From: Adineta vaga
Taxonomy: Eukaryota; Animalia; Rotifera
Assembly (NCBI GenBank): GCA_021613535.1
Contig: CP075497.1
Location: 3,472,001-3,536,000, forward strand
Length of the DNA: 64,000 bases
Direction: 5' to 3'
The position numbers and the translations under genes were made by a program. The notes beneath the pieces are model-generated. The model was given only the letters and a program-made list of their open reading frames with translations. It was not told where the DNA came from and made no database searches. Shown one piece after another: positions 1 to 64,000 of the stretch (its first letter is position 1; each line of letters opens with the position of its first letter).

Positions 1-84
1 TCTCTAAAATAAAACATCCTTTTGACTTATTTTGTGTACAAACGTAATTATATTGCTTTTTGTTCTCTCCACTTATTTTTCTGT

Positions 85-1165
85 TTCGACAACAAATGAC
101 AACTTATTCAACCGATCATGCTCTTTCTCTCTTCACTTACTAACTATAGGAAAATAATAGTCAAAGAAAAAAACTTCTTTGTACTTCACATCATTTCTTA
201 TTCCCTTCACATCATCATTTATTTCATCAGCAGTTACTTCTCATTTCCCTTCGCTTCCTACCACTCATTCTCTCACTTATTCACGTCTCGGCATTCACCG
301 TACTCTTTCATCTTTATTCCATCATCAAAAACATTCTTTTCACCCCGATGCTATATTCACATCAAGATACAGGATCTCATCGCTCTTCATATTCATCTTC
401 ATACCAATATGAACCTCGATCAAATGTTCAACAACGACCATTACATTGGTGTATCATTCTTGTTTCACTTCTTTTCGTTTTTCTTCTTGTCATCGAATCA
501 GTTGCATTCGTTATTCTTGGTGCATGGCATCTCACAACTCGACATTTTCAAGACATGAACATCACATTTGCAAATCAAGTTCATCAACGTGAACTTACTT
601 TTGGTATTGTTCTTGTTTTGATTGGATCAATCGGTATTCTCATGAGTATTCTTGGTCTCATGGCTTTCTTCACTCTTCGATTGTTTTTGCTACGAGTTGT
701 GAGTAGAGTTGGGTGTGGGTGTGTGTATGAATGAATGTTTGTGAATTGTAGTTTGGAATATGCTTGTGGATAATGATGATCGCTGGAATTGCAATTGGTA
801 TCATTGGCATCATCTTTTCATGTATGCAAGATGAACTAAGAGGAATGTGATATATTTTGTTTGAATATTGTAGCACAAGTGAATGGATATATGCAACAGA
901 TGAGCAATACAAGTGTGAGTGATAGAAGTGTAAGTAGTGAATAGAACAATGATGATGTATTTGTTTGTTTTATAGTATGCAGAAGAAAAGTTTATGTTAG
1001 GAATGAACGGTGGTTTGGTAATGTTTATGAGTTTGATATTGGTAAGTTATTTGGATGGTGGAGAAGAGATGAAAGATTTGAAATAATTTATTTGATTTGT
1101 TAGATAATAGGAATAGTGATTGTTCGATGTATAACTGGAGATGTGAGTGTCTATGCAAGTGATCG
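85..1165 (+). repeat. ~1.1-kb direct duplication, copy A (partner at ~7684-8759)
   Basis: Near-identical sequence from ttcgacaac(a/g)a(a/g)tgacaacttattcaaccga through ...ctatgcaagtgatcg, covering upstream DNA, exons and most introns. Confidence 0.95.
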
Positions 1166-1184
1166 GAAATATGGTGGTACATAA
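348..1184 (+). CDS. Four-TM tetraspanin-like membrane protein, copy A (5 exons)
   Basis: ORF 348 plus manual splicing over four GT-AG introns gives 4 hydrophobic helices (WCIILVSLLFVFLLV..., FGIVLVLIGSIGILMSILGLMAFF, FGICLWIMMIAGIAIGIIGIIFS, LVMFMSLILIIGIVIV) and ends ...YASDRKYGGT* (TAA 1182-1184). No CCG motif. Confidence 0.75.
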
Positions 1185-1562
1185 AGAAAAATTCGTATGT
1201 TTATACACGAATAAAAGATAGAAGAGACAAAGTGTAAATACTATTTTTATGGTGAAATATGTTGTTTTGTATATAATAAAAAGTCTAAGGGAAAGACAAA
1301 TGTCTATGACATTAGTAAACCAAGTTACATCATTGTATTTGATGTATACTTGCATATGATAAGGATAAAAATAGATGTGTTGATTATTCAATATAATGTA
1401 CGAGATATTCATCTATAGTAAATGTCAAAGACGTCAACACCTGATGAAACATATAGAGAAGAATGATAACTAAATAAAAAAAGAAGTTTGCTCTTATGGG
1501 AAGTAATATTTTTCTATATAAGTGCACATCTATTTATGTTATACAGTTAGAAATCGAATAAT

Positions 1563-4395
1563 ATGGCTTTAGCATTACTCTTATTCTTATTGATTAGTTT
1601 AAATTTAATCGTTTTGAATGATTCTGCATCATCATTCACCATCATCATCATTTGATATAACATTAAATATTGATGGTATTAACAATCAATTTCGATTTGT
1701 AGAAGCATCGAAATTCACTGAAAATCAGCATATACCTGCAGTGATTATTCTTGATGATGAAAAAAATCCAACTATCTTAAATTCATCTTTTCCACCTTCT
1801 ATTCAAACGTTTCAATTAGATTCTGATGCAAATTCATTTGGTTTTGCTGGTGTAATCAATAATACAACTCCCGAACCAAATCTTTTATATGCTATGATTC
1901 AAACATCGAGTGGATCTGTTTATGATATTGTTCCATCGAAATCATCACAACAAACACGAACAAAACGATCTTTAGTTAATTCTTATATAATTCGAACGAA
2001 AAATTCTATTCTTGATCATGCATATGTAACTATTGAATGGAATAATCATCGTCAACGACGTGAAGTCGCTGTTGATGTCGAAACGAGTACAATGGATTTC
2101 GAGACAGAACAAACTAGATTACCTGCTTCAGAAAGTTTCGGTTCATCAACACTTCCTTCTGTATCAATGCCTGATACAATTGAAAATATAACAATACCTT
2201 CAGCTGAAAATGATACCGAATTATTTATAAATATGACAATGGAAACAACAACACCACGACCCATTCCAGAAAAGTCTCGTCATATATATTTAGAAATTAT
2301 AGCTGTTATTGATAGTTTAATAACTAATGATCTTCGAGCTTTATTAAATAAAACTGAATATGAAACAATTGAAATTCTTAAATTATACTATATTCATATA
2401 TTTATGGGTGTTGAACAACTTTATCGACAATCATTAATTTATGAAACACTTGATGTGCATATTCGTTTGAATAAAATTATTTTTGCTACTGATAAACATC
2501 GTCTTCCATGGGAATCATTTAAAAATATTACATCTTTGACTAAAATATATCGACAAACGCCAAATAATGTGCATTTACGACCAAATATTAGTATGAGTCT
2601 TCTGAAATCCTTACATCAAGCTTATAAAATCGATAAATTCGATAAACAATTCTTTACGAATGAAGCTGATCATATTATAACTTTTACTCGTTTAGATCTT
2701 ATCGATGGCGCTGGTTCTGCTTATGTCTTAGGTGCTTGTCTACCATTATATAAATATTCCATTGTTCAAGAAGATTTAAATTCATATTCAGTCATTATAA
2801 CAGTAACACATGAATTGGGACATAATTTAGGTTTAGATCATGATGAAATAGAAAATAATTGTAATGATCCACGTTTTCGATATATTATGTCACCGAAAAA
2901 TATGAATACAGCTGATCGTCGTCAATTACCAAACTTTTCCGAATGTTCTATTTCACAATTGAATCGTTTTGCTGATACAACAAGTACAACTTGTTGGAAA
3001 AATTCGATAATTAGTACAAGAAATGATACGAAACTCGAAAAAATACGAGAAATTATTTCCATGAATTTAGGCGGAATCATAAATGTTCATCAACAATGTC
3101 AATTACAATATGGTTTACGATCAGTTCCATTTATTTCTGTCACATATGCTAGTAAAAATCATTCATTATACGAAGAGAATCTTTGTAATCAATTACGATG
3201 TTTTAAAACACCAGAAGATGATTATATGTATTGGCAAGATGGTGCATTCGATGGTTCGGTTGATCATACTTCTTCTTCTCTTCGAAAAAAGTTTTCTTTT
3301 TTTCATTTGTAGGAACTCTATGTGGTGAAAATCAAGTATGTCATCAAAAACAATGCGTATCAACAAATCAAACAATGAAAGAAACCGATGTAGCTCTTTG
3401 TCCTTATGGAGATTTATTTGTACCAATACCTATGTTAAATCTACTCGATAGATATTCCTCGGGAAATATGTTATGTGCTGATGCATTAGATCTTCTTCGA
3501 ACACGTGGATTAAATATAACATATTTATGTTATGATTCAAGTTTGCCTTTTCGTCGACTTTGTTGTGAAGAATGTAAAAAGTAATGATCAAAAGTCAAAT
3601 CATTCTTTGAAAACTTCATTTCTCCTTTTTTTTCTTGTAGACATTCGATTCCTGAATGTGGTGATCTTCATACTCGATGTCCCATGTTTCAAAAGTATTG
3701 TGAAATGCAATATATGCGTATCAATGGAGTACCGATTACAGAATTATGTCCTTATACTTGTGGACAATGTCCCCATTTACCTCCACCACCGCCTCCACTC
3801 ACATCTACAACAACCGCAGAAACAACAGTAAGTTTCTTCGAAATGAAAATATATTGACGAAATAAAAATATTCATTTAGACCTTGAAAAAAGTATTGGCA
3901 ACAAAGAAAACTACAACTACAAAAAAGCCGAAATTAACGACACCAAAACCCCGAAAATATGTGAAACAAGAAAAGTTCGACAAATTTTCCTGTATTGATT
4001 CGGCTGATTGTTCTGAACTTGTCAAAGTTTATTCAAAATTAAAAAAGAATGTTAAAAATTGGTGTTCCGAACATTCAACTATGGTTCATGGTAAATACTT
4101 CGCTGAAGTATGTCCAAAATATTGTTCATTATGTAACATCACATCGGAATGTGAAGAATATAAATTATGTCGAAATAATGGTACATGTATTAAAAATGAA
4201 CATGGAACATATCAATGTTTATGTAAAGCATCGAAATTTTATTATGGAACATTATGTGAATATCGTCGAACATGTTTAGATAATCCATGTTCTTCCAAAA
4301 CTGAATATTGTTTTCAAACACAAGGTGAAAATTATGTTTGTTTATCAAAAGAAGATAAAGATCAAATGCGTATAATTTTAAATAAGAAAAAATAG
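1563..4395 (+). CDS. ADAMTS-like/reprolysin (M12B) zinc metalloprotease with Cys-rich, PLAC-like, two ShK-like and EGF modules
   Basis: HELGHNLGLDHD zinc motif (His codon 2809) and Met-turn YIMSP; furin sites RTKR and RQRR; QQCQLQYG...LCNQLRC...DGTLCGENQVC disintegrin-like region; CPYTCGQC and CPKYCSLC ShK-like ends; CRNNGTC...YQCLC...YYGTLCE EGF. Introns at about 3254-3312, 3581-3640 and 3828-3879. The signal-peptide ATG at 1563 is out of frame with ORF 1618 (see findings). Confidence 0.88.
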
Positions 4396-4464
4396 TTTTT
4401 CTCTCTCGTTTTTTTTCAAGAATATTTTGTTCAAGTTTTGTTTTTTCTTGGAAAAGGAAAGAAT

Positions 4465-6208
4465 TTATACAAGAAGAAATAAAAATTGAAATAAAACACA
4501 TGGAATTATATAGATTGATTCGATTATATGAGCAGAATTGTTTCCACGACGAGGATTTCGATAGGGTCCAATATTTGCACCAAAATAATCAGTACGAGGT
4601 ATTTTCCATTTTGGTGTTATATTTTTTGTACGATTTCTTGCTGCTGTTGTTGTATTCAATGGTGGCGTAGTTAATGGTACACATGAAACAGTATAATTCG
4701 ATGTTAATTCTTTAACAAGAGAAACAATAGGAAATTTTCCGTGATTACATAATTGACCAGCACTATCATCAAAATTGACAGGATAGATTACAATACCACC
4801 TAGACGTTGTTCTTTTGCATAATTGACCTATTGACAGAGAAGTAAAAATCAAGTTCAATTTTGAAAAAATTGTTTTTTTTCTATTTACTTTAAGTTCCAT
4901 ACTTTGTAAATCATCATAACCAATGACTTCGTCGCCTAGGAAAGGAAAAGATATCGTTCATTGAAAGAAAATGATCGTTCAGAAAATAAAAGATAACCTT
5001 TAGTCATAATTGGTACTTTACGATCGTCAAGAAAAACTCGTTGCCAACCAGAATTCGTATTTCGACAAAGCTATAAAAATATCGATAGAAAAATAATCTT
5101 CTTATTCAATTTTCTATTACTTCTGTATAGGGAACACTGCCTACACTTGAAGCAGGACTACCAATATCATGTACATCACTAGTTAAACGAAATTTTTTTC
5201 CAAATGTTGGTAAACCAAGTGTTAATTTCGACGGTTCAATTCCAGTACCAACAATATATTTAATTGCTGAATCCTAATTGAAGAAAGAAAAGAAAACGAG
5301 CATAAATCATAAAATAAGAAAAGAAAAAAGTCGAACTTGATTCAAATCTTTTTCATCATCTGTAGCACCAACTGCTGGCATTAAAGCACTATGATGTTCA
5401 GCAATTTTATCACGTGAACCTCGATAATCATATGTTTGAACATTAAGCCAATCAGCACATCTATAATTCAATAGAAACAATGAAATTGATGGGGAATCTG
5501 AGAGCTTACTTTGCAAGTTCATCTAATTCAAAACGTGATTCAAGTTGTTTTTTCACTCCAGAAATAGTTATTGTAAGTAATAAACGTGTTCGTCCTGTTC
5601 GACTGGCTTCTTCTGTATATTCTTCTTGGAGATCCTATTGAATATTCAATGAAATTTATCACTTTTAATCTGATCTCTATGAAAATCTTACTTTACAAAG
5701 TACAGTAAATCGTTTTTTATCTTCAATCAATGGTGGATTCGGTGATGAGGGTGGTCCTAATGCTTCACTTGGCTCAAAATTTAAATCAATTCCATCGAAT
5801 TCATGTGTTCGTAATAATTTCGTTGTTGAAATAACAAATTTTTGACGAGAATCATCTTTCGACATCATTTCATTTGCTCGTCGAATAGCATAATCTTGTC
5901 CGCCAACTGCTAACATAACTTTCAAATCTGGATCTTTATTATTCTTAAATTCTTTCAAAGGATTATTCCATACACCTAGAAAAAAGACAAATCATCTTTC
6001 TTCTCAATCAATTAATCAATATTTACTCACCAGTAAGTGTATTATCATCTTCAATTCGTGCGAATGTATAGACAATATGTGTACAGTTTTTTGCTTCAGG
6101 ATGAATGCCAGTCCAAGATGAAAAATAACAGATTATTTTAAATTCTCCTCCACAATCTGCATTTATCAATGAGAAAATTAAACTTAATAGAAACAATGTA
6201 AAATTCAT
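4465..6208 (-). CDS. GH18 chitinase-like protein with signal peptide and probable GPI-anchor signal
   Basis: Signal peptide MNFTLFLLSLIFSLINA; KIICYFSSW, CTHIVYTFA, KVMLAVGG, FDGIDLNFE, DWLNVQTYDY, KLTLGLPTFG, LGGIVIYPVNFDD; Thr/Pro stalk and C-terminal NNSA...IIPCVLFQFLFLLV*. Multi-exon. Confidence 0.92.
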
Positions 6209-7683
6209 TGTCGATACGTGGACAATGAATGATTATGTCCGAATGTAAGCAACAACGTCAATGCGAAAAAGAGGGTGAAAAAATATTTTCATCGAAAAAA
6301 CTTTGCATCCCACAAACAATGAATTACGTTACGATGATTTCGTATCCCGTTCATTAAATAAATATAGGCTCAAACGATTAGTTCGCTTCTTTCTTTTCTT
6401 CTTTTATCGGGACGATACAGCTACATGAATGTTACACTATTGACTAAGATTCATACAAAAGAATTTACTCGAATTCATAACATACTAGTTTGATTTTATT
6501 TGAATGATCAAGTCAAAAACAGTGAACAGAGATTTGAAAGAATATTGATGCGTTTCGTTTTGAACAATTATAATGACAGATGATTATTTTGATTGATATA
6601 AATGTAAAGTTAATCTTTTATTAAATAATATGTATAACGGTGTTTGGTTTTTTTCCAAACCAGTCTTGTTTTATATATTAACTTTTATTCATGTACTGAT
6701 TATAATAGAATTGTTTTGATGTTCTAAAACAGCTCATGTTATGACATCATGTTTTTCATCTCACACACAGTAGCTAATTCAGATGAAATGATCTTCTTTC
6801 TTAGGTTTCTCGAAGACACGAAATCAGAGTGAAAGAAAAAAAGGAAAAAAGAAACATCGACACATTCAAGAGATGGTATTAGGAAAGAAGACATCACGAG
6901 GATCGTTTACTCTTCGAATGGTAAAAGTCGTTCTATCGAATGCGAACATTGCTCATATAGTAAATATTCTTCCCTAAAGGTATATTTTTTCTCAAACAAT
7001 AAGTTCTTTAATATTTCAAATGCAAGGAAATATGCATGAATAATTCTTTAATCAACTATAAATAAATCATGATATTTAAAAGTACAATCTTATGATCTTT
7101 ATTCGTATGAAAGTATTTTCTACTATCAAAATATAAAACAAAAACTTCAAAATAAACTGAACCAATGATATTATTGATGTACATAGGAAGTAAAGTATGA
7201 TCGGACATGTAACAAGAATTTTCTGAAAATATCGTTTATTTATATCAGTTTATGAAAAGAACCAAAGTATATTTGACAGAGCAGAATTTGTTTTTTTGGT
7301 CTTTCAAAACATTATAACTATCTATGAGGAAATGGGTATAATTAAAGTTAAGCCTGTTCATTATTATGTCAACGGTGGTATTATTATCATTTGAACTTTC
7401 TATTAGACTTCAAAATCAAACTAGCTCCTTGTGAGATCATTGAGTACATAATTACAATTTGGCACAATAGAAAACCTGTACTTACATAGAACTATTTTCA
7501 GTCTTCTTTTTATTTTCATATATAAACATCATATTCTAGCGTTATGTCAAAGATTAGTGTTACTATTCAACAGAAAAACTCTTTCAAATACTTGATTTAC
7601 TAACGAATTCTGTTTCTTATTTCTCATTCAAACCATGTACACTTATATCTTCTATCCTATACTTCAACATAATTATCTCTCTT

Positions 7684-8759
7684 TTCGACAACAAGTGACA
7701 ACTTATTCAACCGACCTTGCTCTTCCTTTCTTCACTTACTAGACTAGAGGAAAATAATATTCAAGAAAAGAACTCCTCTATACATCACATCATCATCTAT
7801 TTCATCACTAGGTATTTCTCATTTCCCTTCGCTTTCTATCACTCATTCTCTCACTTATTTACGTCTCGGCATTCACCGTACTCATTCATCCTTATTCCAT
7901 CATCAATAACATTCTTTTAGCCGTCGATGTTATATCATCAACAATATATGGAATCCCGTCGTTATTCATATTCATCTTCATACCAATATGAACCTCGATC
8001 AAATGTTCAACAACGACCATTACATTGGTGTATCATTCTTGTTTCACTTCTTTTCGTTTTTCTTCTTGTCATCGAATCAGTTGCATTCGTTATTCTTGGT
8101 GCATGGCATCTCACAACTCGACATTTTCAAGACATGAACATGACATTTGCAAATCAAGTTCATCAACGTGAACTTACTTTTGGTATTGTTCTTGTTTTGA
8201 TTGGATCAATCGGTATTCTCATGAGTATTCTTGGTCTCATGGCTTTCTTCACTCTTCGATTGTTTTTGCTACGAGTTGTGAGTAGAGATGAAATGAGTGT
8301 GTGTGTATGTATATGTATGAATGAATGAAAATTTGTGTATTCTAGTTTGGAATATGCTTGTGGATAATGATGATCGTTGGAATTGCAATTGGTATCATTG
8401 GCATCATCTTTTCATGTATGCAAGATGAACTAAGATGAATGTGATATATTTTGTTTGAATATTGTAGCACAAGTGAATGGATACATGCAACAGATGAACA
8501 ATACAAGTGTGAGTGATGGAAGTGTAAGTAGTGAATAGAACAATGATGATGTATTTGTTTGTTTTATAGTATGCGGAAGAAAAGTTTATGTTAGGAATGA
8601 ACGGTGGTTTGGTAATGTTTATGAGTTTGATATTGGTAAGTTATTTGGATGGTGGAGAAGAGATGAAAGATTTGAAATAATTTATTTGATTTGTTAGATA
8701 ATAGGAATAGTGATTGTTCGATGTATAACTGGAGATGTGAGTGTCTATGCAAGTGATCG
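7684..8759 (+). repeat. ~1.1-kb direct duplication, copy B
   Basis: Matches 85-1165. Confidence 0.95.
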
Positions 8760-8781
8760 AATATATCATCGGTCACAATAA
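7927..8781 (+). CDS. Four-TM tetraspanin-like membrane protein, copy B
   Basis: Same exon structure as 348-1184 with a different N-terminus (MLYHQQYMESRRY) and C-terminus (...YASDRIYHRSQ*, TAA 8779-8781). Confidence 0.75.
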
Positions 8782-9291
8782 AATGGGAATAGAAGTTTTT
8801 CTGGCTATTAACAGCAACAGATCTGAAATAATTATAAGCTGTTATTTGATCATGATGTTCACGTGAATGTGTTTCATATTATTATCTAGATTAGAAACAA
8901 CTAAGACGATTTTTGCATCCTATATACATATAAGTTGTACGTGTAATAGAAATATTGTGTTGGATCATATGGGAAAAAATGAAGTTTCGTATTTCAACCC
9001 TATTGATATGCTCAATAATTTTATGTCGAAAATGTAAATATTTTGCATGCTTTGATATTCTTCATTAACTTATCTACCATCAATAAATTACCATTTGTAG
9101 CGTAACTTATTTATGTAAAATATATATATATATACAATAAACGTTGTTTCAGTTTTCTTTTTACATACATCTTTGTATATAACAATACAAATCAAAAGAA
9201 AAATGTTACATGACAAAAAAATAAAAACAATTTCTGAATTTAATCTATTTTATCCAACACATCTGCACGTATAAAATACAATTCTTTAATA

Positions 9292-9858
9292 TCATAATCT
9301 TGTTTCAATTTCTTCATTAACTCTATTGGATAATTCTGGAAGATCATCTCTTTGTTTTAAAAATTCAATCCATTGTTCCAATGAACACGTATGAAATAGA
9401 TCAGTTGCAAAACGATGATCATCACTTGGATTAATTACAACTAATTTTTCAATATTCATTGTACATCGTATATTGACTAATTTCGTTTTTGAATCACGTA
9501 TAAGATTACGTTCATCTTTCAATTCACGACGTGTACAAAAATTCGCAAAACCCCATGAAAAATTATTCGACGGAAATGCTCGTCGTTGAGTACATTTATT
9601 ATTAAATATAATTAGAGATTGTTTTGTTGTTGTAATCATCGATATTGTATACGATGTTATAGCACATGGTGCACCATCGGTTAATGTTAAATAAATGCCT
9701 AAATTTGTTGGATGAGATCGATCAATTTGTAAACGCCATGTACTATTACTCTTTTCCGAATAAAATAATGGACCATAAAGCCAATCATCTTTTAATAATT
9801 TCAATTGTTTGTAATCAAATAGACAATTAAATTCGAGAAATTCATTTATTGTCACCAT
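9292..9858 (-). CDS. Stand-alone MATH/TRAF-domain protein
   Basis: 188-aa uninterrupted ORF with the MATH pattern LYGPLF...TWRLQI...NLGIYLTL...SWGFANFCTRREL...LVNIRCTMNI. Confidence 0.8.
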   Translation of the reverse strand: MVTINEFLEFNCLFDYKQLKLLKDDWLYGPLFYSEKSNSTWRLQIDRSHPTNLGIYLTLTDGAPCAITSYTISMITTTKQSLIIFNNKCTQRRAFPSNNFSWGFANFCTRRELKDERNLIRDSKTKLVNIRCTMNIEKLVVINPSDDHRFATDLFHTCSLEQWIEFLKQRDDLPELSNRVNEEIETRL

Positions 9859-10996
9859 TGTTCAATGAGAAATAAATGCTTTTTGATCTGAACTAAAAAA
9901 TTTTAACAAAAGAATCAATAGATTTCTTCTTTTTTTTTGTATTGACAAAATATTTTTTCTATTAGAACGGATAAAATACTGTAACCTTGGATTTCTATTG
10001 AGATTCGATTATAACAAGCATACAAACTCAAGATTGTTTCGAGGCAATTTCATAATCAATATATTTACATTTACCTGTTTGGATAAATCACTGATGAAAT
10101 TCTGTTCTGGAATAGATTCCACAACTACCAACCAAATAAGAAACTTGAGTCAATATAGCTGAGAATCTTATTGGTAGCTATCACTATCAATGAAGGAGAA
10201 CCGAATAGAGAATGAGGAACGCACAGACATACATATACTCACAAACATAGAGCCCGATTTTTTTTTATTTGTACGATTTTATGTTATTATGACGCATGAA
10301 GAAGAAGAAGAAGAAGAAACAGAACAGAAATAAACAGAAACCTAATCAAATGCAAAGACAGTATGAGAAAATATGACTCATTAATACTCAGCAAATGCAT
10401 GATTTGAATTGTTTATAAGACATATTATGATACATAATTCTTATCTATCGATGATAGGAATATTTCAAATGATTGCCTGAGAATGTTAAACTTATCAGTA
10501 CATCTTTTCTTTTTATCGATAAACAATATGAGAAATCAAATGTCATTCATTCATTAATCGTATAGATTCACATGTAGAAACAAGATAAACTCGATCTTCC
10601 TTCCGTGATGCATATGATCGTCGAACGACAAGTTTTGTTTTTTTCTTTAATTAATAAAGATTTCTTTATTTTTCTCCTAATTTTTTTCAGCAAAAGAGAA
10701 AAAAACACATCAATCAATTAACTTTCCACAGAAAAATTAGTGATTGAAAAAATAATAGAAGAAAATACATATATGAATAGAAAAACAAAAAAAAAATGTT
10801 TCAGTGCGAATACAAGAAAGAATCGTCCACAGATGAGAATATCAACATTGTAGTTCATTTCAAGAATACAAAAAAACAAATTAAGATAAGAAAAGAAAAC
10901 CGCAACCATACATAGGTTTATATGTATATGTAGATAGAATCAATCCATCAATGTTTGACTAGTAAATTAAATGATAATAAAACTGAAGTTTCGAAG

Positions 10997-13900
10997 TTAA
11001 TTTTGAAGTAATAAATTTGTCGTAGTATTAATGGCATATAATGCCTCAGAAAGAGAATTTTCAGACTAAATGAAAATAGTTACATAGAAGATAGATTAGT
11101 ATATGAATTCGTTTCTTACAGCACATTTATTTTGTTCATTCGTATTCGTGATTGTCGACTGTTCATAATTGTTAAGTTCACCTGGTGTTGATGATAATGT
11201 ATTCGATTCGAGTAGATCAGGAAAACTACCAAATGATAAATCGGACATCTAAAACGAAGCAAATATTTTGTGAAAAAATTTCATTTTCAAAAAGTAAAAC
11301 ACAAACATTATCTGGCCAATCGAGACGTAATCGTGATGTATTGCTTTGTAATGCTGCATTGACAATAGTAGCTAAATAAATAAATTGAATTGTACAATAA
11401 AAAAAAACACATAAATTCAATATTATTCATCCTACTGCTTAAAGAAACAGTGCTCATGTTGGTATTATCATTGAGAAGATCATCTGAAATGAAATTTTCA
11501 TTGAAATTAAGAATGAAAAGAAGGTTATATTTTGTACTTGGATTTTCACAATCACTACGAAATAGATTATTTGTTGACGTTGGAAGATCATGAGTATTGT
11601 TTGTGTTAAACAGTAAACGTTGATTTGCAGCTGCTGTTTGTTGAGCGTTTAGATTTGCATCTAAAAAAAACAAGGATAAATTATCTTTCTCTTTTGTCCA
11701 GATCAGCCTTATTTTACGTACCAAGTAACAATTGTATATTGGAAGGACGAGTTGATTGATCACCATACCGTAATGGACGTCGAACCTATGGAAAAAAAGA
11801 TAAACATTACTATTGAGAAAATTGTCAAAGAACTAATATTACATACTCGTTTATGTCGATGCGAAAGAAGATCATAATTATGAGCTGATGCAGCTTGCTC
11901 AGCAGCTAGTGATTGGATTAATGGATCATCAATAACACCATTATTACTACTAAAAATAATTCCCGGTTGTTTTGGTTGAGGAAGTGAAGGAGTAGAAGAT
12001 GTTGAAGTGGTTTCAGATCCATTCATCATGGGTAATAATAAAGTTAATAACGATGGAAGTTCCGTTGTTGTATTACTAGCTGATGTTACTACCGTTGATG
12101 TTTGTAGTAATAAAGAAGATGAAGGTTGTTCACGAGAAATTCCTCCAACATCCGCTGGCCATGAAAGTGTATCGAATAAATCAGATTGTTCATCTACTTG
12201 CGGTAATGTAAGTGTTCTATAATGAACAAAAAAGAGTAAAAATTAATAAATATTCTCAATATACACCCTCAACTTACTTTGGATGTAAATCTCCATCTGA
12301 TAGTTTATTGATATTATTAGTTTTATTACCTAAATAAAAGAAGAAAATATCACATTCTAATATTTATGATGAATTAAATTTTGTAATTTAACCTGAGAAA
12401 GAAGTTTGTACAGTTAAGATATCCTCATTAGTTGGAATCATTGTATCTTGACTTGGGATTGATTGTGGCATTTGTAATAAGGCACAGATTTCAGCATTAG
12501 GTGAATTAGTTGCTTTGGCTGATGGACGTCTTTGTTCTTTTGAGTTGATGGGATGTTGATGAGAACAACATGAACAGAAACATTTTGATCGTGATGTTTG
12601 TTGTTTTTTTGTATTGGATTTTTTTGTTGTTTTCATTTCTAATTGTGTTTGTCGATCGACAATTGATGTTAAACATTGATTTGCCATTTGAATAACATAA
12701 TGAAGAAAAGCAGTCGACGATGAAGTATCATTGATATTTGTTGTTCGAGATAAATTATTAAAATCATAAGTAAGACGAACTTCTTTCGGTCGTTGCAGTA
12801 GTTTTTGTAATTCACCAATCGTTAATGTTGAACAAATTGAATTTATTCGAGTCATACCTTGAGATATATCTGTTAGAGTAACTGTTGAATGATTTGTTGT
12901 TGGTGCCGCTGCTGCTGTAGTTATGGATACCGGTGCATGTGTATCTGCATCAATTTCATCTTCAGATGGAAACTAAAAGAAAAAGTTTTGGCAAAATACT
13001 TTTATTTTGTCAGATCAAAAGAAGGTTTTTGTTTTACTTCATCAGTAAAGTCCAGTACATCAAATCGTTGTTTGAATAAACCAGCATTACTATCTGCTTC
13101 ATCTTCTATACCATCAATGAGTGTAAAGGTTGACCCATCGTAATTATTTGGTAGATTATTGTTACATGCCGCTCGTTTTGCAGCGAGTAAAATCGCTGTT
13201 CGTGCTAAATTTGATTTATTATTTGTTGCGAGTGTGGATGATGAAGACGAGGATGATGGTGGTTGTGGAATTGGTGTCGCTGGTGCCGATGATGGAGAAA
13301 TCAATGAAATAGGAAGATTTGTAGATTCATTTGGTATTTCACTTTCGGACAAATTATTTCGTTTTCGCGATATTGTCGTTTGTAAAGTTAATGGATGATC
13401 TATCAATGGTTCAGCTGAATGTTCAGAATCTGATCGTGAACGAGATGGTTTATCAGAATTGATTATTGATTGTTTTCGTAATGATGATAGATCAAGTATC
13501 GAAGTAGAATCATTTGATACGACTGGAAAATCAGTCAATGTTAAATGAGATCCATGAGGATATAGAATAAGTTGTTCAAGACATAAATCATCTTTAAATA
13601 ACTAAAAACGACAAGGAAGAATAGAAATCTCTTATGATTTAATATCTGTTCATAGATTATCTCATGAGAATTAAGAATATGATTAGATAGATTCTTGTAT
13701 CATCATAATCTATCGTTATCGAGTATTGCTGGAGGACAAGTAAAATTGAGATGATATTACAAATGAACTTACAGATTGAGCATGATTATTCAATTGCCAA
13801 TATTGAGTTAATTTATCAATTAATTCATTGATTGTTGTTGTTCGCGATAATAAAACTTCGACGTGAGGATATCGACATGATAAAGCGACACGCATGTAAG

Positions 13901-14939
13901 CAGTTGGTGATGCTGGACTCAATAGAATTTTGACATGTTTTGATAATGTACGATCCGATTGTTTTGTTGAACCTGAAAATAAAGAAGAATATATATAGTT
14001 CTCTCAATGAAAACAACTGCATACCGAGCGTATTCGCTGTTTTGGGAGGTTTTAAAGCTTTACCAATAATTGATACATGTTCTCGTTGTCCTTTCACACG
14101 TAAAAATGCATTTCCATTACGAATTAATTGATGTAGAACAGATATCGCTGGTTTTTTATCAAAACCTAAATATTTTCATCAAGAAATACATCATTATCAT
14201 TATATATTTTGTCTTACATTTCACTTTTGGTTTTAAACATAAATAAGCAAGAACAGAACGTAATTCCAATGAATCAACATTACTTTTCTCCTCTAAAAAT
14301 AAAAGTTCATGTGACTGTTTTGAAATAATCTTCAAAAGAAATCAAACCTTCTGTGAATGTACAAAGTTTTGAAACAGTTCGAAATGATCGATAATAAAAA
14401 CAACGTATCTGACCAAATGTACGTTTTTGTGCTTCAGGATTAACAAGACGACGTCGTGTATTAAAACATTGTCCAAGTGCTTCGAAATTTTTTCCATACT
14501 AAATTCAATCATAGAGAAATTATCTCGTGTTGAAAACTAAACATCATCATACAATTCGAAGAGCAGTGAAAAACTGTTTTTGTTCTTCCATTGTCCATTT
14601 TGTTTTGTCGGGTAATTTGGGTGCGACCTCTTTGATTTTTTTTACTTTTGGTGCAGGTGCTTGAATTTGTAGAGCTAAATAATCAAGTAAGATAATAAGT
14701 ACAGTTGTTTGTTCCTAAAAAAAATTTACTTGGACTTCGTTCACGTTTCGGTCGTTTAGTAATTTCTTTTGTACGAGATGCAATCGAATCTTCAACAACA
14801 ACATTTACGATCGGTAATGGTGGTGGAGGTTCGTCCTTAATATCTTCACCAAGTTCATTCATGACATCTAAAAACTGGAAAAAAATCGGATAAAATCATT
14901 CATAATAACAGTATCAGTAACGAAATGACCTTGTGCCAT
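10997..14939 (-). CDS. CRAMP1: Cramped-like (CRAMP1) SANT-domain chromatin protein, multi-exon
   Basis: Spliced SANT domain KTKWTMEEQKQFFTALRIYGKNFEAL...QKRTFGQIRCFYYRSF, then QLINRGNAFLRVKGQREHV...KALK as in Cramped proteins, then long low-complexity Ser/Thr/Asn exons (ORFs 13002, 12388, 11760). Start MAQDVMNE (ATG 14939); end ...NLLLQN*. Exon boundaries in the low-complexity part are approximate. Confidence 0.75.
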
Positions 14940-16579
14940 CGAGAAACGAGTCAGAGAGAGGTATGAACATAGTTAGAGAATGAACGGTCGACGACGGCGA
15001 AAAGAGAAAAGGAAGGAAACAGATCATCTGTCAAAATGCTTTACTCCCGTTTGCTTCCTTTTTCGGCCAGTCATAAACAAGCGCAACTATTCTTTTTTTC
15101 CTCCGCGCGAGTAAATATGCAGCAATGAACGAAATTAAATAACGAAGACAAATAAATATGTATATAAGAACATCAAAACTCAATTGTGAAACCTTTCTAC
15201 TTCGATACTTTTATTTCCTTCAATATAATTATGTCAATATGATAAATATTCATATGTATAGGTAAAGAAAGAAGAAATTACAAGCGTTCTTATTTCTATT
15301 TATGTAATAGAGAAAAAGAAAAACTTTTATCATCATAAAATTGTATTTTTCTTAACTATTACATTCACACACAACTTGATATTCTGTGTTTTTAATGATG
15401 ATTAGACACACATTTGAATATGTGGGTGTAATGATCGAATTTAATACTATCGTTTATGTAATTTTCATCGACTGATGTCTAAGTTCTAAGATCATCTATT
15501 ATTAATTATTCATAGTCTCACATTTTTCAGGTATCTGTGACGATAAATTCTCAAATTTATATATATATATCTAAACAGCTGTTTAAAATAAATTTGCGAC
15601 ATGTTCTCTAACATTTAAGTTTGTAAGAAAAAAAAATTGAAATTTTAACTCGAATAGAAGTTTCACTAACGAAAATTGTTTTACAAAGACAACAATGAAA
15701 ATGATATATTTACTTCGATATTTTCATGAAACTTCCTCGTATGTATGTGACATCTAGCATAAGCAATGCATGTCTTAAATATGACTTTAATCTATGTACC
15801 GAATTAAAGGTCAGGAAATTATCATTCGTGCAAGATAACTCCAGTTGCATGTAAAACATTTCTATTTATGTTCTCCTGATGATGATTATTATAGTACATA
15901 TCATAGCTAGCATCTACAAAGCGCAATAACTAGAATTCATCGTTGTTCACAATTCATTAACGAATGTCATTTTGTTGAGAGAAGTATTCAATATCAAAGT
16001 AAACTAGACAAACAACATCTATTTTCAATAAAATCAAGATTATTGTCATACGATATTACATCAAACAGAACAGAATGGTTAAATACACTCTTTTTTTTAA
16101 TTTCAAACGAATATATATGCATATATTTCCCGTCTTATATTTCAACTCAAACAAAATATTTCTTGTCAAGTTATTTTTATAACTTTCTGCATCATACTAA
16201 ATGTAAATCATTCCATTTGTCATTAAAGATAAACAAATCTAATTATATGTATAGACATTCTTTTTACAAATATCTTCATTCTCCTGACGAAATCAATTCG
16301 TTTCTTTTTCTATATAAAATATGTTTTTATTCTGTCAATTGATTTTGAAATTACCTAAGGAAGAGAGAGAATGTATTGAAATATACTTCTCCAATATAGA
16401 TAGATCGTTTCTTTCCTTTTTCAATAAAACAAGATAATAAACAGACAAATAAAAAGACCATTTTTAGATTATCTGGCTCGTTTAATAACAACACCTTTGC
16501 ATGCAAATTTTTATCGACCACTAAAAACAACATAAGAAAACTTGAATTATGTAAAGAAGGAAGAAAATAAGAAATCAAT

Positions 16580-16937
16580 TTACATGATATCAGGATCAGC
16601 TTCTTGTGAAAAAGGATAACGTTTAACATGTCTTGCTGCTAACATTGCAGGTAATTGTTCAATATTAATCGGTCCTTCAATCGGTCTGGATTCTGTTTCA
16701 TCATTTCGAGGATTTTCTCCTCTATAAAAATGTTTATATATTGAATCAACAAATTGCCAATTTCGAGGATCAAGACTACGTCGTTGACGTACATCGTATT
16801 TTCTTAAATAATCAAATAAATCATCGAAAAAAATCACTTCTATTTGTTTTTAAATCTTACTTAAGATCTTTTCCAATTGGATTGGAATAGATCATGATAA
16901 ACAGCAAAAACATGATAACGAGTCTAAGAATGATCAT
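16580..16937 (-). CDS. Small secreted prohormone/neuropeptide-precursor-like protein (2 exons, ~100 aa)
   Basis: Exon 1 MIILRLVIMFLLFIMIYSNPIGKDL (signal peptide), gtaag...ttaag intron, exon 2 in frame KKYDVRQRRSLDPRNW...HVKRYPFSQEADPDIM*; RQRR and KR cleavage sites. Confidence 0.7.
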
Positions 16938-19301
16938 TCTGACTGAATAACAACGAAAAGAAACAAGTTTCTATACAAATGAAAACGTCCTTATTTATCA
17001 GATAAAACATTCTTTTTTTATATACTGTACTTTCGCCTACTACTATTCTTAGTCCAATGATACTCTTTCTACATGATACACTTGCTATTGATCATTTACC
17101 ATTGTAAATACACTTATTTTCTTTTCCTCTTATCTCATCTCTTCTGAAGTTGCTTGTTTCAAAGTACAATTAATATACGATGAAAACATTGTACAAACTA
17201 ACTATCGACCTAATGCATTCGAAAGAAAATAGTAACGAAGAAAAATAAGCGAATCGTTTTCTTCTTTCATAGTTTTCTTATATAATCAAGAATAAAAATA
17301 GGATTTATAATACTACAAAATGCAAGTCATCGCAGATTAATTTGGTAATAGAGCTGTTTTCATATGCATAAAGCGATTCTCAACGTTTCTTTTGTATTTA
17401 CTAATACAGTCAATTTACATCATTAATAACTCAAGGGAAATACATGCATTTTCGTTGTGATTTAGATTGGTTTCCATAATTTCCACATTATCAATTTTAT
17501 ATAGATCAATAGAAATGTTGAGAAATCACCGATATTGTTAATAATATTGACACTGACTTTAATTCTCTTGTCTAAAACTGTATCTTTTCTTCTACCTGCT
17601 AACTTTCAAAGTTTATTTTTAGAAACTTGCCACGAATTAATTAGACTACGTTTAATATTTAAAATATCATATAGGATAAAATAACAGCTTAACAGTTTAG
17701 TTTTACATTAGTGACTGCATGAGCTAAATAATCATTGATAGATTCAAAATTATAAGAAGCAGCAATACGTTTTGATCGTACATCACGAGCAGCATCGAAT
17801 TCTTTTTAGAGTCGTAGCTGTTAATCTGCTCGAATCTGTTTGTTCTCTTTTTTTATTATATATTGTGATAATTCAGTTACTACTGAATGTTTAATTGAAA
17901 CATAGTTAAGTTAGTCAATCTTATTTAAAAACAAATTTTTCTTCTATCAAATAGTCAACTTCACTATATGCAAAGAATTATTTCATCTTAATTGATTAAA
18001 TAACAAATTTCCCATATTATTGTTTTCAGTGACATGATCTATCTGTTTCTGTAGTTTCTATCATGTATATCTGTATTCGAGACTATACAGATTTACACTA
18101 CTGTCAAATCATTGTCTGTTCCTTGACATTTTAAGTGTCGACTTCGCCAGATATAGTATCAATAAATATCAAAACTAGCAGATACAGCTAATATTTCTTA
18201 CACCGATCTTTTGTTTATTATTAACAAAACTAATTGTTACTACTTTTAGAACATTAAAATATTATTTATGCTTATGAAAATCGTTGTTGAATTATTTCAC
18301 CACAATAAAATAGTACATTATATATATAAAGCATACATCTTTCTAATTCGTTTTCGATTTTTCTTTTCTTCTATTGTTCTTATAGTGACTTGCAAGAACA
18401 TTCGATTATTAATCATTTATATAAATGTATAATACTATGTTATGTGTTTTCGTTCTTGATAAATAAGAAAGTAAATACAACAAGATAATTAATCTCGACC
18501 TCTAAACTGGTCTAGGTCGTAGTTATTTTAATATTTTGATGTGAAAATAAACGGAGGAAAAAAGTATTAGAACAAATTAAACTTCAAAGAGAAAACTAGA
18601 AAAAAAAGTTCGTCCTGCCGATCGCGGCAAAGGACATGCACATAAACTGTTCTAAAGAAAAAAGAGACGAGAGAGAGAGAGTGATGATTAGAAAGACAGA
18701 CAATTGTAGAAGAACAATAGAAAAAAAGACACTGCACAGATGAACACCTGATAGCGCGCAACTGCTGGACGCATATCTGAGTGTAGGACATGGATCGAAG
18801 ATAGAGATGGGAGGGTATTGCAGTGCGCCAAATGAAGTGAAAAAATGAAGTCAAACAATTACAATCGAGTAAGAAGAAATTGTTCTATTCAATGCACAGA
18901 AAGAAAGAGAAAAAAAAGAAATGATGTTTTTTATTAATTAAAACGACACTTATGTTCAGACGGGTTAACTAGAGAGAGAGAGCATGTATGTGTGTATATA
19001 ATATAGATTATTCGAGAAAATAGAAACAACGAACGATAATATGACGATACTCGCACAGATACAGACATTTTTTTTGCTAATGACTATAAAGCACTGAAAA
19101 GAGGTGCATTTAAATACACACTTTTGGAATATGCACGAATTGTTTCATGTATACATACACACACACACTCTCTCACTCACAGACAAACAAATAAAGAAAA
19201 GTTGAAAAAAACACACACGCACACAAAATTGTTTTTTTTTGTTTGAAAAAATTCGTCTAAGATAAAAAGAAAGTAATATTCTTCATGCACACTTCGATAG
19301 A

Positions 19302-23636
<4,335 letters not shown>

Positions 23637-24125
23637 AGTTCATTGAGATGAAATTGAATCTTTATTTGTAATGTTAACAAAGTCCTTCCTCGATCCTAAA
23701 GAAATGATCGAGATCTAGAAATATTTGTCTTAGAAAATAATATTTGATTGAATAAAACCAGACAAATATCTAAACAAAGAAAAGAAAAGAAAGTCAATGA
23801 AATTATGTATGTATAAACCTTTGTGAAACATTATTAATCAGTATTATATGACTATACATATTTCAGAGGAGAAAAAAAAAAGAAAACAAGGATTTTTCTC
23901 CTTCTGTACGTTCTTCGATGACTCTGGGTGATGATTGCAGTGGTGTTAGCGCGATCGGTCGCACACACACGAACATACATAAATAATAACACACACAGAG
24001 GGAGAAAAGAAGAAGAAAAAATGAGAAAGAAAGAGAAGAAAAAGATGGAGAGAAAAAAAGACCGAAGAAATAATATCAAGCTCTTGCTGCTGCAACCAGT
24101 CGAACGAGAGAGAAAAACCGACAAA

Positions 24126-24133
24126 TGACGTCA
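24126..24133. promoter_or_regulatory. Canonical CRE/ATF palindrome TGACGTCA upstream of the Na/K-ATPase gene
   Basis: Exact TGACGTCA about 490 bp 5' of the ATP1A start codon, just upstream of a probable 5'-UTR exon. Function is not shown. Confidence 0.4.
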
Positions 24134-27100
24134 TCATCGTATAACCGACTATTTCTGATAGAGAATTCCCTAGTTGATTATCACAGGAAAAAAACATGAG
24201 AGAAAAATTTTTAGAATGTACGAAAATCTTTAACTGACAATCATTGAATATGCATTTGGAAAGTGTGTGTATGTGTGTATGTGCGTGCGCATGATGATAA
24301 TCCAAAAATTGATTGTATATCAATGTTTATGAATTATTTTATATGCAAAAAAGACAGAAGTCATTTTTCTTCATCTTCTTCTTATGATGCAAATCGAATG
24401 TTTTTCTTCTAATTTTTTTTCTTGTGCTAGATTGATCATTATCACGAATAGAGGGCTTCGGCAAGCAGAAATGCGCACGCGAATGTGCATCATCGAATGA
24501 CTGGTTTCCTCAGTTTTCTTCTATTACTTACGTTATTACTATTACCATCATAGCTCGAACAGCAGTACATGATATAATAGAAGAAAAAGAAGAGAAAGAA
24601 AAGGAAAAGAAAAGAAAAGAAAAGAACGCCGAAGACGTTCAACCAGCTGACCTAGTGGTATTTTCTTCACTCTAACTCATTACAGAGTTAATCCGTCTTC
24701 AATTCTTATTAGTGGTTATACGAGAAATATAGTCATCACGAAAAGACGAAGAAGAAGAAAAAACGAAGACCACAAGGGTAGAAAAGAAAAACTGTGTAGA
24801 TCAACTAGTAACGTATAAGAGAAGCGGAAAATGTTTTTTATGACACGTCCGCCATGATTACTGATGCATGAATGAAGTATGGGTGTATATGTATATAGAA
24901 AGGAAGAATAAATAGAAGAAGAAAAAAAGGGACAGCATACATCAAGGCAATGCACGGAGTGTATAGCCTGGCCAATTTTTAAAAGCATTTATTTCATAAT
25001 ATACCTTTCTAATATTCAATCAAATATATAGATTCTTTCTTAATAAATAAATGAAAAAAACAAACTTGCTCGTAAAATACATTATGATCTGTGTCATACT
25101 TCAAAATAATATCATCGTTATTTTTCTTTCAGTAGTCTATATATTTCAATCTTTGTAAATATCTGGTGCATACAGGTAGTTAGTTAGTTAGCTTTTGCTC
25201 CTTTCGAGACGAATAAGAGCAAGCAACCGCATTCATCAATCAATAGCCACAAAACCCTGGTAGGAAAAAAAAGAAAGAATCAAACATAAATGCATGCATA
25301 CGTTATTTCTCCGACTTATAAACGTGCAAGCGTTCTATTCGGAAAGTAGAGGAAATGGATTCTCGTTCTCAATCATGCAACTCATAATATTGAACACAAA
25401 GAAGAGAGAAAGAGTGAGGTTTTCTCTTCGTTTATTGAGTGACTTTTGATCCTCTTTTCTTTTTGAGTTAAAACTAAGAGAAAGAGAAAACTTTCTCGAT
25501 CGATCGTGAATAGAAGACTAAAAACTAAGTGATGTGATCGATTAATCAACCAAAATTGAACAAAAAAAAAGAATCTGAATCAATGCTATATAGAACTATC
25601 AAGTATGAACTATTCAGTCATTATTATTGATGCCATATTCTTCTAGTATTTTGTCTTATCACGCTTAACTAGTCAGTGATATATTAATTGTTTTCTACTT
25701 CTTCCAGCTGTTAAATCGATGATAGTCGAAGAGAAGAAAGAACTCTATGTACTTTTTGCTATTTATATTGCTTAGAAAATGAATTTAGAGACAAGAAATA
25801 AGCGCAAAGAAAAGTAGAAAATGATAATTACTTTGACACTGTATATAATCTACTAATCGATGTCAACTTATCATCACTGTATCTGCATATGTGCGTATGC
25901 ATTTTATTTTGACATTCTTCCATCATTAAAGATCGAATGACTTTTTTTCTCTTCTCTCGTCCAAAGCATCGTAATGAAAGAATCAATTATTCTTTGAACA
26001 AAAAGTATTTCCTATGATTAATTGAAATATAGAGATAAATGGACATGAATAACAATACATGTGTCCTCTCTTGTACTGACATCAATTGATGTGAATAATA
26101 GAGCAGTGAATGTCGTTTCCAGGAGCCATTTATATTATCCATGGTATATACACGCACATACGCACTCGTCAACCATACAAGTCTCTCCAACAATGTTACG
26201 TTGTGTCAAAGCATAAAATAGAAAAAGAAGGATGTCAATATGTTTGCCGTTGTTCGTTCTGTCAATCGCATTTTGTGGATAATTAAAAGAACGACTGTGA
26301 GTTATCTTCAGTAATGATGACAGCTAGATTCTGACTTCTTTGTATTTCTATGTCTATGTATCTCTATCACTGTTTTGTTGTCGTCAGAACTAGTAGGAAA
26401 AAAAGAGAGAAAAAAAGAAGAAGACGACGGCGACGACGACGAAAAGGTTGAAAATACACGATTATGTCACTACTATTATTCGTTCGAGATCAACAAAAAC
26501 GGCATAGAATTTAATCGATGTGAAGCAGATAAATAAAAATATAAGAAGTCAACCAAGCGAACTAGTACATAAGTGCTACTGCCCTCCACACATACGCATG
26601 CAAACATATATACAGTAGTTTACATCATCATCATTATCATCAAGGCACTATACGTATTCTTTCTTGCTTTATATGTTCTGCGTTCTGCCACCGGCTGTAG
26701 TGCATGTTCGTCGACGACATCGACCAATCTGTACACGCACAAAGTTTTGCCGATACCATTCGACACTGGTCTCTATAGCGAAGCGAAATAAGCTACCATC
26801 ACATACCAAAGTATTTTTTTCATCAATAACCGAGAATAGGATTGCGATGATGACGTAGAAACGCCATTACAATAGAAAGAAAATCGAAGGAAATGTAAAA
26901 AGAGAGCAAATGAGAAAGAAGAAAAAAAAGAGAAAATCCATCGTCCAATTTATAATATCAGATGCATTAAGGAAGAAAACAAGTGTTCTCTGCATAAAAA
27001 GGCAGGAAAACGGAGAGAGAACTGAGAAGCAGATAAAAGAAATGGCGTGAAAGAATCAGATGATTCCTTGGTCTTATATTTCGAAAAAACGAAGTACGTG

Positions 27101-27211
27101 ATTGACTAGAAATTGATATATGTATATATTATGAGAAAAAAAAATACAATATACATCGATATGTATAAAATACTGTTTGAGCACGCATACATTTTAACAG
27201 TGAAAAATGTA

Positions 27212-29306
27212 TCATGATGTGGAATTTGGAGTATTTGTCATTGGTGCATTTTGATTTGGATATAAATCTAGAACGAAATATCAATGGAGAAAATTTTAAG
27301 AAATCAAGAAACGAAGCAATGGCATACCGTTATAGGAAGGTGGCTCATCTACTGGATCTGTTGATGACATTACTTGAACAGTAGGTGTCAAAGTCGCGGC
27401 AGATGACTGAGCTGCTCGTGTGCGTCGTTCTGATGATAATCTAGACGGGAGAGTTTTCCAATGTCGTATAGTATTCATCCAATATTGAGACCGTGATGAT
27501 GGAGATTCTATATCTGGTGTTTGTGGATGGCAGGAATCAAGAGAAGTTGTTTCTCTTTGCATAGGCTCAATTGTATTAGGTAAAGAAAGTGAAGAATTTC
27601 GTTGTCGACGACGATATTCATTATGAAAGCAAAGTATACCTATACCAATGCCGATTAAAATCAAAAGAATAATTACAAAAGTTCGTCTATAATTTCCAGG
27701 TGAATTATTTATTTTATTCTTATCACTAGAATTTTCGTCTAAACAGATCCAAAATAATTATTTTCATAAATCCATATATAATTTCTTACCTGGTAAAGTC
27801 GAAAGTGTTATATATGGATGTTCTCTTCTCAACCAACAATGACATTTAAATGTGTATTTAGAACCGCCATGATCAGGTTCGATTATAACTTGATCGAGTA
27901 ACCAATCGGCTTGAAATGGAAGATAATTATCATGTCTAATCTAAACAAAATTATTTTATTAATATTCATTTCCTTTCATTGTATACATATTAAGTTCAAT
28001 GGAATAGACCAAGCGTAAAATATCATTTTCTCTTAAACTATTCAGATGTAAAATAAAACAAACAGGAAATACTGATGAGAGTCGAGATACCTAACTTCAA
28101 TAGAACCATTTAGCATATTGAAAGAAATCGAATCATGACTATTGATATTTATACAGGCAAAATCAATTATTTGTCAAAGAAAAAAATATAGTTAGTCATT
28201 ATCATGAATATCTTATATTTCATCAGTACACGTCTCTTATGTAAAGAAGAAGACATCATTAGTAGATGATGATTTCAAATGTATCAAATCTCAATGATAT
28301 TTATAAATTATTATCTGAGATGAAATTTTACATCAGTATAATGTGATTTCGAAAAGATGCTTTTTTTCTTATTGAAAAGAACAAGATTATAGGTTTGAAT
28401 CAATGTAATCGTAAGATAGATAAAACTATTCGTGAAGAATTTATTGATATCATTGAGAATGTATAAATGCATATCAAATTTCTGTGATAAAAACTATTAT
28501 TTGGAACGAAAATTTTGAAAGTTTTTTGAGTTTAACAAATATGAAGAAGAGATTGGTACATTCATACTTCCATACATGTCGATGATGTTTTTCGCAATAC
28601 ATCAAAGCTTGTTATGGAAAAAAACTTCACAAAAGAGAGAAACATTCTTGTAACGATGAGAGTGTGTTGTTCTATTCAAATAAGAATCATCAGAAGAGCT
28701 TCTTGAGAAAGATAATGACAAGAATTCTCAAGTTTACTTGAAGAATACATTTCAACTACAATATGAAATGAAACAATCATGCTTCATTTCCATACTGAAA
28801 GTATAAATTTTATTCTATCCTTCCTCTGATGTGTCATAATGATATACGAGTCTGTCTGTTCTTATACAATAAACTCGTCATTTTGACTCATAATCTTTTA
28901 TTTTACATATTCAAATTAGATTCTATTAGAAACATTGAAGACTTACTAGAATCTTGCTAATAGATTTCAGATCATCAGTCCAAATTCGAAATCGATCTTT
29001 TGCACCCATTTCAAATAAATTTCGTAATGGAAATCCATTCTTTTCTGGTATCCAATTATAATGTGTCAATTGATATTCTTTCGTATCTTTACCTTGAGCA
29101 TTAGTTAAACGTATATAAACATTACTATCAGTTCCAGCAAAACGTCGTTTTCCAGTATAGACGCTAACTGTCCAACCTTAACACATAAAAAGCTCTCAAA
29201 TCTTTTCTATAATTACAAATGAACCGTAACACTCACTTTCTGACAGACAATGGGGAATAATACAAAGGGTTAAAAGAAATGTAAATGTCATTATAAATAA
29301 AAACAT
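27212..29306 (-). CDS. Type I membrane protein: signal peptide, PLAT/LH2 domain, TM helix, cytoplasmic tail with PPxY (5 exons)
   Basis: MFLFIMTFTFLLTLCIIPHCLSE | WTVSVYTGKRRFAGTDSNVYIRL...LFEMGAKDRFRI...ISKIL | IRHDNYLPFQADWLLDQVII...YTFKCHCWL (classic PLAT) | TFVIILLILIGIGIGILCF...DEPPSYN | DLYPNQ...NSTS*. The PLAT exons are absent from the ORF track. Confidence 0.85.
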
Positions 29307-29654
29307 CTAAAATTGATCGTCATCTAAAATTAGAAGATAAAAATATTTTTTCATTCAAATGTATTATGATATACCCACAAAAAAATAGACTTTAAGTTGA
29401 ATCTACACATTTATGTATTTGTTAGTCAAACTAGAGAAATAATCTTAACAAAAGAAAAGAAGATCATATCTAGTAGATTGATTTGTTTGGTTTCAATTCA
29501 GTTGACTGTTCACATATATAATCAGAAAGAAATTGCCATAAGAAAAATAGAAAGATGAGAAAGAGAAGAAGAAGAAAGTACCATTCGATATAACAAAAAA
29601 AAATAACATTAACAGTGAGAGAATACAGAATTGGCTTTGATGGTTTTTTTTTCT

Positions 29655-30298
29655 CTATGATGAATACCATTTCGACTTTCGTAAATCACTTCGACACATA
29701 GGACATTTTGAACTTTTCTGCAAGAAAATGAAAAAACAAATTTCAAAAAATAAAACATTTTTCTTCTACCTTAAGCCATTTATCGATACATCGTGTGTGA
29801 AATCTGTGTAAACATGGGATCGTTCGTACTTTATCATGAGTTTTATATTCATTAAGGCAAATATCACATACAACACCAACTATCGATGCTTCTTCTGCCG
29901 TACTCATTGGATAACATTCAATTAGATGTTTGGATAAACCTAATCCAACTAAATTCTCATCATCATCTTGATCTGATAAACGACCCATCGATGTTTCCGT
30001 ATAAAAATCCCCTTCATCATCGGTTTCCCAACTAGAAAATATCGAGTTTGAAAAAGATAATAGCAACATCCTTCTATTGATTAATCTACCTATCACTTTG
30101 GTCGGCAAGAGCATCGTCAATTTCGAGAACTTCTCCAGATGTTGGTACTTGATCTAAATGAATATTTGTATGATTCTTTATTACAAATAGTTGTAATAAA
30201 ATACCTTCTGATAATGTTTGATTAGTTGTAATTGAATTATTATCAGTAACAATTTGTTCATTTGAAGATGATGAATCACGTTGGTTATCTGTCGACAT
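29655..30298 (-). CDS. RING-H2 finger protein (E3 ligase-like) 1
   Basis: CDICLNEYKTHDKVRTIPCLHRFHTRCIDKWLK|KSSKCPMCR across an intron; ends ...KSKWYSS*. Confidence 0.88.
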
Positions 30299-31526
30299 GA
30301 TATCTGAAAACTGAAGGAAACAATTTTAACCTTGACCTTGAAGAAATACTTTTGATCAAATTTTTATCTTCATAAATGAGAGTGTGATGTGATTTCGAAA
30401 GAAAAAACTTTCTCTTCGATTGATTTTGTGTACTTATAGTTAGAAATCGACGTACAATGTAACGTAAAGAATGAATAATATATTATTGCTTGACTTTCTT
30501 TCCACTGAAATTATTCTTTGATGTTCGACAGGACTCAACAGATGTCGGTGATGCTCAGCATGATGTAATAATTCTTTCATCTTTATAGTTACAAATTATT
30601 TTTATTTTTATTTTTTTTATTTTAAACAAATGACAAGAAAACAAAACGAAGATATGTGGCTGTTGTAATAAATAGAAGAAAGAATCGAGTCCTTTTACTT
30701 CTCGTTCTCGACACCATTGAGTACGTGCTTAAACCAGAATTGATCGATGTGCATCTTTAATCTGAAGAGATTCAAATTGTTCAGGATCGTCATAAAAAAT
30801 CGATTAGCTCCATTGTTCGAAATGTAATCTTTCTAAACGTTCATTATAAGTTATTCTAGCAGCAATTTTATCACTAGAGTAAAGTTTTCATACCAGTCGA
30901 CATAAATAATCTGTTGATCTTTGCGAAACAATATCCATCATACTACTTGATCGTTGATTTCTAGTTATAGGTCTCATTGCTGACACGTCATTTAAATCAT
31001 CGATGGGTGGGTGCTTGATTGAATTCATATATATATATATTTACATTGATCATAATCACGATCATCTTGTTGTATTGATGTTCGAAATGTTGTCGGAATA
31101 GTTCGTGTTATAGTACTTTGTAATGCTTAAAATTGATCTTGATGTTGACAGACTAGCTAAAAAAAGAGTTTTGTTTACTTTCGAAATGTTCATCAATCGA
31201 AAACAGGATGTGAATGAAAAGGAAAGATGTTTTTGCACATGTATATATGTTTTCAATAAAAAGTTACTACTAAGAAATTTCATGAAAGTTTATTCTTATA
31301 TGTACTTTTGTTCTTCTCAAATGACTTATGATTAAATATAACAAAGAAAAAGAAAAAGAGAAAAAATAATTTCATGACTGATTCATTTAAGGAGATAAGA
31401 TATATATGTATATTGAGGGGCTTTTTCATTTGGAATAGTTATACACACTCACACCGATACATCATTAGTGATATATAGTAATATGTATATATCGAAAGTT
31501 CAGAATAAAAAAAGAAAGAACAAATA

Positions 31527-33415
31527 TCACGATGGACGTTGAGAAGATCCTCCTCGACGAAAATGAGTAGTTCGAGGTTGCATTGGATTTCGATTCGAAT
31601 TTGTTGACCGCCGAGTGCTATTAGTATTACTATTGTTATTATGATGATGATTCGTATGTCTCGTATGACGAGAACTGGGCATTGACTGAACTTTTACCGG
31701 AGGTTCTCGACATATTGGGCAGGCGTTATTTTCCTAGAATTAATTAATAAAAAACGCAAAGATGGCTATCATAAATTTACTTGTAACCAACGGTCCCCAC
31801 ATTCTTTATGATAAATATGACGACATGAAAAACGACGTAATGTTTGGTTGGTTTCGAATTGTTCAAGACATATCCCACATTTATTTTCTTCATCTGTATT
31901 GTTTGATGTACGACGAAATGATTCTATTGGAATGGAATTAATTTGCTCTTTTGTTAACTTTTTCTTACGAACGGTATCATCAAGTTGAAGTAATCGCTAG
32001 AGAAAGAGAAAAGAAATAAGGATGATTTTATATTAATGATGAAATTCTATAGGGATTACTTCATAATCTTCTGGACCAAAATCTTCTTCTGTATCTTGAA
32101 GATTACCTGAACGACGATGTCTTCGTCCATGAAGACCAGAAAAAAAAGCATGAAAATCGTCTGGTGCAGGTCGACCTCGATTAACAAATAATTGAAAAAA
32201 TGGGTGGGGCATATTCACATAAGGATTTTCTTCGTCATTGTCATCTTCATTATGGGATGGCTGCCGATATTGAAACAGTGAAGAAAATGGAGGTGGAACA
32301 GGTTCATTTTCGTCTTCATTAGTTTGAGAAGGTTCATTCGATGATCGATGTGATTGTTGCCGTTGGACAAAAGGCGGATTTTGTCGAAAATATCGTGACA
32401 CCTGTTCTTGCCTTTGTAAATAAGCAGCATATCCTGCATCGGCTCTCAAATTTGAATGATCATCATCGGGTATATAAGTTGGCGCACTAACTGTTCCTGA
32501 TTCATCATCTGATTCTACACGAAATGGATCATATGGATGTCGATGTGATGCTAAACTATCTCTTGAATATTCTTCTTGTTGTAGTTGACGAGCATAAGCT
32601 TCATCAGCACTTAAATCTGCTAGACGACTTTGATCATATCCAGACGCTTCTAACACTATATTATTATCATTGTTTTTTCTTTCATCATGAATCTGATCTT
32701 GATTTGATATATTATCTTCATCATCGTTATCATTCGGTCGAATAATTGATCTCATTAAAGGCTAAAAGAAAGAGAAATTCGTTTGATTTCAGTTTTGAAA
32801 TTCTTACAACAAGATGTTTGAATTCATCGGATTTGAAAACACGTTGAAATTGACTTAATCTTTGTTTTATCGATGATCCTGATGGAAATTTCTGTTTCTT
32901 TTTATCTTCCATGAAAATATTTTCAAATGAAAATCAACTCGAATAGTTACTCATACGAATGATTCGAATGTTGTAGTCGCTTCCTTTTCTCACAAATACA
33001 CATATGAAATCAGAAGGAAAGAAAAAGAAAAAGAAAAAAACCGTCTCCTCCACAGGTCATCACAGAACAAGAAAAAAAAACTAAGGTAAAACGACTCCAT
33101 TTTATACGAAAGAAAAAACCAATATCTGTCGAAGAAAAAGGGAAAAAGGATATGAAACATACTCTATTAGTAATTTGATGTAATGATGATGAATTATGAT
33201 CATCTTCAACCGATTGAATTATAGAACGATGTGATGTTGAATTCAAATCCATACGTTCTCCTGTTGGTGCTGAAGGTTGTACAAGTTCACGTTTGTTTAT
33301 AATCTGAAATAAATTGAATAAGCTGAATGAAATGAGATGAGAACTAATTTATAAATACCTCATTACTATCGCGAAATGTATTCGCAATTAAAACTGGTGA
33401 TGGTGGTCTTTGCAT
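31527..33415 (-). CDS. RING-H2 finger protein (E3 ligase-like) 2 with ubiquitin-binding-like DEAYARQLQQEE motif
   Basis: MQRPPSP... start; DFGPEDYE|RLLQLDD; CGICLEQFETNQTLRRFSCRHIYHKECGDRWLQ|ENNACPICR. Confidence 0.88.
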
Positions 33416-33655
33416 TCTTTCAAAATGAAAATGAAGTCTTCCCAAGACAGAACTGCTTATTTACACATGTGATCTATAAATAGGAAGAAAAAAAGAAGAG
33501 AAAAAAAGTCTTGTTGTTTTTTTTTACAAATAGAAGATTTTTTTTCATGTTTTTTTTGTTCTTGATTTATAAAAAGAAAGAAAACGAAAAATCTGTTTCT
33601 GTGTTAGTATATATCAAATGAATAAAATAATTGTTGATAGATGAATGATTCTCGT

Positions 33656-35324
33656 TTAATTAAGAGCTTTCGGACGATCATGATAGGGACTTGATTGTTG
33701 TGTTCGTTGAATATATGCTTTACTCAATGATATTTGTCGTTCTAATTCACGTAATTGTTTTTCAGCTTGCATACGTTTTTCTGTTTCATCTTGTAATTTG
33801 GCAAGCATATTATTTGCATCAAATTTTTCCGGTGAACCATGAAATATGACCATACCTTAATCGAATCAAATTCAAAAAATAAAACTAGTGAAAATATTTT
33901 CCTTGTTTTTCAAATCGTACCATCTTTTTTATTGATCGATGCAAATATTTGTCCATTTTCAATCATATCAAGAAGATATCTTTCGGCTTCGGATGTTGAT
34001 TGAAGTTGAACACGATTAGCAAGATCTTTTAATGATACAGTTAGAAAAGTTTTTGTTAATTGTTGAATACTATTGTATATGAATGCATTTCGTGTTTGTT
34101 TAATTAAACCTAAATTTCTATCACGAGCATATTGATCACGATGACGATTGACAAATTCATCGAATTGAATTAATGTTCGATTATTAAATATATTAAATAA
34201 TTCCGTATATTGTGAAGTACATAAACTTGTGATCGTTTGTTGAACATTTCGACTTGTATATGCTGGTAATGGATTAGATGGAATCGAACCGGATATTAAT
34301 TTGACTAAAACATATTTTTTATAGGCTTCAATTGCAATCGCTGATGTTGCTTGAGCTGGAACTGTAATAACATTCTCGAAGAAATTAGCAGCACGATCGA
34401 ATTGTTTGATACAAGCATAGATCATTCCACCATAATAATAAGCAAGAAGAACATGTTTAACATCGAATTTTCCATTTTCACGATTTATATCAATGATATC
34501 AGTATCCAAATAAGTCAAAGCAGGTTCAAACCATTGACAAAGTAAACAAAGTTGATAAAGATCAGAATGAATGGATAATAATTGGCCAGGTTCACGACGA
34601 AGAAGTTCAATTGCTCGATAAAGAATAGGAATTCCTAAACAAATCAATCAATCTATCGATATAACTCCGTTGTTTTTCTTTATCATTGTACAAAAAAATC
34701 CTGATTGATTCGAAAACAAAAGAACACTGTGACCTCAAATTTATCGAGATTTTCTTCAATAACAAAGTAAAAACGAATAACATTAAATTTAAATGTGAAG
34801 GCTGTGATCTAACATTATGCATAAGTAAAAAATCTCCTCTATCTTAAATAAATATACACGATAAGACAATTTTCATATAACTGGAAATCTCAACACGAAT
34901 GACTTACCGAGACGAGCACGATTCTCTTTTCGAAGTCGTTCTGTAATAACATGACATATTTCACATAAATATTGTGGTAAATATTGAACTTGTTCAACTG
35001 AACTTGTCTGTATAAAATTATCGACTTGAGATAGATATGCATCAAAATCAGGTATATTTGGTGCTTTCACAATCGCATGTAAACACGCCAGCATACACTA
35101 GAAGAAAAACAAATATTTGTTTTCTTTTAGAAACGATTCTTTTTTTCTCCTCTTACCATCGAATAGTCCGGTAGAGGAAATGTAGCAATAATTGAATCGA
35201 TATGTTGAATATTTTTACTTAATTGATCAACACTTGGATTCATTAATGTTTGGGCTAAATCATTGAATTTTTCATCGGCTGATAATTGTCGAATAGTTAC
35301 AACAAATTGATCTAATGTTGTCAT
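33656..35324 (-). CDS. COPS3: COP9 signalosome subunit 3
   Basis: MTTLDQFVVTIRQLSA N-terminus, LLSIHSDLYQLCL, YYYGGMIY, EAYKKYVLV, PCI domain IQQLTKTFLTVSLKDLANRVQL...MIENGQIFASINKKDGMV. Confidence 0.95.
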
Positions 35325-35625
35325 TTTTTTTTTCAAAGAAAAATATCTATCTAAAAATGAAAATGGATGAAGATGATCTTTATATTTGATTTTTATATGA
35401 GTATTTAACTTTTGAAATTTCAATAAAGATAGACAAAATATAACATTTCTTATTTTAATAAAAACAAAAACATTCAGTTTTATACGATTGGTAGAGAAAA
35501 CTATGTATCGTATGACAAATCTAGATGGCGTTCTTTTTCAGTATTAACAAGAAACAAACCTATTGTTATTCGAAATTTTATTATTTCCAAAAATAAAACA
35601 TATTAACTATATACAGAAGAAATCA

Positions 35626-36231
35626 CTAATCAAACGAAGAACATTCTTCATCACAATTATTAAGCAATGAATAAAGATTAGTTAGAAGATGTTGTTGATT
35701 TTGTGATTTAACAAACTCAGAAAAATTTAGATCAGTTATCAATGGAACTAATGGTGCTTGTTTAGCGTTGTAAACTGCTCGATTTAATTGCGCTTTTCGT
35801 GCTTCTAATTCTATATGTTGATTTTGTAGATTGACTTTTTCTTGTTCAAGTTCTTTGAGTTTTTCAACAAGATTCATTTCGATTTCTTCACGAGTTCGTT
35901 TTAATTCACGGCATGCAATGCGATTTTTAGCACGTCGAATTTCACGTTTGATTGCTTCTTCATCTGAAAGGGGTTCATCTTTTGATCGACGACCAGTTGC
36001 CAATGTTTGTGGAATAGCTCGTCGATGAAAAACACGAATTGGACCATAATCAACAGCCAATGATCCTGGATTTGATTCATTCGATTTTTTATTTCGACTT
36101 CTGGATCTTGATCTAGCCATCTCATTAGATACAGTGTCTTGTGAAATTCTTGATGATGTTGATGATGACGATGTATCAGTATCACTGAATTCTACTCTGT
36201 CAACGAACGATGATTGAGAACAACACGACAT
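35626..36231 (-). CDS. Fos/ATF3-like bZIP transcription factor (single exon)
   Basis: LSDEEAIKREIRRAKNRIACRELKRTR basic region followed by heptad leucines (LVEKLKELEQEKVNLQNQHIELEARKAQL). Confidence 0.85.
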   Translation of the reverse strand: MSCCSQSSFVDRVEFSDTDTSSSSTSSRISQDTVSNEMARSRSRSRNKKSNESNPGSLAVDYGPIRVFHRRAIPQTLATGRRSKDEPLSDEEAIKREIRRAKNRIACRELKRTREEIEMNLVEKLKELEQEKVNLQNQHIELEARKAQLNRAVYNAKQAPLVPLITDLNFSEFVKSQNQQHLLTNLYSLLNNCDEECSSFD

Positions 36232-37925
36232 ATCTTGTACGAGTATGGATGTGAATAAACGTTTACAGTGAAAACTATCTACGATATCATACGGTATATA
36301 TATGGAGATTTGACCTGTTAGCTATGTCATTCTTTTCTTCTTTTCTTAAATATTCATAAATACTGAATAAACGGTATGACATATCGATAGATAATGCAAA
36401 ATCCTTGCTAATATAAGATTGTAAATAAAAATCCAATTATATTTTATTATTTCTAATCGATTGACATATTTGAAAATAAAAAAATATTTCGTGTCATTCA
36501 TTCATTCATTTACGGCCTGATTTACGTATTATAATGAGATAAATAAGAAGTAAAGAAGGAATTATTTAGCTAAACATCAATTAAGGGCATAGTTGCCATA
36601 GATAAGAATAATTAAAACGTTTACTACAATTACCTATTTCATATGATGCATATCGGCAATTAATCAAACGAAATTGTAAGATTTGCTATTGCATTAATTG
36701 CTTTTTTTTCTTTCTTATAGGTGATAGGCTTTCATGTATTTGTTTAATCTATCGTAAATTACATTGATAAAAAGAAATATATTTATGTATATACAATACA
36801 TATAAAACAAGGATGAAACGGTTGAATTGAAAAGTTAATTAGCACCTTTAAGATTCAGGTGATCGTGTACGGATTAAAAAGCATTCTTTTGTTCTCTCTA
36901 TCCGAATTCGTACAGTCGTAAGACATTATTAGTTTATGATTTGATTTTGTTTTTAGGAACAATATATCTTCCTTTTTTTATAAATCCAAAGACCGTAAAT
37001 TTCATATCGATTGTCGACTTTTGCGATGAGAATGCTGGTCACACTGAATTAAAGCCTCTCTAGATGTTTTTACGAACTTGATTCAAATGAGACAATTGAT
37101 AAACAAAGATATTGATAGATTTCGATATTTAATTATTAAAATTTAAAGTTTTTCTCATTGCAACAGCATAAATACGAAGTAGCTGTGCTTAATCGGATCA
37201 AAACATTGATTACAAATATCTTTAATCATGATATGTCGCAATAACCTAAAAACTATTTTGCAATCGCTTTTCTATCGATTAATTTCACCTTGTTTACAAA
37301 ATATATTCTATCAAATGTTGTCGTCATTCTCAAGAACAATAGCAGCTAAATATATTTGAAATAAGATTAGAGATTATTCGTACAGCATATTGTCAATAAG
37401 GTTCTGTTGTAAATCAATTATTTTAATGATTGAGCGAGAAATTAGAATCGTATAAGATCTCTTATTCATCAAGATGTACCGACCGAAAAAAACAGTAGTT
37501 AAAATTCCCACAAAAACAGATAAAAATACATTACTTCACACTTCATTAGACATATGACAAATATCATAGACGCCAATAAAAACATATCTAACTAGCGTGT
37601 AATGTTTATCATTTGCATTTTGTTTCTCTGAATAGTCTGTTTAGAAGAATTAATAAATATGTTGATGTTTAACTAAATGTATACGATCATCAATGTTTTT
37701 ATTTTCTGATTTGAAATAAAGAAAAAAATAGTTTTGTTAAATACAACAACAGGTAAATCGCTCGATTATATTTCAAGATTTGTTTCGTTTGATTACTTTT
37801 CAAATCCCTGACTACAAATAGATGAAGAATATGGAAAAAAAATAATAGTTTCCAATGTCAGATCATCCAACTAAACGGAAATAGAAGGATAATTGAGTGT
37901 AGATTTGTCAATAAGTTATTGATTG

Positions 37926-39290
37926 TTAGTTCAATTTTTTTAATTGTTCGAAAACGATAAAGAAAACAATGTTCCAAGGACCTAATCGAAGCCATGATGG
38001 AACGAAACCTTTATATAATGCTAAAAATCCTTCATTTTTCACCGTCTAAAAACAAAAAAATTGCGTTTTTTTCCGAAAATAAAGAATCAATTCAATTACT
38101 TTTGTAAAACAATCAACAATTCCTTTGTACGGTGTTGCTGTTAAATTAGAACGACGAGTTAAGTGTTCTTGATTCATCAATCGTGTCTACAACAAAATGT
38201 AATCACAATCAACCAAAGAAATCAATTTTTCACTTACTCGTACAACATCAATCGGTGTACTTGCAAGTGCACCTGCAAAACCAGCTGAAAATGATGAAAG
38301 AAAATGTGTTCCAATCGTATCAGAGCCATTAAATCGACATATTATTTGTTTTTTCATCCAATCATACACAGCTAACTCGACACCACAAACGATTGCTGCT
38401 CGTTGAATTGTAGGTAACACTCCCTTGGAAAAGAGAAAGAAAAAAATAATAACCAAAATAAACAATGAAATCCTTTCATTTACACTCCATAAACCAGTAA
38501 ATCCTTCCTTTTTTGCAATAGAAACCATAGCTGGAAAAAGTCGTTTGCCTTGAACACTTGGATGATTAGCTTGCATACGAATCTAAATGGAATGAAAACT
38601 TGCAAATCAAATTCATAATTGTTTACTTTTAATAGATCAGTTGGATTTGCAATTGCATTTGCTAATGCACCAGAGAACATTCCATTTAAAACATTTACAT
38701 AAAGTTTTTCGTCTGAAAAGAAACTCATATTAACATTGATAAAGATCAATTTGAATACGAACGTTGAATATCTTCAGCAAAGATTCGTTTGATTTTTTGA
38801 TAAATACCCATTTTGATTGTTCCATAAGTAGCTTGACGTAACAGAGCAGCGGAAACCCTGTATTAAAATTCCGATGCTTATGATTGAAGAAAAAAAAACT
38901 GATAAGAAAAAACAAACCCAGAATAGAGCATTCGAATTCCTTCTTCTTGACCAATTCTAAAATTGATTTGATAAAGATGAAAATATTTATTTTGTGGAAA
39001 CAACTTCTTCTACCGAAAAACTGCTTGAAACATATTTGTGTATTTCTTTTGAGCATATTTGACTTGTTGACTGGAATTATCAAATATTTGTCCTTGAATT
39101 TGTAGACGAGTTTTTGTTAGATCGAGCGGATAAGTTACTAAACATAAATTGAATGAAATCATTTCTTAATTCTTAGTTCTTTGTTATGTCAATTGAAACA
39201 ATGTGAAGTGCATTGACAATAATCAAATTTACCTAATTCAGCAACACTTGAAGCGAGACCACCGAACACGAATGGTCGCCAGTCAAACAT
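37926..39290 (-). CDS. Mitochondrial carrier, UCP5/KMCP1 (SLC25A14/SLC25A30) type
   Basis: [19 protein letters not shown]; three Px[DE]xx[KR] signatures ([23 protein letters not shown]); [18 protein letters not shown] end. Confidence 0.92.
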
Positions 39291-39584
39291 AACATATTAT
39301 CTAGAAAAATCACAAAATCTAAGCATTTCTATCCTTTAAAATTCATCCGAAAACAAACCATTGTTAGATTATAAGTTTTAAAAACTTCACACTATAGATT
39401 TTATTATAAGAAGGGTGTTTATCTGGGTAATATCATATCTTCACGTTTCATTAAATTCACCGAGTAAGTAGCAAAAAAAGAAAGTTCATCATGCAAATAA
39501 ACGTTTAAAAAAAAGAAATTTATTCCAAAGAGAAAAAAAGAAGGAAGACTATTTCGTTGTTTATGTGCTTTTATCATTTGAGAT

Positions 39585-40359
39585 TCAAGCATGATTCGAT
39601 TCATGAATACGATCGGCATTGGCAGCAAAGGCTTCTAAATCACCTTCGGAAAATTGAAATAAAGTTGTGAAATGTTCTATATTATTCAGTTTTTGACGAC
39701 CATTTAAACCAAGTAATTCGATGATAACCAATGTTTCGACAACTTCACAACCAAGATCGACACATAATTTCTGTGCTGCACCCAATGTACCTTTAGAGGA
39801 AACGAAAGAAAGAGATATAAAAATTGAAATAAGAATACAATTATACGAACCACCGGTAGCAAGTAAATCATCCACTAAAAGAATTCTTCGCCCAGGTTGA
39901 AGAACATTCTCTTGAATTTCCATTGTATCCTTTCCTAAACAAACGTAGATGATAGTTTATGATAGAAAATAAAGTTTTAATTCACCATATTCAAGATCAT
40001 AATCGATTTTGGCCACTTTTCCCGGAAGTTTGCCATGTTTTCGAACGGGAACAAATGGAACTTGTAATTCTAAAGCTATTTGTGGTCCAAATACAAACCC
40101 ACGTGCTTCAAGGCCAACAACAACATCGATTGTTCGACTTCGATCTTTCAAACGTTTTAAAATCACATCAATCAAAGCACGATGTGCTTTTGGATTACCA
40201 AAAATACCAAAAATATCACTAAAATATTCAACAAAGACTTCATTTTAAGATTTTCTTGATAAAAACTTACATGAATGTGATTCCTTGCTTTGGAAAATTT
40301 GGACAAAGTTTCAATGATGATCGAATAATTTCCAAACTTTGATCGTCTTTACCTGTCAT
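39585..40359 (-). CDS. APRT: Adenine phosphoribosyltransferase
   Basis: PNFPKQGITF, VVGLEARGFVFG, PVRKHGKLPG, YDLEYG, PRPP motif LLVDDLLATGGT. Confidence 0.96.
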
Positions 40360-41858
40360 GATTAAATGTATGATCTAGAAGAAGAATAAAAAAAAACAGT
40401 TTAATCTTATCAATGTACGCGTTTATTTTAACAAAAAAAGAGAAATGACGAATGTTAGTTTTCTCTTTATTTTGCTCATTGTGCAAATATCTTCACGTTA
40501 TTGCATTTGCTTTTATCGTATTAAAAAAAAGAACGTTTTTGATGAATAAAAATGACGATATAACTATATATATACATATATGCATAATGATTGTGAAAGC
40601 CTGAGAAAAAAAGACAGAAGATATGTATTTGTTCGTAATGTAAGTAATAATAAGCATAACGATCCTTCTATTCATACATCGAAGAAGAGAATAAGAAAGC
40701 AATCTGAAGGTCAATGTCTTACTCCAAAGATATTTTCCCAAGAATTCTAACGAGAGATCAATTCTTCGAACAATGTTGCGAATATGTTGTTTTTCTCGCT
40801 CGTTCTTTCATTAACTCAACGAATGAAATCTAAACATTATTTTATCATTAATATTTTATCGTCAGATTTCTCGCATAAAAAAAATGAACAAACATACATT
40901 TTTGATCACTACTGAAAAACTGGATACTAAATGAAGAAATTCTCTAGAAAAAAAGGTAATTTTTATCTTAAGCCATAAAAATAATTCAACAATAGTTTGT
41001 ATGATTTCAGATGGCTAGAGTTCGTTGACTAAATCCGAAAAACATATATACCGATTCATTAAATTCTTAAAATAGATGAGAAAAATATTCATAAGTCCGT
41101 TGTTTATTTTATACCTAATCAAATTGTAAATAAAAACTTTACTTTCGCGAACTAAGTATCTCTATCGATTCGATTCGATCATTAGTTTTTATTGATAGCA
41201 TACATATTGGTTAGAATAACTCTTCAGAGAAAAAAACCTTTACAACAGAGGGCGTTCGATAACGTAAATGTGGAAAATATTCGACAAATTGGTCATTTGA
41301 GTTTTCTATATAAAAGAAATGAATTAATGTCAAGAAAAGTCGATTAAAATGTTAATATTTATTAATCTTTCTTGTTTTTTTCGATTTCCATAAAACAGGA
41401 AACAATTTCCTGTTCTTTCCGTTGACACTTTTTTGGATCATTATATCAAACAAATGTATTTACCAGATGTGTAGTCTTATATATATATAATAATTGTGAT
41501 TTCTTCTATTATTGACTACATACTTTCAATAATGAAAAAACAAGGGTAGCTAGTTTTGTACTTCAAAATGATCCATCAAAATTTGCCTCTTTTTTGAAGA
41601 CATTTATGTTTGGCTAATATCTTCTCCGAATATTCAATAAACATAGGAGCTTTTTATACCATTCGATAGGACGGAATCTTCGCTGCAGAATTCTTTGAAG
41701 TACTAAATTCTATTGAATGACTTTTAAGATTGAAAAAGTCGAACTATTGAAATACTCGGTCAGTTTATATTTGTGCATGGCACTTCTTTCGTATTTCGGT
41801 CAAAACTTCTCTGTTATGAAATTGTTCCAGAAAAACAAGGAAAATTTCTGAAAACCAT

Positions 41859-41900
41859 CTTGAGTGTGGGTGTGGGTGGAGAAGGAATACCCACACCCTA
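41859..41900 (+). repeat. Short GC-rich repeat end (possible MITE/DNA-transposon terminal remnant)
   Basis: ttgagtgtgggtgtgggtggagaaggaatacccacacccta; related, in inverted orientation, to 44798-44845. Confidence 0.45.
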
Positions 41901-42974
41901 GTTCTTTTTTCCATGCTTTAATTTCTAATTACATCAGTATAGCCTCTACAAATGTCATGTTTTATACAAACAGTGTATTTATATCTCAATAGAGATAGAC
42001 ATTTCTTTTATCTTCGATCGAATCGGCCCTCTATATTCTTGTCCTGAACGGGCGCAAATTTTCGCATCCGAATCCTAAACGACCCGATTGTCTCATACTC
42101 GTATCCGAATCGTACCCGGATAGCTGTAGCGTTTCCCTCATCCTCACTCATTGAACGATATCCCAATGTTTTTTGCTCATCGTTTAGCCGACAAGCTGTT
42201 TTCTTCTAATTCTAGTCTTGGTTAAACGATCAACACGAACCAACAACAATAACAACTCACGAACAGAATAAAACCTTCATGTTGATTTAATTTCTTCTAT
42301 TCTCATTTATTATTCATTTTTAGTCTTGTGTTGATATTATTTACTTTTGTTGTTGTTGTTATTGTTCTTCTGGTTCTTGTTGTGTTTGAGGTTAATGAGA
42401 ACTATTCCTCCTTACCCATCCCATCGAGTAATATATTTCCATAGTTAGGTCTTCATCAATGAGAGAGAAAGAGGATTAGCAGTAGACGCCGACAAATAAA
42501 TCGATTCAATTTAGCCGAAAGAGAGAGAGAGTAATAAATAGGACAGTTATCTGCCTGAAACGTTCGATAGCTTGAAAGAATATATTCGAAACTCGTCACT
42601 TTGTATTATTTTTTATTATTCATTTCATTATTGTTCCAAATAAATCATTCACACAGATTCAATCCTAGAAAATCTCAATCATCTCCCTCATCTCTATCTC
42701 TTCATTCAATTTCTTCACATCTATTTCGTTGATTCCTCCATCGATTGCTTGTCGAGCTATCAATTGCATTGGGTATATTTCATCTTCTCAGTTATCGAAG
42801 AACTAATCGACTATTCATCTGATTATCTCGTTTTTTTAATTCTCTTAATCATCATTGTTGATTCGTTACCTTTATGTTTTACCCTCCCTCACTACTCGAC
42901 AAAGAACCTTTCTTATTTATGTGTTTCAGAGTATTTTTCAGGATATGTTAAAATACAGAAAGTTGAAAAATCTT

Positions 42975-43996
42975 TTACACAAAAACGTTTATATACGGTG
43001 ATGGCACCGCGATTGGTGTGAATCTTTGTTCGAAAATTCGCAAATTCTCCATCGGAACTAGAATTGGTTGTAATGATTGTACTTCAATTGGTAGACGTGT
43101 TGTTAAAGGACTATCGTATGATGATGATCTCATTAGTTTTCTTTCAGATTTGACCGGTTTCTTGACTTGTTTTGTTCCAAATATCTTTCGATAATCAAAA
43201 TACGAACTATATAGTTTACTATTATAGTTCTTTAGCAGGTCGTAGAACAAGTGAAGTTGTTTTTTGAATCCTAAATTAAATAAAAATGCAAGGTAGTTGT
43301 TGTTTCATCAGCTGCTAATTGCTGAATGAGGCAAAGGTAATCTGCATTAAAAAATACATGAAATATGAATTTCTTTTTGTTTTACCACTTACTTGGACGC
43401 TGCTTTTTGACTAAAGAAAAACTTTCAAAAGATGAAAAGGGAGAAGATGGTCTGTGTTCATCTTTGTTAACCATGAAAAGTTTGTCGGTTAACCTTTAGA
43501 TCGCCTTATTAGTTCGTTCTACTTTTCAAACTTTTTTTCTGCATAGTAGGATCGGCTCATTTTGGTAGCAGCATTTTCTTACAGAATTCTTACCTGAGTT
43601 AATTGAGATGATCGGTCGTTTCTCCTTCAGATATTTTTTTGCTGCATAATAATCGTAACGATAAGTTCGCATTAAATACATCATTGCAATCGTTGCACTT
43701 CGACTCTTGCCTGCACGACAGTGAATTAAAACTTGATTTGTATCATTTTTTTCCAAAGCTTTTGTAATAAAATCATAACAAGTTCCAAATTTTAACAAAA
43801 GGTCCTCCTTTTCATTGTCTTCGGCACAAATGAAAAGATGTTTCCGTTCTGATCCATTAGGATGTAAAGATGGCTTTTCACTCATCACACTGATAACATG
43901 AGTGATGGAATGTGATAAGTTTTTTGCTGATTGTAAATCACCGAGACGGACGCGAGGGTCAATTTGAGTGACACAGGAAGACTTATTGAAACGCAT
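42975..43996 (-). CDS. Dual-specificity protein phosphatase (2 exons)
   Basis: Active-site VLIHCRAGKSRSATIAMMYLM; general-acid loop AEDNEKED; KRPIISINS|GFKKQL across a ~320-nt intron. Confidence 0.9.
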
Positions 43997-44797
43997 CGTT
44001 CAAATAGAAAATTTTCGATCTGAAATATGAAAAAAGAATAGAGGTATCTCTACAAAAATCAAGTCTGAAAAGATTATTTTCAGTTCCAATAAATTGCTCT
44101 TATAGAAAGATCAAGAGATGTCTTTTTTTTCTGAAAGAACATGCAACACTTAGACCGCATTCATCTTGAAGAGAAGACAACAAAATAGTTGTCTTCACAC
44201 TGTCTGTTTATTCGAATGTAACCTTCGAATTTATAGTAGAGACTGATTCCACTGCCTTGGAGGAACACTTCACGTATGGATTGAGCCAAAGAAATAGAAA
44301 CTCAATTATTCACTTTCTATTATCAAAAGGTAAAAACCGAACGTATGTACTTGATAAAAAGGAAAAATCACAGATGTATGACACGGATGGAAAGAACGAA
44401 AAGATCGATGCACTATACCAACAACAAGAGTGAATAAGACAGATAAATCACCATGTGTCATCGTAGCACAGCACTTATTATAACCAGATAGATTAAAGGT
44501 ACCAGTTCATTCTGGAAACGTCTTAATCATCGATTTAAAATTTCTATACAGTCATCATGCATCATAGGATTTTTCTTCCTGTGTTTACCAACTATTATTT
44601 GTAGGTATTCTCATCCATACCTGTTTCTCTTTCTCTCATGTTTGTTCGTTCTTTCATCTTTCCTTTGCTCTTTTCTTGAATCTCTCTTGTATTGGTAAAA
44701 CTTGAGGTTTGTATGCGCAGTACTGAGAGAAAAAACGGTTCAGCTGATGTAGAATACATGAGAAAATGGAACAATTTTGACAGTCGTTCTGTCTCTT

Positions 44798-44845
44798 GAG
44801 GGTGTGGGTGATCCTTCTTCACTCATACCCGCACCCACCCTCAAC
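44798..44845 (-). repeat. Short GC-rich repeat end, inverted partner of 41859-41900
   Basis: Reverse complement reads ttgagggtgggtgcgggtatgagtgaagaaggatcacccacaccctc. Confidence 0.45.
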
Positions 44846-45596
44846 TTTCATCACTGTTTTCTTCCAATAAAGTTGTTTTTTTTTCAGATTGCATTGTTAA
44901 GACAAGAAGCATGATTTACGATAAAATATTTCAATACGTTACAATTTACCAGAATACACTTGAGCAGACTATATGATTGAAATGAACACTGGAATACGAA
45001 TCTTTCTTAATATTATACCGATTTTTAATCGATTGCCTTATTTTTTCAGAGTGTAGAGACAGACATTTTTTCCATTTGGATGAGCTTCGACTTTCCATAA
45101 TTAATATAATTAACCAATAAATATCGATTGGTATACCCAACCCATATAATAATGTTGCTTTATTATGAATCTGTAAGAGAGACAGAGAATTTCACACGTG
45201 TGGTATCACCTATGCCCTCAAGATTGAGCTCCATATCAATTGGTGTAGGTTTCAACTCGACTCCATCATTTCCATACTCTTGCTTTTCAGATTTGAATCT
45301 ATAACATTTTTATGTCTTTTTTGCTTGAAAAAGAATTAAGTATTATTTTCAGAAAAAGATAACACAATTGTAAATGTTTGACTAATTATTGCCTTTATCG
45401 TTTAATTGGAAAACAGATATTTAAAAAAAAATGTTATATAACAATACACGTATATATTACAAAAACCGATCAAGTTTGTTCGACTGCGAAAAAATATTTA
45501 AGAGAAAATATGAGATAATATTGATCATTCAATAGTGAATACAAAGTAGTATCTGTTGTTGATGTTCTCTTCTACTTTGAATTATGTATGAATGTT

Positions 45597-46169
45597 TTAA
45601 ATTAAAGAAGCACCGTTTCCATCAGGAAAACTATTGAGTAAAATTCGAATCCAATCGACAAACCACCAAATAAACGAAATAAGTGTCAAAGTTATACTAA
45701 GACAACTAGCAGTTGTTGCTGCTGTTCTACTTTTACTGCTGGCCGCTAATGGATTCCAAATACAACAACCAACACATACAAGAAGTTTCAAGATTCCACA
45801 TAAGATATATAAACTATCTCGTCGAGATAAGAGAAACCAATCAATGCCCATACATCCCATCATGAATGATATAATAAATGTCAATATCTTCGAACTTTGT
45901 TTATATGAACATTGTCGGTGATCACGCCAAGTAATCCAACCTTTTTCACAAAGACAATCACCATCATCACAATAAGAATGTAGAAAACAATCTTTGTCTG
46001 TAAGACATCGAAATGACTGAGATTCTAAGATTAATTCATTTGTTCCAGTAAGATTTGATTCAATCGATGGAAAAGACTGCGAAAGAATAAAAGCTGATTG
46101 AACATATGTATTACTGAGAAATAATAATAATAATTGCACAGTAAGAAATTGAAGATTTTGTAATTGCAT
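45597..46169 (-). CDS. TM2-domain protein with N-terminal EGF/EB-like Cys module
   Basis: Signal peptide from MQLQNLQF (ATG 46169); CLTDKDC...CLCEKGW...CSYKQ; TM2 signature SFMMGCMGIDWFLL...GILKLL and WWFVDWIRIL...PDGNG. Confidence 0.85.
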   Translation of the reverse strand: MQLQNLQFLTVQLLLLFLSNTYVQSAFILSQSFPSIESNLTGTNELILESQSFRCLTDKDCFLHSYCDDGDCLCEKGWITWRDHRQCSYKQSSKILTFIISFMMGCMGIDWFLLSRRDSLYILCGILKLLVCVGCCIWNPLAASSKSRTAATTASCLSITLTLISFIWWFVDWIRILLNSFPDGNGASLI

Positions 46170-49100
46170 TCTAAATATCGATATCATCATTTATACATAC
46201 ATAAATACCCAAGAGATTAAAAACATTTCTATAGATAGTCTGGAGTATAGCTTATATAAGAGAGATCTCGATGTTTTCTACTCCCATGACTCTTCATGAT
46301 GCATTCTTGTGTAAAATGTCGCTATATAAATGTTAGTTGCTTTACTATCTTTCTTTGTTTCTTCACACAACAAGAGAAAAACAAATACATACATCAACTA
46401 TCTATCTGAAAATTAAGCAAGCGTCTTCTGCAATTACACTACCGCATAGCATCATTCTGAATAAGTCGACAAGAAAGCAAAAGAGAAGAGAAATATATCA
46501 AGACAGATCTTATCATGAAAAGAAGGGCAATTTATGACAATAAAAAAGAGAACAGAAGCGACGCGAAAGGATATTGTGACTATTAATGTGACTAGTTATT
46601 GTACTATTTCGTGAGTTATAAGAAGAAATGCTATTCAAATATTTGCAATGCATCTCTTCATGTTCCGTAGAGGAAGTGTCTTGTCAGTTTACGCAGTTAA
46701 TTTATATAGTTACAAAGTTTTCATGAATAGAATATTCTAACTGTAATCAAGTTAGATGAAAAACCCTAATGAATATGAAAAGTGTCTTCAGATAATTAAG
46801 TTTTGCTTCAGTAATAGGAGAGTAAGATAGAGAAATTTGATGACATGTAATTATTATAAATGGTAGCGCATTCTTCATCTTTGTTAACTTGGAAGAAAAT
46901 GCTTATGGTAACCGTTTTTGTTCTATGCTTTGTCATATTCCTATGATTTTCCTATTTTTTTCCAAACCGTTGATTATGTATTTCACCTCAACATATATAA
47001 ATAGATCAAACGATTAAATAGGATTTAATTCCGTCTTTTCGAAAGCAATTCTGACTTATATTCGTTAATGATACAATTCATAGGATAAAAATCTGATGTA
47101 TTTTTCTATTTTACTATATAAAAAATTTAGAGTATTCTCAATTCATATTCTTTCAATAACTTCACCCAACATTCTCATTCTAATGACATTTTGTACTTTA
47201 TCTATAAATAAATACAATGAATAAGCCGTATCTCTTTCATCTCATTGAATGAATAATATGGAATGAGTAAAAACAACTAATCAGAACTATATATAATTAA
47301 TCTATGACAAGGATAAAGAAACAAATGGAAAAGAACTAGTTGTTAGAAGAACAACAAAATAACATTCGGAGTGATGGAGGGTTTAAATGTCTGAATCCGT
47401 ATTATTTTGAAAGCTATATTTGACTATAAATGATTCTGATTCTTCATTTTTTTTATCTATTCTATTCCCATCTATAATATTATTTTTCGAAATGCACGTT
47501 CTCCTATTAAATAAATGCACATAATTTGACAGAAAAACGATGGTATTATACATTAATTAACGCGATAGTTCTAATATGTTAATAAAATTTCGATTATTAA
47601 ACTTCGACTTACATAGAATAGACTGATAATTTGATAAGATTGATGAATGATTACGACGTGTCTAATAAAAAAGAAAGAAAATGATCAAATGTCATGTCGT
47701 CTACGATAACATAGAAGCATATTTCATGATATTTCCAAGTTTTAACTTTGATCGAGAAATGCAAAAAAATACTCCTTATCAGATGTAAAAATATACATTC
47801 GACGAGCTATTTATGTAAGTAACAAGGAATGAAGATTATTCAATAGTTTCATTGTAAAGAAGACGAAATTAGCAAATAGAATCAAAAGAATTTGAAGACA
47901 TGTAAAATATGTTTTCCACATGACTATATTTCTTTTTGTCAAATAACTTTGTTTGTATTAAATAGAACTAAAGTGTAAAACAACCCTAACGCGACTTTAA
48001 ATATATACTATGTTTCACTATACACGAGTTTTTAGAAACTTTCCTCATGAGAAATATATGTGAATTTGGATGATTATAGAAAAACTCATTGATTGGAGAT
48101 ATATTGCGTGCAAGTTTCTTTAATTCTACACAAACAAATGATAGGTAATTGAAAATATATATTTTATTGAAATAAAATGGTCATTAGGCATATATACTCC
48201 AAAAACAGAAATCCCATGATCGTTCGATGCTCTAGATCTACTATGATTTCTGATGATTCTTAATACGGAATAATAAAGCGCTAACCTCGAGGTCACAATG
48301 TATGGCTTATGAAAGATATGAATGTGCTGGATGATGTGTCAATGCAATACACCAATATAGGCATATGTGCATGCATCTGAATATGTCAATAGGAATAGGA
48401 ATGATCAAGAGAAGAAGTGATGCGCTATATGAAGTAGTGTCAAAGAACCAAAACATAACAAGACTCCAGTCATGTGTATATAGTCAGAATAGAAGAAGCA
48501 AGAAAAGTGACACCGAGTGCTGCTACAAGAGGTCATAACGACCTATATTGAGAAATAATAAAAATATGCAGAGCATACGTACAATAAAAACAGACATTGG
48601 AAAAAATATTCTAAAAACTAATATTTAATATTCAGTAGAGATTCCAAATCTGACTCAAAGGAGCCTTTTTCATGGATTTAAGGGTTGCGAAGACTAGTAT
48701 GATATTTTCTTAGGGCGTATTAAAGATATCTGTCTAATCAAGGCATGTCTGTAACTTATTGAGAGATAAAAATAACTTTGACTTAAAACTTACATTCTTG
48801 AATGATTCTTTTGAAGAATAAATGAAAAATGATTGATTGTAATAAAACTATTTTGAACATTATTTTTCGTTTTTGTAGAAAGATTCGAAAAATATGTTGT
48901 TAAAATTATGATAATAGACTAAATGTAATGTCAACAAAAGATTATAAATGTGCAAACTTACTACTATTCGAATAGACTGTGAAGTATCACGATAAAATCA
49001 CGAAAGTATGGAAAGTAAAAAACACTGCAAGGTCTGTTTTATGTAAACATTTTCACGATGTTAGTTGTCGTTTTTTGCAAGATGCTTTGCTTTCTTTCAG

Positions 49101-49672
49101 TGATTTTTATGTAAACATCATTGAAATGTCTACAGCATGTTAGAAGAACAAACGATTGAATTAAGTAAAAATATATCAAGGCTGTCGACCATTCAATTTT
49201 ACAGTTTCGCCTTTTTAGGAAAAGAAGAACAATTTAATTAAGAAATTGAATATAAACACATACATGATATGCCATATCAGATACATACGAATTGTCGAGA
49301 AGAATTCTTCTCGTCGAATAGTTTTCGTTCTTGACTTATATCAATATAAAATATAAGAAAAGAATACATTCTATCATGTTATTAATGAATGTTTTATCAA
49401 CAAACTCTTTCCATACGAATGTAATATCATATGTATTAACTCATGTTTCATCTTCATCTGATTCAATCATTTATAAAAGAAGAAGAATTAGAATTTGATG
49501 CCAAATAACAATCATTTGTATTCAATATAACATGAAATTTTCTCATTTTACTCTTCCAATGGCATAATTCATATTTAAATAGTTTTGTCAGGAAGAACAA
49601 TTCTTACTTATCCTGTGAAGCAGTATATGAATGATAATTTTTATCTAATTCATATTCTTTCATTCTGCAAAA

Positions 49673-52381
49673 ATGTTATATGGTATTATTCTGGATAGTA
49701 CACGTGATGCTATTATGCTTTTATATGGATTAAATGTATGGAAACGTATTGCATATGAATTACAATTACCATTTGATATGTTTGATCTCTTTACACATTA
49801 TGCTGATCAGATTATGTTGAATATAAGCGAATGTAAAACGAAAATTAATATTATCTATATCTTAGTTGTTGTTTCGATCTATAGGTTTAGTTGATATTTT
49901 ACATGAAGGAACACGTGATAAATATTTGGAAATATTTGGTCAAAATTTCGTTCGTTATTTTGCTAATTTAGGTTATGATAAACTATTTCGAGTAGCTGGA
50001 CGAACATTACGCGAGTTTCTTTTTATTATTGATCAATTACATGATTCAAATCGATTTACTTTTCCGCAAATGCAATATCCATTATTTCACGTTACCGAAG
50101 AAGACGGTACTGGTATAACATTAGAATACAAGTAAATATTGTCAATATATGAATCACTAAAGAATGATTCGAATTTTGATTGAGAATTTCATTATATTTA
50201 GAAGTATACGACATGGTTTTATTCATTATGCTATTGGAAGTTTATTAGGTGTAACAAAGAGATTTTTTAGTGAAAATGATATACGATTATATATTCGTTG
50301 TGATTTGTCTACCAGAGAATGTAAGTGAATTGAAGATGATGAGCTTCAAAAGATGTTAAAGTTTTGTTTTGAATAGATACTCATGTTGTTCTATGGATTC
50401 AATTTGACAATAAAACATATCAACCACAGAATTTACTTCGTTCTAGTATTCTACCTAATTTGACTGGTCACACATTCTTCAAAGTAAGAAACATTGAATC
50501 TATTCAAATTGATGAGTGAATTAGGTTTTATTATACCACAATATTAACTTAAATTAAATTAAATTAAGGTATTTCCATTTTCAATTCTTATGGATTCATC
50601 CATGAGAATTTGTCGAATGGGCGAACATATTAAGAAAGTATTTCCAACAGCTACCGTTCTCATCGGAAGACCATTAGATCAAGTCTTTCGACTTATTCGA
50701 CCTGATATTCATGTCGAATGGGACAAAGTATATCAACATACTTCTTTCCTTAAACACTGTTTTCTCTTCACTTCTCTCAATCGTAGATACTTTCCTATGG
50801 TCGACATATTGTCTTTCTGATGGAAAATCGATTACAATTACGTGTTGGTCCAACCGGCAAAATTCAACTCAAAGGACAAATGAAATACATAGAAAACAAG
50901 AATATGCTATGGTTTTTATGCCATCCAGTGTGAGTTTGATGATATTTCGTGGATGAAGTACAATAAATGATGATTATAGTTTAGAAAGTGCTGATGATAT
51001 GATATCAGCTGGTTTACATTTGACAGATTTGAATCTGTTTGATGGTACCAGTGAGTTATTGATAACGAGCATGCATCAATCCAGAGAAATAGCAAATTTT
51101 ATCGAGAAAGTAAGTCGAGTAGTCATTATATTACACTCAAGACTTCATTCAATACATTTCATTTATAGCAACACTTATGTCTGATACAATTGGAACAAGT
51201 GAAGAAAGAATTATTACAATCTCGTAAACAAAATCAAAATATTTTATGTGCAATAATGCCAAAACATATTGTGCGAATGATTCAATCTGGTATTCCAACA
51301 TGTAGTCTTTATGAGGTACGTCTTCTTCAATAAGATTGTATCTCTGAAGAAACGTTTTTGTTTCATTTTTCGTGACATAGTCTTATCCTCTTGTAACAAT
51401 CATGTTTGCATCTATAATGGATTTCAAAATGTCTACTGCTTATCTTAAACCAACGGAAATTATCGAAGTACTCAATGAAACAATTAGTATATTTGATACT
51501 ATTACAGATGGATTCGATGTTTTAAAAGTAAAAACGACAGTGGATGCGAGTTGTATGTTTGTTGCTGGTTTACATGATCGATCAAATGGTATGACAGATC
51601 ATTCGGGAAAGTTAACGGTAGGAAATAGATTTGAAAGACTTTTTGGAAGTTAATTAAAATATTTCTATAGTCAATATTAATACCAACGGATGAGGAAGAG
51701 GAAAATGTACAATATTCGTTTGAATTCAATCCAACAGAAACTATTGCGTATCTTTCATTGGAATTATTAAAAGCGAGTAAACATCTTATTAATCCTATGA
51801 CACGTAAACCATTTGGTATGAAAGTTGGTAAGTATGAGAGATGAAATTACATGTTCTGTTTCAAAAGGTAATATGAGTACTATTCTTTTTTTCTTGAAGG
51901 TTTTCATGCTGGTCCAGCAGTTGGAGGTGTAATAGGTGATCAAAACCTACAATATTGTTTATTCGGTGATGCGGTTACTGTCGTATGTTTGCATTAAATT
52001 GTCAATTTGTTTTCATATTTATTTCAATTTATTTTAGGCAAGAGAAATCATGACTACGGGAGAAGTAAATTGAATAGTTTGATGACATTTTTTTATTTGA
52101 AAATAATTGGGAAATTTAGATCAATCGAATACATATGAGTTATACAGCGTATCAGCATTTAGTAACAAATCATCGGTTCAATATTGATTATCGAGGACCA
52201 ACAGACGTAAAAGTAAGTGCTCATATATATTCACATCTTCTTTCCGATATTTTCTTAAACATAGGGTAGTAATACATGTGGAACCTATTGGCTTACAAGT
52301 ATAAATAATCAATTTTCTACGACTGGCATCAATAAGACTACGAAATTATTAAAATGTCCATTCAGTGGTCAACTATCGTAG
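49673..52381 (+). CDS. Soluble guanylyl cyclase-like gene 1 (H-NOX-PAS-CC-degenerate cyclase)
   Basis: MLYGII..., GRTLREFLFIIDQLHDS (proximal His), YKSIRHGFIHY, PAS motifs FPFSILMD and LKGQMKY, cyclase VTIMFAS...YCLFGD...TYWL; ends KCPFSGQLS*. Confidence 0.92.
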
Positions 52382-53340
52382 TTTGTTTATTTTTGAAATT
52401 CTATATTATCAATAAATAAATTTAATATAAAACTCGATTTTCTTGAATGTAGTTCTAGCATAATGGAAGATACAATCTGAAACAGTTATCACGCAAGATG
52501 GAAATATCGAATCACTGTCATATTTCTTTTAACAAATAGATTTTAATCATACGAGATATTGCTGGAGGCACCAAGAATTAATTATACGCCTAAAATAGTT
52601 TATACACAAGACTACTCTGACAAGTTAGATGAGAGATGTTCGTTTTTGAAATTTTTTATCTTTCATACCTGTAACTATTTAATCATCCTTCTTTCCCTTC
52701 CGTAATACCTACTGGGAAACATTTTCTAGGGAAAATCTCTGAATGAATCTCATCTTCTGTTTGATAAGATAATACATTGAGAGAAATTGCTTCAGAATCC
52801 TCGTCAAAATGAAGTTTTGTCTCTTTCTAATACATGAATAAATTATTCATGAAGTACCATGCTCTTTTAGTACGTTTTTCTATCAGTTTTCACTGAGTCT
52901 GTAATTATATAAAAGACGTTAAAACAAAAAAAAACATTTTTCTTTGTCAACTAATATTGTGTATCAACATTCTTTGACGTCTTTCTTTACAGGTTCTTTC
53001 TGTAATCTATCTTATTTCATGATGAATGTAAAGCACCTAATTACATTTTTTTTCCTTTCTTCGAACTGTTCAAAAAATAAGAAATGGCAAGTGACTTTTT
53101 ATGTGTCTGACAGAAGATGAAATATTTACTTCTTTTTCTTTCTATTTCATGTCTGAAAATATTGCATGTTTAAAAAACGTTGGAGATACTTTATTGAACA
53201 TCTATAACACTTCTTTTGATAGGATTCCGATGAAAGAAAAAGATCCGTGAGACAATTTTTAAATCTAACCGAAGATTGTATGTCTTCACCGAACTTTTAA
53301 ATTATTTCTGTTTAGTTTATTCAAGTTTGATGAACAAAAA

Positions 53341-55337
53341 ATGTTTTACGGTATCATAATGGACACAGTTCGTGATGGTGTACTTCGTTCTTATGGACCC
53401 ATGATGTGGAAACGTATTGTTACAGAAGTAAATATTCCATCGGAAACGTTTGAACTTTATGCACGATATGATGATCATATACTTATAAATATTTGTGATT
53501 GTAAGTTATTGTTTATTTTATTTTAATCGAAAAAAGAAAACGTCTTTGTCAAGGTATGATTGAAATCTTAAATGATGGTACACGTGACACGTATTTAGAG
53601 TATTTTGGTGCAAATTTTATTCATTATTTTTATCGATATGGTTTTGATAAAATTCTTCGAGTAGCTGGTCGAACATTACGTGATTTTCTTTATACTATTG
53701 ATCAATTACATGATTCGAATCGATTTACTTTTCCACAAATGCAACATCCACTATTTCATGTGGCAGAAGAAAATGAAAATGGAGTTTTACTTGATTATAA
53801 GTAGAATATACATCATTTTTCAAAGATATTTTCATGAGAATATGCATATTTTTGTTTAGAAGTGTACGTTTTGGCCTTGCATATTTTGCAATTGGTGGTC
53901 TTAAGGCTGTCGCTTCATTATTATTTAATCTGAAAGATATTAATATCATTGTACAACATAATTTATCATCAGACAGATGTAAATATTATTATGTTTTGTA
54001 TTGAAAAGCAAGTTGTTGTTTTTCCTATGTACAGATTCGCACATAGTGTTTCGCATACCATTCGATAATTATAGGTATGAAGTAAAACGATTGTTTAATC
54101 TTCCGGACCTACCTGATTTGAATGGTACAACTTTCTTTCGAGTAATTTGAGCAAGATTTATCTTGTAAGTAATGACATATGTCTCCATTGAATTCTAGGT
54201 ATTTCCATTTTCAATTCTCATGGATTCATCCTTGAGAATTTGTCGAATGGGCGAACATATTCAGAAAGTATTTCCAACAGATACTGTTCTCATCGGAAGA
54301 CCATTAGATCAAGTCTTTCGACTTATTCGACCTGATATTCATGTCGAATGGGACAAAGTATATCAACATACTTCTTTCTGTAAACAATGTTTTCTCTTCA
54401 CTTCTCTCAATCGTAGGTACTTTCCTATGGTCGACATATTGTCTTTTTGATGGAAAATCGATTACAATTACGTGTTGGTCCAACAGGCAAAATTCAACTC
54501 AAAGGACAAATGAAATACATAGAAAACAAGAATATGCTTTGGTTTTTATGTCATCCAGTGTAAGTTTGATGATATTTCGTGGATGAAGTACAATAAATGA
54601 TGATTATAGTTTAGAAAGTGCTGATGATATGATATCGATTGGTTTACATTTGACAGATTTGAATCTTTTTGACAGTACAAGTGATCTTCTTATAACTGGC
54701 ATTCATCAAGAACGAGAAATAGAATCAGCGATATTCAAAGTTTAATTTATCTTTTCTATTATTCATTCTTGTGAAATAATTTGTTACTTTCAGCAACATT
54801 TATGGACAAAAAAACTGCCAGCTGTACGACGAAAATTAAATTTCTGTCATAAAAAGAATCAGGCATTACTCTATTCAACTATGCCAAAACATATTGCTCT
54901 CCTACTTCAATCTGGCATACATGCGAATAGTATCTGTGAAGTATATCGTATGAAATTACATTTCTTTGGTTAAATCCTATTTAAATTCCTAGTGTCAACC
55001 ACTTATAACTATTCTCTTCGTATATGTTTTGGATTTAAAATCAATAACTCATCACCTTCATGCTGCAGATGCAATTATATGCTTAAACAACGTTATTATT
55101 TTATTTGATACTATAGCTGATAAATATGATGTATTTAAAGTTGAGATTAAAGCAGATGCGAGTTATATGTTAGTCGCAGGTATACATGATCAATCACATA
55201 TGCTCGAAGGAAACAACAGAATTGAAATTGTAAGAATGATTTTAACAAAGTTTTCAGGAATATATTAAATGATTTTATAGTCATCAAGGAGATTATTAAA
55301 TATAAGGGTAGAAAATAATGATGAAGAAGACAATGGC

Positions 55338-55369
<32 letters not shown>

Positions 55370-56037
55370 AGAAGAGTGTAATAAAAACCCATCTGGGCTT
55401 AATGCAACCGAAATTATCGCTGCATTATCATTAGACTTTGCACACGCTAGTGAGCGTACTTACAATCCTATATCGAATAAACCATTTCATCTAAAATTTG
55501 GTGAGCAATATATATATATATATTTTGTTTTTTTCGAATCTATCTTTCCATATAGGTTTCCATTCAGGTACGGCAATCGGTGGTATTGTTGGTACTCGAA
55601 ACTATCAATATTGTCTATTTGGTGATACCGTTGGAACAGTAAGTCTATCTTGTATATTCACTCTGACATTCAATCAATAATCTTAGGCAAGTCAAATCAC
55701 TACTACTGGCGAGGTAATTATATTAGAAAAAATAGAACGAAATTAGATATGTGAAGATTTATAGATTGGACGAATACATTTGAGTCATACAGCATACAGT
55801 CATTTGATTGAGGGAAATCGTTTTACAGTGGAATATCGAGGTCAAGTGCATATTAAAGTACGTTGATAGATATTGTTTGGTTAATTTATTGTTTATTAAG
55901 TATTTTTTTAGGGAAGAGGTGCAACTGACACATATTGGTTAACAGGTTTAAATAAAAAAATATCGACAGCAATGGTCAATTCAAATCCAACAATATTGAA
56001 ATGTCCATTTACTAATCGAAATTTAACATTTAGATGA
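53341..56037 (+). CDS. Soluble guanylyl cyclase-like gene 2
   Basis: MFYGIIMD..., DQLHDS, YKSVRFGLAYF, PAS, cyclase ITILFVY...KVEIKADASY...YCLFGDTVGTASQ; ends KCPFTNRNLTFR*. Confidence 0.92.
55338..55376 (+). repeat. Coding (GAA)n microsatellite, poly-Glu (13 E here; 8 E at 60113-60136)
   Basis: Direct count of gaa/gag codons in the two copies. Confidence 0.9.
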
Positions 56038-58098
56038 ACGACATTTAATTAATAAAAAGTATATTTTCAGTATCAAAGCATCTATTTTCAAAATGCTAAA
56101 AGTCATGACTAGATTAGATACTATATATAGATAACGTGGAATACGCAGTAAAAAAGAAATCAAAATCATCCTATGCTTCATGAGTAATAAACAACTACTT
56201 TCTAACATATACTCATTTTCTAAACTCGAAACCAGATATTATTTCTACTATCCGTAGGATAATAATATCTAATAGTACACTTCTTCAAAATAATTTTCAA
56301 TGCGACACATGAAATTAAACATCCGAATGCATGTGACATGAACACTTTAGAGACGTATATGTTCCTAGAGATTATTTACGCATCGATTGAAATTTTAACT
56401 ATACTTCCGTTTTCCTTGTTAACTAATTATAGTATTTGTGTTTTTGATTTGCACTGTTCCATAATAACCATCCGTTTGAAGTTGATTAATTGCAAACTGA
56501 GACGTAAAGATAAATTAAATACTTCGGGGTATAATTAGAGAATGTCAAAAACATGTATTTATATGGAAAAAGAAAATATTTTATTTATATTAAAAATTCT
56601 GATCATGTTTATATAAGATAAAACTTTATCTACTGTTTTATTTCGATTATATTGAACGAATTCACATATTAATCCCGTAAGTAGATATGAATCACCTTTT
56701 TCTACTATTGTGAAGAGATTTATATAGATTTCATTTTCTTTATTCATACTCTACTTTTGCTCATTAACAAAATATTGAAAGATGAGTAATATCAACTAAC
56801 ATCATTCTGAAGCAAAAATTAAGTTACAAATGAAGAGAGATGAAATATCAATGCTTAATGTAAACGTATGAATGTATAAATCATTACCTGTTCCCGAACT
56901 CTGTTATTAGATAGTACAAATTTGATGAATGATAGAATATTGATTCATTTTTCTATTTCGTTCTTTTTAATCTCTTTTTCTGATATAAATATATATATAT
57001 ATAAATATTTATTAGAATTCTATCATTATACTTTTGATTCATATCTTTCTGATTGTATCGTATTCGTTTTGCTATAGTTTTAGACATTTGATGACATCAG
57101 AGTAGTTGAAGTTTGATACTTATGGAAGGTCGAGGATAATTATTTATCCTGTCGTTTGATTTAGTTAGTCTTATGTGCATTTGTTTTGATTAGATTAATA
57201 ATGGTGTTGACACTCATTCAAATGAATGAATTAGTTGAATTGAATTGGATCAAGCGCTGACATCCGTTTTTATCTAGTATGTTTTTATTCTTTCTCTTCA
57301 TCTTTCTACTAAAACTGATTGATTCATGACAGAAATGTCACTGTTACCTCAACAGTTGTGTAATTCAACTAATGTTCACTCATGAACCTGAACAAGAAAT
57401 TTGATAGCTTATAAACAGTAGTATTTCGAATATTTTACGTAATTCAACGAACTAAAATACTATTTTTATTCATAAAAATTCATCGGTAGCAATGACTATG
57501 AACTTTTGAACTGATAAAATACATTCATATTTTAATTCATGTCTCAAAACTATTCGTTTCCGTTTGTTCAATCTTTATCATAGTATAGGTAAATCATTGT
57601 GCATGAAAAATTCTATTTGACTATAAATATAAAAAGACATTTTTTCTTGAAAAGAAGTATGCTTAAAACCCGCATATCCTTTAACAATAGCCGTGTGAAA
57701 TAAACACGTCTAAACGATAATATTTTGCTTGTCATCACACATGAAAGATTTCTTTGTATCCATCTTGATAAATCTCCTTGCATTAACTGAAATCTTTTTC
57801 GGTACTTCTTTCTTCCACCAGAATAAGAACGATTCACTACACTTAATACATTAATGAAAGATTTAAATGAGATCTTGGCATGATAGGTAATACTGCAGTG
57901 GTGTTAATGAAAGATTATGTGATTTGTACATCGGATATCCGTATGTGAAAGAAACTTCTTAGTGCGCAAAAATAAAACTGTGCGTACATTAACACTTCTT
58001 TCTTTCTTTCCTTTCTTTTTTTCTTTCTTTTTTTGGAAAGTATAAAAGAGTTTGTTACTTCGCCATTGTATTCAATTTAGTAGGTAATCTTGTACAAA

Positions 58099-60795
58099 AT
58101 GTTTTACGGTATTATATTGGAAAGTGCACGTGATGGTGTGACTCTTTTTCATGGTGAAACTGTTTGGAAACGTGTTGTTCATGAACTCAAACTACCATCT
58201 GAAACATTTACTTTATTCGCACGATATGATCAGAAAATCTTATTCGACATTTGTGATTGTAAGTCTCATCAAGCAGTGGGTCATATGATATTCATTGAAG
58301 TATCGATAATTATAGGTATGCCACATGTTTTACATGAAGGAACACCCGAATCATTTCTGGAATTCTTTGGTGAAGATTTCGTTCGTTATTTTGTCAATTT
58401 TGGTTTTGATAAAATTCTTCGAGTAGCTGGACGAACGTTACGTGATTTTCTTTTCGCTATTGACCAATTGCATGATTCAAATCGATTTACTTTTCCACAA
58501 ATGGATCAACCGTTATTTCACGTTACGGAAGAAAACGAGTCAGGTGCCACATTAGTTTACAAGTGAGTTTCTTTTTGCCTAAGCTTTTTCTTATGAACAA
58601 GAATGAAAATGATTTTTATCTATGTTCTTCGAATTTAGAAGTGTTCGTCATGGATTTGCTCGATATGCAATAGGAGGTTTGTCCGCTGCAGCTAAAACAC
58701 TCTTTCAAGAACATATCAAAATGGATATTTTGCATGATTGGTCAACGAAAGAATGTAAGTTACAAACAATAATATCACTTCATTATCAATTGATGGATAT
58801 AATGATTAGATGCTCATATTGCTTTCTGGGTAGAATTTAAAAATACAGGATTTCATCAGAAACGAATATCGCACTTTCCATCATTGCCAGAGCTTAATGG
58901 AGTAACATTCTTTCGAGTAAGAACATGATTTTTCTCTCATTTGTAAAATAATAGAATATAAATATGAATTCAGGTATTTCCTTTTTCGATTCTCATGGAT
59001 TCAACATTACGTATTCATTGTATGGGAGAAAAAATTATGGCTGTGTTTCCAGAAGAAACTCCTCTAATTGGACGACCACTTGATCAAGTCTTTCGACTTA
59101 TTCGACCTGATATTCTTATTGAATGGGACAAAGTATATCAACATACTTCTTTCTGTAAACAATGTTTTCTCTTCACTTCTCTCAATCGTAGGTACTTTCC
59201 TATGGTCGACATATTGTCTTTTTGATGGAAAATCGATTACAATTACGTGTTGGTCCAACAGGCAAAATTCAACTCAAAGGACAAATGAAATACATAGAAA
59301 ACAAGAATATGCTTTGGTTTTTATGTCATCCAGTGTAAGTTTGATGATATTTCGTGGATGAAGTACAATAAATGATGATTATAGTTTAGAAAGTGCTGAT
59401 GATATGATATCGATTGGTTTACATTTGACAGATTTGAATCTTTTTGACAGTACAAGTGATCTTCTTATAACTGGCATTCATCAAGAACGAGAAATAGAAT
59501 CAGCGATATTCAAAGTTTAATTTATCTTTTCTATTATTCATTCTTGTGAAATAATTTGTTACTTTCAGCAACATTTATGGACAAAAAAACTGCCAGCTGT
59601 ACGACGAAAATTAAATTTCTGTCATAAAAAGAATCAGGCATTACTCTATTCAACTATGCCAAAACATATTGCTCTCCTACTTCAATCTGGCATACATGCG
59701 AATAGTATCTGTGAAGTATATCGTATGAAATTACATTTCTTTGGTTAAATCCTATTTAAATTCCTAGTGTCAACCACTTATAACTATTCTCTTCGTATAT
59801 GTTTTGGATTTAAAATCAATAACTCATCACCTTCATGCTGCAGATGCAATTATATGCTTAAACAACGTTATTATTTTATTTGATACTATAGCTGATAAAT
59901 ATGATGTATTTAAAGTTGAGATTAAAGCAGATGCGAGTTATATGTTAGTCGCAGGTATACATGATCAATCACATATGCTCGAAGGAAACAACAGAATTGA
60001 AATTGTAAGAATGATTTTAACAAAGTTTTCAGGAATATATTAAATGATTTTATAGTCATCGAGGAGATTATTAAATATAAGGGTAGAAAATAATGATGAA
60101 GAAGACAATGGCGAAGAAGAAGAAGAAGAAGAAGAGTGTAATAAAAACCCATCTGGGCTTAATGCAACCGAAATTATCGCTGCATTATCATTAGACTTTG
60201 CACACGCTAGTGAGCGTACTTACAATCCTATATCGAATAAACCATTTCATCTAAAATTTGGTGAGCAATATATATATATATATTTTGTTTTTTTCGAATC
60301 TATCTTTCCATATAGGTTTCCATTCAGGTACGGCAATCGGTGGTATTGTTGGTACTCGAAACTATCAATATTGTCTATTTGGTGATACCGTTGGAACAGT
60401 AAGTCTATCTTGTATATTCACTCTGACATTCAATCAATAATCTTAGGCAAGTCAAATCACTACTACTGGCGAGGTAATTATATTAGAAAAAATAGATCGA
60501 AATTAGATATGTGAAGATTTATAGATTGGACGAATACATTTGAGTCACAGCATACAGTCATTTGATTGAGGGAAATCGTTTTACAGTGGAATATCGAGGT
60601 CAAGTGCATATTAAAGTACGTTGATAGATATTGTTTGGTTAATTTATTGTTTATTAAGTATTTTTTTAGGGAAGAGGTGCAACTGACACATATTGGTTAA
60701 CAGGTTTAAATAAAAAAATATCGACAGCAATGGTCAATTCAAATCCAACAATATTGAAATGTCCATTTACTAATCGAAATTTAACATTTAGATGA
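58099..60795 (+). CDS. Soluble guanylyl cyclase-like gene 3 (chimeric: gene-4-type 5' half, gene-2-type 3' half)
   Basis: 5' exons near-identical to 62832 onward; sequence after ~59149 near-identical to 54374-56037. Confidence 0.9.
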
Positions 60796-62831
60796 ACGAC
60801 ATTTAATTAATAAAAAGTATATTTTCAGTATCAAAGCATCTATTTTCAAAATGCTAAAAGTCATGACTAGATTAGATACTATATATAGATAACGTGGAAT
60901 ACGCAGTAAAAAAGAAATCAAAATCATCCTATGCTTCATGAGTAATAAACAACTACTTTCTAACATATACTCATTTTCTAAACTCGAAACCAGATATTAT
61001 TTCTACTATCCGTAGGATAATAATATCTAATAGTACACTTCTTCAAAATAATTTTCAATGCGACACATGAAATTAAACATCCGAATGCATGTGACATGAA
61101 CACTTTAGAGACGTATATGTTCCTAGAGATTATTTACGCATCGATTGAAATTTTAACTATACTTCCGTTTTCCTTGTTAACTAATTATAGTATTTGTGTT
61201 TTTGATTTGCACTGTTCCATAATAACCATCCGTTTGAAGTTGATTAATTGCAAACTGAGACGTAAAGATAAATTAAATACTTCGGGGTATAATTAGAGAA
61301 TGTCAAAAACATGTATTTATATGGAAAAAGAAAATATTTTATTTATATTAAAAATTCTGATCATGTTTATATAAGATAAAACTTTATCTACTGTTTTATT
61401 TCGATTATATTGAACGAATTCACATATTAATCCCGTAAGTAGATATGAATCACCTTTTTCTACTATTGTGAAGAGATTTATATAGATTTCATTTTCTTTA
61501 TTCATACTCTACTTTTGCTCATTAACAAAATATTGAAAGATGAGTAATATCAACTAACATCATTCTGAAGCAAAAACTAAGTTACAAATGAAGAGAGATG
61601 AAATATCAATGCTTAATATAAACGTGTGAATGTACAAATCATTACCTGCTCCCGAACTCTGTTATTAGATAGTACAAATTTGATGAATGATAGAATATTG
61701 ATTCATTTTTCTATTTCATTCTTTTTAATCTCTTTTTCTTATATAAATATATATTTATTAGAATTCTATCATTATACTTTTGATTCATATCTTTCTGATT
61801 GTATCGTATTCGTTTTGCTATAGTTTTAGACATTTGATGACATCAGAAGAAGTTTGATACTTATGAAAGGTCGAGGATAATTATTTATCCTGTCGTTTGA
61901 TTTAGTTAGTCTTATGTGCATTTGTTTTGATTAGATTAATAATGGTGTTGACACTCATTCAAATGAATGAATTAGTTGAATTGAATTGGATCAAGTGCTG
62001 ACATCCGTTTTTATCTAGTATGTTTTTATTCTTTCTCTTCATCTTTCTACTAAAACTGATTGATTCATGACAGAAATGTCACTGTTACCTCAACAGTTGT
62101 GTAATTCAACTAATGTTCACTCATGAACCTGAACAAGAAATTTGATAGCTTATAAACAGTAGTATTTCGAATATTTTACGTAATGCAACGAACTAAAATA
62201 CTATTTTTATTCATAAAAATTCATCGGTAGCAATGACTATGGACTTTTGAACTGATAAAATACATTCTCATTTCAATTCGTGTCTCAAAACTATTCGTTT
62301 CCGTTTGTTCAATCTTTATCATAGTATAGGTAAATCATTGTGCATGAAAAATTCTATTTGACTATAAATATAAAAAGACATTTTTTCTTGAAAAGAAGTA
62401 TGCTTAAAACCCGCATATCCTTTAACAATAGCCGTGTGAAATAAACACGTCTAAACGATAATATTTTGCTTGTCATCACACATGAAAGATTTCTTTGTAT
62501 CCATCTTGATAAATCTCCTTGCATTAACTGAAATCTTTTTCGGTACTTCTTTCTTCCACCAGAATAAGAACGATTCACTACACTTAATACATTAATGAAA
62601 GATTTAAATGAGATCTTGGCATGATAGTTAATACTGTAGTGGTGTTAATGAAAGATTATGTGATTTGTACATCGGATATCCGTATGTGAAAGAAACTTCT
62701 TAGTGCGCAAAAATAAAACTGTGCGTACATTAACACTTCTTTCTTTCTTTCCTTTCTTTCTTTTTTTGGAAAGTATAAAAGAGTTTGTTACTTGGCCATT
62801 GTATTCAATTTAGTAGGTAATCTTGTACAAA

Positions 62832-64000
62832 ATGTTTTACGGTATTATATTGGAAAGTGCACGTGATGGTGTGATTCTTTTTCATGGTGAAACTGTTTGG
62901 AAACGTATTGTTCATGAACTTAAACTACCATCTGAAACATTTACTTTATTCGCACGATATGATCAGAAAATCTTATTCGACATTTGTGATTGTAAGTCTC
63001 ATCAAGCAGTGGGTCATATGATATTCATTGAAGTATCGATAATTATAGGTATGCCACATGTTTTACATGAAGGAACACCCGAATCATTTCTGGAATTCTT
63101 TGGTGAAGATTTCGTTCGTTATTTTGTCAATTTTGGTTTTGATAAAATTCTTCGAGTAGCTGGACGAACGTTACGTGATTTTCTTTTCGCTATTGACCAA
63201 TTGCATGATTCAAATCGATTTACTTTTCCACAAATGGATCAACCGTTATTTCACGTTACGGAAGAAAACGAGTCAGGTGCCACATTAGTTTACAAGTGAG
63301 TTTCTTTTTGCCTAAGCTTTTTCTTATGAACAAGAATGAAAATGATTTTTATCTATGTTCTTCGAATTTAGAAGTGTTCGTCATGGATTTGCTCGATATG
63401 CAATAGGAGGTTTGTCCGCTGCAGCTAAAACACTCTTTCAAGAACATATCAAAATGGATATTTTGCATGATTGGTCAACGAAAGAATGTAAGTTACAAAC
63501 AATAATATCACTTCATTATCAATTGATGGATATAATGATTAGATGCTCATATTGCTTTCTGGGTAGAATTTAAAAATACAGGATTTCATCAGAAACGAAT
63601 ATCGCACTTTCCATCATTGCCAGAGCTTAATGGAGTAACATTCTTTCGAGTAAGAACATGATTTTTCTCTCATTTGTAAAATAATAGAATATAAATATGA
63701 ATTCAGGTATTTCCTTTTTCGATTCTCATGGATTCAACATTACGTATTCATTGTATGGGAGAAAAAATTATGGCTGTGTTTCCAGAAGAAACTCCTCTAA
63801 TTGGACGACCACTTGATCAAGTCTTTCGACTTATTCGACCTGATATTCTTATTGAATGGGACAAAGTATATCAACATACTTTTTTCCTTAAACGCTGTTT
63901 TCTCTTCACTTCTCTCAATCGTAGGTACTTTCCTATGGTCGACATATTGTCTTTTTGATGGAAAATCGATTACAATTACGTGTTGGTCCAACAGGAAAAA
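62832..64000 (+). CDS. Soluble guanylyl cyclase-like gene 4 (truncated by window end, within PAS)
   Basis: MFYGIILESARDG..., DQLHDS, YKSVRHGFARY, PAS start. Confidence 0.9.

Follow-up and report, generated by a model that had tools for sequence, protein, structure and literature searches.

The window analysed here, a stretch of 64,000 nucleotides from chromosome 6 of the bdelloid rotifer Adineta vaga, holds four tandem genes on the + strand, each with 14 exons and each made up of an H-NOX, an HNOBA and a cyclase region (Table 1). All four are homologous, along their whole length, to an annotated Rotaria protein of this composition (tblastn). PF07700 (H-NOX) matches above cut-off on genes of the array and the HNOBA profile PF07701 on all four, the class III cyclase exons align with solved cyclases, and the orthologues of the array carry PF07700, PF07701 and PF00211. 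The order of the parts, namely H-NOX, then HNOBA (a PAS-like segment plus a coiled coil), then a cyclase homology domain, is that of the soluble guanylate cyclases (sGCs), which are the main animal receptors of NO and O2. In both Adineta species, A. vaga and A. ricciae, the array is flanked by a TM2 gene and Sec1.

The heme sensor is kept throughout. As the first-pass annotation had stated, the proximal His motif DQLHDS and the YxSxR motif, here YKS[IV]R and interrupted by intron 2, are found in all four genes; when the H-NOX of an orthologue is aligned to human sGC beta1, they fall on His105 and Y135/S137/R139. A Tyr in the distal pocket goes with O2 binding by the heme in the atypical sGC clade. 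At the distal-pocket position equivalent to Ile145 of beta1, genes 1, 3 and 4 and nearly all relatives have Tyr, and Phe is fixed in every gene 2-like protein, an exchange which suggests that this orthogroup would bind a distinct ligand.

Table 1. Features of the array, with positions counted in the window.
Feature	Position	Strand	Description and basis
Gene 1	49673..52381	+	14 exons, 641 aa, intact; H-NOX, HNOBA, dead cyclase domain; gene 1-like orthogroup
Gene 1 heme motifs	DQLHDS 50031-50048; YKSIR 50127-50211	+	Intron 2 inside YKSIR; exon model
Exons 5-6, PAS-like HNOBA segment	50569..50929; equivalents 54199-54559, 58974-59334, 63707-64067	+	Repeat families D1, D3
Gene 1 exon 9, FASIMDF	51405..51551	+	First metal Asp to Ser; aligned by phmmer with the cyclase domains of NPR1 and GC-C
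Gene 1 exon 9, KVKTTVDAS	51405..51551	+	Guanine-recognition Glu to Lys; second Asp retained
Gene 1 LQYCLFG and DAVTV/AREI	51947..52049	+	Spans intron 11; beta4 Arg to Gln, Asn to Thr, Arg to Glu
Gene 2	53341..56037	+	14 exons, 665 aa, intact; gene 2-like orthogroup
Gene 2 exon 9, FVYVLDL and KVEIKADAS	55017..55163	+	First Asp to Tyr; Glu and second Asp retained
Gene 2 YQYCLFG and DTVGT/ASQI	55603..55698	+	Arg to Gln, Asn to Gly, Arg to Gln
Gene 3	58099..60686	+	Recently formed chimera, its 5' half from gene 4 and its 3' half from gene 2; frameshifted
Gene 4	62832..64000	+	First 6 exons in the window; exon 6 extends to 64067

Splicing and the state of each gene

RNA-derived spliced contigs agree exactly with the exon models of genes 1 and 2 (region 50038-56037), with GT..AG joints at the modelled junctions, so the earlier statement that these genes are correctly spliced holds. 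In gene 1, whose stop-free model has 13 GT-AG introns of 50-85 nt, the joints are those of introns 11-13 (51982>52038, 52064>52120 and 52212>52265), each in one to two runs and the first of them in a contig of run X17; further contig pieces fall on exons 7 and 9. In gene 2, whose exon 12 is a micro-exon of 27 nt, joints cover most introns (1-3, 6-9 and 11-13), each seen in as many as four runs that come from four studies, and two of them (55638>55687 and 55711>55763) occur in four runs. Joints running from one gene to the other (50727>54417 and 54559>50980) were considered as trans-splicing and are read as an ambiguity of contig assembly over the near-identical exons 5-6.

The three visible cyclase domains had all been described as open, which is correct for genes 1 and 2 but not for gene 3: in the assembly, exon 13 has lost 2 bp between 60546 and 60547, and the shifted frame runs into a premature stop at 60567-60569. 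Before 59121 this gene is 98-100% identical to gene 4, and from 59149 on it is ~100% identical to gene 2; the crossover point lies within 59121-59148, in exon 5. The syntenic locus of A. ricciae holds only three genes. Gene 3 is a very recent crossover product and is probably dying, and since its 3' half derives from gene 2, the two are not independent cases. Two further proteins, in A. ricciae, are apparently chimeric.

The cyclase exons of gene 4 lie beyond the end of the window. The gene ends at the window-equivalent position 65528, is intact (652 aa, locus L001) and keeps Asn and Arg (DTVNM/ASRI) as well as KGKG; with these residues retained, it is an ordinary beta-type subunit. The idea that the array as a whole consists of pseudo-cyclases must thus be given up, one member being a normal beta-type subunit and another a recent frameshifted chimera.

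Catalytic residues in a beta-type clade

Class III cyclases divide the active site between two monomers, of which monomer A supplies two Asp and the beta4 Arg, and monomer B Asn, Arg and Lys (Winger et al. 2008, PMC2576301). The substitutions first noticed in the array are real: FASIMDF and DAVTV/AREI in gene 1, FVYVLDL and DTVGT/ASQI in genes 2 and 3, and [LY]QYCLFG. For the exon 9 motifs of gene 2, the basis is a Rotaria orthologue aligned to solved cyclases. In genes 1-3 the first Asp and the beta4 Arg of one half-site are missing, as are Asn and Arg of the other, and neither catalytic half-site is complete; in genes 1 and 2 this holds in spliced exon models with RNA-supported junctions, in agreement with the original proposal. 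The second Asp and the Cys are retained in both.

Which of these losses mark a dead enzyme? The A. vaga genome has only 11 H-NOX/HNOBA genes, nine of beta-type (Gyc-89D-like) and two of alpha-type, where the distant paralogues (L002, L003, L005, L007, L008, L004 and L006) were compared as aligned exon segments of incomplete models with differing intron positions. The missing first Asp, the Asp three residues on and the R-to-Q exchange in PRYCLFG are found in 9/9 beta-type paralogues, those that retain Asn and Arg included, and the missing first Asp and the exchange recur in relatives from Lingula and Branchiostoma. Ancestrally, the Gyc-89D-like beta-type clade already lacks the first Asp and the PRYCLFG Arg, whose absence had earlier been taken for degeneration. 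For annotation this means caution: a "missing Asp" is here the normal beta-type state and no evidence of a dead enzyme. The suggestion that the new Asp builds a rewired metal site is likewise weakened, because the same Asp stands in the Asn/Arg-retaining paralogues, so that it is not specific to the dead genes, and is replaced by Gly in one Rotaria orthologue of gene 2 out of three.

What is specific to gene 1-like and gene 2-like proteins is that Asn and Arg have gone, and in gene 1 the Glu as well. DTxN[TM]ASR persists in six further beta-type genes of A. vaga, and among the beta-type genes of this genome only genes 1-3 are without the pair. The replacements are constant within each orthogroup, with ASQ in all gene 2-like proteins and VT[VI]AR[EQ] in all gene 1-like ones, where a conserved Arg sits one residue ahead of the canonical position. 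Among gene 2-like proteins the Asn position varies (G, S, K, R) and the Arg is uniformly Gln; the Rotaria orthologues have lost the Lys in addition, which is retained in Adineta.

The nearest named relatives of the array proteins are all 88E-, 89Db- or gcy-31-like, and identity with canonical beta1 proteins is only 26-29%. By these likenesses and by the tree, the array genes class as beta-type subunits of the atypical sGC clade (Gyc-88E/89D, GCY-31..37, beta3-like), not of the NO-sensitive alpha1/beta1 kind. This tree omits gene 3, L003, the metagenomic P0099 and three Rotaria proteins that are almost identical to one another. Its topology, (g4,(g1,(g2,Rotaria))) at support values of 100/93/99, implies a single loss of Asn and Arg before the split of Adineta and Rotaria.

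The two alpha-type genes are L004 and L006; one lies on chromosome 2, at about 9.168-9.172 Mb, and the other on chromosome 5, at about 9.548-9.551 Mb. With FSDVVGF, KVETIGD and PRYCLFGDTVTTANK they have both Asp and the beta4 Arg; where an active beta-type subunit has Asn and Arg, they carry T and K, in common with mammalian alpha1. From this complementarity of residues, the alpha-type products are the likely partners of the array proteins.

Constraint, shared exons and possible roles

Is the loss of catalytic residues simply decay? Pseudogenisation after tandem duplication would explain the motifs, and the array does contain a frameshifted, very recent duplicate in gene 3, in a clade that evolves faster than the other beta-type paralogues. 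Since gene 4, which keeps Asn and Arg, shares the faster rate, it is no mark of the dead state. Genes 1 and 2 speak against decay: they are intact 14-exon reading frames, spliced and expressed, and five other species have intact orthologues of them, in a gene 1-like orthogroup (A. ricciae and A. steineri) and a gene 2-like one (these two and three species of Rotaria). Comparison of A. vaga with A. ricciae (NG86, bootstrap intervals) puts dN/dS for gene 1 at 0.17 as a whole and at 0.26 (0.16-0.38) for its cyclase core, for gene 2 at 0.14 and 0.19 (0.11-0.32), and for gene 4 at 0.10 and 0.17, values that are rough because dS, at 0.5-1.5, is partly saturated. For genes 1 and 2 the ratio is 0.14-0.28, with bootstrap upper bounds far under 1. 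Neutral evolution and silence, which the first-pass annotation had named as marks of decaying pseudogenes, are thus contradicted, for genes 1 and 2, by the cyclase-core ratios and by the RNA. As an account of the array, decay is very improbable, and for genes 1 and 2 it is refuted by the intact frames, the spliced RNA and the low dN/dS. What survives of the proposed "maintained heme-sensor family", unable to make cGMP on its own residues, is genes 1 and 2; genes 3 and 4 fall outside it.

One segment behaves differently. In exons 5-6, which encode the PAS-like part of HNOBA, paralogues within a species are 84-97% identical and orthologues 79-83%, and the relation is the opposite in every other segment. 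The pattern is read as gene conversion, which appears to keep this segment alike among dead and live members of the array in two species. Such homogenisation fits a common dimerisation specificity; it could also be a neutral recombination hotspot.

What, then, might genes 1 and 2 do? With the residues for cGMP synthesis gone, they probably regulate working partner subunits and are not enzymes themselves. We hold, with moderate confidence, that they encode pseudoenzyme sensor subunits, whose silent heterodimers would titrate or gate the alpha-type partner. The active site would normally be shared, the beta-type subunit bringing Asn, Arg and Lys and the alpha-type subunit both Asp and Arg. With an intact heme-binding H-NOX, a cyclase fold still under constraint and the PAS/coiled-coil region for dimerisation in place, the gene 1 and gene 2 proteins would dimerise like their active relatives; with an alpha-type partner they would form catalytically silent heterodimers and so act as decoys against active beta-type subunits. 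A gas signal, or the expression level of genes 1 and 2, would then lower the output of cGMP.

These proteins might instead be weak or rewired enzymes that form, with an alpha-type partner, a slow or differently specific site. Mutants of the Asn and Arg, studied by mutagenesis of adenylyl cyclase, are strongly impaired and not always fully dead, so weak activity with the alpha-type partner may persist. Candidate stand-ins are the Arg one position earlier of gene 1-like proteins and the Lys or Arg at the Asn position of Rotaria gene 2 orthologues. Both the second Asp and the Cys remain, joined in Adineta by the Lys, the cyclase core is constrained much as in gene 4, and gene 1-like proteins conserve AR[EQ] and carry Lys for the guanine-recognition Glu, as do the C2 domains of adenylyl cyclases. 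Yet the Asn position is free in gene 2-like proteins while their Arg is uniformly Gln, the Lys has also gone from the Rotaria orthologues, and an Arg moved by one helix position points elsewhere. Nor do we know of any class III cyclase that functions without the Asn/Arg pair, and we regard an enzymatic role as quite unlikely.

A third possibility is that the dead domain serves as a protein-interaction or nucleotide-binding module and relays the state of H-NOX to targets other than sGC. Bacterial H-NOX proteins offer a precedent, as they act via partner proteins and not through an enzyme domain of their own. Purifying selection on all domains, the conservation of the substituted motifs and the distinct ligand hinted at by the distal Phe of gene 2-like proteins speak in its favour. 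Against it, the full dimerisation architecture of sGC is kept, and a PAS-like segment kept close to the one in gene 4, an active subunit, points to dimers of the sGC type; on this evidence such an output seems unlikely.

To return to silent heterodimers, the domain search found no NO synthase domain in the A. vaga genome, and with nine beta-type genes set against two of alpha-type, competition for the alpha-type subunit could be the main control point. A broader picture, offered tentatively and more apt to fail than to hold, is that of modular gas sensing in bdelloids: dead-cyclase H-NOX inhibitors tuned by gas, of at least two sensor types with distal Tyr (gene 1-like) or Phe (gene 2-like), would compete with active beta-type subunits for one alpha-type subunit, and the PAS-like segment would serve both for compatibility with that subunit and as the recombination point at which sensors are swapped time and again onto live or dead outputs, gene 3 and the two A. 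ricciae chimeras being examples.

Relation to known cyclases

To our knowledge, all described members of the sGC family are thought to signal through the synthesis of cGMP. If the preferred reading of genes 1 and 2 is right, they would be a natural pseudoenzyme in this family, with sensor and dimer scaffold kept and both half-sites lost, and would provide a test of whether gas sensors can subtract from cGMP output by means of built-in dominant negatives. A description of an H-NOX cyclase without both half-sites was not found in the literature searched on rotifer sGCs, sGC pseudoenzymes and "pseudo-cyclase".

The closest known counterparts are Gyc-89Da and Gyc-89Db of Drosophila, with their partner Gyc-88E, which the tree and the closest named proteins place in one clade with the array and which have the same H-NOX/HNOBA/cyclase architecture. 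Most members of the Gyc-89D type have the distal-pocket Tyr, and they lack the metal-binding Asp, which the partner supplies; in a crab 89Db-like protein, as in the Lingula and Branchiostoma relatives, the first Asp is missing just as in the array. The difference lies in Asn and Arg: Gyc-89D-type proteins and the six other A. vaga beta-type subunits keep them and complete a heterodimeric site, whereas genes 1-3 do not.

The same split, two Asp and Arg against Asn, Arg and Lys, is found in mammalian sGC alpha1/beta1 and in the C1 and C2 domains of adenylyl cyclases. The C2 domain of AC8 is the best solved match for the C-terminal half of a Rotaria orthologue, and both have Gln for the PRYCLFG Arg. 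Compared with the mammalian pair, the bdelloid alpha- and beta-type proteins both keep heme-binding motifs, and the dead subunits are without a mammalian counterpart. For receptor-type cyclases the same reasoning leads from residue complement to dimer type, although each of these is without one half-site only.

A further parallel is MsGC-beta3, which, as cited in PMC1435932 (reference 44 there), forms inactive heterodimers with other sGC subunits. In those dimers, formed with NO-sensitive subunits, silence comes about as a by-product when otherwise active subunits are mixed, whereas in Adineta vaga silence would be hard-wired into dedicated and conserved genes.

The array and its heme sensor

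A tblastn search of the whole 64-kb window (GC ~30%, from an assembly of 100.8 Mb in six contigs), with the annotated Rotaria H-NOX/HNOBA/cyclase protein P0002 as query, reveals four co-linear full-length copies, and no further H-NOX/HNOBA/cyclase copy elsewhere in the window. Introns were positioned via a frame-consistent GT..AG search, and genes 1 and 2 have 13 introns apiece, all of GT-AG type with lengths of 48-85 nt. Database searches for the array genes used single exons and database orthologues as queries, not joined spliced models.

Features of the array and related loci (window positions unless another contig is named)
Feature	Position	Strand	Description
Gene 1	49673-52381	+	14 exons, 641 aa, intact (GT..AG exon model)
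Gene 2	53341-56037	+	14 exons, 665 aa, intact (GT..AG exon model)
Gene 3	from 58099	+	exon structure as in genes 1 and 2; frame broken in exon 13
Gene 3 stop	60567-60569		after 601 aa
Gene 4	62832 to window-equivalent 65528	+	652 aa, intact; ends beyond the window, in locus L001
Whole array	49673 to window end	+
Exons 5-6, genes 1-4	50569-50929, 54199-54559, 58974-59334, 63707-64067		PAS-like part of HNOBA; also L012
Gene 3 switch point	59121-59148		by diagnostic sites, in exons 5-6
Exon 10 poly-Glu run	55301-55380 (gene 2), 60076-60140 (gene 3)		15-nt difference
Gene 1 contig joints	51982>52038, 52064>52120, 52212>52265		introns 11, 12, 13
TM2 gene	45.6-46.2 kb		syntenic flank
L002	G000:C3:3965637-3970000		chromosome 3
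L003	G000:C3:3976451-3981000		chromosome 3

As the first-pass annotation had stated, the H-NOX proximal His and the YxSxR motif (DQLHDS and YKS[IV]R) are kept in all four genes; in the A. ricciae orthologue of gene 2 they align with human beta1 His105 and Y135/S137/R139. At the site that corresponds to beta1 Ile145, genes 1, 3, and 4 and almost every relative have Tyr; all gene 2-like proteins, from six species, have Phe. As for the ligand, a six-frame search of the 100.8-Mb assembly, with positive bacterial controls, gave no NO synthase oxygenase domain (PF02898); therefore, endogenous NO may be absent in A. vaga, as in C. elegans, and O2 or external gases may be the signals for its 11 H-NOX genes.

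Catalytic residues in the family context

In class III cyclases, one monomer gives two metal-binding Asp and the beta4 Arg, and the second gives an Asn, the helix alpha4 Arg, and a Lys (Winger et al. 2008, PMC2576301). Residues were called from alignments to solved cyclases and from family alignments. The first Asp is Ser in gene 1 and Tyr in genes 2/3 and 4, the beta4 Arg is Gln in all four, and the second Asp is kept throughout; the guanine-recognition Glu is Lys in gene 1 and Glu in the others. The Asn is replaced by Thr in gene 1 and Gly in genes 2/3, and the Arg by Glu and Gln, respectively, while the Lys is kept in genes 1, 2, and 4 and lies beyond the stop of gene 3. By the known residue rules, neither half-site would come from genes 1 and 2. 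The earlier description of degenerate active sites thus holds for genes 1-3, where Asn and Arg are gone, but not for gene 4, which keeps both.

What counts as degenerate depends on the family. Six-frame Pfam searches found 11 H-NOX/HNOBA genes in the genome, seven of them outside the array. Five (L002, L003, L005, L007, and L008) have F-x-Y-x-x-D-F and QYCLFG as in the array, yet keep DTxNT/ASR (slash, intron). L004 and L006 have FSDVVGF, KVETIGD, and PRYCLFGDTVTTANK; both Asp and the Arg are present, while Thr occupies the Asn position and Lys the Arg position, a set that matches the alpha pattern by sequence. Relatives from Lingula, Branchiostoma, Acropora, and Seison miss the first Asp, have the Gln, and keep Asn/Arg, and the nearest named relatives are all 88E-, 89Db-, or gcy-31-like. 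The solved structure closest to the C-terminal half of the Rotaria orthologue, the AC8 C2 domain, has the Gln as well. Because these features are shared, a missing first Asp, an extra Asp three residues on, and the Gln are what a beta-type (C2-like, Gyc-89D-like) subunit normally shows, and genes 1-3 stand apart solely in having lost Asn and Arg. The lost Asp and changed PRYCLFG, once taken as degeneration, are common to paralogues and relatives that keep Asn/Arg, and the later Asp, once offered as a rewired metal site, is ordinary for this type.

L002 and L003, two almost identical beta-type H-NOX cyclase genes in tandem, occupy a place on chromosome 3 comparable to that of the array on chromosome 6. 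Independently of the array, the Asn and Arg positions are replaced in P0055 from Seison nebaliae (VEETK) and in the metagenomic protein P0099 (VIAASQ); therefore, the second half-site has been lost more than once.

Transcription, constraint, and recombination

RNA contigs from four runs of four studies were aligned to 50038-56037 (genes 1 and 2), and their GT..AG joints coincide exactly with the modelled introns: 1-3, 6-9, and 11-13 of gene 2, with the 27-nt micro-exon 12 included, and 11-13 of gene 1, whose exons 7 and 9 are covered by additional contig pieces. Since these contigs are spliced, and hence RNA-derived only, genes 1 and 2 are transcribed. Since the joints match the models, the intron-spanning motifs DAVTV/AREI and DTVGT/ASQI are read correctly. 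Contigs attest the presence of a transcript, not a rankable level, and in the 3' half common to genes 2 and 3 the source may be either gene. Two joints (50727>54417 and 54559>50980) connect gene 1 with gene 2 in exons 5-6, where the two are nearly identical; assembly ambiguity is the most likely cause, although they may reflect read-through or trans-splicing.

Between A. vaga and A. ricciae, dN/dS (NG86; cyclase-core ranges are bootstrap 95%) is 0.17 for whole gene 1 and 0.26 (0.16-0.38) for its cyclase core, 0.14 and 0.19 (0.11-0.32) for gene 2, and 0.10 and 0.17 (0.09-0.28) for gene 4; for gene 2 against Rotaria the values are 0.28 over the whole gene and 0.21 in the core. With dS of 0.5-1.5 the values are rough, yet neutrality is excluded, and the core of the dead genes is about as constrained as that of gene 4. 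The array clade evolves faster than other beta-type genes in every domain. The poly-Glu run in exon 10 of genes 2 and 3 differs by 15 nt, although the two copies are otherwise identical, and the inserted loop is the fastest-evolving stretch of the cyclase domain. Genes 1 and 2 are expressed, conserved, and under purifying selection, which refutes their decay as pseudogenes with neutral dN/dS and no expression.

How old is the loss? A protein search with P0002 gave 26 additional bdelloid proteins, and by motif the array clade falls into three orthogroups: a gene 1-like one with KVKT and D[AS]VT[VI]AR[EQ] (A. vaga, A. steineri, A. ricciae), a gene 2-like one with KVEI and DTV[GSKR][IT]ASQ (three species each of Adineta and Rotaria, with the Lys lost too in Rotaria), and a gene 4-like one with DT[VI]NMASR (three Adineta species). 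All bdelloid members outside them keep DTxNTASR. The tree, (g4,(g1,(g2,Rotaria))) with support 100/93/99, points to one Asn/Arg loss, after the gene 4 split and before the Adineta-Rotaria divergence. The flanks are syntenic: Sec1 lies directly past gene 4, follows a three-gene g1-g2-g4 array in A. ricciae, and follows a lone gene 2-like gene in Rotaria sp.

Gene 3 is a chimera, with 98-100% identity to gene 4 up to ~59100 and ~100% to gene 2 from there on, the whole downstream spacer included (sliding identity), a pattern expected if genes 2 and 4 had undergone unequal crossover. In the assembly, a 2-bp deletion relative to gene 2 leads to its stop, so that, contrary to the earlier claim, the three visible cyclase domains are not all open, and decay of this copy is likely. 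In exons 5-6, within-species paralogues are 84-97% alike vs 79-83% for orthologues, and all other segments show the reverse; therefore, gene conversion homogenises this PAS-like segment, and only this one, independently in A. vaga and A. ricciae. On a 28.7-kb A. ricciae contig, P0181 (gene 1-like N-half, gene 2-like C-half) and P0186 (gene 4-like N-half, gene 1-like C-half) are also chimeric, both switching after exon 6, the same region as in gene 3; either true recombination or misassembly may account for them.

A possible role and its precedents

Both the heme motifs and the dimer scaffold persist in genes 1 and 2, which are expressed and conserved under purifying selection. The idea of maintained heme sensors that make no cGMP therefore survives for these two, conserved and expressed without half-sites, but not for gene 4, with its Asn/Arg, or the frameshifted gene 3. 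Their proteins probably dimerise with the alpha-type subunit, or else with beta-type subunits that are active; such dimers would be catalytically silent, and genes 1 and 2 would then serve as negative regulators. The rivals to this negative regulation are weak or rewired catalysis by the same two genes and a non-cyclase output. In full-text literature searches, no description of rotifer sGCs or of H-NOX cyclases with neither half-site was found; complementary half-sites and silent heterodimers are, as principles, already established.
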